From positions 1 to 51,038 of the forward strand of contig JAWBOW010000003.1 in assembly GCA_038825775.1 (NCBI GenBank): a stretch of 51,038 nt of DNA. The letters are read 5' to 3'. The position numbers and the translations under genes are program-made. The DNA comes from Candidatus Woesearchaeota archaeon (GTDB lineage: Archaea; Nanobdellota; Nanobdellia; Woesearchaeales; WAPY01). Numbering within the stretch: position 1 is the first letter of the stretch; every line of letters starts with the position of its first letter. Below, in pieces: positions 1-51,038 of this stretch. The notes below the pieces were generated by a model. It saw only the letters and a list, made by a program, of their open reading frames with translations, was not told the DNA's origin and ran no database searches.

Positions 1-755
1 ATTAAAACTATAATTTCCTGATTGTTCATAATTTGGAGTCCAAGTTAAAATTCCATTGCTTGTTAATGACACTCCTGATGGAAGCCCTGATGCTGAGAAA
101 TATAACAAATCATTATCTGGTTCATTAACATATAAACTCAAATTAACAAATAATGTTTGGCCTTCATTAACCATAAAATTAGGAATCTCACTAAAAACAG
201 GGCAGGTGTTTCCTATAATTACAGCACTTGAATTTTTTGGAACACCAAAGTCCTTACCATCAAAAGGCAAAACCTCACAAACAAAAACATCACCACTAGC
301 AGTAAAACTAGAATCCAACAAAACACCAGAAACACCCAACAAAACACCATCCCTATACCACCTAACAACACTCAAATCAGGATCACCATCAAAATCAACA
401 AAATCATAAACACACAACAAACTATCATTAGTCAAAGGACTAACAGGCAAAATAGAAACATTCTCAACAAAAGGAATTCTATTAACATCTAAAACTTTAA
501 TATTTACTGTTCCTGAAACATTACAGAATCCATCACTCACAAAAATATTAAAAGAGTAATTTCCTGATTGCATAAAATTAGGAGTCCAATTAAATATTTC
601 ATTGTTTGTTGTTGCTCCTGACGGCAAAGTAGTGTATGAAAATAATAAAGTGTTATTGTCAGGATCATAAACATAGTTTGAGAAGTTAATCAAAAGATTT
701 TGTCCTTCGTTAACTGTAAAGTTCAATGTTTGATTGAATTGCGGACAAGTATTTG
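1..755 (-). repeat. Diverged intragenic domain repeat (copies at about 1-215 and 545-755)
   Basis: WTPNYEQSGNYSFN vs WTPNFMQSGNYSFN and NFMVNEGQTL vs NFTVNEGQNL; shared DNA such as TAATTTCCTGATTG and GGAGTCCAA. Confidence 0.75.
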
Positions 756-1791
756 TTCTGTTGACAATTATTGTTACATAATCATAATCTGTTGCATTAT
801 CATTGTCTCTTACTCTTAAGCTAACATTGTAAATTCCTGGTAAGGAAAAGTTGTGCCACTCTATTATTGGAGTGTTCTGACAATGACTTGTGCTGTCATT
901 ATAATTTATGCAATACTCTACTATTGTTCCGTCAAGATCATAACTATAAGTTGAGTCAAATAAAACATTTAATGGAGCATAACCCTGTATTATGTTTGCG
1001 TGAAGTATTGCAACTGGTGGAATGTTTATCCTCTTAACCTCAACTGTTGTGTTTGAGCTTGCACTCCAATTACAACTATCAGTTACTCTTGCAACATAAG
1101 TGTAATTTTTAGGAGCTGATTCAGAAGTTACTACTAAAATTGTGCATTCTGAACTATTATAGCAGGTGTGCTGTGATGTTTTGTTTATTATCTGTATTGT
1201 TAGATTTCCCAAGCATTCATCTGCAGAATCCGCAAGTAATGTAAAGTGCTCATTAACTCTTACTGTTGATGCGTTTGAAATGATACTTACTGTTGGAGGA
1301 TTGTCAATATAAACATTTAAGGTTTTATAATCTGAGTATTGGTTTAAGTTATCTTGAGCTCTTGCTTTGAAAACACAGTTAGTGCATAAATTACTGCATG
1401 CCTGAACATTAAACACGTGCTCGCAATAACCATAATTTATAGGACAATCATATGTTGCTATTAATGAAGTTCCCCTGTAAAGATAAATCTTTTTTACTCT
1501 TGTATCATCTGTTGCTGTTACTCTAATGTTTATGTAAGAGTTTGGCATTGCACACTTTTGGTTTAAGAGAAGAATAGAACTTATTTCTGGATTATTATCT
1601 GTTGGGGGTTCTGGTGGTGTTGGTGGGCAAACTCCTCCTGGGCAAGGATCTGGATCACAGTCAGGATCAATGCTTGGGTCACAAGCAAGTATTGTTTTTG
1701 AAAAAATTGTTAAACAAAAAAGTGCTATTGTTAAAATTAATACGCCCTTGTTTGTAAAAAATCTTTTTTGATCTTTCTTATTATAAATCAT
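1..1791 (-). CDS. Large secreted/surface protein with PKD and repeated Ig/cadherin-like domains (3' end runs off window)
   Basis: Not in ORF track. ATG at 1791 with GGTGG upstream. Read as open to the window edge (597 codons): signal-like N-terminus MIYNKKDQKRFFTNKGVLILTIALFCLTIFSKTILA, Cys/Pro-rich linker, PKD-like segment (GYAPLNVLFDSTYSYDLDGTIVEY...PGIYNVSLRVRDND), two NTCP..F...VNEGQ...LPSG...WTPN..QSGNYSFN repeats. Confidence 0.85.
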   Translation of the reverse strand, partial: MIYNKKDQKRFFTNKGVLILTIALFCLTIFSKTILACDPSIDPDCDPDPCPGGVCPPTPPEPPTDNNPEISSILLLNQKCAMPNSYINIRVTATDDTRVKKIYLYRGTSLIATYDCPINYGYCEHVFNVQACSNLCTNCVFKARAQDNLNQYSDYKTLNVYIDNPPTVSIISNASTVRVNEHFTLLADSADECLGNLTIQIINKTSQHTCYNSSECTILVVTSESAPKNYTYVARVTDSCNWSASSNTTVEVKRINIPPVAILHANIIQGYAPLNVLFDSTYSYDLDGTIVEYCINYNDSTSHCQNTPIIEWHNFSLPGIYNVSLRVRDNDNATDYDYVTIIVNRTNTCPQFNQTLNFTVNEGQNLLINFSNYVYDPDNNTLLFSYTTLPSGATTNNEIFNWTPNFMQSGNYSFNIFVSDGFCNVSGTVNIKVLDVNRIPFVENVSILPVSPLTNDSLLCVYDFVDFDGDPDLSVVRWYRDGVLLGVSGVLLDSSFTASGDVFVCEVLPFDGKDFGVPKNSSAVIIGNTCPVFSEIPNFMVNEGQTLFVNLSLYVNEPDNDLLYFSASGLPSGVSLTSNGILTWTPNYEQSGNYSFN

Positions 1792-1825
1792 AAAACCACC
1801 TTTTTAATTTTTTATTATCAATTTT

Positions 1826-3382
1826 TTATGAGTGTGAAAAAACTTTGTATTTTATTGGGTTGCCGTTATAGTTGTAAGTTCTCTCTTCAAAAGTTCCTGA
1901 ATATTCTTGTGAGTATGATTTTACCAAATTATTCAGTGAGTTTTCAAGCACTCCTCTCTTGTAAATTTCTTTTAAGCCCTCAAAATGCTCGTGATTCTTT
2001 GATTTTTTATCTTTATCATACAAGAACGGTGCTACTTGCAAGAAAATTCCTTTTTTGTCTGATTTCATCACAACATTCATAATATAAGCAGGGTATTTTC
2101 CATCAGGACACTGGTATTCTGAGAAAACTATTGCAGGATAATTCTTGAACTTACAATTTTCTTCACAGCTCAAACCATCAATATCTTTTCCTCCTGCAAA
2201 CTCAAAATTATAAAGCTTAACATCAAGAGTTCCTGTTTTTGTCTTCACTTTTCCTTCCCAAAGGACTTCTTTAGGATTGAACTTTCCATCAGTGTATCCT
2301 AAGAGTTGTGCAATCCTCAATTCTTTTGGATAATCAGACAAGTAATCTCCATCTTTAATTCCATTCTTTGTTCCGCCTTCTGATATTGTGTGAGTTAGGT
2401 GTTCTGCAATGCTTTCAAAATATTCTTTTATTATGTACTTGTTCTCTTCATAACTTATTGGTATTTCTTTTTGTGAGAATCTCTTTTCAACATTGTTAAA
2501 AACTTCTTTTATTCCTTTTAAAAGATCATAATCAACTTTATCTATTTCTATTAGTTTTAATTCTTGCTTTCCAGTAAATCTATCCTTTGATTCTATAAAA
2601 TATTTTGTTGTTGTGTTTCCTTTGTCATCCTTTTTTTCTTCTGAGAATATTTTTACATCATCAATGAGGTTTGAATTTTTTAGGTAATCAATGATCATTC
2701 TTGTCTTTGTTGATAAACCTTCTTTTACAATATCATAAAGTTTTGAGTCAAGGGTTAAATATTCTTTTGACTCGCTTGTTTTTTTGGTGAAGAACTTTTC
2801 ATTTAGTGTTGGGCTGTTAATCATCTCAAACAAAACAAGATTAAACATTCCCTTAAAGTATGATTCTCTTGCACCGTCAATTCCAACTAACTCGTATGGA
2901 GTTCCGTCAGGTCTTTGGAATAGAGCATGAACCCCGTAATAGTGTGAGTCCTCATCCTTTCCTAAAATCAAGCTTATAAGTTCTCCGTTTTTAATATTTC
3001 CGTCAAACAAGTTTTCAAGTTCTTTCTCCCTTTTTTCGTTCCAATTTGTTAACATCCATGAAAGAAGATAGTTGTTTTCAATCATTCTTTTTGCATCATC
3101 CCTAGTTATTTTAAGAACAATTCCTTCTGGAAGATAATTCAATATTTCTTGGAATGTTGAGAGTTCTTTTTCCTCGTTGTTAACTGTTTCACAGTATGCT
3201 GGATTTTCTTTATTTTCTATAGAACAAACTTCTGGTTTTTTAAATGAAAGTGCTGTTGAAACTCCAAGAACTCCAATTAAAGAATAGATAATTGATTTTT
3301 TAAAAGCATCTTTTATACCAAAATTTCTTTTTGTATAACCTGTATAATTTTTGTTTGTTAAATCCTCAAGTTTTTGTTTCAT
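1826..3382 (-). CDS. Hypothetical protein with one N-terminal membrane anchor
   Basis: Long ORF; likely start ATG 3382 after GGGGGTG; hydrophobic stretch SIIYSLIGVLGVSTALSF; no family recognised. Confidence 0.7.
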   Translation of the reverse strand: MKQKLEDLTNKNYTGYTKRNFGIKDAFKKSIIYSLIGVLGVSTALSFKKPEVCSIENKENPAYCETVNNEEKELSTFQEILNYLPEGIVLKITRDDAKRMIENNYLLSWMLTNWNEKREKELENLFDGNIKNGELISLILGKDEDSHYYGVHALFQRPDGTPYELVGIDGARESYFKGMFNLVLFEMINSPTLNEKFFTKKTSESKEYLTLDSKLYDIVKEGLSTKTRMIIDYLKNSNLIDDVKIFSEEKKDDKGNTTTKYFIESKDRFTGKQELKLIEIDKVDYDLLKGIKEVFNNVEKRFSQKEIPISYEENKYIIKEYFESIAEHLTHTISEGGTKNGIKDGDYLSDYPKELRIAQLLGYTDGKFNPKEVLWEGKVKTKTGTLDVKLYNFEFAGGKDIDGLSCEENCKFKNYPAIVFSEYQCPDGKYPAYIMNVVMKSDKKGIFLQVAPFLYDKDKKSKNHEHFEGLKEIYKRGVLENSLNNLVKSYSQEYSGTFEERTYNYNGNPIKYKVFSHS

Positions 3383-3581
3383 AAAAACACCCCCAAGCAT
3401 TATTTGATAATAAAAATTATTGTAACCTTTTATTGACAAATTATTTTTGTCTTTACTTTGGGATAACAAATAAGTTTATAAATCTTTCTATTTTTATCTA
3501 TTTCAAAGTGAATACAACACTTTATAGTATAAAAACTTTTCTGTAATTTTAGCAAATAAAAAGAATAAAAGTTATTTTTGA

Positions 3582-4016
3582 TTATTTTTCCCAAAACTCT
3601 TTACCATTACCTTTTATTTTGTAAAAAACAGGATTTAGAAGAATTCTCTTTTTGTTAATTTCTTTTAGCATTTTATAAAATCTTTTATCTCTTTTTTTAA
3701 GTTTTTTTAAAAGATGCTCGTATTCATAAATGATTTGTCCTTCTTTTATTGGTATAATTCTTTTAGTTAAAATAATTTTTATTTTATCTCTCTTAAAATC
3801 ATAATTTCTTCTTTTCCCCTCAAAATAAACTTGTGTGAGATAAGCATTTATTGCAAATAGCGGATCCTTAAAGTTTTTAAACCTTATAAGCTGAGGATGA
3901 TTCTTATAGCCAATTGTTTTTCCTTCAAGAACCTTTTTTGCCAACAATCCTTCTCTCCAAAGCGCTATAAGTCCTTTCTTGTCTAAATATTTTGGGTGAA
4001 TGCTCCACAACCTCAA
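3582..4016 (-). CDS. Pyrimidine-dimer DNA glycosylase / T4 endonuclease V family protein
   Basis: Signature (M)RLWSIHPKYLD..GL.ALWREGLLA and GYKNHPQL.RF; probable TTG start at 4016. Confidence 0.8.
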   Translation of the reverse strand: MRLWSIHPKYLDKKGLIALWREGLLAKKVLEGKTIGYKNHPQLIRFKNFKDPLFAINAYLTQVYFEGKRRNYDFKRDKIKIILTKRIIPIKEGQIIYEYEHLLKKLKKRDKRFYKMLKEINKKRILLNPVFYKIKGNGKEFWEK

Positions 4017-4031
4017 GAATCCCACCTAAAA

Positions 4032-4670
4032 TTAAGATAAAATTTTCACTTCACAACTAGCTAACTTCTCAAACAAAACAGCATCATTTTCATTCCCAAC
4101 AATCTTTGCATAGTGCATTGGAATTGCAATCCTCGGTTTTATTATCTTTGTTGCCTCTGCCGCTTCCTTTGCATCCATTGTGTAAGTCCCTCCAACAGGC
4201 AATAAAGCAATGTCTATGTTCTTTAAATTCTTCATCTCCTCTATTAAGTCAGTATCTCCTGCATGATATATCCTAACTCCACTAACTTCTATGACATAAC
4301 CAACCCAATTGTTTATTTTTTTGTGGAATGCTTTGTTATTATTGTATGCTGGTATTGTCTCTATTTTAAAGCCGTCAAGTTCTAATTTTTGATTTGGCTC
4401 TACAAGTTTTAAATCAATTTCTTGCAATTTTGATAATGAACTGCTACAATCAGGTGTTGCTAATACAATTGTTCCTCTTTTTATCAACTTGCTTATGTCT
4501 GCACTGCTACAATGATCATAGTGTCCGTGAGTTATTAAGATTATGTCTGCTTTTTCAAAATCTTGAAGCTGAAAAGGATCTATGTAAAGGACTTTTTCTT
4601 TGTTTTTTATTTTAAAACTTGCGTGTCCTTCCCATGATATTATTATTCCCTTATACTCAAATTTTTTCAT
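4032..4670 (-). CDS. MBL-fold metallo-hydrolase
   Basis: GHASF, IDPF, THGHYDH, YHAGDT, LLPVGG, PMHY motifs. Confidence 0.9.
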   Translation of the reverse strand: MKKFEYKGIIISWEGHASFKIKNKEKVLYIDPFQLQDFEKADIILITHGHYDHCSSADISKLIKRGTIVLATPDCSSSLSKLQEIDLKLVEPNQKLELDGFKIETIPAYNNNKAFHKKINNWVGYVIEVSGVRIYHAGDTDLIEEMKNLKNIDIALLPVGGTYTMDAKEAAEATKIIKPRIAIPMHYAKIVGNENDAVLFEKLASCEVKILS

Positions 4671-4689
4671 GATTCCAACCTCCTTTTCA

Positions 4690-5325
4690 TTAATTTTGTT
4701 TTAATCTCTTAATTATTTCATTTGAGAATTTTAACGCAGAGTTTGGAGAGTTAGCAGTTATTATGTTATCATCAACAACAACATCCTCGTTTGAATAAAT
4801 CGCTCCTTTTTCCCTAATGAGTTCTATGTATTCGTGATCAAAAACAGTTGCTCTTTTATTCTCTAGAATTCCTGAATTGGCAAGAATTATTGGAGCTAAA
4901 CATATTGCTCCTATGACCTTATTATTTTTATAAGCGTTTAAAACAATTTCTCTCACTGTTGAATCATTGAAGTAAATAACACTTCCAGAACCTCCTACCA
5001 AAACAACCGCATCAAAATTGTTTATTTCTTTTAAAGCATCCTCTAAAAGCAAATCAACATCAACCTTTAAGCCGAACATTCCAAAAGCTGTTCTTTCAGA
5101 ACTCGCAACAAAAACTTTAAAGTTGTTCTTCTCAAAATTCGCTCTTGGTATGTTAAGTTCTTCTTCCCTAAAATCTTTTGGAGCTATAATCATTAGTATG
5201 TTCTTACTAGTTTGATTATTTTCTTTGTTTTCTTTAACTTCAATTGGTTTTAAAGATACTTCTTCCTTAAAACATCCTGCTATAAAAAGAAGGATTATAA
5301 ATAGCAAAAATAATTTTATTTTCAT
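4690..5325 (-). CDS. DJ-1/PfpI family protein with lipoprotein-like signal peptide
   Basis: DFREEE, FDAVVLVGGSG, nucleophile elbow GAICLAP, IITANSP; N-terminal hydrophobic stretch ending FIAGC. Confidence 0.88.
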   Translation of the reverse strand: MKIKLFLLFIILLFIAGCFKEEVSLKPIEVKENKENNQTSKNILMIIAPKDFREEELNIPRANFEKNNFKVFVASSERTAFGMFGLKVDVDLLLEDALKEINNFDAVVLVGGSGSVIYFNDSTVREIVLNAYKNNKVIGAICLAPIILANSGILENKRATVFDHEYIELIREKGAIYSNEDVVVDDNIITANSPNSALKFSNEIIKRLKQN

Positions 5326-5429
5326 TCTTACCCCTAAACAGGAATATTAGTTTCTTATATTTAAAAATTTTTGAATTTTTACAAAAAATTAAGAAAAATT
5401 TAAAAAACTCAAGAATTTTTTTATTAAAT

Positions 5430-6239
5430 ATGATTCAATTGGTTTTTCTTGGAACAGCAGGTGACTCTGTTGTTTTTGGAAAACAGATGAGAGCTTCAGG
5501 GGGTATTATTTTAAAAATTGATAATTATCAATTCCAAATAGATCCTGGTCCTGGATCATTAGCAAGGGCTTCTCAATATAATGTTGATGTGATGAAATCA
5601 AATTTTATACTTGTAAGTCACAACCACATTAACCACTGCAACGACTTGAACGCATTAATAGATGCTCTAACTCTTGGAGGAATTGACAAGAAAGGATACT
5701 TAATAAGCACTAATTCTGTAATCAATGGTTCTGAAAATGAAAAACCTGTTTTAACAAATTTTCATAAAGAATCCTTAATAAAGTATATGGTTCTTGAACC
5801 AGGAAGAAGAGTTGGAATTGATGATATTGAAATTATTGCCACAAAAACAAAGCACACAACAGAAAATATTGGTTTTAAAATAATAACTCCAAAAATAATA
5901 ATATCTTATGTTTCAGATACAGAATACTTTAAGGAATTGGAAAATGAACATTCTAACTCTAATGTTTTAATACTTAATGTTGTAAAGCCAAACTCTATAA
6001 AACAAAAAGGAAACTTGAATTCTGAGGATGCTTGCAAAATTATTGATGGAATAAGACCGAATCTTGCAATAATAACTCATTTTGGAATTGAAATGCTTAG
6101 GGAAAACCCTCTTACAGAAGCAAGAAACATTGCAAAAAAGACTTCTATAAATGTTGTTGCTGCAAAGGATGGTATGGTTTTAAACTTAGACGAGTACGCT
6201 CCAAGACACATGCAGACAAAGATAATAAATTATCAATAG
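5430..6239 (+). CDS. MBL-fold metallo-hydrolase (RNase Z/PhnP-like)
   Basis: FLGTAG, IDPGPG, SHNHINHCND, YVSDT, ITHFG. Confidence 0.85.
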   Translation: MIQLVFLGTAGDSVVFGKQMRASGGIILKIDNYQFQIDPGPGSLARASQYNVDVMKSNFILVSHNHINHCNDLNALIDALTLGGIDKKGYLISTNSVINGSENEKPVLTNFHKESLIKYMVLEPGRRVGIDDIEIIATKTKHTTENIGFKIITPKIIISYVSDTEYFKELENEHSNSNVLILNVVKPNSIKQKGNLNSEDACKIIDGIRPNLAIITHFGIEMLRENPLTEARNIAKKTSINVVAAKDGMVLNLDEYAPRHMQTKIINYQ

Positions 6240-6254
6240 AAACTATTTAAGCAA

Positions 6255-7103
6255 ATGAATAATCAAAATATTACTTCTGTGTGGAAAATTCAGAGTTATG
6301 ATAAGAATAAATACCTTAAAACTAGGAATTTAATTAATGAATTAGGGTTAAATACTGTTTGTATTGAAGCAAATTGTCCTAACCGTTACGAGTGTTTTTC
6401 AAACAATAAGGCAACATTCATGATTTTGGGAAATGTTTGCACAAGAAATTGTTTGTATTGTAATGTTAAAAAGGGGCTGCCAAAAAATGTTGATCCTAAT
6501 GAACCAAAAAGGATTTCAAGAGCAATAAAAATTTTGGGAATTAATTATGCTGTCATAACATCTGTAACAAGGGACGACTTAAAAGATGGTGGTGCAGAAC
6601 AGTTTGTTAAAACTATAAGAGAAATTAAGAGATTAAATAAGGATTGTAAAGTAGAAGTTTTGATTCCTGATTTTAATGGAGACCTTAATTCTCTAAAAAG
6701 GATTGTTGAAGAAAGACCAGATGTTATTAATCACAACATTGAAGTTGTTAGGAGACTTTTTAATAAGTTAAGACCAAAAGGTGATTATGAACTTTCATTA
6801 AAAATATTAAAAAGCATAAAAGAAATAAATCCAAAGATTGTAACAAAGTCTGGTTTTATGGTTGGTTTTGGAGAAAACAAAAAGGATATTGTTAAAACAA
6901 TAAAGGACTTGAAGAGAGTTGATTGTGACATCCTGACTGTTGGACAATACTTGCGGCCAAGTAAAAAACACTTTCCCGTAAAAAAGTATTATTCTAAAAG
7001 AGAGTTTGAAGAAATAAAAAACATTGCTGAAAAGATTGGTTTTAAAAAGGTTTTTTCAGGTTTTTTAGTTAGAAGTTCTTACAAAGCAAGTGAGTTTTTA
7101 TGA
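6255..7103 (+). CDS. lipA: Lipoyl synthase (radical SAM)
   Basis: CIEANCPNRYEC (CX4CX5C), CTRNCLYC (CX3CX2C), VITSVTRDDL.DGG, GQYL.P, C-terminal RSSY. Confidence 0.95.
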   Translation: MNNQNITSVWKIQSYDKNKYLKTRNLINELGLNTVCIEANCPNRYECFSNNKATFMILGNVCTRNCLYCNVKKGLPKNVDPNEPKRISRAIKILGINYAVITSVTRDDLKDGGAEQFVKTIREIKRLNKDCKVEVLIPDFNGDLNSLKRIVEERPDVINHNIEVVRRLFNKLRPKGDYELSLKILKSIKEINPKIVTKSGFMVGFGENKKDIVKTIKDLKRVDCDILTVGQYLRPSKKHFPVKKYYSKREFEEIKNIAEKIGFKKVFSGFLVRSSYKASEFL

Positions 7104-7870
7104 AGAAAAAAGAGAAAGAAAGGTTTAGGTTGTTGAATTTGATTGAGACAAATGGTTTTATGCAGATGGCAATAGACGAAGCAATCTTAGAAGCGAGAAT
7201 AAAAGATTTAGTTCCAAACACAATTAGGTTTTACACTTGGAATCCAAAATGCGTTTCGATTGGTTATTTTCAAAGTCTAGAAAAAGAAGTTAACATAGAA
7301 AAAGCAAAAAGAGAGGGTGTTGATGTTGTGAGAAGAATTACTGGTGGCGGTGCTGTTTTTCATGATAAAGAACTAACTTATTCGATAGTGGTTTCTGAAA
7401 ATTTAGTTTCTCATGATGTTTTAAAATCTTATGAAAAAATTTGTAATGCTATAATAAGGGGGCTTGAATTTTTAGGGGTGAAAGCTGTTTTCAAACTAAT
7501 AAACGATATTGTTGTTGATGAAAAAAAGATTTCTGGAAATGCTCAGACAAGAAGGCAAAATATAATATTACAACATGGCACTATTCTTTTAGATGTTGAT
7601 GTTAAAAGAATGTTTTCTTTGCTAAAAGTGCCTGATGAGAAGATAAGAGATAAAATAATAAGTTCTGTTGAGGAGAGAGTTACAAGCTTAAAAAGAATTT
7701 TGAATAGAGAGATAAAACCAGAAGATTTGAGAATAAACTTGATTAGGGGATTTCAGGATGTTTTTGATGTTGAAGTTGAGGAAAAAGGATTAACTGATTA
7801 TGAAATAAATCTTTCAAAAAAATTATTTAAGAATAAATATTCAACAAAAGAATGGAATTTTTTAAGATAA
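7100..7870 (+). CDS. lplA: Lipoate-protein ligase / octanoyltransferase catalytic domain (LplA/LipM family)
   Basis: MAIDEA, SIGYFQ, RRITGGGAVFHD, KKISGNAQ, LQHGT; ATGA overlap with lipA. Confidence 0.9.
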   Translation: MKKKEKERFRLLNLIETNGFMQMAIDEAILEARIKDLVPNTIRFYTWNPKCVSIGYFQSLEKEVNIEKAKREGVDVVRRITGGGAVFHDKELTYSIVVSENLVSHDVLKSYEKICNAIIRGLEFLGVKAVFKLINDIVVDEKKISGNAQTRRQNIILQHGTILLDVDVKRMFSLLKVPDEKIRDKIISSVEERVTSLKRILNREIKPEDLRINLIRGFQDVFDVEVEEKGLTDYEINLSKKLFKNKYSTKEWNFLR

Positions 7871-7877
7871 GAAAAAA

Positions 7878-8168
7878 ATGATTGGAGAAATAGATTATAA
7901 GGTTCCTAATGGAAAACTTTTGAGAATTCAAGCAGTGTTTGATGATTCTGAAAGAGAAATAATTAAGGATGTTAAGATAACAGGGGATTTTTTTATTCAT
8001 CCCGAACAAGCGATTTTTGAAATTGAAAACTTAATAAGAGGAAAAAGAATTAGAGATTTAAAAAAAATCTTGAATTCGTACTTGGAAAAAAATAAAATAA
8101 TAATAATTGGTTTTGAAGTTCAAGATATTTTAAATGCTTTAAAAGAGATTAACAAAAAACAATTTTAA
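7878..8168 (+). CDS. Lipoate ligase accessory subunit (LplB / LplA C-terminal domain)
   Basis: KVPNGKL, KITGDFFIHPE; directly follows lplA. Confidence 0.8.
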   Translation: MIGEIDYKVPNGKLLRIQAVFDDSEREIIKDVKITGDFFIHPEQAIFEIENLIRGKRIRDLKKILNSYLEKNKIIIIGFEVQDILNALKEINKKQF

Positions 8169-8178
8169 TTTTGTTATT

Positions 8179-9135
8179 CTAAAAAACAAAAAAATTTTTT
8201 AGTATTAATACTAAAACTAAACCAACAACACAACCTAATGTTATTATTGGCATCGCAGGATAAAATTTTTTCTTTTCAGATTTAAAAAGCAAGTAAGACA
8301 AAGCAATTGTTGAGAATGAAACTATTATGAATGAGCTTAAAAGTCCATAAGTTTTTAGGATCACTCCTGCAAATATTAATGGCAAAGCTATATCTCCACC
8401 CCCTAAAATTGCAATCTCAGAATCTGATCTTAAATCCGTTTTTATTCTTTTTTGTTTATAACTCCTATTTTTAACTCTTAATTCATCATTTTGACCTATT
8501 TGTTTTTTCCTGAATTTAACCATTATTTTGGAATCCTTTGTCGAGTATGGCAGGTAAAGCCCTGCAAAAACATTCTCTGAACTTTGGAATTTTGCTAGTG
8601 TAACCATGTGCTTGATTTTGTAAACAGCGATAAAGTCATAAATTGAAATTATAATCAACAATGCTAATGCTGAAAAAACATTCATTATTGGAACAAAAAT
8701 TGCTGCAATCCCTCCATAAATGAATAATTCTGTAATGTTGTGAATGTAAAAGTTTGGCCTAAAAATCTTCCAAAGAGCTAAAATAACCGCTATTAGAAGG
8801 GCAATTTGTTCTGGAATAAAAGCGCTAAAAGCTATTGCTAAACAACTCATTACTGCTAAAAAAAACCATGCCTTCCAAAAAAATTTTATTCTTGTCCTTA
8901 TAAGTCCTAAAAGCAATATTGTGCCGATTATTATTGCAGAAAAGATGTAAATAAATGATGTGGATTCCTTTACTTGTGGCCTCTCAATTCCATAGGGAAT
9001 TTCTTTCCAAACAATAGTTCCTGTTTCCCTTGTTTTTTTGTAATCAACATACTTTGTGAGAATTGAAATTCCAATAAGTTGTGATAACAAAAAAAACAAT
9101 ATCATAAGTGCGGTTATTTTTATTGTGTGTTTCAT
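8179..9135 (-). CDS. Presenilin/signal-peptide-peptidase family intramembrane aspartyl protease
   Basis: Multi-TM; YD in ISIYDFIAV, GxGD in LGGGD, PAL-like PAMP. Confidence 0.9.
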   Translation of the reverse strand: MKHTIKITALMILFFLLSQLIGISILTKYVDYKKTRETGTIVWKEIPYGIERPQVKESTSFIYIFSAIIIGTILLLGLIRTRIKFFWKAWFFLAVMSCLAIAFSAFIPEQIALLIAVILALWKIFRPNFYIHNITELFIYGGIAAIFVPIMNVFSALALLIIISIYDFIAVYKIKHMVTLAKFQSSENVFAGLYLPYSTKDSKIMVKFRKKQIGQNDELRVKNRSYKQKRIKTDLRSDSEIAILGGGDIALPLIFAGVILKTYGLLSSFIIVSFSTIALSYLLFKSEKKKFYPAMPIITLGCVVGLVLVLILKNFFVF

Positions 9136-9184
9136 GAGAAAAAATTTTTTTGTTTGTTGTTTTTAAATGTTGCTAATTTTTAAT

Positions 9185-10045
9185 TTATTCTTTATTTATT
9201 ATTTCTTTCATCAAATTATTAACGTAATAAAAATCCCCATCTCCTTCTATGACAACATCAAAATTTTTTGTGTATTCTTCCCTTAAACTCTCAAACTCTG
9301 AGTTCAAAAAACCAATTTTTAAAAGGTGTTTATAATCAAACCCTTTTATCATTAATACGTCTTCAACAACATCTCCTAATAATATAACATTTTTTCTGTT
9401 TTTGATAACCTTATAAATTTCAGGAAACTTTTTAACAGTTGCTTCGTCCTTGTTCATTGAATGGATTAGTGGGGTTTTTAATGAAATTGCTTTTCCATTC
9501 TCATCCCAATTGAATAAGTTTGTTATGTAATAAATATTTGAATAATTCCTATCATATTTTTTAAAGAACATTGGTATTGCATCACCAATAGAACTTGAAG
9601 AAATAATAACTAGTGGAATATTATTTTCGTAAAGAATGTCTAAAAACTCGCAAACCCCCTCCCTGAATCTCACAGGACCATTTTCTATTATGTCTTCTAA
9701 ATCCTTTTTTGACAATCCTGACTCAAGCAACAATTCCATATGTTCTTCCCACCATTTTTGCATTAATCTTTTCTTTTCATAGAATGAGATTTTAGGATCA
9801 ACTTCATAAGGATGGTACTTGTTGTAAAGAGCGTGTGCTTTTTCAGCATAGTTCTTTGTTAAATGCTTACCGTCCCTTAACATTGAAATTAGAGAAGGCG
9901 TTTTAATACCATTAATTTCTGCATAAGTTAGTGTTTTGTCAAAATCTGATAGAATGTGCAATTTTTTAACCCCCTCACTCCTAATTTTTTCCTTCAAAAA
10001 ACTAAAATTTTTTTGATCCCTTATCAACACTTTTGTTTCTCTCAT
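9185..10045 (-). CDS. HAD pyrimidine 5'-nucleotidase (UMPH-1/NT5C3-like)
   Basis: DFDKTLT, KYHPYEVDP....EK..LM.KWW, IHSMNK, NVILLGD...D..M, LLKIGFLN. Confidence 0.8.
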   Translation of the reverse strand: MRETKVLIRDQKNFSFLKEKIRSEGVKKLHILSDFDKTLTYAEINGIKTPSLISMLRDGKHLTKNYAEKAHALYNKYHPYEVDPKISFYEKKRLMQKWWEEHMELLLESGLSKKDLEDIIENGPVRFREGVCEFLDILYENNIPLVIISSSSIGDAIPMFFKKYDRNYSNIYYITNLFNWDENGKAISLKTPLIHSMNKDEATVKKFPEIYKVIKNRKNVILLGDVVEDVLMIKGFDYKHLLKIGFLNSEFESLREEYTKNFDVVIEGDGDFYYVNNLMKEIINKE

Positions 10046-10254
10046 TTTAACAAGTGAAATTTTAACTTAATAAAAACTTTTCTAAAATAATAATTTTGAA
10101 ATTATAATAAAATGCTAATTATTTTCTTTCTAAGTTTGTTGTTTTTTAATGCTAAAATTCCTGTATAAAAAGCTATTGTTTTTAAACTTCCCAAACTTAA
10201 CAAAAAGTTCAATGCAGAATTATGTAACTTTTTCATCCTTATTAATGCATTAAT

Positions 10255-11130
10255 TCATTCTGCCTTGTAGTTAGGGTTAAGAATAATCCTTCCAACTTCT
10301 TCACCCGAAATGAGCGCTTGGTATATTCCCTCACCTGTCAAACCCGAAGCTAATCCTGCAGCGTCTCCAATTAAAAATTTATTTCCAAAATTATAACCGC
10401 AATAATCAAAGTTTATTATAAAGATTTCATAAATTCCTTTTGAAACATCAATTTTGTTTTTTTCTAACCACTCGTTAAAATTACGAACTAATTGTTTTGA
10501 AGGTATAATCTTTGGATTACACCCACAACCTATTGAAACATAATTGTTGTGAGGAAAAATCCAAGCATACCATGCAGAGAATAATTTTGGATCAAAAAAT
10601 ATTTCAAAATCAGAATATTTGTTTGTTGGTATTAAAAATTGAACTGCAATATCCATGTTCTTTGTTTTTAAACCTAAATTTTTTCTAACTATCGAAGAAG
10701 AACCGTCAGCCCCAACCAAAAATTTGTAATTAATCTCTTCACCATCAACTAAAATAGAATTTTCTCTAATCCCTTGAATATTTGCTTTTGTTCTCAATTC
10801 AATATTTTTAAAATCTTTGATTCTTGCCAGTTGAAAATCAGCTAATTTTTCTCTGTCAATAGTGCACAAAAAATCATTCTTAATTTTAAAATTTGAATTT
10901 TTTATGTGAAACATTATTTCTTCAGGAAAAGAATCTATCATTTCCTTCGGAATTTTTAGATAATCAACAACCTTTTTTGGAATTCCTCCAGCACAAATTT
11001 TATTCCCCAACTTCGAATTTTTCTCCAAAACCAAAACCTTGTATTTTGAGTTTCCAAGAGTTTCTGCACACTTTAATCCTGCCGGTCCTGCTCCAACAAT
11101 AACAACATCGAAGTATTCCATATTAAACAA
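10255..11130 (-). CDS. Geranylgeranyl-reductase-family FAD oxidoreductase (possibly C-terminally truncated by in-frame TGA)
   Basis: GAGPAG, KICAGG, LVGADG..S.VR, YAWIFP, IGDAAG....TGEGI; same frame stays open for 50 codons after the TGA, to TAA at 10102. Confidence 0.85.
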   Translation of the reverse strand: MFNMEYFDVVIVGAGPAGLKCAETLGNSKYKVLVLEKNSKLGNKICAGGIPKKVVDYLKIPKEMIDSFPEEIMFHIKNSNFKIKNDFLCTIDREKLADFQLARIKDFKNIELRTKANIQGIRENSILVDGEEINYKFLVGADGSSSIVRKNLGLKTKNMDIAVQFLIPTNKYSDFEIFFDPKLFSAWYAWIFPHNNYVSIGCGCNPKIIPSKQLVRNFNEWLEKNKIDVSKGIYEIFIINFDYCGYNFGNKFLIGDAAGLASGLTGEGIYQALISGEEVGRIILNPNYKAE

Positions 11131-11153
11131 AAGTTTTTAAAAAAATTTTTTAT

Positions 11154-11408
11154 TTACTTGTATTTTATTATCATAATCAAAATTGTCATTGCAAAAACTA
11201 ATGCAATACCATTAGCAGTAATTATTGGCAAATCCTTAAGCAAAATCCCATAAATCAGCCAAAGAGATATGCCTGTTGTTATTAAAAAATAAGTTCCTAA
11301 GGACAAGTCCTTTGTGCTTTTTGTCCTTATCGTCTTTATTGCCTGTGGCAAAAACGAAATAGTTGAACATGCTGCTGCTAAAAACCCAATTATTGTTATA
11401 AAGTTCAT
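11154..11408 (-). CDS. SemiSWEET (PQ-loop) transporter
   Basis: 84 aa, three TM, FLPQ..K..RTKSTKDLS, LWLIYG, PIITAN. Confidence 0.9.
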   Translation of the reverse strand: MNFITIIGFLAAACSTISFLPQAIKTIRTKSTKDLSLGTYFLITTGISLWLIYGILLKDLPIITANGIALVFAMTILIMIIKYK

Positions 11409-11689
11409 AATATTTTTTTGTGATTAATGTATTTATATGTTTTTCTAAATTAAATTATTAAATTATTTTAGGCAACTAATCTTCTACTTAAATTCAAAGC
11501 ATAAAGTAGATTTTAACATAAGTATTTGAGATAATCTAATTTGTTAGTAAAACAAGCATTATAAAATTTAGATTAAACCAAAAAAGACAAAAAGTGAGTA
11601 TTTGTAGCAGGTAAGATTTGGTAAGTGTAATTTTAAAACCTGCCTTTCAAGAAAAGGAGACTGTAAATTATGACTGTGTTGTTGCCTTA

Positions 11690-11757
11690 GTTTAACTTCA
11701 TAAGATGAAAAGAGAAAATGAAATTGCTACGCAACTTTCATCTAATAAAAGTTAAAC
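11690..11757 (+). other. attC-like imperfect palindrome
   Basis: GTTTAAC (RYYYAAC) at 11690 and GTTAAAC (GTTRRRY) at 11751; internal AGATGAAA/TTTCATCT and TTGC-TAC-GCAA pairings. Confidence 0.35.
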
Positions 11758-12025
11758 AAAATTTTTTATTTTTATGGGCTGGATTTTTAAAAGAATAAAT
11801 TTAATAAAGTGTAAGAATTATCAAAAGAATTATAAAGAGTTTATAAAGTTTTAAAATACGGCTAAAAAGGAATATTCAAATTGGACAAAAAAGGAATTAA
11901 TTAAAGAATTTCAAGAAACAAAATAAATAAGACATTTTTTAGGAATACAAGTCAGAACAAATTTCCTTAATTTGAAAAAAATAAATTTAAATATTATAAA
12001 TCAATTTATATAAAAAAGCGGTAAA

Positions 12026-14499
12026 ATGAGCAATCAAAAGGAAAAACTATTCTTTGATAAGCTTAAAGACATATTTATAGGAGCAAAAATAGAAGGCGAA
12101 TCTGGTTTTATCAATTTAATGAAAATAAAATCCTCTTATTTCGACATTATATTCTCAGAATTACAAAAAGAAATTCAAGAAAAAACAAAAGAATTTCCAG
12201 ATTTTAAAGAAGAAATGTTTGATAAGCTCTATACCTTCTTTAAAACCTACTTCTCAGAATCAGGAAGTATTTACTTCACTTATACACCATTAAAATCCAA
12301 AATTTATGAAAAAGTTTACACCAACAACAAAGACGTAGCTCTTTTTTGGAAAACTCACATGCTATATTATGTAAAAACAGACAAAATATGGCATAATTTA
12401 ACATTAAATTTTGATGAAGAAGGAATTAATTACAAGATTAACTTTGATGTTTCTAAATTAGAACACAAAAAAGCAAACGAAAAAAGAAATATTATTTATG
12501 AACTAAAATCAATTAAAGACAAAGAAATTACTTTCACCGTTATTTATTCTGAAAAAGGAAAAGTCACAAAAACAGATGAAATTCTAAAAGAATTCAAGAA
12601 AAACAAAATCTTTCTTGATGAAGAAAGATTAAACAAAATATTCAGAATCTTTGAAAAACAAAATGAAGTAGATTACTTTATAAACAAAGATGCAGAGAAA
12701 TTCTTAAAAGAACAATTCGAATTATGGCTAAAAGATTACGTATTAGATGAAAAAAGCATATTCGATGAAAAAAGACTAAAAGAATTAAAAGTTTTAAAAG
12801 AAATTGCTTTCAAAGTAATTGACTTTGTAGCACAATTCGAAAACGAATTAGTAAAGATTTGGAATAAACCCAAATTCGTTTTAAATTCTAATTACGTTAT
12901 AACTTTAGACAGAATTAAAGACATAAAATTAATAGAAAAAATAATAAAACACAAAGGTTTTGAAAAACAATGTGAAGAATGGAAAGAGTTAGGAATCCTG
13001 GAAAAATTTGAAAAAGATAAGCTTTTTACACAAACTCTAAAAGGCAAGGAATTAAGCAAAGAATACTCAAAACTACCTATAGACACAAAATATTTTGACG
13101 AAGAAATCAAACTTGAAATACTATCACAATTCGAAGATTTAGATAAAGCTTTAGATGGTTGGTTAATTCATTCTGAAAACTATCAAGCACTAAACACAAT
13201 ACTACCAAAATTTAGAGAGAAAGTACAGACGATTTATATTGATCCGCCATTTAATACAGGTGAGGATTTTGAATATATTGATAGGTTTCAGGATGCCTCT
13301 TGGTTAACATTGATGGATAATAGATTAGGAATAGCAAAAACATTTTTGAGTAAAATAGGAAGCTGTTATTTACATTTGGATTCTAATGCAGATTATTATG
13401 GGAAAATCTTATTAGATAATTTATTTGGAAAGGACAACTTTAGAGTAAAAATTACATGGAAAAGACATACTGGGCCAAAAATACAGTCTTTACATTTCCC
13501 TGATATATCCGATTTTATTTTAGTATATTCCCAAAACCAAGATAAGTGGGTATATAACCCACAATATATACCTTATAAAAAAGAGTATTTAGAAAAAATG
13601 TATAAGTATGAAGATGAAAAGGGAAGGTATAGGATTCATGATTTATATGCACCTGGTGAAGGACCATCAAGAATATTTAACGGAAAAGAAATCAATCCAC
13701 CTAAAGGACATCACTGGAGTTATACACAAGACAAAATAGATAAGATGTTAAAGGAAGGAACTATTTTTTTGACAGGAAGGGTTTTCCCAAATTGAAAGTT
13801 TATTTAGGTAAAGGCGAACAAGTTCATAATATATGGATCGACATAAATGTTATTCAAGGAAGTTCGGATGAGTTTCTAAATTTTAAAACGCAAAAGCCAG
13901 AAATGTTAATTAAAAGAATAATTTTGGCTTCTTCCAATGAAAATGATTTAATTATGGACTTCTTTTTGGGAAGTGGAACAACGACAGCTGTAGCTCACAA
14001 ACTTGGTAGAAAATGGATTGGTGTTGAAATGGGAGAACATTTCTACACAGTAGTTTTACCAAGAATGAAGAAAGTTTTAGCTTATGATAAATCAGGAATA
14101 TCAAAAGAGAAAGATGTAAAAGAAAAATACAATGAAAAAACAGCTGGCGGCTTCTTCAAATACTACGAACTTGAGCAGTATGAACAAACACTGAAAAAAT
14201 GCAGATACAAACCATCAGAACCCTTCTTAGATTTAAAAGACAAATCCATTTATCAGCAATATGTTTTTATGAAAGATTTAAAGCTATTAGAAGCAATGGA
14301 ACTTGACTATAAAAACGATAAAATAAAAATTGACTTTTCAAAAATTTATTCAAATATTGACTTAGCTGAAACACTATCAAATCTTACAGGAAAATGGATA
14401 AAGAAAATAACTAAAGAATATGTAGAATTTGAAGATAACACAAAAATAGAGTTTAATAACATTGATTTTAAATTAATTAAACCCCTAATATGGTGGTAA
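12026..14499 (+). pseudogene. mod: Type III R-M methyltransferase (Mod), split by frameshift into 12026-13795 and 13792-14499
   Basis: Catalytic YIDPPFNTG in the first ORF; TQKPE and SAM-binding DFFLGSGTT in the second; adding one T to the T7 run at 13764-13770 fuses them into an 824-aa ORF. Confidence 0.88.
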
Positions 14500-14500
14500 A

Positions 14501-17434
14501 ATGACAAATCAAATACCTTTGATTTACGAAGAAATAGCTGAAGAAATAAACTTTGAAAGTTTGCCTTTACAGTGGATTAAAACTAATTTGACTAAATTTT
14601 CTGATAAAATAGATTTGTATGACTATCAACAAGAAGCTCTAAAAAACGCAATAAAATTTTTATATTATTATTTTGAATCTTTACAAAAGTACAGAATTAC
14701 TGAAACCTATCAGGAGCATATTGAAAGAAAAAAGAAGTTGTATAATGAAATAAGAAAATATGAAAGAGATTTAATTGATTTTTTAGGAATAACAAACAAG
14801 AAGGATAAAGAGTTGTTTAATAAGCTAAAAGAATATTATACAGCAACACAAGAAAATTCTCATGAAAAAATAAGTTTCTTTAATTTTTTAAACAGAATGT
14901 GTTTTTGGATGGCAACAGGCTCTGGAAAGACTCTTGTTTTAGTAAAACTAATAGAGGTTATAGATAATCTTATAGCTGCGAATTTGATACCTAAAAATGA
15001 TATCTTGATTTTAACACATAGAGAAGACTTAATATCACAGATAAAAGCTCATATTAATGAATTTAACAAAGTGAGCAATAGAAAAATTAAGCTTTGGGAT
15101 TTAACACAATATGATGATGTAAAAAACGGAAATGTTTTAGCATTTAAAGAAAATATTAATGTTTTTATTTATAGATCTGATTTGATATCTGATCAAACAA
15201 AAGAGAAGCTTTTAAGTTTTGAGGATATAGAAAACAATGGAAGATGGTATGTTTTTCTTGATGAAGCGCATAAAGGAGATAAGGAAGATTCAAAAAGACA
15301 AATTTATTATTCAATATTAACGAGAGATGGTTTTTTATTTAATTTTTCAGCAACATTTACTGATATTTGGGACGTATTAACTACAGTTTATAATTTCAAT
15401 TTAGACACATTCATAAGGAGAGGATATGGAAAAAATGTTTATTTATCTCAGCAAGCATTAAATGCTTTTCAAGATAAAGAAGATTTTAATAGCATAGATA
15501 AGCAGAAAATAGTTCTTAAATCTCTTATCTTGTTAACAATTACAAAGAAAGCAAAAGAGAAAATTAGTAAAAAAACAAGTGAAAAAATTTACCACAATCC
15601 ACTTCTAGTTTCATTAGTCAATTCAGTAAATGTTGAGGATTCTGATTTAGAGATTTTCTTCAAGCAGCTTGAAAAAATCGCTAGAGGAGATATCCAAAAA
15701 GAGATTATAGAGAAGGCAAAAGAAGAATTGCTTAAAGAATTCAAAGAACATCCGAGATATGTTTTTGGTAGTGAAGAATTAATTTTAAATGAAGATCTAA
15801 TAAAAGAGGTAGATGTTAAAGAAATATTAAACTACGTATTTAATACTTCATCTTTTGGAAAAATAGAAGTAATAAAAATCCCGGATAATAAAGAAGAATT
15901 AATTTTTAAACTTAAAACATCTGAAAAACCTTTTGCTTTAATTAAAATAGGAGATATTTCAACATGGTTAAAAAACAAACTAGATAATTATGAAGTGTCT
16001 GAGTCCTACGAGAATAAAAGTTATTTTGAAACGATCAGCCATGATAACAATTTTGTTAATATTTTAATGGGTTCTAGAGCTTTTTATGAAGGATGGGACT
16101 CTAATAGACCTAATGTTATGATTTTTATAAATATTGGAAAAGGAGATGCAAAAAAGTATGTAACTCAATCTATAGGTAGGGGAGTAAGAATAGAACCAAT
16201 AAAAAATAAGAGAAAAAGATTAAACATACTGAGAAAAGAAGGAGATATTAAAGTTAAGGATTTGTATTCTAAAATTGGAAGCGAAGTAACATCTTTAATT
16301 GAAACTCTTTTTGTTTTTGGTACGAACAAAACAAATGTTGAAAAGATACTTGAAAGTATAAAATATGAAAGAAAAACCAGTGGAGATATTATCGAATTAG
16401 TGGAGAATAAATCTATAAAATCAAGAACTTTGTTAATTCCTGTGTATAAAGAACGTAAAGAAGCTGTTAAAATAGAGGAGTTGCCTAAATTCGAAGGTAA
16501 CAAAAAATTATTAACTGCTTTTTTAGAATGGTTTGAAGATGATAGAATCATCTATTCTACTTTTTCAGATTACAATCATGATATAAAACCAAACGATATC
16601 AAAAAGATTAGAGAATTTCTAGAAAAGGGTAAATTTAAAGACTCTGACTCTTCAGATATTTTTGTACAAACTAATCAGCTTTTCAACCATATTAATATTA
16701 TTTTAAAAGATTTTGAAAAATTTAAACAATTAGAAAATGAAATAATCCACTTTAAAAGAATTAAGGTTATTTTAAATCAAACAGAGTTACAAGATTTAAA
16801 AGATAAAATAAAACGAGTTAGTGAATATAAGGATTCTGATAAAGAGGAATACACCAATAAAATAAAGGAGATTAGTAAAACTTATAGTGAAGAGAAATTC
16901 AAAGACCTAAAAATTAAGAACATCATAAATCATTACTATCTTCCTTTAATAATCTCTGAAAAGGAGAAAATAGATTACATAAATCATATAATAAAAGTTG
17001 AAAGTGAAAGAAAATTTATTGAGCAGCTTGAAGAGTATCTAAAAAAAGATGATAATCTATTCAAATCTTGCGATTGGTGGATGTTCAGTAAAATTGATGA
17101 AACTCTTGATGAAGTCTACATCCCTTACTATAATAAATCTATTAATAAAATTGAAAATTTCAAACCAGACTTTATTTTTTGGTTGAAGAAAGAAAATAAT
17201 TATTTTATAATATTTATAGATCCCAAAAGCACAAAGTATACTGACTTCGAATACAAAATAGATGGTTATAAAAGAATATTTGAGAAAGAAGGAGAAATAA
17301 TTGTTTTTGATGTAGAAGGAAATAAGATAAAAGTTTACTTATTCTTATATACAGAAGATAAAAATAAATTATCAGAAGGTTATAAAAAGTATTGGTTTGA
17401 TAATTTTGAAACTATTAAAAATCTATTATTTTGA
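14501..17434 (+). CDS. res: Type III R-M restriction subunit (Res; SF2 helicase + PD-(D/E)xK nuclease)
   Basis: LYDYQ, MATGSGKT, LDEAHKG, FSATF, EGWD, QSIGRGVR, C-terminal FKPDFIFW...IDPK; 1 nt after mod stop. Confidence 0.9.
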   Translation: MTNQIPLIYEEIAEEINFESLPLQWIKTNLTKFSDKIDLYDYQQEALKNAIKFLYYYFESLQKYRITETYQEHIERKKKLYNEIRKYERDLIDFLGITNKKDKELFNKLKEYYTATQENSHEKISFFNFLNRMCFWMATGSGKTLVLVKLIEVIDNLIAANLIPKNDILILTHREDLISQIKAHINEFNKVSNRKIKLWDLTQYDDVKNGNVLAFKENINVFIYRSDLISDQTKEKLLSFEDIENNGRWYVFLDEAHKGDKEDSKRQIYYSILTRDGFLFNFSATFTDIWDVLTTVYNFNLDTFIRRGYGKNVYLSQQALNAFQDKEDFNSIDKQKIVLKSLILLTITKKAKEKISKKTSEKIYHNPLLVSLVNSVNVEDSDLEIFFKQLEKIARGDIQKEIIEKAKEELLKEFKEHPRYVFGSEELILNEDLIKEVDVKEILNYVFNTSSFGKIEVIKIPDNKEELIFKLKTSEKPFALIKIGDISTWLKNKLDNYEVSESYENKSYFETISHDNNFVNILMGSRAFYEGWDSNRPNVMIFINIGKGDAKKYVTQSIGRGVRIEPIKNKRKRLNILRKEGDIKVKDLYSKIGSEVTSLIETLFVFGTNKTNVEKILESIKYERKTSGDIIELVENKSIKSRTLLIPVYKERKEAVKIEELPKFEGNKKLLTAFLEWFEDDRIIYSTFSDYNHDIKPNDIKKIREFLEKGKFKDSDSSDIFVQTNQLFNHINIILKDFEKFKQLENEIIHFKRIKVILNQTELQDLKDKIKRVSEYKDSDKEEYTNKIKEISKTYSEEKFKDLKIKNIINHYYLPLIISEKEKIDYINHIIKVESERKFIEQLEEYLKKDDNLFKSCDWWMFSKIDETLDEVYIPYYNKSINKIENFKPDFIFWLKKENNYFIIFIDPKSTKYTDFEYKIDGYKRIFEKEGEIIVFDVEGNKIKVYLFLYTEDKNKLSEGYKKYWFDNFETIKNLLF

Positions 17435-17971
17435 TTTATTTTAAAATTCAAAGATGGAAATTATTTATTTTTAACAAATAATGAATAATAGTAATTGATG
17501 CGAAAAGCGAAAGCAGAAGCACTCTAAAAATATATCAAAAAACAAGAGGGTAAAAAAAATTATTAAAATAATTGATAAAATATTTATGAATATAATCAAA
17601 TGTGTATTGTTTGAAAATATTAGAATTTCAATCATCATTCTTATAGAGAAAATAAAGAAAAAACTATGGCAACAACTAATTTTCAAAGCCTCTCGACTTT
17701 GAGTTTTTCCTATAAAAAGTTGCACTAAAATTTTTTCTTAACTTTGCTTATGCCACTTAAAAACGATTAATAGGGAAAATTCTAAGATTTTCATTTAAAT
17801 TTCAGCAAGCAAAAAATATTCCTAACTAAACTAAACAAAAACAAAAATTTCTGCTGAAAATCCTGAATAAAATTTTTGAAAAGTTATAATTTTAATTTTT
17901 GATTCTTCAACATTGATTTAAGGGAATTAAAAAAGAAATTTTTATATAATCAATACCTTTTTTATTTTCTT

Positions 17972-19054
17972 ATGAAAAGTATTAGCCCGTGGAGTGATGA
18001 GTTGCCAAAGGATTATCAAGAGTTGATTGAAAGATTTGGTTTGGAAAGATTTAATGTTAGTGATTTTCCTGAGCCAAATCATTTGATGAGAAGACAAATA
18101 ATATTTGCAGGTCGGGGATTAAAGATTATTTCTGAAGCTATAAGGCAGAGGAAAGATTATTATGTTTTGAGTGGGATAATGACTTCTTCTGAAAAGATAC
18201 ATTTTGGAACTAAGAGTGTTATTGATATGATTGCTTATTTTCAAAAACACAATGCTCAAACTTTTGTTTGCATTGCTGATTTAGAAGCATTGTGCACGAG
18301 AAATATTAGTTTAGAAGAGTCAAAAAAAAGAGCTTTGAATTTTCACATTCCAATGTATTTGGCTTTAGGGCTTGATATTAAGAAAACAAATTTTTATTTT
18401 CAATCCGAAAACAAGAAGGTTATGCAATTAAGTTATGCTTTTTCTTCAAAAGTAACTTTGAACGAGTATAGGGCTATTTATGGAAATTCAGAGCCCTCAA
18501 GAATAATGGCTGCTTTAACACAATCAGCGGATATTTTGTTTCCACAAACGATTAAGAGGATGCCTGGAATAATTCCTGTTGGCGTTGACCAAGACCCTCA
18601 TATTAGATTAACAAGGGATATTGTTTCAAGGTATAAGGATTATAATTTTATAACTCCAAGTTCCATCTATAATAAATTTTTACCTTCTTTGGATGGGAGT
18701 TTGAAAATGTCAAAATCAAACTTGAATTCTGCTATATTTTTGCCTGAAGAAAAGAATTCTGCTTGTAAAAAAATAATGAGGGCTTTAACAGGCGGCAGAA
18801 AAGATATAAAGGAGCAAAAAGAAAAGGGTGGTGTTCCTGAAAACTGCATGGTTTTTGAGCTTTACAAACAACATTTAATAGAGGATGATGAAGAACTAAA
18901 CAAAGTTTATAATGATTGCAAAACAGGTAAAATTCTTTGTGGAGAGTGTAAAAAAATGGCTTGTGATTTGTTAAACAAATTTTTTGACTCTTTGAATGAT
19001 AAATTTATAAAATACAAAGAGAATATTGATGATGTGAGAATAATAAAATTTTAA
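17972..19054 (+). CDS. trpS: Tryptophanyl-tRNA synthetase (archaeal type)
   Basis: HFGT, QSADIL.PQ, PVGVDQDPH..LTRD, KMSKS, ALTGGR, CGECK. Confidence 0.93.
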   Translation: MKSISPWSDELPKDYQELIERFGLERFNVSDFPEPNHLMRRQIIFAGRGLKIISEAIRQRKDYYVLSGIMTSSEKIHFGTKSVIDMIAYFQKHNAQTFVCIADLEALCTRNISLEESKKRALNFHIPMYLALGLDIKKTNFYFQSENKKVMQLSYAFSSKVTLNEYRAIYGNSEPSRIMAALTQSADILFPQTIKRMPGIIPVGVDQDPHIRLTRDIVSRYKDYNFITPSSIYNKFLPSLDGSLKMSKSNLNSAIFLPEEKNSACKKIMRALTGGRKDIKEQKEKGGVPENCMVFELYKQHLIEDDEELNKVYNDCKTGKILCGECKKMACDLLNKFFDSLNDKFIKYKENIDDVRIIKF

Positions 19055-19126
19055 TGGGGCTAAAATTTAAGAAAGTATTTAAGCTAAAAAATTATTAATA
19101 AAAAATGATTAAGAATAAAAAAAGAG

Positions 19127-19438
19127 GTGGTAATGATGAATTTTAGAATAACCCCGCTAAAAGCAAACTTCATGGCTGCTTCGATTCTTGGAATAATAAT
19201 TTCGGCAATATTTATTCTGCCTGATTATCCTGATTGGGGAATGGCCTTTTTGATATTGTTTGTTATAATGTTTATTTCTTCATTGATTTCAATGGCATAC
19301 GCTCCTATAGAACTTGCTGACAAGATCGGATTGGATGAAGAGCAAGAAGAAATTGATAAGCTAGTTGAAAAAACTGAAGGGGAAGAGGTTAAAGAAGAAA
19401 AGATTAATTATAAAAGGAAAGACAAAAAGAAAAAATAA
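19127..19438 (+). CDS. Small two-TM membrane protein with charged tail
   Basis: Two hydrophobic helices, then acidic and basic tail; GAGGTG at start. Confidence 0.7.
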   Translation: MVMMNFRITPLKANFMAASILGIIISAIFILPDYPDWGMAFLILFVIMFISSLISMAYAPIELADKIGLDEEQEEIDKLVEKTEGEEVKEEKINYKRKDKKKK

Positions 19439-19459
19439 AATTAAAAAAATTGATCAAAA

Positions 19460-20773
19460 ATGTATGACATAATTATTGGAAGGGATCCTGAGGACATAAA
19501 GAGATTTGGTAATTTGGGAACTGTTTTTATTGGAAAACAGTATGTTAAGATGGGACAAACTAGCAGCTTGTCTAATCCTGTTTATCTTGATGTTGCAAGA
19601 AGCCACGTTATATTTATTTGTGGAAAAAGAGGTTCTGGAAAGAGTTATACCATGGGGGTTATAGCAGAAGCAATAGCGGATATGCCTGAAGAGGTTAGTT
19701 CTAATTTAGCTGTTGTAATGCTTGACACAATGGGAATTTATTGGACTATGAAGTATCCTAATGAGAGAGAAGCAGATATTCTTAAGGAGTGGGGTTTAAA
19801 ACCAAGAGGATTAAATGTTAAAATATACACGCCAAAAGGATTTTATAATGAATTCAAAGAAAGGGGTATCCCAACAGATTTTCCATTTTCTATAAAACCA
19901 TCTGAGCTAACACCTCTCGATTGGTGCAGAACCCTTAACATAGATCCTGAAAGCGAAGTTGGTGTGCTAATTGCAAGGGTTGTTTCAAGATTAAAAGCTG
20001 AAAAACAAGATTTTTCAATACAAGACATAATTGATAGGATAGAAGAAGACCAAAAAACAGATCAAAGAATAAAATCTTCTGCAGAAAATCATTTTTTAGA
20101 ATGTTTAAGTTGGGGTTTATTTGATAAAGAAGGAACAAAACTTAGTGATCTTGTGATTCCAGGACAGGTTAGTGTTTTAGATGTTAGTTGTTATGTTACA
20201 ACACCTGGAAGTCAAAACATAAGGGCTTTGGTTATTGGATTGGTAGCTCAAAAATTGTTTGTTGAGAGGATGATTGAGCGTAGAAAAGAGGAGTTTCAAG
20301 AACTGCATAGGAATTTAAATTTTTTAACAGCAGAAGAGTCTAACAAACAAGATTTTCCTCTTGTTTGGTTGGTGATTGACGAAGCTCACGAGTTTTTGCC
20401 AAAGGATGAAAAAACAGTTGCTTCTGATCCTTTGATTACAATACTTAGGGAGGGAAGACAACCAGGAATTTCATTAATACTAGCGTCTCAACAACCAGGA
20501 AAAATACACACTGATGTTATGACTCAGGCAGATACTGTTATTAGTCATAGACTAACAGCAAAGATTGATATTGATGCTTTAGGACTTTTAATGCAGAGCT
20601 ACATGCGGGGTTCTTTGGATAAATACATAAATGAAATTCCAAGAGTTCAAGGGGCTGCTGTTGTTTTTGACGATACGAACGAGAGAATGTTCCCAATTAG
20701 AATTCGTCCAAGAATAAGCTGGCATGGGGGTTCTTCTCCTGTTGCAATACACAAAAAGAAAAATGTGTTTTGA
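19460..20773 (+). CDS. HerA/FtsK-superfamily ATPase (DUF87-like)
   Basis: Walker A GKRGSGKS, Walker B LVIDEAHEF, REGRQPG, ASQQP. Confidence 0.85.
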   Translation: MYDIIIGRDPEDIKRFGNLGTVFIGKQYVKMGQTSSLSNPVYLDVARSHVIFICGKRGSGKSYTMGVIAEAIADMPEEVSSNLAVVMLDTMGIYWTMKYPNEREADILKEWGLKPRGLNVKIYTPKGFYNEFKERGIPTDFPFSIKPSELTPLDWCRTLNIDPESEVGVLIARVVSRLKAEKQDFSIQDIIDRIEEDQKTDQRIKSSAENHFLECLSWGLFDKEGTKLSDLVIPGQVSVLDVSCYVTTPGSQNIRALVIGLVAQKLFVERMIERRKEEFQELHRNLNFLTAEESNKQDFPLVWLVIDEAHEFLPKDEKTVASDPLITILREGRQPGISLILASQQPGKIHTDVMTQADTVISHRLTAKIDIDALGLLMQSYMRGSLDKYINEIPRVQGAAVVFDDTNERMFPIRIRPRISWHGGSSPVAIHKKKNVF

Positions 20774-20789
20774 TTATGGGTTGGTCAAA

Positions 20790-21371
20790 ATGGATTTTGA
20801 TAATTTAAAGAACAACTTTAACATATTAAGAAAGGAATATGAGAGGGAAGATAAGTTAAGGGATGATTTAATAATAGAAAGCAGGGATATTATAAAAGAA
20901 TCTAAGAAAATAATATATTCTGTTCATAGAAATGATTTTTCCTCTGCTTCAAAAAGTGTGGATACAATAAAGAAACTTATAAGGGAGCTCTTGAAAAAAA
21001 CAAATAGTAAAATAAGTGATGTTGGTTATTTGAGGAGTGCTTTTCAAGAGTATGTTGAAGCTTTATGCTTTTATGATTTTGTAAGAAATAATAGAATACC
21101 AAATTATAAAGAATTGAATGTTGATGTTGAGAGTTATTTGTTAGGAATATGTGATTTTACAGGCGAACTTGTCAGGTTTGCAACGAATAATTTTTTAAAA
21201 AAGAATTATGATGTTGTGCTTTATGTTAAAGATGTTGTTGAAATGATTTATAATGAATTAATGCTCTTTGATTTTAGGAGTGGAGAGTTAAGGTCGAAGT
21301 TTGACTCTATAAAGTATTCCCTGAAAAAATTAGAGGATTTGGCAATAGATATTGCAAAAATGAAGGGTTAA
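20790..21371 (+). CDS. Translin/TRAX-family protein
   Basis: R..LI..SRDI...SK..I..VH, catalytic-type QEYVEA and YLLGICDFTGELVR, LRSKFD; likely ATG 20790. Confidence 0.85.
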   Translation: MDFDNLKNNFNILRKEYEREDKLRDDLIIESRDIIKESKKIIYSVHRNDFSSASKSVDTIKKLIRELLKKTNSKISDVGYLRSAFQEYVEALCFYDFVRNNRIPNYKELNVDVESYLLGICDFTGELVRFATNNFLKKNYDVVLYVKDVVEMIYNELMLFDFRSGELRSKFDSIKYSLKKLEDLAIDIAKMKG

Positions 21372-22009
21372 AGATTTGAAAAATTATTTGTTCTTTTGTA
21401 AATTTTGAGAACATCATTCCAATCATTAACCCTTATTATTAAATCCTCGTATTCTTTTGGAGTGCTAAAATTTTTGTTCCACGGTTTGTTAAACAATAAA
21501 GTTTTAATTCCGCTTTTGGCACAATCAAGTGCATACTCAAAATTGTCTTCTATAAAAATTTCAATATTTTTTTCTAAACAAACTTCTGCCTTACTTTTCT
21601 TTTCGCCAGACAAAGATTGTAGGTTTGTAAAAATAACTTCCAAAAACAAATCTCCAAAATTCTTTTTAAGCCATTTTTTTGTTTTTTCAACAAGATAGTA
21701 TGGTCTTGCGGTTATTATGATTAAATCGTGTGTTTTGTTTATTTCTTTCAAAACTTTAACAGAGTTTTTAACAGGACTAACTTCTTCATATTCTCTTGTC
21801 TTGTAAAAATCATCCATTTCTGCCATTATTTCTTCTGTGCTAATGTTAAAAACATCTTCATAATAAAATGAGAATATGTCGTCTTCTCTGTAGTTCGTAT
21901 TATGTTTTTTATTCCTATAAATTAAAAAATATTTGTTAAAAGGAAATAGTGTATCGTCCAAATCAACCCCTACCTTTTTTCTTTTTATTCTATTTTTATT
22001 CTTTCGCAT
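21368..22009 (-). CDS. HAD 5'(3')-deoxyribonucleotidase (NT5C-like)
   Basis: VDLDDTL, IITAR, T..WL, IFIEDN, KPWN. Confidence 0.82.
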   Translation of the reverse strand: MRKNKNRIKRKKVGVDLDDTLFPFNKYFLIYRNKKHNTNYREDDIFSFYYEDVFNISTEEIMAEMDDFYKTREYEEVSPVKNSVKVLKEINKTHDLIIITARPYYLVEKTKKWLKKNFGDLFLEVIFTNLQSLSGEKKSKAEVCLEKNIEIFIEDNFEYALDCAKSGIKTLLFNKPWNKNFSTPKEYEDLIIRVNDWNDVLKIYKRTNNFSNL

Positions 22010-22060
22010 TTTTTAATAAAAATTTTTGAATTTTATTTAAGTTTTTTGTTTTGGTATTGC

Positions 22061-22076
22061 AAAAAGTTTTAAAATA
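22061..22076 (+). promoter_or_regulatory. Putative BRE-TATA promoter of SRP RNA
   Basis: AAAAAG-TTTTAAAATA about 25 nt upstream of the RNA 5' end. Confidence 0.45.
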
Positions 22077-22096
22077 GATTTGCTTTCCTCTTTTTT

Positions 22097-22364
22097 GGCA
22101 GGCACGCCGGGGAGTTAGCCCTTCCCTGTGACCACAAATGGGCTTTACGGTGGGGCTAAAACTATGGTGCGGGTTTAATGCCACAATTGGTCCTAAAGTT
22201 TAACTGTGAGATCTTGTCCCACAGGACTTTTTTTGTTGAGAACCTGGTTAGGTCCGGAAGGAAGCGGCCATAATCAACAAAAAAGGTGTCTGTGGACCAA
22301 CAGGATTGAGTGATCTTTAGGGTAAAACCAATTGTGGTGTTAAATTCAAGCCATAGTGCCTGCC
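22097..22364 (+). ncRNA. ffs: Signal recognition particle RNA (Alu domain + helix 8, no helix 6)
   Basis: Terminal GGCAGGCAC/GTGCCTGCC helix; Alu hairpins with complementary loops AGCCC/GGGCT and UGU linker; helix-8 motif TAGGTCCGGAAGGAAGCGGC; T-run after 3' end. Confidence 0.93.
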
Positions 22365-22372
22365 TTTTTTTA

Positions 22373-23188
22373 TTAATTATAAAAAACCACTCTATTCAGT
22401 TTGTTTTTATCTAATTTTAGCATTACAAGATCGTTTTTCTTTAAAGGGTATTCCTCGCTTAGCGTATCCACAACAAGAATTAAATTCTTTAAAGCTCTTA
22501 TTTCTATTTCTTTTAAACTCCCACACAAATATTTTGGTTTGTATATTCTTCCAGAATAACCTTCTCTTACAATGTAATATAAAAGTTTTGTATTCTTTTT
22601 TGCATGACCTCCTGCTGATTTAAACCATGCGTTTGTTCCTATAGCTGTCGATATTATTATTCCAGAAGACAGTTGTTTTTCTCTTATGCCTTTCTTTCTT
22701 ATGATCAATTCGTATTTTGCTGTTTTATAACTTTTTTTGTGTCCAACAAAAACATCATTTATTCCTTTGTCTAAAATTTCTTTATTATTAATTATTATCT
22801 TTATTCTTGGAAGTTGTTCAAAGTATATTTTTGGCTTGTTTTTTATTTTCTTTTCAAAATCCTCTAAATTTGTTGATGTTAAAAAACCTTCTTTTTCTTT
22901 TTTAGAAGCGTTTATTCCTAATAAAGGAGTATTGTTGATGAAGTGGGCTGTTCTTAAAAAAGTTCCGTCTCCTCCTAACGAAATAATTATAGAAAATTCT
23001 TTGCAAATCTTCTTGTTGCAAAAGAATTTTTTCAAATACTTTCTACAAATAACTTGTGTTTTGGATTTAAATTTTCTTTTCAAAATTTTATTTAGGATTT
23101 TGCTTTCCTTTCTAAAACCCTCTAAATAAACGATGAGTGGTTTTTTGAATAAATTTTCAATTTCTCTTTGGCTTAGAATTTTTTTCAT
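22373..23188 (-). CDS. nadK: NAD kinase
   Basis: SLGGDGTFL, LGIN, GFL, IND, SSGIIIST..GT.AW..SAGG. Confidence 0.88.
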   Translation of the reverse strand: MKKILSQREIENLFKKPLIVYLEGFRKESKILNKILKRKFKSKTQVICRKYLKKFFCNKKICKEFSIIISLGGDGTFLRTAHFINNTPLLGINASKKEKEGFLTSTNLEDFEKKIKNKPKIYFEQLPRIKIIINNKEILDKGINDVFVGHKKSYKTAKYELIIRKKGIREKQLSSGIIISTAIGTNAWFKSAGGHAKKNTKLLYYIVREGYSGRIYKPKYLCGSLKEIEIRALKNLILVVDTLSEEYPLKKNDLVMLKLDKNKLNRVVFYN

Positions 23189-23192
23189 ATTT

Positions 23193-26100
23193 TTATTCTA
23201 AAATTATTGACGGCTTTCCAGGTAAGGCTTGTTTTGCCTTTTCGTGAGTTGTTTTTTCTTCTAACTCGATTGTTATTTCTAAATTAAATGCTTGCTTTAT
23301 AGAATCCTTTTCTTCCTCAAGAATTTGAATTTCGTCTTCTTGAGTTATTTTATTTTTTAATAGTAGTTGTGGGTTTCTTAAAACCTTTTCAACAATTGTT
23401 GAAATCTCTTTAGCATTATATTTTTCTTTCTGCTTACTAATTTCTTTCATTATTTCAGAAATGTTTCTTGTCTTTTGAATTATTAGTGCTAATTCTTCAA
23501 ATAAGCTGTACTTCCAAGAACTTGCAACTATTATCCTTGCTCTTTTTATGTTCGGATTTTTCTTTTTTGCTAACTCAAGAACTTGTTTAAAGTCGTATTT
23601 GATCTTTGTAAGTAGTTCGTATAGTTCTTCTATTTTGTGATTAATGAGTTTTTCATCAGGAACAGGCCATTTTTCAATACTAACAAAGTTTTCTCTTAAG
23701 ATCAAACTCCAAACTTCTTCACAAACATGTGGAATAAATGGTGCTAAAAGAAGGTTGATCTTTTCAATAGCATATGCTAAAACATCCTTTCTTAATTTGT
23801 CCTTATTCTTTAATACTTCCTCAAAAAATAAGATTATGTTTTGTAATGCAATATTCAATTCAAATCTTTCTATTAGTTCTGTTGTTTCTCTTATTAGGTT
23901 GTTTGTTTTTGAAAGGAAATACTTTTCTTTGCTACTTAAATTATTAAGTGTGATTTTGTTTTTGAGTTGTTTTAAATCATCTTTGTTTTCCCTTACAAAA
24001 ATCAAGTATTTTTTTAAGAACTTATAAACATTATCAACTCCCTCATCACTCCACTCTAATTCTTTCTCAGGAGAAGCTGCTAGTAGTATAAACATTCTTG
24101 CAGTGTCTGGCCCGTATTTTTCTATTATGTCTCCGGGATCAACAACATTTCCTTTTGACTTTGACATTACCTCTCCATTCTTTAAAACCATTCCTTGAGT
24201 CAACAATTTCTTAAAGGGTTCGTCAACTTTAACAAGTCCTAAGTCCCTTAACGCTTTTGTGAAGAATCTTGAATACAAGAGATGAAGTATGGCGTGTTCT
24301 ATACCACCAATGTATTGGTCGACAGGCATCCAATAATCAACCTTTTCCTTTTCAAATGGTGAATTGTTGTTTTTTGGATCACAATACCTTAAAAAATACC
24401 ATGAAGAATCAACAAAAGTGTCCATTGTATCTGTTTCCCTCTTTGCTTCTTTTCCACAAATAGGGCATTTTGCTTTTACAAATGTTTTTGACGTTTCAAT
24501 AGGGTTTCCTTCTCCAGTAAAAACAACATCTTCTGGCAACAAAACAGGTAATTCTTCATAACGAACTGGGTTATAACCGTGTTCGTCACAATAAACAAAG
24601 GGTATTGGTGTGCCCCAATACCTTTGCCTACTTATTAACCAATCTCTCAGCTTATAATTTATTGTTTTTCTTCCAATACCTTTTTCTTCAAAGTATTTTA
24701 TTATTTTATCAATAGCTTCGCTGCTTTTTAGTCCAGAAAATTCTCCTGAATTTATTAGTATGCCTTCTCCAGCATATGCTTTTTCTTTACCCAAAAACCT
24801 TAAAATTCCTATTTTGTTGTGTTCTTGAGTTATTTTTTCAAGAGCTTCTTCTTCTGAAAGCCAAATTATTTGGTGTTCTGAAATTTTATTCCTATCAAAG
24901 TTTTGTTGTTTTTCATCAACTAATTCTAACAAAACCGGTTGGTCTAATCTTTTTACATAAACTTTTTTGTTCTCTAGATAATAATGATATTCTATTTCTG
25001 TCCCGAGCTTTTTAACAAACTTTGTTTTGTAACCAGTTTCTTCAAAAAATTTTTTAACAGCTTTTTCTTCAATAATTTCTCCTTCTTCAACATTATAAAT
25101 AAAAGGGGATATGTGATTGGAATCGTTAGATTTTATTAACAAAAATTTATTATCGTTTTTTCTTTGAACAACTATTGAAATTGTTCTTTCAAACACCTCG
25201 TTTTCATTGATTGTTCCAAATACAGGCCTTACTACTTGTCTAATTTCTAAATTGTATTTTTTTGCAAAATCAAAATCTCTTTGGTCGTGAGCAGGAACAC
25301 CCATTATTATTCCTGTTCCATAATCCATAAGAACGAAATTGGCAACATAAATTGGTATTTTCTCATTTGTTAAAGGATTTATTGCATACCTTCCAATAAA
25401 AATTCCTTCTTTTTCCTTTTCTTCTGAAGATCTTTCTGTTTTTTCTTCTAACATTACCTTTCTAGCAAACTCAAAAACTTCCTTTTCATATTTTGTTTTT
25501 CTAACTAGTTCTTCAACTATTGGGTGTTCAGGAGCCATTACTAAAAATGTAGCTCCGAATATTGTGTCTGGTCTTGTTGTGAAAACCTCAACTTCCTTGT
25601 TTAAACCGTCTATCTTGAATTTAATTAAAGCCCCCTCACTCTTTCCAATCCAATTTTTTTGCATAATCTTTACTTTTTCAGGCCAGTCGAGTTTGTCCAA
25701 ATCATTTAAGAGTTCTTCAGCATAAGCGGTTATTTTTAAAAACCATTGTTCTATATGTTTTATTTCAACTTTTGAACTGCAACGCCAACACCTTGTGTTT
25801 ATGACTTGTTCGTTTGCAAGAACCGTTCCGCACTTAGGACACCAGTTTACAGGAGATTTTTTTCTATAAACCAAGCCATTTTCATAGAATTTTATGAAGA
25901 TCCATTGGTTCCACTTATAATATTCTGGCTTATAAGTCGCTACTTCTCTGCTCCAATCATAGCTGAAACCCAATTCTTTCTGCTGCTCTTTCATCAAATT
26001 TATGCAATTCTCAGTCCAAACTTTTGGGTTTGTCTTGTTTTTTATTGCTGCGTTCTCTGCAGGAAGTCCAAAAGCATCATAGCCCATAGGGTATAAAACA

Positions 26101-26339
26101 TTAAAGCCTTGCATTCTCTTAAACCTTGCATAACAATCGCCGATTGTGTAATTTCTAACATGTCCCATGTGTAGTTTTCCAGAAGGATAAGGGTACATTT
26201 CTAAGCAGTAGAATTTTTTCTTTTCTGGGTCTTCTTTAACCTCAAAAATCCTTTTTTCCTCCCACTTCTTCTGCCACTTCTTAGCTATTTCCTTAAAATT
26301 TATTTCTTTATTGTCTTGTTCTGTAACCACAAAAACCAC
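23193..26339 (-). CDS. leuS: Leucyl-tRNA synthetase, bacterial-type core with Nudix-like insertion and archaeal-type C-terminus
   Basis: [65 protein letters not shown]; C-end [13 protein letters not shown]. Confidence 0.95.
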
Positions 26340-26475
26340 CTGATTGTTTAATAATAATTTTTTAATGAAGAGGAGTTGAATAAATGAGGTTATAGTATGT
26401 TGTATATTTAAATTTTTTATTTTTAAATTTTTGAGTAACCAAAAGATTTTAAAATTTAATTCTATTTTTTTGATT

Positions 26476-28002
26476 ATGGTTGTTGAGAAAATAGTTATTA
26501 TAGATTTTGGAAGTCAATACACTAATTTGATTTTGAGGAGGATAAAAGAGTTGGGAGTTCATGCTGAAATAGTTTCTCCAAATGATTACTTCTTTGCTGG
26601 AAAAAAATATGTTAAGGGAATAATTTTGTCTGGAAGTGCTCTTTCTGTTTATGACAAAAAATCTCCTAAAATTGATAAGAAGATTTTAAATTTTGATATT
26701 CCTGTTTTGGGAATATGTTATGGTTCTCAATTGATCGCTTATTTAGAAAAAGGAGTTGTTGTTAGGGGAGAAAAGGGAGAATACGGAAAGTGCAGTATAA
26801 AATTAATCAGGAGTAGTGTTTTGTTCAGAGGGATAAATAAAAAATTCTTTGTTTGGATGAGCCATCAAGACATAATTAAAGAACTTCCTAAAAATTATGA
26901 GGTTGTTGCTTTGAGCGAGAACAAAATAATTGCTGCTTTTGAGAATAAGAAAAAGAAGATATTTGCTGTTCAATTCCACCCAGAAGTTGTTCATACAGAA
27001 TTTGGAGTTGATATTCTAAAAAATTTTGTTTTTAATATTTGTGGTTTGAAAAAAACAAGAATAGATTATGATTTAAAACAAGAAATATTTGATGAGATAA
27101 AAAGAGTTTTAAATGGTAAAAAGGCAATAATTGGTTTGTCAGGCGGTGTTGATTCTTCAACAGCTGCTTTAATGGTGAATAAGGTTATTGGTAAAAACCT
27201 AATCTGTGTTTTTGTTGATACTGGACTTGTGAGGAAAAATGATAAGGAATTCTTAAAAAGAGAATTTTCAAAGTATAATCTTAATTTTAGAATTGTTAAT
27301 GCAAAGAATAGATTTTTAAAAGCACTAAAAGGCGTTAAGGATCCTGAAAAAAAGAGAAGAATTATTGGCAAATTGTTTGTTAAAATTTTTGAAGAAATTG
27401 CTGTTAAAGAAAAGGCAGAGTTTTTGATTCAAGGAACAATTTATTCTGACAGGATTGAGAGTGGTTTAACAAGGTTCTCTTCAAAAATAAAGAGTCATCA
27501 TAATGTTGGTGGGCTGCCAAAAAAAACAAAATTAAGGATTTACGAGCCGTTAAGGAATTTGTACAAGGACGAGGTTAGAAAGATTGCTAGAGAGATTGGC
27601 TTGTCTGATAAAATAATAAAAAGGCATGTTTTTCCAGGTCCCGGACTTGCAATAAGAATTTTGGGAGAGGTTACCGAAGAAAAATTGAGTATTATAAAAA
27701 AAGCAAACTTTATAGTTGAGGAAGAGCTTAAAAAATCAGGTTTTTATGATAAAGTTTGGATGGGTTTTGCTGTTTTATTGCCGGTAAAATCAACAGGGAT
27801 AAAGGGTGATTCAAGACATTACGGTTATGCTGTTGTATTGAGAATTGTTGAATCAAAGGATGGAATGACTGCTAATTTTTCAAGAATTCCTTATTCTGTT
27901 TTGGAAAGAATCTCAACAAGAATAACTAATGAGATCAAAAAGGTTAATAGGGTTGTTTATGATATCACAAACAAACCTCCTGCAACAATGGAGTGGGAAT
28001 AA
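26476..28002 (+). CDS. guaA: GMP synthase (fused glutaminase + ATP-pyrophosphatase)
   Basis: [48 protein letters not shown]. Confidence 0.96.
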
Positions 28003-28044
28003 AAAAAGAAAAATTTTATTAAAGAGTAGTTTTTTGTGTTTGTT

Positions 28045-28605
28045 ATGATAGAAAAAAATATTGAAAGGATTTGGGTTTCTTATAGTGAGATACACAACTT
28101 AGTGAGAATTGGTTGTGAGATTGTTGTAAAAAATTATAATTATGTTCCGGATTTTCTGGTAGGAATAAGTGGTGGTGGTTTGATGCCTGTTCGTCTTGCA
28201 AAAACATTTTTAAAAGAATATTCTGGAATGGAAATTCCAATTTATGTTATTGGAATTTCTAATTATGATTCTAATAATAATCAATTACCAGAACCAAGAA
28301 TAACTCAAGGTTTGGATGAAAAAATAAGAGAAGAGGTTAAGGGAAAAAAGGTTTTATTAGTTGATGAGGTTGATGATACTAGAAAAACTCTTGAAAAGGC
28401 CTCTAACTATTTGTTGGACTTGAAGGTTGATAAGTTAAAGATTTTGGTAATTCACTCTAAAGAAAAGGAAAAACAAGGAAAACTGCCAGAAGGTGTTGAT
28501 TTATACTTTGTTAAAAAAATACCTGATGTTTGGGTGAACTATCAATGGGATTTTAAGGAATTGTTTGATTATGAAAAACAAAAAGAAAACCTAAAAGTAA
28601 AATAA
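28045..28605 (+). CDS. Type I phosphoribosyltransferase (xanthine/hypoxanthine-guanine PRT-like)
   Basis: GISGGGL.P and PRPP-binding VLLVDEVDDTRKTL; follows guaA. Confidence 0.85.
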   Translation: MIEKNIERIWVSYSEIHNLVRIGCEIVVKNYNYVPDFLVGISGGGLMPVRLAKTFLKEYSGMEIPIYVIGISNYDSNNNQLPEPRITQGLDEKIREEVKGKKVLLVDEVDDTRKTLEKASNYLLDLKVDKLKILVIHSKEKEKQGKLPEGVDLYFVKKIPDVWVNYQWDFKELFDYEKQKENLKVK

Positions 28606-28613
28606 TAAAAGAA

Positions 28614-28808
28614 TTATTTCTTGAATTTTGCGATTTCGTCAATTAAATCAACATGTCCTAAGAACATTGCCCTACAACAGTATCTTTCAAGTCCTAGATC
28701 GTCAAGAACCTTTTTTTTGTCTTCTCCAGAACTTACCCTTTTTTTGTATTCTTCCCAAAGATGAGCTATTGGTTTTCCACAACTAAAGCACCTTATTGGG
28801 ATTATCAT
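28614..28808 (-). CDS. rpoN: RNA polymerase subunit N (Rpo10)
   Basis: [12 protein letters not shown]...[12 protein letters not shown]; start 28808. Confidence 0.96.
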
Positions 28809-28812
28809 AAAA

Positions 28813-29208
28813 TCACCTGTATGATTTTTGCCTTTTTGCACGGGCTCTTCCGTGAGTTCCTGGTTTTTTCGTTTCTTTTCTTCTCACATCAGAAACCAAG
28901 AATGTTCTATCATAAGCTAAGAATTTTTCTTTAAGCGACGGCTCAAATTCAACCAATGCTTTTGAAAGGGCTGTTCTAACCGCTTCTGCCCTGCTTATAA
29001 CCCCTCCTCCTTTTACATTAATATCAACATCAACTTTTTTAACAACATCCCCTGCTAGCATTAGGGCTTCTTGAATTTTTAAATTTGCTATTTTTGGAGT
29101 TATAAGATTAACTAGAACCCCATTTACTTTTATTACTCCCTTACCTTCTTTTAAAGTTGCCCTTGCAATGGCTGTTTTTCTCTTTCCTGATGTTTGAATG
29201 ACTTGCAT
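28813..29208 (-). CDS. rps9: Ribosomal protein uS9
   Basis: [31 protein letters not shown]. Confidence 0.96.
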
Positions 29209-29220
29209 GAGTTACACCTT

Positions 29221-29649
29221 TTAAACTTCTATGTTGCCTAATAATTTTGAAAGTTCTTTAAGAGTTATGAATTTTGTGTTGGGAAGTTTTTCTATGCTAA
29301 ACTTTTCTAATTCTTTTATGTTTGCAATATTTTTCTGGTTTATATGTTCAGGAACTCCTGAATAGCATTTCAAATTTTTTAGTGCTTTTACACCCTTTTC
29401 TTGCTTGTGAGGAAGCATTCCCTTTATTGTTCTCTTCATTATAGCTTCTGGTCTTCTTGAGAAGAAAGGTCCTTTTCTTGGAGAACCCCTAAGGAATTTT
29501 GTTTTGTATTTTTCAAGCACAACATTTTTGTTACCAGAGATTACTGCTTTTTCACAATTTATTATTTCTATTTTTTCCCCTAACAAAAGTTTTTTTGCAG
29601 CATAACTTGCAATTCTTCCCAAGATTAAATTTTCAGCGTTTATTATCAT
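29221..29649 (-). CDS. rpl13: Ribosomal protein uL13
   Basis: ILGRIAS..AK.LL.GE, GPF..RRP, GMLP. Confidence 0.95.
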   Translation of the reverse strand: MIINAENLILGRIASYAAKKLLLGEKIEIINCEKAVISGNKNVVLEKYKTKFLRGSPRKGPFFSRRPEAIMKRTIKGMLPHKQEKGVKALKNLKCYSGVPEHINQKNIANIKELEKFSIEKLPNTKFITLKELSKLLGNIEV

Positions 29650-29650
29650 T

Positions 29651-30019
29651 TTAACCTATTATTCTTATGTTTTTTGTATTGTTTATTAATTCTTGATTTT
29701 TTATTAATTCTTTTAGAGTCATTACTTTACTTCCTGAATCATTTATTTTTTTAATTGCCTGTTTTGAGAATGAAAATGCTGCGACTGTTATCTTATGATT
29801 TAAACTTCCAGAGGATAATACTTTTCCAGGAACTATTATTAATTCTCCATCCTTACAAAACCTGTTTATTCTCGAAACATTAACAATTCTTCTCTTTCTT
29901 GTGGGCTTTTCAAGTGTTAATGCTATGCTCTTCCAAATACTCTTGTTTGTTTTGTATGAAAGTAATTTGAGTTCTTTGATAATGCTTATAAGTTCCTCAT
30001 TTGTTTTTTTTGTTTTCAT
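29651..30019 (-). CDS. rpl18e: Ribosomal protein eL18
   Basis: IWK.IA..L.KP.R.R..VNVSRI, VPGKVL, VAAFSFS. Confidence 0.95.
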   Translation of the reverse strand: MKTKKTNEELISIIKELKLLSYKTNKSIWKSIALTLEKPTRKRRIVNVSRINRFCKDGELIIVPGKVLSSGSLNHKITVAAFSFSKQAIKKINDSGSKVMTLKELIKNQELINNTKNIRIIG

Positions 30020-30047
30020 TTTTTCTGTTCTTGAATTTTTGATGTGA

Positions 30048-30187
30048 TGCGGGGGCTGGGAATTTCAAGCTAAGCTTTTTTGCTTAGCTCTTTGAACCCA
30101 GGAACCCACTTAGGGACAAGGCTTTTAACATTTTTAGCATGATTTGTCCTCAACCTTGCGCATTTGACCAGGCTTTGCTACCCCCGC
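30048..30187 (-). tRNA. tRNA-Leu(GAG) with two introns (37/38 at 30123-30147; 59/60 at 30062-30090)
   Basis: Acceptor GCGGGGG/CCCCCGC-A, anticodon stem CAAGG/CCTTG, long variable arm, T stem CTGGG/CCCAG; both inserts form bulge-helix-bulge motifs; CCA not encoded; usual position between rpoD and rpl18e. Confidence 0.92.
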
Positions 30188-30190
30188 TAT

Positions 30191-30979
30191 TTATTTTAAG
30201 CATTCAATAAACTCTTCAAATTTTTTGTTTATCTCTTCTATTGCTTGTTCCACAATCTTTTTAGTTGGCAATTGTCCCCAAGATTCTAAATGGAATATAA
30301 ACTCGTCCTCTTTTGGTTCTACTTTTATTGCATTATTCTCGCATTCTTCCTCACATGCTTTGCATAATGTGCATTCTAGTATTTTATCTTCGTCAACAAC
30401 TAATTTTCCATTTTGTATTTTAAAAATCCCTTTTGGACATTTTTCAACACAAACTTTTGGATTTTTTATTTTATCATTGTTGATTTTTATTTCCGCAACA
30501 TTAACATAATAAGCGTGGCCAGGCGCCCATTTCATATGTTCTTTTCCCTTTCCGAGTTGTGCTGTTGCTTCAAGCTCTAATTCTTGTCCTTCCAAAAGTT
30601 TTACAATAATCATTTCTGGATAAACTGGTTTTATTTTTGGGTCTGTTGTTTTTAAATCAGAAGCATAAACTGTTTTTGGACCTTTTACTTTCAACGTTAG
30701 TTTTACTTGACACTTTGCACAACCAGCTCCTTTACAACTACACTCTGTTGGCAAGTTATAAGTTTTTAAATCAGTATATAAGGGTATTAGTCCTAATCTG
30801 TGAGCAATAATTTCATCATAAAGTGCTGAGTCGTTAGTAAAAAATTCAACCTCTTCAATTGCCATTGTTGGCACTTCTTCAATTATTGTTCTTCTCAAAG
30901 TATTAACATAAGCTGTTGGGAATTTTTCTATTAAAAATGAAATTTTTTGATCTTTATTTTCAATAATTTCTACTTTCAT
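30191..30979 (-). CDS. rpoD: RNA polymerase subunit D (Rpo3) with Fe-S domain
   Basis: NTLRR....EVP.MAI, DEIIAHRLGLIPL, G.GKEH.KW, CP...CTLCKAC...C. Confidence 0.96.
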   Translation of the reverse strand: MKVEIIENKDQKISFLIEKFPTAYVNTLRRTIIEEVPTMAIEEVEFFTNDSALYDEIIAHRLGLIPLYTDLKTYNLPTECSCKGAGCAKCQVKLTLKVKGPKTVYASDLKTTDPKIKPVYPEMIIVKLLEGQELELEATAQLGKGKEHMKWAPGHAYYVNVAEIKINNDKIKNPKVCVEKCPKGIFKIQNGKLVVDEDKILECTLCKACEEECENNAIKVEPKEDEFIFHLESWGQLPTKKIVEQAIEEINKKFEEFIECLK

Positions 30980-30981
30980 TT

Positions 30982-31392
30982 TTAAACTCTCCTTCCTCTT
31001 TTTCCTCCTCTTTTTCTACAACCGCCGTGAGGAATAGGAGTTGTGTCCTCAATAATTCCTATTTTAAAACCCATTCTTGAAAGAGTTCTTATTGCAGCTT
31101 GGGCTCCTGGGCCAGGACTTGTTGGCCCATTATGGCCTCCTGGGGCTCTAATTCTTATGTGTAATGCATTTACTCCCTTATCCATAGCTGCTCTTGCAGC
31201 TATCTTTGCAGCCATCATAGCTGCTGTTGGACTACTCTCTAGTCTTTGTTGTTTAACAACCATTCCACCAGACGCTCTTGCTATTGTTTCTGCACCTGAA
31301 AGGTCTGTTATGTGAATGATGGTATTATTGTATGATGAATATATGTGAGCAATTCCCCACCTTATTTTTTGATTTTGTTTTTCCTCACTCAT
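30982..31392 (-). CDS. rps11: Ribosomal protein uS11
   Basis: [38 protein letters not shown]. Confidence 0.97.
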
Positions 31393-32026
31393 TTTTTACC
31401 TTTCCTTTCTGTTCTCTTGTTTTCTTCTTTTTTTCTATAATAACTTTCTTTTTCTTTTCTTTAGGTTTTTGAATTTCTTCTTCTAAGTTTTCTTTATTTT
31501 TTGAAGCTTTTTGGATTATTTTTGAAAATTCAGGGTGTTCTGGAGATGCTAATTTTGATTTTGGATTTATTCTTATAAGTTCTTCTTCTCCTCTCTTCAC
31601 AATATAGGATGGTGATTTAATCTTTTTATCCCCAACCATTATCAAACCATGAGTTATAAATTGTCTTGCTTGTTTACAACTTAAAGCCAAACCCTTTTTG
31701 AATACGATTGTTTGTAATCTTCTATCTAATAAACTCTTCAATTCTAAACTAAGCACGTCATCAATCTTTGCATCAGCATCAACCAATCCTAGAGTGTAAA
31801 GTTTGTTTATTAATTGTTTTCTAAGTTCAAAATTTGCTGGTGTTTCTTTAACAAGAGATTTTGCCCTTTCTTTAAAATCTCTGAGTATTGAAGAAAATTT
31901 CCAAAGTTCTCTCTTGTTTTTTAAAGCATATTCTTTAACTAAAACTCTTTCCTCTTCAATCCTCTCCTTATCCCATTTCTTCAATGGTTTTGAAAATTTT
32001 TTTCTCTGTCTTTTAGGATCTCCCAT
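31385..32026 (-). CDS. rps4: Ribosomal protein uS4
   Basis: [28 protein letters not shown]; Lys-rich tail. Confidence 0.96.
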
Positions 32027-32032
32027 TTAACC

Positions 32033-32608
32033 TCACTTTTTTTCTTGTTCCTTAGCACTCTTCGCAGCCTTAGCAGCTCTCTTCAAAACCCCAACAACTT
32101 TTCCTTTATTCTTCCTAAAGTTGGATCTTGTGCGTTGTCCTCTAACAGGCAATCCATAAATGTGTCTTATTCCCTTATAACACTTTATTATCTTTAACTT
32201 ATCAATATCTTCTTTTCTTGTCAGCTCAACATTTAATCCTAAAACATGAAAGTCCTTTCCAGTATAAGGATCTCTCCTCCTATTATAAAGCCAAGATGGA
32301 ATTCCAAAATTTTGTGGATTAGCAAGCACTTGCTGTAACAAATCTGTTTGTGACTCATTTAATGTTCCAATTTTTACTGTTGGATCAATATTTGCTGCTC
32401 TGCAAACAGCATTAGCCATTGAAAAACCAACTCCTTTTATGTTTTGCAATGCAATTATTGCTGCTTTTTCTCCTGGCAAATCAGTGTTCATTATTCTTAC
32501 TATGTGCCTAAAATCCTTATTCTCGACTTTGTTTTCTGTTTTTTGAGTTCTCTCAGTTTTTAATTCTTTTTTCTCTTCCTTAATATTCTTTTCTTTTGAT
32601 TCCCTCAT
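32033..32608 (-). CDS. rps13: Ribosomal protein uS13
   Basis: FRHIVRI, IKGVG, P.WL.NRR.D..TG, YKGIRH..GLPVRGQRTRS; charged N-terminal extension. Confidence 0.96.
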   Translation of the reverse strand: MRESKEKNIKEEKKELKTERTQKTENKVENKDFRHIVRIMNTDLPGEKAAIIALQNIKGVGFSMANAVCRAANIDPTVKIGTLNESQTDLLQQVLANPQNFGIPSWLYNRRRDPYTGKDFHVLGLNVELTRKEDIDKLKIIKCYKGIRHIYGLPVRGQRTRSNFRKNKGKVVGVLKRAAKAAKSAKEQEKK

Positions 32609-32638
32609 TTTGCTAATAAAAAATTTTTAATTTTTTAA

Positions 32639-32712
32639 AGTTCACTCAGAGAATAAGCAACCTTAAGCAAAAAACCCTAAGGTCGCCCACCCTCTTGATT
32701 TGAGAGTGAACT
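32639..32712 (-). promoter_or_regulatory. Long hairpin in the 5' leader of the rps13 operon (candidate cis-regulatory RNA)
   Basis: Minus strand: AGTTCACTC/GAGTGAACT closing stem, 8-nt bulge, then AGAGGGTGGGCGACCTTA/TAAGGTTGCTTATTCTCT with G-U pairs. Confidence 0.55.
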
Positions 32713-32842
32713 CGGGCTTGTTTAAACATAAAAAGTTTATATAAAATTTATTTTCTATTGACTTTAATTAAAGCTTTAAGAGGTTATATTTAAAGCTTTC
32801 TTTTTGTATTATGTTATTTTAAAAATTTTTAATCGTTAAATA

Positions 32843-33352
32843 TTAAACAATAATCTTAACTGATTCTCTAACTTTTGAAATGATGAATGGTAGAATAAAC
32901 AAGAATCCGTATAGAAGGGCTATTGAAAAAGAATTCTCTATTGTTTTTATTTGAAATGTTGTAATTATGTAGTTTGTCAAGTTTGTCATGAAGAACATGT
33001 TTAAAAATGCAAGTGTTGGAATAAAAATATTTGTTATTATGTAAGTTCTTTTAGAAAAGGATTCTATTTCTTTTAAGAGCGAATTGAATAAAGCTCCAAA
33101 AGAAACTGACAATACAAAAATCAATATTATAACGATTGGTCTTGCTTTTATTTGTAGTATTATTAGTAGTGGAACTAAGATTATTGCAACAAACGTGTTT
33201 CCGATAATCGCAGCAAAGAGTGCTATCCAATAAATTATTCTGTAAAATACTGGCACACTTGTTTTTGGAGCGGAATTTAATATTTCTAACGCTCTTTTTA
33301 TCTCAGCATCACTCCACCCCTTTGCCCTTAATTTTTCTACTGTGCTTATCAT
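32843..33352 (-). CDS. Hypothetical multi-pass membrane protein
   Basis: About four hydrophobic helices after LRAKGWSDAEI. Confidence 0.75.
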   Translation of the reverse strand: MISTVEKLRAKGWSDAEIKRALEILNSAPKTSVPVFYRIIYWIALFAAIIGNTFVAIILVPLLIILQIKARPIVIILIFVLSVSFGALFNSLLKEIESFSKRTYIITNIFIPTLAFLNMFFMTNLTNYIITTFQIKTIENSFSIALLYGFLFILPFIISKVRESVKIIV

Positions 33353-33385
33353 AATTTTATTTTAACTCTTTTTTTGTTTTTTTAT

Positions 33386-34165
33386 TTATTTTTTAAAACC
33401 TAGTTGTTTTAACACGTAATAAAATAAGCTTTCCTTTTCTTTCTCTTCTATGTTTTTTGTATATTTTTCTCCAATAAGTTTTGAAGCAACATACTTAAAG
33501 CTTTGAGTTATGCTTGACTCTGGGTGGGAGTAAACAACAGGGTTTTTTAGTTTTAATGACTCTTGTAAAGTTTTATCCTCTCTTACGAATTCGATTATTG
33601 GTTTTTCAAGAAAGTTTTTTATTTCTTCTTTGCTCAGCTCAAACTCAGAATTCCTAAATTTATTAACTATAACTCCAAGCACAAAGACCTTTTTGTCTTC
33701 TAAGATTTTTATTGCCTTAAGGGTTTTTACAACAGAGAGCTCGTCAGGTGTTGTTACTAATATTGCTTCGTCACAATTTTCAGCTATCTTTTGAGTGTTC
33801 TTGTCAAAAATAACAGGAGCATCAATTATGATTAGTTCTGTTTTTCCAATCAACCAATTTATTATTTTCTTTATGTTTTCAACATCAATATCTTCGTTAA
33901 AAGAAATTTTTGAAGGCATAACTAACAATCCTGAAGAATGCATATAGATTGCTTCATGGATTTTATCACCCTTTTTTATGGCGTCCTGAATTGCATAATC
34001 CACCTTAAAAGCTCCTAAATGCAAACTTGAATCTGCAGAATAAACATTTAGGTCTAAAAGCACAACATGCCTTCCAAAGTCTCTTAGAGCGGATGCTAAA
34101 TTTATTGCTACTGTTGTTTTTCCAACTCCACCACTTCCTGATGTTATTAATAATACTTTAGTCAT
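33386..34165 (-). CDS. MinD/ParA-family ATPase
   Basis: SGSGGVGKTT.A.NL, IIIDAP, VTTPD, GVIVN; amphipathic C-terminus YYVLKQLGFKK. Confidence 0.88.
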   Translation of the reverse strand: MTKVLLITSGSGGVGKTTVAINLASALRDFGRHVVLLDLNVYSADSSLHLGAFKVDYAIQDAIKKGDKIHEAIYMHSSGLLVMPSKISFNEDIDVENIKKIINWLIGKTELIIIDAPVIFDKNTQKIAENCDEAILVTTPDELSVVKTLKAIKILEDKKVFVLGVIVNKFRNSEFELSKEEIKNFLEKPIIEFVREDKTLQESLKLKNPVVYSHPESSITQSFKYVASKLIGEKYTKNIEEKEKESLFYYVLKQLGFKK

Positions 34166-34197
34166 TTTAAAATACCATTTAAGTGATTATTATTAAA

Positions 34198-34689
34198 TTA
34201 ATAAAAATCGTTTATTTCGTTGAAATAACTTTTGTCCAATTTAAAGTAGTTTTCAAGCACATAATCAAAAAAGCTTTGTGCTCTTCTGTAATACTCTGTT
34301 ATTTTTTCTATGTCTATCTTTAACTCTTTTGAATCAAGTTTAACAATTATTGCAACATGTCTTCTATATTCGCTAAAGGCTGTTTTTTTTGATCTTACAA
34401 TGGCTCTTAGCAAAAAATAAAATTCTATTTCCTCACCAATTTTAGGATCATTAGAGAATAGTTCTTTAACAAGATTTCCCTTAAGACCAGGACTTTTTGG
34501 TATTTCTATGCTTTTATCTTTTTTACTCTTTATTTCTATGAGGGCGTCTATTAAGTTATCATAAAAAGAAACTAATCTTGTAATTATTGAGGACATCACC
34601 TCTATTGTTCTTGTGTATTTTAAACTTACAAAAAGTGAGTGTTCTGCTCTTTTAAGTTCTTGATAAGCTTCTTTTAAATACTCGCTCAT
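34198..34689 (-). CDS. Hypothetical helical protein
   Basis: 163-aa ORF overlapping the upstream gene; A..ELKRAEH.L.VS. Confidence 0.75.
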   Translation of the reverse strand: MSEYLKEAYQELKRAEHSLFVSLKYTRTIEVMSSIITRLVSFYDNLIDALIEIKSKKDKSIEIPKSPGLKGNLVKELFSNDPKIGEEIEFYFLLRAIVRSKKTAFSEYRRHVAIIVKLDSKELKIDIEKITEYYRRAQSFFDYVLENYFKLDKSYFNEINDFY

Positions 34690-35155
34690 TCTTAGAAATA
34701 ATGTTATTTATTTCTTGTATAAAAACTTTTGTTTTAATAATGTATTTTTTGGCGTCTTCTATTGAAATTGCTGTTATTTTATAATCATCAGAACAAATGA
34801 CAAATTTTTCATTTTTATAAAATTCTACAGGGCTATTTTTGTGTTTTAAAACTATTTCTTTGACTTCTGTTAAAATTTTTAATATTTCCTTATCAAAAGA
34901 GTATCTTTTCATGCAGTGTTCTTTAAAGATGTTTATTTTTGAATCAAAATTTTCGTCATAATTTGGGATTCTTTTAAATGTGAATTCATAAGCTAAAAGG
35001 GCTGATAGTGCGTTACTTAATGCTAAATAAATATTCTCCAGAACAACTGGCATTATTTTATAATCTTTTAATAAGGGGTAAGTAACATAGATTAAGTGGT
35101 CTGCTATTTTTAAGTGTTTGTTTGCTTTTAAAATAAACTCTTGAAAATCACTCAT
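34652..35155 (-). CDS. Hypothetical helical protein (possible distant paralogue of neighbour)
   Basis: 167-aa ORF; A..HLKIADHL.YVT. Confidence 0.75.
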   Translation of the reverse strand: MSDFQEFILKANKHLKIADHLIYVTYPLLKDYKIMPVVLENIYLALSNALSALLAYEFTFKRIPNYDENFDSKINIFKEHCMKRYSFDKEILKILTEVKEIVLKHKNSPVEFYKNEKFVICSDDYKITAISIEDAKKYIIKTKVFIQEINNIISKNERVFKRSLSRT

Positions 35156-35256
35156 GTGTTTTATTTAAAACATTTATAAATATAAATTTTTGTAAATTTT
35201 AAAAAAGATTCTTTTTATGCATAAAATTTTTAAAGTAAGTTTAAAAACCTATAAAG

Positions 35257-35560
35257 TGTAGAGGGGTGTTTGACTCTCTATTGTGAGGAAAGTCCGTCCA
35301 CAAAAAAAAGCCACTCGTAAAGAGTTCGTTAAAGAGAAGGCAACTGCACAGAAACAAAACACCCTTTTGGGAGGATGAAGTTGGAGAAGTTTTTCGCGAG
35401 AAAAACGAGATAACCCGCAGACGTTCCAAAAGGAACTGGTGAAAAGGCAGCCCTGGCTTTGTGCAAATCCTTTTTTAGGATGCTTAGTAGAATGTCAAAA
35501 CAGCTCTTCCAGGATTAAGTTCTTGGGAGCTGACAGAAGACGGCTTACAACCCCTCTACA
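35257..35560 (+). ncRNA. rnpB: RNase P RNA (reduced)
   Basis: P1 TGTAGAGGGG/CCCCTCTACA; CR-I GAGGAAAGTCC, CR-II ACAGAAAC, CR-III TGAAA, CR-IV AGAATG, CR-V ACAGAAGACGGCTTA. Confidence 0.93.
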
Positions 35561-35593
35561 ATTACATAAAAAATTTTTGAGAATGGTGAAAAA

Positions 35594-35764
35594 ATGGCTT
35601 CGGACAAATTAAGATTGCCAAGCGGTGGTGGAGGATTAGTAAGATATTTTGACGAATACAAGAGTAAGTTTGAAATAAAACCAATTCATGTAATACTATT
35701 CATAATTCTAATAGTGCTTTTGGAAATAATATTACATTTAGTTGCTTCTCCTCTCTTGAAGTAG
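35594..35764 (+). CDS. secG: Preprotein translocase Sec61-beta (SecG)
   Basis: Below ORF cutoff; MASDKLRLPSGGGGLVRYFDEYKSKFEIKPIHVILFIILIVLLEIILHL; GGTGA RBS. Confidence 0.9.
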   Translation: MASDKLRLPSGGGGLVRYFDEYKSKFEIKPIHVILFIILIVLLEIILHLVASPLLK

Positions 35765-35773
35765 GTGTTGTGA

Positions 35774-36103
35774 ATGAAGATAAATCAAAGGGATTTAATG
35801 AATGCCATGAAGAGATTTGGAATAACACAACAAGAGATTGAAGCTGAGGAAGTTGTGATTAAGTGTTCTGAAAAAGAAATAATAATAAAAAACCCTTCTG
35901 TTGTTAAGGTTAATTTAATGGGCGAGGACACATTCCAAATAACAGGAACAATTGAGGAAAGAAAAATAGTTTATGAGCCAAATGATGATGATATAAGGAT
36001 AGTTGTTGAAAAAACAGGAGTTTCAAGAGAAGAAGCCATAAAAGCGTTGAGAGAAAATAATGGTGATCTTGCTTCTACAATATTAAAACTAAAAAACAAA
36101 TAA
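35774..36103 (+). CDS. nac: Nascent polypeptide-associated complex protein
   Basis: MKRFGI...EI.AEEV.I, FQITG, UBA-like GVSREEA.KAL....GDLA. Confidence 0.93.
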   Translation: MKINQRDLMNAMKRFGITQQEIEAEEVVIKCSEKEIIIKNPSVVKVNLMGEDTFQITGTIEERKIVYEPNDDDIRIVVEKTGVSREEAIKALRENNGDLASTILKLKNK

Positions 36104-36152
36104 AAAAATCATATAAAGATTTATAAAAAGGAAAACACTTATTTTCTTTATT

Positions 36153-36851
36153 ATGGAACTATTATCTTCAAACTCAAAGGTTATTGATAAGTTGTTGGAA
36201 GGTGGTTTTGAAAAGGATATTGTGACCACAATATACGGGCCTGCTGCTTCTGGCAAAACAACTATTTGTTTATTGGCCGCAATATCAGCATCAAGGTTTG
36301 GAAAGGTTATTTTTATTGATACCGAAGGCGGTTTTTCTGTTGAGAGGTTAAAACAACTTACAAGAAACTATGAAAAAGTTCTTCAAAGAATATTTTTGTT
36401 AAAGCCAACAACCTTTGAAGAACAAACTAAGGCATTTGAAATGCTTAACAAACTAATTCAAGAAGACACTAAGAACATGTTCCAACTTGTAATTGTTGAT
36501 ACAATATCCATGCTTTATAGAGTAAAAAAAGAAGATGAGGATATTAAGGAGTTGAATAGAAAATTAAGCTACCAACTGAATCTTTTAAACCAAATTGCTA
36601 GGAAAAAAAATATTCCTGTAATAATAACAACACAAGTTTATTCTGATTTTGAAGACAAAAATTCTGTTAAGCTTGTTGGCGGTGATATAATAAGATACTC
36701 TAGCAAGTGTATTATAGAATTAGAAAATATGGATGGTGGGAAAAAAAGGGCAATACTTATAAAGCATAGAAGCTTGCCAATGAAAGATGTTGTTTTTGAG
36801 ATATCGTCTGAAGGCATTGTTGAGCCTAAAAGGGGTTTTAACATTTTTTAA
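36153..36851 (+). CDS. radB: DNA repair protein RadB
   Basis: RecA core without N-domain, GPAASGKT, IDTEGGFS.ERL, RadB-typical KHRS. Confidence 0.92.
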   Translation: MELLSSNSKVIDKLLEGGFEKDIVTTIYGPAASGKTTICLLAAISASRFGKVIFIDTEGGFSVERLKQLTRNYEKVLQRIFLLKPTTFEEQTKAFEMLNKLIQEDTKNMFQLVIVDTISMLYRVKKEDEDIKELNRKLSYQLNLLNQIARKKNIPVIITTQVYSDFEDKNSVKLVGGDIIRYSSKCIIELENMDGGKKRAILIKHRSLPMKDVVFEISSEGIVEPKRGFNIF

Positions 36852-36872
36852 ATAATTAAAGGAGGTGTTTTA

Positions 36873-37598
36873 ATGACTGAACTGCTTTACTTGCTTAATT
36901 GTTATTTGAAAGAGTTTGAGAGCAAAATAATTTCTGTAAGGGAAGAAAACAATAATCTTTTTGTTGTGCTTGAAAAAACAGCTTTTTATCCTAGATCTGG
37001 AGGACAGCCAGAGGATAAGGGATTTTTGATTAAGGAAAACAATAAATTTTTTGTTAAAGATGTGATAAAAAATGATAATGAAGTTATTCATGTGGTTGAA
37101 AAGAATAATGGTTGTGATTTAAAAGTTGGTGATTTAGTAATGGGAGAGATTGATTGGCAAAGGAGATACTATTTTATGAGGTGTCACACAGCAGCACACG
37201 TTTTATCTGCTATAATAAACAAAGAAACTGGTGCTTTAATAACAGGTAATAATATTGATGAAGAAAAGGTAAGGATTGATTTTAATCTTGAAAATTTTGA
37301 TAGGGAAAAATTTGTTGATTATGTTAAAAGGGCTAATGATTTTATAAGAGAAGGACATTCTGTTGAACTCTCAATTCTTAAAAGAGAAGAAGCTTTTAAA
37401 ATACCTGATTTGGTTAAATTACAAAAGATGCTGCCAGAAACAATAAGAGAAGTTAGAATTGTCAAGATTAATGATTTAGATATTCAAGCTTGTGGTGGAA
37501 CTCATGTAAAAAACACTTCTGAGATTGGCTCAATCGAATTATTAAGTGTGGAAAACAAGGGAAAAAATAATAGGAGAATATACTTTAAGATAAAGTGA
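36873..37598 (+). CDS. alaX: Free-standing alanyl-tRNA editing protein AlaX-M
   Basis: TAFYP.SGGQP.D.G, HTAAH, CGGTHV.NT.EIG. Confidence 0.92.
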   Translation: MTELLYLLNCYLKEFESKIISVREENNNLFVVLEKTAFYPRSGGQPEDKGFLIKENNKFFVKDVIKNDNEVIHVVEKNNGCDLKVGDLVMGEIDWQRRYYFMRCHTAAHVLSAIINKETGALITGNNIDEEKVRIDFNLENFDREKFVDYVKRANDFIREGHSVELSILKREEAFKIPDLVKLQKMLPETIREVRIVKINDLDIQACGGTHVKNTSEIGSIELLSVENKGKNNRRIYFKIK

Positions 37599-37599
37599 G

Positions 37600-38022
37600 G
37601 TGATAAAAATACTCGAAGCAAAAAAAGGTGCTTATTGTATAATTATGAAATTAAATTATGACAAAAAAATAAGGATTGGAAGTTTAGGAGTGATTGACTT
37701 TCCAGAAGGATTTTATGTTTATGTTGGTTCTGCTATGAAAAACTTAGAACAAAGAATTTTAAGACATTATTCTTCATTAAAGAAAAAAAGATGGCACATA
37801 GATTATTTTTTGGAGAATTGTGAGATAATTAAGTTTTTAGTTTTTCCTTCAAACAAAAAACAAGAGTGTGATATTGCTAAAATACTCATTAATAAAGGTG
37901 CCGTTGTGGCTGAAAAATTTGGTTCTACTGATTGCAAATGCAAAACCCATCTTATATATTTTGTAACGAAGAAAGAACTTTCTAGAGCAATTAGTTATTT
38001 AAAAAATAAGATTAAAGAATAA
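37600..38022 (+). CDS. GIY-YIG-like (DUF123) putative endonuclease
   Basis: KGAY, G.YVYVGSA, RI.RH, WHIDY, FGSTDC.C.THL. Confidence 0.82.
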   Translation: MIKILEAKKGAYCIIMKLNYDKKIRIGSLGVIDFPEGFYVYVGSAMKNLEQRILRHYSSLKKKRWHIDYFLENCEIIKFLVFPSNKKQECDIAKILINKGAVVAEKFGSTDCKCKTHLIYFVTKKELSRAISYLKNKIKE

Positions 38023-38027
38023 AATTT

Positions 38028-38624
38028 TTATTCTTCTGAAAAATCATCTAGTGTATACTTAAATTCTTCTTCTTTTCTTATAATTCCCCTATTTTTTAGA
38101 TACTCTCTTGCAAGAACCCAAAATATTAGTCCTAAACTTTTCTTTCCCTTATTATTGCAAGGAACAACAAAATCAACATTGTTTGACTGATTGTTTGTGT
38201 CACACAAAGCAATAACAGGGATTCCAACTCTTGCTGCATCATCAACAATGTTCTTGTCAGGCCAAGGGTCTACAACAAAAATAAGTTTTGCTTCTGTGTA
38301 AGTTTTTAAGTTAGGGTTTGTTAGTGTTCCAGGAGGGTATCTTCCAATAAATGTTCTTATTCCTGTTGCTTTTCCAAACAAATTCACTGCTTTCCAACCA
38401 TTCTCTCTTCTACAAGCAACGATTATGTCTTCTGGGTTGTATTGTGCTAAAAATTTTGCTGCAATCTTTAACCTTCTATCAATTTCTTCCAAATTCATTA
38501 TTGAAAGCCCGTCAGGTCTTATTTTATAAATAAAAGGTGACATGTATTTTGTTCTGAATTTTGTTCCTATGTGTATTCCTGACTTTAAATAAACGTCTTG
38601 TGGAACTAAAAGTTCTTCTCCCAT
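38028..38624 (-). CDS. rps2: Ribosomal protein uS2
   Basis: YLKSGIHIGT, GR..PGTLTNP, PVIALCDT, PCNNKG; start 38624 after GAGGTG. Confidence 0.96.
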   Translation of the reverse strand: MGEELLVPQDVYLKSGIHIGTKFRTKYMSPFIYKIRPDGLSIMNLEEIDRRLKIAAKFLAQYNPEDIIVACRRENGWKAVNLFGKATGIRTFIGRYPPGTLTNPNLKTYTEAKLIFVVDPWPDKNIVDDAARVGIPVIALCDTNNQSNNVDFVVPCNNKGKKSLGLIFWVLAREYLKNRGIIRKEEEFKYTLDDFSEE

Positions 38625-38653
38625 AATATAACACCTCTGCAAAAATTTTAAAC

Positions 38654-38774
38654 TAATACCAAAACTTTTTAGAAGCAACACCGCATTTTTTTAACCTCAG
38701 CGGCCTCATCCTTTTTAAGGACGGCTTCTCCGCACAATTTTTTTATTAAAAATTGCGCGAAAGCTTTGGTATTA
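38654..38774 (-). promoter_or_regulatory. Multi-stem structured 5' leader of rps2 (candidate ribosomal-protein leader)
   Basis: Closing stem TAATACCAAAGCTTT/AAAGTTTTGGTATTA enclosing further stems. Confidence 0.6.
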
Positions 38775-38850
38775 AGACCAAAGGCAAAATAGCTTATTTA
38801 TAAATTTAACTCTTTTATTGATTTTTGGGCTTCAACATGATTATAAAAAA

Positions 38851-39381
38851 TTAATCTTGAAGTTTAAAAACTCCTAAATCAGAATATATTGGGCCTTTAG
38901 GTGTTAAAACTGATTTTTTAAGTTTAAACTCCGTTACTTTAAAAGAAATATTTTTTATGTTAATGCTTTTAATGCTCTCCAAAAATTTTTTCTTATCATT
39001 AATTTGCTTGACCCTTGCTATTGTTATGTGGCTTTGAAATTCCTTTTCAGCAGGTATTTTTAATTCTAAAAGTTTTTGGTCAATAAGTTTTTGCAGTTCA
39101 AAAACTTCTCTTTCTTTTGTTCCAACCCACACAACCCTAATAAAATTTTCATTTGGAAAAAAACCTATTTTTTCAATAGTGATTTGAAAACTCTTAAATT
39201 TTATCTCAGAAAGTTTTTCTTTTATTCTTTCTATTTCAAAATCGTTTTTTTCTCCCAAAAACTTTAGCGTTATGTGAAAATCATTTGTTTTTTTAAAAAC
39301 GCCATAAGAAATTTTGTTTTGTATTCTTTTAAGTTCTTCTTGCACTTCTTGATTAGTTTCAATAGCAATGAATGTTCTCAT
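38851..39381 (-). CDS. thpR: RNA 2',3'-cyclic phosphodiesterase (2H family)
   Basis: MRTFIAI, HITLKFLG, RVVWVG, HITIAR, S.LTP.GPIY; start 39381. Confidence 0.92.
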   Translation of the reverse strand: MRTFIAIETNQEVQEELKRIQNKISYGVFKKTNDFHITLKFLGEKNDFEIERIKEKLSEIKFKSFQITIEKIGFFPNENFIRVVWVGTKEREVFELQKLIDQKLLELKIPAEKEFQSHITIARVKQINDKKKFLESIKSINIKNISFKVTEFKLKKSVLTPKGPIYSDLGVFKLQD

Positions 39382-39609
39382 AATAAAATAATCTTTTTCA
39401 AAGTTTAAATTCTTTTTGAAAAAATATTTTAATTTAATTAGTATCAAATAAAGTTTTTTGAAATTTAAAAAAACAAAAAGAATAAGAAAAAACAGATTTT
39501 TCAAGAATGCTTTCTAAATTCTGTTATACTCTTTTAATAATATTTCATAAACTAGCCTGATTTAAACTCTTAAGTTTTCAAATTGTCAAACTAAATGATT
39601 TTTTTATTT

Positions 39610-40599
39610 TTACTCTTCCTCTTCATCAAGCTCCCTTACCAAACCTTCCTTAACATCCTTTATTCCTTCTCTTGTAACTATAAAAACTGCTTCTCCTTCT
39701 GGAAGGTTTGGACTGTCAACTAATTTTGCAACTCTTGTTCCTTTCTTTCCTTTTCTCAAATAAATCCTGAATGTTGATGCGTGTGCTATTATGTGTCCAC
39801 CAATTGCTTGTGTTGGGTCTCCAAAGAAAACATCTGGTTTTGCCATTACTTGGTTTGTTACATAAATACAAGCGTTAAACTTGTCAGCAACTTTCATTAA
39901 AGAATGTATGTGCTTGTTTAGTTTTTGTTGTCTATCAGCCAATGTTCCTCTTCCAATGAATTCTGCTCTAAAGTGTGCTGTTAACGAGTCAACTATTACT
40001 AACTTTACTTTTAGATTTTCTTTTTTAGCAACATCCTCTATTTTTTCAACCAATAGCATTTGGTGGTCTGAATTATAAGCCCTTGCAACCTTTATGTTTT
40101 TTAAAACTTTCTCAGGATCCATCTTTTGAGCTCTTGCAAGCTCTATTATTCTTTCAGGCCTAAAAGTGTTTTCTGTGTCTATAAAAATAACAACACTGTC
40201 AGGAATTTGTTTTTGCACATTAACTGCTAAAACATGAGCTAGTTGAGTTTTTCCAGAACCAAATTCCCCAAAAGCTTCTGTTATTGAACCAGTTTCAAAA
40301 CCACCGCCTAAGAGGTTGTCTAATGCTTTGCTTCCAGTTGTTATTTTTTCAACCCTTTGCCTCTTTTTTAGAATTTCATCTCCTGATTCAAAACCCATTT
40401 CAAGTTTTTCCCTTGCAAAGTTTATTATCTTTCTTGCGGTTGCTTCTGTGACTCCTGCAACCTCAACTAGTTCTGCTGGTGTTGCTACTGCCAAACTCAT
40501 TAGTGAAGCATAACCTGCCATTGTAAGTTTTTCAGCTGTTGCAGCTCCTACTCCTGGAATGTCTGTTAATGATAATTCTTTTTCTTGTTTTTCTGGCAT
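39610..40599 (-). CDS. radA: DNA recombinase RadA
   Basis: HhH N-domain, [39 protein letters not shown]. Confidence 0.97.
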
Positions 40600-41313
40600 A
40601 AAACCACCTTTTTTTATTTTTAAAAAATCTTTTATTTTTTAATTTAAAACAAAAATTTGCTCTTTCATTAATTTTTTAAAGCTTTTCTTAAAGTTTTTTT
40701 ATTAAAATTATTATTTGTGTGCTTTGGTTTTATTAATTTTTTATTAACACACTTTTCTTACTTATCCTTTATTATGAAATTAAACGCATTTAAAACATTA
40801 AAAGTTCTATTTTCTTTTTCTTATGCTCACATTACTTGGTTTTTCTTATCTTTTTGTTCTTTATTTTTTGTTTTGCAATTTTGATTACTGCTTATTTTGT
40901 CTTAAACTAACTTTTTTGTTTATCTCTCAAATTAATTTTTAATTGTTTAAAATTTGTGCTTTTTTTATTAACCTAATTTATTGCTTTTGCAAAGCTTCTT
41001 TGTTTTGGTTGCTAAACAAATTAATAAATGTTTCTAACTAATTTTAAGTTTTTTTTATTCTCTAATTTTTTAGCTTCTTATCTTAAAATTTTATTTTTGT
41101 TCGTTTTTTTTATTTTTTATGCGCTCAAATTTTTAATTAATTTTTTAATTATTTTTATATGAAATTATATTAAATCCTTAAGCCTTTTTTTAAACTTCTT
41201 AATAAAAAAATGCTTGTTTTGAATGTCTGCATCTAAAAACTATTTTTGTATTTTGCATAATTCTTAATATAACAAAAAGCAAAAAAAATCTTAAAATTTA
41301 TGTGTAAAAACTA

Positions 41314-41583
41314 TTACTTTTCCCTTAAAACCAAGTTTTCGTATGCCTTGTTCAAAAGAGCCACCAAGTAAGGTATGTCTCTTATTTTATACGAGTTTGT
41401 GTTCTTCCAAGTTCCGTCCTTTGCTTTATAAATTCTTTGTGCAGTTATTGTTTTATACGATTTTTCTTCTCCATTTTTGTTTGTTGTTTTGTTATTCCAT
41501 ATTGTTACTTCAATACTTCCTGCTCTTAGTTTTGTTTCTGGTTTTATATTATTTTGTGGTTTTTGTAGTTCAGCATTCTTCAT
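41314..41583 (-). CDS. Small basic protein, possible PC4/Whirly-like ssDNA-binding protein
   Basis: GGAGG RBS; G.I...IW.N, R.YK.KDG.WK.TNS....DIP.L; between RPA and radA. Fold call is inference. Confidence 0.6.
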   Translation of the reverse strand: MKNAELQKPQNNIKPETKLRAGSIEVTIWNNKTTNKNGEEKSYKTITAQRIYKAKDGTWKNTNSYKIRDIPYLVALLNKAYENLVLREK

Positions 41584-41754
41584 TTTTCAACCTCCAATTT
41601 TATAAAAATAAATACTTTAAAAATACTTTTAAGCTTAATGTCTAGTGTTCAGTGATATTTTGCAAAAAATTTGTAAGAATTACCATTTTTATAATACAAA
41701 ACCAGAACTTTTTATGGTTAAAAGCCGATTTTTTAAAAGAATTTTTTTCGAGTT

Positions 41755-42873
41755 TTAAAACTCTTCAAAATAATCCTCTTCAAAAGAAGGCTCTTCAGAT
41801 TCTTTATTGTTTATGTTATTTGAGCTTTTCTTATCAAGATTTGTTTCTTGTTCATCTTCAAAGAATTCTTCTTCAACAGGTGGCAAGCTTTCAACATCCC
41901 TCTTCAGTCTTTCCACCTCACTCTTATAATCAGGAAATTCTATTTTGTCTGCTATGAATTCTATCCTTCCAAACATTTTGTTTAGTGTTGCTCTCCCACT
42001 AATTAAGATTTCTGTTCCTAAGAGTTCTCTTCTTATTTCCTCAAATTTTTCAGTATTATCTTTTAACAGAGAAAGTTCTTCTTCACTCTTGTTTAAAAGT
42101 TTTAGGACTTGTTCTTTAAAGCACACTGTTCTAATTATTCCTGTTCCATCATCAACTAAAAGATTTATTACATATGCTTCTTGTGGTTTGACCTTTCCAT
42201 GCTGTTCGCAAACCATTCCTACTTCTGACAAGGAAAGCTTTTTACCACATTCCGGACAAACATGGTAGAATTTTGGTTCAAACGCTTGCACTATTGTTGC
42301 TCTTAACTCAACATCCCTGTCGTTTTCTGATAACTCAGATATTGTTTTTCTTTTGGGCTCGTATTTTGCTTCTTCAACCTTTTCATCAGGAGGGTTTATT
42401 ATTATTTTTGACCTTTCATTTAGGTGTATTTCCTTTGAATTATTATTATCTCTTACATAACCTGCTTTTATTTTTATTATATCCCCAATCTTTATTTTTG
42501 AGGCCTGTTCTGCTATTTCATTCCAAAGAACTACCCTTATTGCTCCTGTTTCGTCAGCAATGACTAAAGAAGCCAATTTTCCTTCCCTATTTTGAGTTGA
42601 AAACGGCTTAACTCCAAAGTTTTGTTTTACTATTCCAACTGTTTCAACATCCCTCATTCCAGAAAGAATATTTTTTATCTTTAATTTTCCAGTGAAACTA
42701 TTAAACAAAGGCACACCTAATTCGTTTGCAACTATTCTCGCAGCTCCTTCTCTTGTTATCAAGCCAGAGAGCTGCTTTACTTTCTTGTTTATCATTTCAT
42801 TTATTGCTTCTTCATTATAACTTGTCTTTTCTTTTATTTTTTGAATAATCTCTTCTATAGTTATTTTAATCAT
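41755..42873 (-). CDS. rpa: Replication protein A (OB folds + Zn finger)
   Basis: GLIT.EGA..IVA.ELGV, ADETG.IRVVLW, CPEC..(13)..CEQH, DDGTG.IR; acidic tail. Confidence 0.9.
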   Translation of the reverse strand: MIKITIEEIIQKIKEKTSYNEEAINEMINKKVKQLSGLITREGAARIVANELGVPLFNSFTGKLKIKNILSGMRDVETVGIVKQNFGVKPFSTQNREGKLASLVIADETGAIRVVLWNEIAEQASKIKIGDIIKIKAGYVRDNNNSKEIHLNERSKIIINPPDEKVEEAKYEPKRKTISELSENDRDVELRATIVQAFEPKFYHVCPECGKKLSLSEVGMVCEQHGKVKPQEAYVINLLVDDGTGIIRTVCFKEQVLKLLNKSEEELSLLKDNTEKFEEIRRELLGTEILISGRATLNKMFGRIEFIADKIEFPDYKSEVERLKRDVESLPPVEEEFFEDEQETNLDKKSSNNINNKESEEPSFEEDYFEEF

Positions 42874-42919
42874 AAAGAAAAAGCAAAAGTAGTTTGTTTA
42901 AATAGTTTTCTATAATTTT

Positions 42920-44581
42920 TTAGTTTATTCTTATTGCAAATCTAATATTATTTATGCAGACAGGATAAATATTTTTCTTAAGTGTGCATTGGTTAAAATT
43001 CTTTTTAATTTCATCCTTATATCTTGGGTTTACAATATAAACTGAGTTTTCATGCTTGAATAATACTATTTCCAAGTTTGTGCTTAATGCCTTTGCAGGT
43101 ATTTTTTGAAATTCTATTTTTTTAATTGTTCCGTCTTTATTATAGTTTAATCTTATTACAAAATTGTTCTCTTCTTCAATAAAACCATTATTTTCGAAAC
43201 CTAATATTTTTATTAAATCAAAATAATCCTTAAGCCCAATTTCTCCTAAATTAGTTGCAATTAGCATTCTTCCAGAGTTAGAATCTCTTATAAAAGAGAT
43301 CTCGTAATTACCGTTAAAATCAATTTTTGAGATTTTTGTAAGATCAACAGAACAATAACAATCATTATCCAAAGTTGCGTTGCAATAGTTTATTGTCTTT
43401 AATACTTCATAGAATGGCTTTTCAAAATCTTCGTAACAATCCTCATTATAACCAATGCTTGAAAGTTTTGAATTGTAGCATTCCTCTTTGTTTGTTGAAA
43501 TTTTGCATTCTTCAACAATATTTTTTATTGTTAAATACAACTTTTCATACTGTTCTAAATTTAATTCTGCTTGTGTGCTAAAAGATAAGTTTGTTAAGTA
43601 TTGTGTTTCTCCACAACTCTGCTTTTTTTGGTCTCTAACTTCAACTTCCAAACCTTGATAATAACAAAGTGGGTTTACTTGTTGATTATTTATTCTTATC
43701 TCAAAGTGAAGGTGGGGGGAAGTTGAGCTTCCAGAACTTCCCATTATTCCGATAACGTCCCCTTGATTTACAATTTGCCCCTCGTCAACATTAACTTTTT
43801 CTAAATGAGCGTATAGGGTTTTTAGGTTTCCGTGATTTATTAAAACATAATTTCCATAGAAACTCCCACAATTGAAACAACTATCGTCTGATTTATCTGT
43901 ATTGGAGTTATAATAGCAATTAGAACAACCCTTGTTTACTAGTTCAACTCTTCCTGATTTTACTGCATAAATCTCTTTTGTGTCAGAATCAATGTCTATT
44001 CCCTTATGAAAATGTTGTTTTTTTGTTATTGGATGAATTCTCTGTCCAAAAGAACTTGCTACAGAGTATTTTCCACTAAAAGTTCCTGTTGGCCAAATCA
44101 AATCTTGAGGTGTTGAACTTCCTGACAACAAAATCGTATTTTTTAATAATATTCCATTAATAATTGTAGAATCTGTTTTTGGAATTATTTCTATTTTGTA
44201 TTCTTTAGGTATGTATTCTTCACTTCTATCTAAATATTCTATTAGTTCGTTATAAAATATTTTTGAAAATTCTTTTTTAAAATCAGGTTTGTTTTCTGTC
44301 CAATCTGCCAGTCCTAGTATTCTTTTAGGATTTTCAAAACCACCATTTTTTAAGAATGTTTTTACAGAATCATTTGCAGCACACTTTGCTGATTGTTGAA
44401 CATAAAAATGTAATTTTTCTCCTTCTTGGTATGTTTGGAATAACGACAATGCTTGCGAACCAATAACTAAGTTTCCAAGGTTTTTGTCTTTCATCTTAAC
44501 AACCACAAATAAGAATATTAAGAAAACTACAAAGAACACATACAACAATGCTGAAAAATACATTGAACCCCTTTTTTTCAT
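42920..44581 (-). CDS. Membrane-anchored protein with internal M23 metallopeptidase domain
   Basis: MKKRG + hydrophobic helix; SSFGQRIHPI, HKGID (HxxxD), YGNYVLINH, LYAHL, G.SG.STSPHLHFEIR (HxH), VNP. Confidence 0.9.
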   Translation of the reverse strand: MKKRGSMYFSALLYVFFVVFLIFLFVVVKMKDKNLGNLVIGSQALSLFQTYQEGEKLHFYVQQSAKCAANDSVKTFLKNGGFENPKRILGLADWTENKPDFKKEFSKIFYNELIEYLDRSEEYIPKEYKIEIIPKTDSTIINGILLKNTILLSGSSTPQDLIWPTGTFSGKYSVASSFGQRIHPITKKQHFHKGIDIDSDTKEIYAVKSGRVELVNKGCSNCYYNSNTDKSDDSCFNCGSFYGNYVLINHGNLKTLYAHLEKVNVDEGQIVNQGDVIGIMGSSGSSTSPHLHFEIRINNQQVNPLCYYQGLEVEVRDQKKQSCGETQYLTNLSFSTQAELNLEQYEKLYLTIKNIVEECKISTNKEECYNSKLSSIGYNEDCYEDFEKPFYEVLKTINYCNATLDNDCYCSVDLTKISKIDFNGNYEISFIRDSNSGRMLIATNLGEIGLKDYFDLIKILGFENNGFIEEENNFVIRLNYNKDGTIKKIEFQKIPAKALSTNLEIVLFKHENSVYIVNPRYKDEIKKNFNQCTLKKNIYPVCINNIRFAIRIN

Positions 44582-44738
44582 AATATAAAAATAAAAAAAA
44601 CTCTTTTTTTATAAACTTTTATGTTTTTATTTAAAAATACGTTAATAATGAAAAGTTTTATAAATTTTAAATTTAAAATTAAAAATAATTTAAAAAATGA
44701 AATATTATGTTTAAAATTGTTTAAAAAAAGAGGTGTTT

Positions 44739-45716
44739 ATGAAGGAAATATTGATTGAGTTTTTAATCTTGTTTTTAAGTGGTGTTGCGTTGGTTTTTGG
44801 CGCTGATCTTGTTATAAAAGCAGTAACTTCTTTTGCAAAGAAGCTTGGTGCTTCAGAATATTTTGTTGGTTTTATGGTTGTTGCAATCGGCACAAGCGCT
44901 CCTGAATTGATAAATGCTCTGGTAGCATCTTTAAGTGCTTTGAGAATAAATGATCTGTTTTTTAAAAATTCTTTAGGCAATATTGTTTTAGGTAATTTGA
45001 TTGGTGCTAATATTTTGGATTCTTTATTTGTTTTTGGAATAATGGCTTTTGTTGCTAAAAAATTATTTGTGGAAGATGAAGTAATAAACAGATCAACATT
45101 CTTAATGCTTATTCTAATAGTTTTACCATTAATTCTAAGTTTAGACGGCTACTTATCAAAGTTTGATGGTTTGATTTTAATTTTTGCATTCTTGTTTTAT
45201 GTAAAAGATTTGTGGGATAAAGAGGTTTCTCTTGGGAAGTTAGAAAAGGACGTTTCTTTGAGAAAATTAGTTCATGAGTTTTTAATCTTTGGGATTGGAA
45301 TTCCAATACTAATAATAAGTTCAAAATACTTTGTTATTTCTGCTGTAAAAATTGCTGATTTTCTAAACATACCTGCTTTTATAATAGGACTAACAATTGT
45401 TTCCTTAGGCACAACCCTTCCAGAGTTGAGTGTTGGAATAATATCTTCTTATAAGGGACATAAAAATATTGGATTTGGAAACATTTTAGGAAGTGTTATG
45501 TTTAACATTCTATTTATTCTTGGAGTTGCTTCTCTTATAAATCCGATAAGCGTTGATATAAACAGCTTTTTAGTGAGTTTTATGTTTATGATATGCGGGG
45601 TTTATATTGCAATACTTTTCTTGGATAAAAAAACAATCACCTGGAGAGAAGGGCTTGGTTTATTAGTTTTATACATTACTTTTTTAGTTGTGCAGTTAAA
45701 AGGAATTTTTATTTAA
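44739..45716 (+). CDS. Ca2+/Na+ antiporter (YrbG/CaCA family)
   Basis: Alpha repeats GTSAPE..GNLIGAN and GTTLPE..GNILGSV.FN. Confidence 0.92.
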   Translation: MKEILIEFLILFLSGVALVFGADLVIKAVTSFAKKLGASEYFVGFMVVAIGTSAPELINALVASLSALRINDLFFKNSLGNIVLGNLIGANILDSLFVFGIMAFVAKKLFVEDEVINRSTFLMLILIVLPLILSLDGYLSKFDGLILIFAFLFYVKDLWDKEVSLGKLEKDVSLRKLVHEFLIFGIGIPILIISSKYFVISAVKIADFLNIPAFIIGLTIVSLGTTLPELSVGIISSYKGHKNIGFGNILGSVMFNILFILGVASLINPISVDINSFLVSFMFMICGVYIAILFLDKKTITWREGLGLLVLYITFLVVQLKGIFI

Positions 45717-46417
45717 AAGATAATAGTTCCATTGTAATTATTATTTAATTTAATTAATATTTTTTTGTCATACTCTTCATTCATTAAATTAAGAACTTTT
45801 TTTAAATCAGAAATATTATTTACAAAAACCACTCCTATTTTATTTTTTGCCCCTAATTTTGAAGCTTCAATGTCAAATGGAATATTAAGGCCTGGCTTGT
45901 GCTTTTTAGGTATTATTTTTAAGTATTCATTCCAAGAAATTCTCTTTAATCTTTTATTTTCTTTGTTTCTAACATACTTTATTCTTGAAATGTTTATAAT
46001 GAATTTTTGTCTTAGTAATTTTGCAAAACTAACTGCAATAAAATCAGTAGTGTGTCCTGGAACATTTCCGTGGCTTACTAAAAAATTGTTTTTAGAAAAT
46101 TGTTGTGTTTTTGATTTTTCAAAATCTTCTAATTTAATGATTTTTGCATTAAAAACCTTTGATATTAACAACGCATTAATCTCTGTTGCTTTTATTCCAA
46201 TCTCATCTAAATCATTATCTTTTTTTGAGAACTCCTTTAATGCGTTTTGATAGTTTCTTGCAATAAAGCCACCACCACAAACAATTATGAATTTTGTGTT
46301 TTTAAAACTCTCTAAAACTCTCTTAAAATCCTTTATGAAATCAATATTTATTTTCTTTTTATTTATAACAGATCCTCCTAAAGAGATTATAATTATTTTA
46401 TTATTTTTAACTCTCAT
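45713..46417 (-). CDS. pyrH: UMP kinase, archaeal type
   Basis: ISLGGSV, VCGGG..AR.Y, D.IGI.AT..NA, PGHTTD, PG.N.PFD..A. Confidence 0.85.
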   Translation of the reverse strand: MRVKNNKIIIISLGGSVINKKKINIDFIKDFKRVLESFKNTKFIIVCGGGFIARNYQNALKEFSKKDNDLDEIGIKATEINALLISKVFNAKIIKLEDFEKSKTQQFSKNNFLVSHGNVPGHTTDFIAVSFAKLLRQKFIINISRIKYVRNKENKRLKRISWNEYLKIIPKKHKPGLNIPFDIEASKLGAKNKIGVVFVNNISDLKKVLNLMNEEYDKKILIKLNNNYNGTIIF

Positions 46418-46429
46418 TTAATCAACCTT

Positions 46430-46786
46430 TTATGATAAGCTTATAAAAATTATTCCAAGCATTATTAAAATTATGCCTAAAATTTTATTTTTTGTTATGC
46501 TTTCGTTTAAGTATTTTCTTGAAAGCAAAATAACCCATACATAAGAGAGTGCTGTTAATGGATAAACAAAGGATAATTCTCCGAATTTTAAAGCGATAAT
46601 AAAAGGAATTGTTGAGCCACCGTACAGAAGAAAGCCAATTATTATTTCATAATTCTTAAAAATGTTTTTTATGCTTATGCTCTTTTTAGAGCCAAACTTT
46701 AAGTATAAACTGCCAAAAGCTCCCATTAAGGTTGCAATAATTACTAAAATTATTGGCAAAAAAATTTTTGTTATTATCTTAAACAC
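46430..46786 (-). CDS. SMR/EamA-like small membrane transporter
   Basis: Four TM, ALKFGELS.VYP..ALSY, GI.LI..G; start uncertain (GTG 46786 likely). Confidence 0.78.
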   Translation of the reverse strand: MFKIITKIFLPIILVIIATLMGAFGSLYLKFGSKKSISIKNIFKNYEIIIGFLLYGGSTIPFIIALKFGELSFVYPLTALSYVWVILLSRKYLNESITKNKILGIILIMLGIIFISLS

Positions 46787-46800
46787 CCTTTGTTTATTTT

Positions 46801-47199
46801 TTATTTGTTTCTTGTTATTATTATTAATCCAAAAATTATTAATAAAATTCCAATCCATCTTAAAATCGTTATTCTTTCATTCAGGAATTTTATGCTGAAG
46901 AACGAAACCCAAACAAAACCCAAAGCAATGAAAGGATAGACTGTTGATAGTTCACCGTGCTTTAACGCGACAATCAATAACAAAGCTGCTATGAAATAAG
47001 AAAAAAGACCCAAATAAAGTGTTGGATTAAAAACAACCCTTTTAAGATTGTTGTCTGATTTTATAAGTGCTAGTTTATAAGAAAGTTGTCCTAATGATGA
47101 TAGTAAGGTGCAGATTATGACAAGAATTATTGCTAATTTAGATGTTCTTACCATTTTGTTTTGAAAGATTCTTTTAGTTTTCTTTTCTTTTTGTCTCAT
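46801..47199 (-). CDS. SMR/EamA-like small membrane transporter (paralogue)
   Basis: GQL..K, ALKHGELSTVYP..AL, L.E.I...RW.GI.LI. Confidence 0.8.
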   Translation of the reverse strand: MRQKEKKTKRIFQNKMVRTSKLAIILVIICTLLSSLGQLSYKLALIKSDNNLKRVVFNPTLYLGLFSYFIAALLLIVALKHGELSTVYPFIALGFVWVSFFSIKFLNERITILRWIGILLIIFGLIIITRNK

Positions 47200-47218
47200 T
47201 TTTTTGTCTTTTAATTTT

Positions 47219-47563
47219 TTATGATTCTTCTAATAAACTTATTTTAAATAATTTTATCTGCTTAGGACACATTCTTGTAGCTTTAATAATGCTTTGGTTT
47301 CTTGTCCCATAATATTTAACTTTCATATCAACAAAATTAGTTAAATCCCCAACTTCTGAAAAATCAATTATTTCACAACCAAATTCTTTAGTTTCTAAAC
47401 AATAACATTTGCCACAAGTATCCTCACCCATTGTAAAACTGCACTTCCTTACAATTCCTGTTTCAAATTCTTCTTTGTTTTTAGAGCAGCCAATAAAGAA
47501 TAATAATGCAAAAAGCACAAAGAAAATAAACACTTTTTTAATAAGAACCATTTGCTTCACCAC
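47219..47563 (-). CDS. Putative Cys-rich lipoprotein
   Basis: Hydrophobic N-terminus ending FFIGC; six further Cys. Confidence 0.6.
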   Translation of the reverse strand: MVKQMVLIKKVFIFFVLFALLFFIGCSKNKEEFETGIVRKCSFTMGEDTCGKCYCLETKEFGCEIIDFSEVGDLTNFVDMKVKYYGTRNQSIIKATRMCPKQIKLFKISLLEES

Positions 47564-47587
47564 ACTTTTTAATAAAAATATAAAAAA

Positions 47588-48583
47588 TTAATCTATAAAA
47601 GTTTTGCTATTTTTAACAAACTTATTATAATTTTTTATTCTTTTTAAAAGTTCCTTTTCTTTTAAAAGAATATTTTGTGCTCCTAAATTTTGGACAACAC
47701 TTATTGAATTGCACAAGCCACACTTTAATGCAAACTCCACATCTGCCCTTTTTATGATTCCATAAACAAAACTTGATGCAAAAGCATCACCGGCACCTGT
47801 TGTTTCTTTAACCTTAACCTTTGGAACTTTACACCTATAAAAGTATTCTCCATCAAATGCAAAAGCACCATTCTTTCCGTCAGTAATAACGACGACATTT
47901 TTAACATGGTTTTTTAAAAAAATCAGTTGTTCTTTAATTTGTTCTTTTTCAGAAATCAATTGGGCCTCTTGCTTATTTAAAATAATAATTTCTGCATTTT
48001 CAATAATTTTTTTTAATTCTTTAAAACCTAACCTTGCTAAGTAAGTGCTTGGATTAAAAGCAATTTTTATTTTATTATTTATTGCAAAATCAACTATATT
48101 TTTTGTGCTTTCAAAGCTCTTACCATAAACTGATGATAAATAAAACCATTTTGTCCTTAGTTTTTCTTTATTAACCTTATTAAAATCAAAGTTTTCATTA
48201 CAACCCCTATAAGTGAGTATTGTTCTTTCTTCATCTTTGCTGTCAAGTATTATTGAAAAACCATTGCTTTCTTCACTTATATAACCTAAGAAATCTATTT
48301 TTTCATACTTCATTTTTTTTAGAATCATTTGTCCATTCTGGTCTCTGCTTAAACATCCTAAAAAACCAGTTTTTAAGTTTAATCTTGAGAATGAAACAGC
48401 AGCATTAAAAGCCCCCCCTCCAAAATCACTTTTAAAATTATCAATTATGAGTTTTGAACCAACAGGATATGCTATCAGATTTTCCTTCTTAAAAGTTATA
48501 TTGTCATTTATGGTTATAATTTCTGAAGCAGTATTTATGAATAAGTCAATAACAGCCCCTCCTACGCATATGATATCAAACAT
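47588..48583 (-). CDS. PfkB-family carbohydrate/nucleoside kinase
   Basis: GGGAFN.A...SRL, N..EA, ITDG..GA, ETTGAGDAF; start 48583. Confidence 0.92.
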   Translation of the reverse strand: MFDIICVGGAVIDLFINTASEIITINDNITFKKENLIAYPVGSKLIIDNFKSDFGGGAFNAAVSFSRLNLKTGFLGCLSRDQNGQMILKKMKYEKIDFLGYISEESNGFSIILDSKDEERTILTYRGCNENFDFNKVNKEKLRTKWFYLSSVYGKSFESTKNIVDFAINNKIKIAFNPSTYLARLGFKELKKIIENAEIIILNKQEAQLISEKEQIKEQLIFLKNHVKNVVVITDGKNGAFAFDGEYFYRCKVPKVKVKETTGAGDAFASSFVYGIIKRADVEFALKCGLCNSISVVQNLGAQNILLKEKELLKRIKNYNKFVKNSKTFID

Positions 48584-48634
48584 AAGAAAAAATAAAACAA
48601 ATTTTTTTATAAATCTTTTTGTTTTTAGCAAATT

Positions 48635-49666
48635 TTATTTTATAAGTTTATTGAGCAGATCATGCGAATCGTTAAGAACAAAATCTTTTGAGATGTTTTT
48701 TGGAATTCTTGTTAAGAGTAATGTTTTTAGAAAATCCTTTTCTTTGTTACTTATTCTTGCAAACCTATCAGCGTCTATCAAACCATAAGGATAGCCAAAA
48801 AAACTTGGGTCTTTAGAGTTTTTCTTTAAATGCCACAACACCTCATCAATATTATCTGCTTGCTCATTGAATATCTCAAAATTAAAACAATAATTTGATT
48901 TTTTGTGAAGTTTTACTATTACGATTTCTGCTTTATGATTCTCGTCTCTTATTTTTGCAATTGGGTAATAATACCACTCCAATAAACCTAAGGATTTTGA
49001 TGTTCTCATTAGAATATTATTAACTGATCTTCCATTTTTTGTCAATAGTTGTGATGTCTTTGACAATGCAGCTATTATATTTTTGTTCTTAATTCCTGAA
49101 TCAAATAGTTCTTGTAGAAGATTCTTTTCTAATTGAAAATTTGATTTTAAATTACCATCTAATAATATTATTGAATCGCTAAACTTTTTACTTAAATGTA
49201 AAGCTGTTTTTAATTCACATAATCTTCTAGTGACATCTCCTATTTTTGAGATTGGAATTCTATTGTTTCCTTCTCTAAGGCTTTCCTCGAACGAGTCTAT
49301 TTGGAAGTCAAAATAAGAAGGAGAAAATTCAACTTTATAGTAAATTTCTGAATTTTTTTTATCTCTTGTTGCATATGCAATCATATAATTTTCTTTTTTT
49401 ATAGAATAAATTCTCTTGCTTTCAAAGACAGAACCGTAAGTTCTTATGAAGTGAACACTTATGTTTGTTGTATTTATCAATTCTGCATTTCCGCCATCTA
49501 CAAAAATCATCTTTTTTGTGTTGTCAAATGCTTTAAATTCGTGAAAATTCTCCTCACTTATTTTAAAAGTTCTTTCTGCTTCTCTCAAATCAACAGTCTC
49601 TTCACAAGGACCAACTAAATTTGTCTCTTTGTAAACATTAACAAATTTTTCAACGATCTCTTTCAT
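48635..49666 (-). CDS. NurA-family nuclease
   Basis: FVDGG, R.L.E, ILLDG, LSKTS, GYPYGL..AD..ARI. Confidence 0.8.
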   Translation of the reverse strand: MKEIVEKFVNVYKETNLVGPCEETVDLREAERTFKISEENFHEFKAFDNTKKMIFVDGGNAELINTTNISVHFIRTYGSVFESKRIYSIKKENYMIAYATRDKKNSEIYYKVEFSPSYFDFQIDSFEESLREGNNRIPISKIGDVTRRLCELKTALHLSKKFSDSIILLDGNLKSNFQLEKNLLQELFDSGIKNKNIIAALSKTSQLLTKNGRSVNNILMRTSKSLGLLEWYYYPIAKIRDENHKAEIVIVKLHKKSNYCFNFEIFNEQADNIDEVLWHLKKNSKDPSFFGYPYGLIDADRFARISNKEKDFLKTLLLTRIPKNISKDFVLNDSHDLLNKLIK

Positions 49667-49700
49667 AAAAAATATAAACTAAATAAAGAATATAAATCTT

Positions 49701-50336
49701 ATGAAAAAGAACTTTTTAAACAAAAAACAATTATTAATTAAAACTTCATTATTTTTAACCGCTTTAATTTTCATAATAATTTTATTATTATCAAATTTTT
49801 TTATTTTTTATTATTTAGAGTTGGCAAAATCATCAAAATCTAAAAACGAATTGTTAAAAAATGTTTTCCATTTTTTAGAAAGTAAGGAAAATTTGAGTAG
49901 TGCATTCTCTGAAAGAGAAGTGCTTCATCTAAATGATGTCAAAAATTTAGTCAATGCTGCAAAAATTTTTTTTGTTTTAATAATTACACTTGAATTGTCC
50001 TTGTTTTTATGCATTAAAAGATTAAAAGGATTTAATTCCAATATATTTATAGAAAATTTTATCTATTTTTTATTTGTAATTGCTTTTATAATTTTAATCT
50101 TGATTCTATTTATAAATAAAAATTTTTATTCTGCATTTTACATATTTCATTCGTTATTTTTTAAGCCGGACACTTGGATTTTTAATAATGATGATTTAAT
50201 TATAATACTATTTCCTGAGTACTATTTTAAGTTACTTGGATTAAAAATATTTGGATTATTATTTTTAGAAATAATTTTTACTATAATAATATTGTTTATG
50301 ATTAAATCTTTTAGTTCTAAAAGAAAAAATATTTAA
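49701..50336 (+). CDS. Integral membrane protein (DUF1461-like)
   Basis: FSERE..HL.DVK.L, F..FH.LFF....W.F...D.II.LFPE. Confidence 0.75.
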   Translation: MKKNFLNKKQLLIKTSLFLTALIFIIILLLSNFFIFYYLELAKSSKSKNELLKNVFHFLESKENLSSAFSEREVLHLNDVKNLVNAAKIFFVLIITLELSLFLCIKRLKGFNSNIFIENFIYFLFVIAFIILILILFINKNFYSAFYIFHSLFFKPDTWIFNNDDLIIILFPEYYFKLLGLKIFGLLFLEIIFTIIILFMIKSFSSKRKNI

Positions 50337-50387
50337 ATTTTTTCATAATTATAAAATTAAATAAATGCGATTAAAATGGTGATTTAA

Positions 50388-50438
50388 ATGGCTGCAAAGA
50401 AAAAAACAAAAACAACCAAGAAAAAATGCAAAAAGTAA
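50388..50438 (+). CDS. Candidate 16-aa lysine-rich micropeptide MAAKKKTKTTKKKCKK
   Basis: GGTGA RBS 5 nt before ATG, clean short ORF, intergenic position. Confidence 0.4.
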   Translation: MAAKKKTKTTKKKCKK

Positions 50439-50473
50439 AAAAATAAAATAAAAATTTTTTAATTTGTTTTTTC

Positions 50474-51038
50474 TTATTTTTTATTTTTATACCAATCTAC
50501 GGTCATTTTAAGTGCTTCTTCAAAATCAAAAGTCGTCTTAAAACCTAAATTTCTGATCTTTTCAGAATTAATAGCATATCTTCTATCATGACCTGGTCTA
50601 TCATTAACAAATTCTATTAAATTATAATCCTTGCTTAGCATTTCCAAAATTTTCTTTACAACTTCAATATTTTCTTTTCTTACTCTACTACCGACATTAT
50701 AAACTCCATCATCAATCTTTTTTTCAATCATTAATTCTATTGCATTATTAAAGTCCTCACAGAAAAGCCACTCCCTGATTTGTGTTCCATTTCCATAAAC
50801 AGGGATTTTTTTATTATTCAAAGCAAGAATTATGGTTTTGGGAATTAATTTTTCATGAAACTGCCAATAACCAAAAACATTACAAGGTCTTAAAATAACT
50901 GCTTTAAGTCCAAAAGTTTCTTTATAAGCGTTTATTAAACACTCTTCAGAAACCTTTGTAGCAGAATAAACATTTCTTGGTTTAAAATTATCTTCTTCCT
51001 TTGCTTCTCCTCTTAATATTTCCCCATAAACTTCGTCC
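50474..51038 (-). CDS. rfbB: dTDP-glucose 4,6-dehydratase (5' part off window)
   Basis: Frame open to window edge: DEVYG, YSATK, EKLIPK.I, PVYGNG.QIREW, DRPGHDRRY. Confidence 0.9.
   Translation of the reverse strand, partial: DEVYGEILRGEAKEEDNFKPRNVYSATKVSEECLINAYKETFGLKAVILRPCNVFGYWQFHEKLIPKTIILALNNKKIPVYGNGTQIREWLFCEDFNNAIELMIEKKIDDGVYNVGSRVRKENIEVVKKILEMLSKDYNLIEFVNDRPGHDRRYAINSEKIRNLGFKTTFDFEEALKMTVDWYKNKK

What the first reader, a model, noticed from the sequence alone, without database searches (positions are those of the whole stretch)
42920..44581. M23 peptidoglycan-hydrolase domain embedded in a pilin-signal-like archaeal surface protein
Seen: intact HxxxD and HxH zinc ligands in a domain at about 43660-44105, with a Cys-rich loop insert (CSNC...CFNC). 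It sits within a Cys-rich scaffold whose N-terminus (MKKRG followed by a hydrophobic helix) resembles a class III/prepilin signal. Known: M23 enzymes typically cut peptidoglycan cross-links, which archaea lack, and such hydrolases have been noted in some archaea. Inference: a surface- or pilus-displayed wall-lytic effector, implying a bacterial host or prey, with the scaffold possibly carrying swappable effector domains. Best candidate in this window for a new system.
Basis: partly seen in the sequence, partly recalled or inferred. Interest (0 to 1): 0.72.

Follow-up and report, generated by a model that had tools for sequence, protein, structure and literature searches.

The report
Archaeal pilin with swappable wall-cutting enzymes
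A tiny uncultured archaeon carries a pilin-like surface protein with an intact bacterial wall-cutting (M23) domain slotted into it, and across its whole order the same protein carries nine different families of wall-cutting domain, which suggests these archaea likely use a pilus tip to attach to and breach bacteria.

Summary
Observation confirmed, and the 'swappable effector' guess holds on a large scale. ORF 42920-44581(-) has a complete M23 site (H192, D196, H259, H290, H292). The domain sits between two strands of a single-copy scaffold that is found in 321 of 401 genomes of the order (Woesearchaeota by relatives' names). In 56 of 100 fetched orthologues the scaffold carries a peptidoglycan-acting Pfam domain: M23 28, SLT 17, M15/VanY 5, Amidase_2 4, NlpC/P60 2, 3D, M74, GH73. 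In 20 of 20 genomes from other orders of the class it is short and carries nothing. It is normally the last and largest gene of a run of 5-6 pilin-like genes ending at RPA. This genome has the other genes on another contig, plus a pilus ATPase and platform proteins. AlphaFold gives a 74-residue N-terminal helix and an inserted domain, the layout of modular tip pilins such as GspK. In this family, 6 of 6 genomes keep exactly one intact M23 among these pilins, on this gene or on a neighbour. Pilin membership is likely but unproven: fold searches were inconclusive, and no activity, host or expression is shown. My nine literature searches found no description of it.

The parts
42920..44581 (-). 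Gene for a 553-aa modular pilin-like protein with an M23 domain inserted in its scaffold
44567..44581 (-). Leader MKKRG; predicted prepilin-peptidase cut after G5 (inferred, not tested)
   Evidence: KK[GA] then a membrane helix in 88 of 95 orthologues; stricter test 77 of 95 against 0 of 49 control proteins
44348..44569 (-). Predicted long first helix, aa 5-78, broken at 36-41; hydrophobic part about aa 10-28
   Evidence: AlphaFold2 H5-35 and H42-78, mean pLDDT 89; H7-79 in a cargo-less homologue
44123..44581 (-). N-terminal scaffold half (aa 1-153), unnamed family, single copy
   Evidence: profile A1 hits 321 of 401 genomes of the order and 1825 clusters at 50% identity; no Pfam family
43607..44122 (-). 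Cargo slot (about aa 154-325), here holding the M23 domain; 3-40 aa in cargo-less homologues, other hydrolases elsewhere
43670..44011 (-). Peptidase_M23 core (aa 191-304)
   Evidence: PF01551 E 4.8e-28; best solved relatives Csd1 5J1L, NMB0315 3SLU, ShyA
43994..44008 (-). HxxxD zinc motif, H192 and D196
   Evidence: sequence
43868..43927 (-). Four-cysteine loop insert (C219, C222, C235, C238)
   Evidence: gap against Csd1; similar Cys loops in many M23 domains of the order
43706..43714 (-). HxH motif, H290 and H292
   Evidence: sequence
42923..43606 (-). C-terminal scaffold half (aa 326-553): strand returning from the slot, then an 8-cysteine helical and beta extension
41755..42873 (-). RPA (ssDNA-binding protein) gene, the conserved downstream neighbour
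   Evidence: Pfam; follows the scaffold in 63 of 82 loci and 16 of 20 loci from other orders

Best explanation
This protein carries an intact M23 endopeptidase domain inserted into a conserved archaeal scaffold, and it is likely a modular minor pilin that would sit at the tip of a type IV pilus and cut bacterial peptidoglycan on contact. Steps: (1) shown: complete catalytic motif set, insertion between two scaffold strands, and a slot that holds different peptidoglycan-acting families across the order. (2) Inferred: a prepilin peptidase cuts after G5, and the long first helix packs with the products of the four or five pilin-like genes that normally precede this one (here on contig C52). (3) Inferred: the complex starts a pilus built by the ATPase and platform proteins on contig C11, with the bulky cargo forcing a tip position as in GspK, ComZ and PilB. 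(4) Inferred: on touching a bacterium the M23 cuts peptide cross-links (closest solved relatives are DD-endopeptidases; exact bond unknown), anchoring the cell and opening the wall for feeding. (5) Inferred: cargo exchange tracks different wall chemistries of hosts or prey.
For: Catalytic residues complete. Cargo: 56 of 100 orthologues hit a peptidoglycan-acting Pfam family at E<=1e-5, eight families; 10 more at E<=0.005; 11 of 20 in a second, lower-scoring hand-picked set, adding no new family. Split partner genes add GH25 and Amidase_3. These folds are unrelated and share only the substrate. Cargo differs within families (f16, f53, f90), and slot M23 domains need at least two origins. 20 of 20 homologues from other orders of the class are 143-288 aa with no Pfam hit but the same operon. 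Operon: the two upstream pilin-like genes directly precede the scaffold in 82 of 91 loci. Leader conserved against controls. Long first helix, pLDDT 89 and pTM 0.81. Nearest bacterial models in the Atlas are TadE, DUF4845 and Tad proteins (TM 0.58-0.72 by target, under the tool's naming bar). PF00437 ATPase and two PF00482 proteins in the genome. In family f1, three genomes have the intact M23 here and a bare third pilin, and three have a degenerate M23 here and an intact M23 fused to the third pilin.
Against: No pilin was retrieved by PDB fold searches of the cargo-less model (inconclusive). The scaffold has no Pfam or NCBIfam pilin hit, and the query fails the strict FlaFind pattern (recalled). 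No prepilin peptidase is in this assembly, although 4 of 4 family relatives have one. The gene is separated from the other pilin-like genes in this family. 8 of 30 slot M23 domains lack the ligands and 1 is partial; 15 of 100 loci have an empty slot with no hit at E<=1e-5; a few cargos are not wall enzymes (metallophosphoesterase, TSP3, TPM, GDSL). The complementarity seen in f1 may be one or two events, and it was not seen order-wide for the amidase-like tail of the third pilin. No activity, localisation, expression or host is shown.
Confidence: 0.55

Rival explanations
1. It is a membrane-anchored surface enzyme that stays in the membrane and digests peptidoglycan from dead bacteria for food; no pilus and no living host are involved.
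For: A basic leader plus one helix gives the same outside topology without cleavage. No pilin fold match. A second, non-pilin membrane chassis carries the same kinds of cargo. Necromass use is proposed for relatives in PMC11537232 (passages).
Against: Small residue G/A at the predicted cut site in 86-88 of 95 orthologues, 74-residue helix, and an operon of five or six genes with like leaders that is kept even when the slot is empty.
Confidence: 0.18
2. It is a pilus-tip adhesin: the hydrolase folds are used mainly to bind peptidoglycan, and cutting is optional.
For: 8 of 30 slot M23 domains are degenerate yet retained; 44 of 49 amidase-like tails on the third pilin lack my two-motif test for intact ligands; no dedicated wall-binding domain is present.
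Against: 18 of 30 keep HxxxD and HxH and 3 more keep HxxxD with HxD. The query keeps all five residues. Where this slot decayed in f1, an intact M23 sits on the third pilin. Known pure binding domains such as LysM or PG_binding_1 were not among the cargos.
Confidence: 0.15
3. It belongs to a DNA-uptake pilus: the enzyme breaks bacterial walls to release or reach DNA, which is then bound by the co-encoded RPA.
For: RPA follows in the same direction in 63 of 82 loci and 16 of 20 loci of other orders; when the operon broke in this family the gene stayed with RPA; radA lies 1.2 kb beyond RPA.
Against: RPA is an essential housekeeping gene and may only mark a conserved chromosomal site. I did not search for DNA-uptake channel genes. 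This reading differs from the best one in purpose more than in mechanism.
Confidence: 0.09
4. It is an ordinary bacterial M23 gene, present through contamination or very recent transfer.
For: The M23 domain is 38-48% identical to bacterial ones.
Against: Archaeal contig; scaffold in 321 of 401 genomes of the order; the domain groups with 30 other M23 domains of the order and no database hit (SH-aLRT 96, quick tree); GC of the domain 0.31-0.33 lies within the local range 0.24-0.36.
Confidence: 0.01

Closest known systems
Modular minor pilins of type IV filaments: GspK (T2SS), ComZ (Thermus), PilB/PilC (Streptococcus sanguinis); PMC8179133, passages
   Same: Class III-type leader, long first helix, an extra domain grafted on or inserted into the beta-sheet, largest gene of a minor-pilin cluster, predicted tip position, 'carrier plus effector' design.
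   Different: Archaeal, with no detectable sequence or fold match to those proteins. The cargos are peptidoglycan hydrolases of many unrelated folds; that paper lists adhesion, glycan- and DNA-binding modules and one peptidase signature, and its text has no 'peptidoglycan' or 'archaea'.
Archaeal peptidoglycan hydrolases, Woldo (M23 plus PG_binding_1) of Halogranum salarium; PMC12352652, abstract, passages, Methods section, supplement search
   Same: Archaeal M23 with intact site; bacteria as presumed target; domain shuffling; Nanoarchaeota noted as rich in such enzymes.
   Different: That screen required a catalytic plus a wall-binding Pfam domain, so this protein falls outside it. Woldo is a secreted, patchily distributed enzyme; this is a near-core, single-copy, membrane- or pilus-borne carrier. 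'Pilin' does not occur in the paper's text.
Large lytic-transglycosylase proteins of Woese-/Pacearchaeota (fam00969, PMC8204110) and GH23 in 'vampiristic' Woesearchaeota (PMC9723730); passages and supplement rows
   Same: Extracellular wall-degrading domains in the same lineage, read as a sign of bacterial hosts.
   Different: fam00969 has a listed length of 1947 aa and is in 81% of Pacearchaeota; this scaffold has a median of 493 aa and is cargo-less in other orders. Neither paper mentions pili or pilins. Some GH23 counts there may be SLT-bearing members of this family; not checked.
M23B DD-endopeptidases Csd1 (PDB 5J1L), NMB0315 (3SLU), ShyA (6U2A), MepM
   Same: Best sequence and fold matches of the inserted domain; same zinc and catalytic residues.
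   Different: They remodel the producer's own wall and have other flanking domains; this domain has a four-cysteine loop and scores far below the family cut-offs (MepM 74 of 341 bits).

Membership tests
M23 (LytM) metallo-endopeptidase | Pfam PF01551 above cut-off and M23 fold | tested here: met
   97.6 bits against 28.7; 66 Foldseek hits at E<=0.001, top ShyA 3.3e-10
M23 (LytM) metallo-endopeptidase | HxxxD and HxH zinc motifs plus the His about 30 residues before HxH | tested here: met
   H192, D196, H259, H290, H292 (criteria from PMC9662197)
M23 (LytM) metallo-endopeptidase | Hydrolysis of peptidoglycan peptide bonds | not testable with these tools
   needs an enzyme assay
Type IV pilin (modular minor pilin) | Basic leader ending in G/A directly before a hydrophobic stretch | tested here: met
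   MKKRG then hydrophobic helix; 77 of 95 orthologues against 0 of 49 polytopic controls
Type IV pilin (modular minor pilin) | Strict FlaFind +1/+2 pattern, or a Pfam/NCBIfam pilin signature | tested here: not met
   Query has S at +1 (pattern recalled); 32 of 95 orthologues fit; no pilin model hit. The neighbouring pilin-like proteins also hit no model, so the libraries do not cover this lineage well.
Type IV pilin (modular minor pilin) | Long first helix protruding from an alpha/beta head | tested here: met
   predicted helix 5-78 followed by an antiparallel sheet
Type IV pilin (modular minor pilin) | Fold match to a solved pilin | tested here: inconclusive
   Foldseek no hit; VIA best Z 6.0; Atlas nearest bacterial models TadE/DUF4845/Tad under the bar
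Type IV pilin (modular minor pilin) | Assembly ATPase, platform protein and prepilin peptidase in the genome | tested here: inconclusive
   ATPase and two platform proteins present; peptidase not in this 93%-complete assembly but in 4 of 4 relatives
Type IV pilin (modular minor pilin) | Processing by prepilin peptidase and incorporation into a filament | not testable with these tools
Modular archaeal peptidoglycan hydrolase as defined in PMC12352652 | Catalytic domain plus a Pfam cell-wall-binding domain | tested here: not met
   only M23 is found; definition
MepM / ShyA / Csd1 equivalogs | NCBIfam whole-protein score above cut-off | tested here: not met
   all 14 hits far below cut-off

The most novel reading that the evidence does not exclude
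Woesearchaeales as an order are epibionts or predators of bacteria. They turned an ancestral, cargo-less minor-pilin complex into a pilus-tip weapon with a plug-in slot for wall-cutting enzymes, exchanged like polymorphic toxin tips to match host wall chemistry. It would be the first archaeal contact-dependent anti-bacterial apparatus, and the cargo would predict each lineage's host.
Probability: 0.4. Interest if true: 0.92.

Novelty: new variant of a known kind. Interest (0 to 1): 0.78.

Why it matters
Woesearchaeota are widespread and, to my knowledge (recalled), lack a cultured host pair; bacterial hosts have only been suggested from scattered transglycosylase genes (PMC8204110, PMC9723730). 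A near-core, single-copy surface protein whose cargo is mostly wall-cutting enzymes turns that suggestion into a test. The domains can be expressed and assayed on defined peptidoglycan types, and their specificity can guide host enrichment and imaging. It also shows that screens needing a wall-binding domain undercount archaeal hydrolases: that screen found M23 in 4 Nanoarchaeia genomes, while 28 of 100 orthologues here carry one. The family is also a source of new lytic enzymes.

Tried and rejected
PDB fold searches with the cargo-less model P0236 found no pilin: Foldseek had no hit at E<=0.001 and the wide search reached Z 6.0 on unrelated chains; uninformative either way. A profile search of solved structures with A6 gave nothing. 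Profile comparison of the scaffold with the adjacent pilin-like family matched only the leader. My first alignment for folding (A4) misplaced the C-terminal fragments and was dropped for A5. The search for related loci could not use profile A1, so organism names come only and the Atlas taxa. RNA run X1 covers 250 nt of the RPA gene at full identity but not this gene, apart from a 55-nt piece of another organism's sequence; no evidence for or against expression. An order-wide compensation between an empty slot and an intact amidase on the third pilin was not found: all 5 intact-looking amidase tails are in loci that also carry cargo. The careful M23 tree did not finish; only the quick tree is used. 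No prepilin peptidase in G000 by Pfam, motif scan or tblastn. Earlier scan findings by sequence and by words: none. Literature searches with no description of this system. One supplement file of PMC12352652 was not searched, and only 17 of 52 'module_98' rows of PMC8204110 were seen; unannotated one-helix families there (such as fam00299) could include this scaffold without describing it.

Full report
Observation. The ORF at 42920-44581 (-) encodes 553 aa. Pfam finds one domain over cut-off, Peptidase_M23 at aa 191-304 (E 4.8e-28). All residues of an active M23 site are present: H192, D196, H259, H290, H292 (criteria from passages of PMC9662197). The four-cysteine loop is an insert relative to H. 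pylori Csd1, the best solved relative. The genome is 0.92 Mb, 29% GC and 93% complete. Close relatives are named Candidatus Woesearchaeota; the assignment of this genome rests on that, on the Atlas taxa and on archaeal marker genes in the window.

The flanks are a family of their own. Bacterial hits cover only the M23 part. Among 41 related genomes, the N-terminal 150 and C-terminal 230 residues matched proteins with other middles. A profile of the N-terminal half (A1, 16 rows) hits 321 of 401 genomes drawn from the order (228 of 281 high-quality ones), nearly always once. That tally includes 12 unpublished genomes; no other claim rests on them. The profile also hits 1825 clusters at 50% identity. 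In cargo-less members the last strand of the N-half runs within 3-40 residues into the 'Y.I.PSF' strand that starts the C-half, so the M23 is an insertion between two strands.

Cargo census. I fetched 100 loci from 73 families, hand-picked from the 150 best-scoring rows; this is not a random sample. 93 had enough sequence after the N-half to scan. 56 of the 100 carry a peptidoglycan-acting Pfam family at E<=1e-5: M23 28, SLT 17, M15/VanY 5, Amidase_2 4, NlpC/P60 2, 3D 1, M74 1, GH73 1, with some proteins carrying two; one more has only a C39-like domain. Rescanning 30 unassigned parts at E<=0.005 added 10 loci. In about a quarter of loci the C-half is a separate downstream gene, and 11 of 39 scanned next genes carry such domains, adding GH25, Amidase_3 and a polysaccharide deacetylase. 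Fifteen loci have an empty slot and no hit at the strict threshold. Non-wall cargos are few: metallophosphoesterase, TSP3, TPM, GDSL, fn3. A second hand-picked set of 20 lower-scoring loci gave 11 of 20 at E<=1e-4. Cargo differs inside families, for example M23, M74 and SLT plus M15 in f90. Of 30 slot M23 domains, 18 have HxxxD and HxH, 3 have HxxxD and HxD, 1 is partial and 8 are degenerate (read by eye and pattern).

Outgroup. All 20 listed matches from other orders of the class were fetched; 20 non-matching genomes in that search were not listed, so their orders are unknown. The 20 proteins are 143-288 aa, have no Pfam hit and keep the operon. The empty form is therefore likely ancestral, with loading in this order. 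A quick tree of 92 M23 domains puts the query in a set of 31 domains from the order with no database hit inside (SH-aLRT 96); slot M23 domains need at least two origins. The alignment is short and the careful tree did not finish.

Operon. Upstream of the scaffold lie three to five small genes with the same kind of leader. The two nearest directly precede it in 82 of 91 loci with enough upstream DNA, and RPA is the next labelled gene in 63 of 82. In this family the operon is broken: the scaffold stays with RPA in 5 of 5 relatives, and the other four genes are together elsewhere, here on C52:2436-4532. The third gene often carries a tail of its own: 49 of 80 have an amidase-like tail by a local profile, mostly without clear ligands. 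In family f1, G000-G002 have the intact M23 on the scaffold and a bare 134-aa third pilin, while G003-G005 have a degenerate M23 on the scaffold and an intact M23 on the third pilin. This is 6 of 6 genomes but perhaps only one or two events.

Is it a pilin? For: leader conservation against controls (77 of 95 versus 0 of 49 and 16 of 97); an AlphaFold2 model (pLDDT 89, pTM 0.81, 94 rows) with helix 5-35/42-78, then a sheet, the M23, and a returning strand; the same layout in a cargo-less homologue; TadE-, DUF4845- and Tad-family proteins as nearest bacterial models, under the naming bar; a pilus ATPase and two platform proteins beside more pilin-like genes on C11. Against or open: no pilin signature; strict FlaFind pattern (recalled) not met; no pilin in PDB fold searches; prepilin peptidase missing from this assembly though present in 4 of 4 relatives; no complex prediction could be run. 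It works like a modular tip pilin in anatomy; membership is likely, not shown.

Mechanism. Best reading (0.55): a processed minor pilin at a pilus tip whose inserted enzyme cuts bacterial wall cross-links on contact, for attachment and feeding. The motifs, insertion, cargo exchange and operon are shown; processing, tip position, catalysis and a living bacterial target are inferred. Rivals: membrane-anchored scavenging enzyme (0.18), wall-binding adhesin (0.15), DNA-uptake pilus aided by lysis (0.09), contaminant (0.01). All but the last still point at bacterial walls as the target.

Comparison with the literature. Archaeal peptidoglycan hydrolases are known (PMC12352652: abstract, passages, Methods section 14, supplement search), but that screen required a wall-binding domain and never mentions pilins. 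Lytic transglycosylases in Woesearchaeota were read as signs of bacterial hosts (PMC8204110: passages and supplement rows; PMC9723730: passages; PMC11537232: passages), again without pili. Modular pilins with inserted domains are known in bacteria (PMC8179133: passages). The archaeal pilus survey PMC4858521 does not mention Woesearchaeota (passages). Nine searches of the held library found no account of a pilin-like carrier with exchangeable wall hydrolases; most subscription papers are outside that library.

Verdict. Real, widespread and apparently undescribed: a new variant that joins two known kinds, modular pilins and archaeal wall hydrolases. Interest 0.78, because it makes the question of Woesearchaeota hosts directly testable.

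Noticed in passing
L164:6518-8671 (G000 contig C32, + strand): A second, unrelated membrane chassis (several N-terminal helices, large extracellular part) ends in a closely related Cys-loop M23 (48% over 140 aa). Its tail is M23 in G000, G001, G002 and G027, SLT in G012 and G015, and an unnamed domain in G003-G005. It is preceded by a pilin-like gene and followed by two lipoprotein-like genes.
   Followed up: partly
L231:2549-3484(-), L233:100-978(+), L234:93-962(+): Third pilin-like gene fused to an intact M23 in the three family members whose slot M23 is degenerate.
   Followed up: yes
L163:2436-4532 (G000 contig C52, - strand): The four upstream pilin-like genes of the operon, separated from the window gene; none hits Pfam or NCBIfam.
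   Followed up: yes
L077:5464-6054(-), L093:1004-1630(+), L100:2197-2838(+), L130:2382-2993(+) and others: Amidase_3-like tail on the third pilin in 49 of 80 loci, mostly degenerate; other operon genes occasionally carry 3D, M15_4, C39-like, GDSL or DUF2272 domains.
   Followed up: partly
G000 contigs C9, C11, C16, C24, C48 (L165-L167): Several more clusters of proteins with class III-like leaders, some large and Cys-rich; the C11 cluster lies next to the pilus ATPase and platform genes.
   Followed up: no
window 41314-41583 (-): 89-aa ORF between RPA and radA with no Pfam hit; by eye like a small ssDNA-binding protein (recalled resemblance).
   Followed up: no
window 49701-50336 (+): Hit to Pfam Lit, a bacterial lipoprotein intramolecular transacylase (E 6e-16), in an archaeal genome; an Lgt gene follows the scaffold in L106.
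   Followed up: no
L196:3-3836(-), L157:5299-8820(+), L156:5442-8408(+): Large multi-enzyme proteins directly after the scaffold gene that combine GH3, metallophosphoesterase, NAGPA, deacetylase, VanY, amidase and GDSL domains.
   Followed up: no
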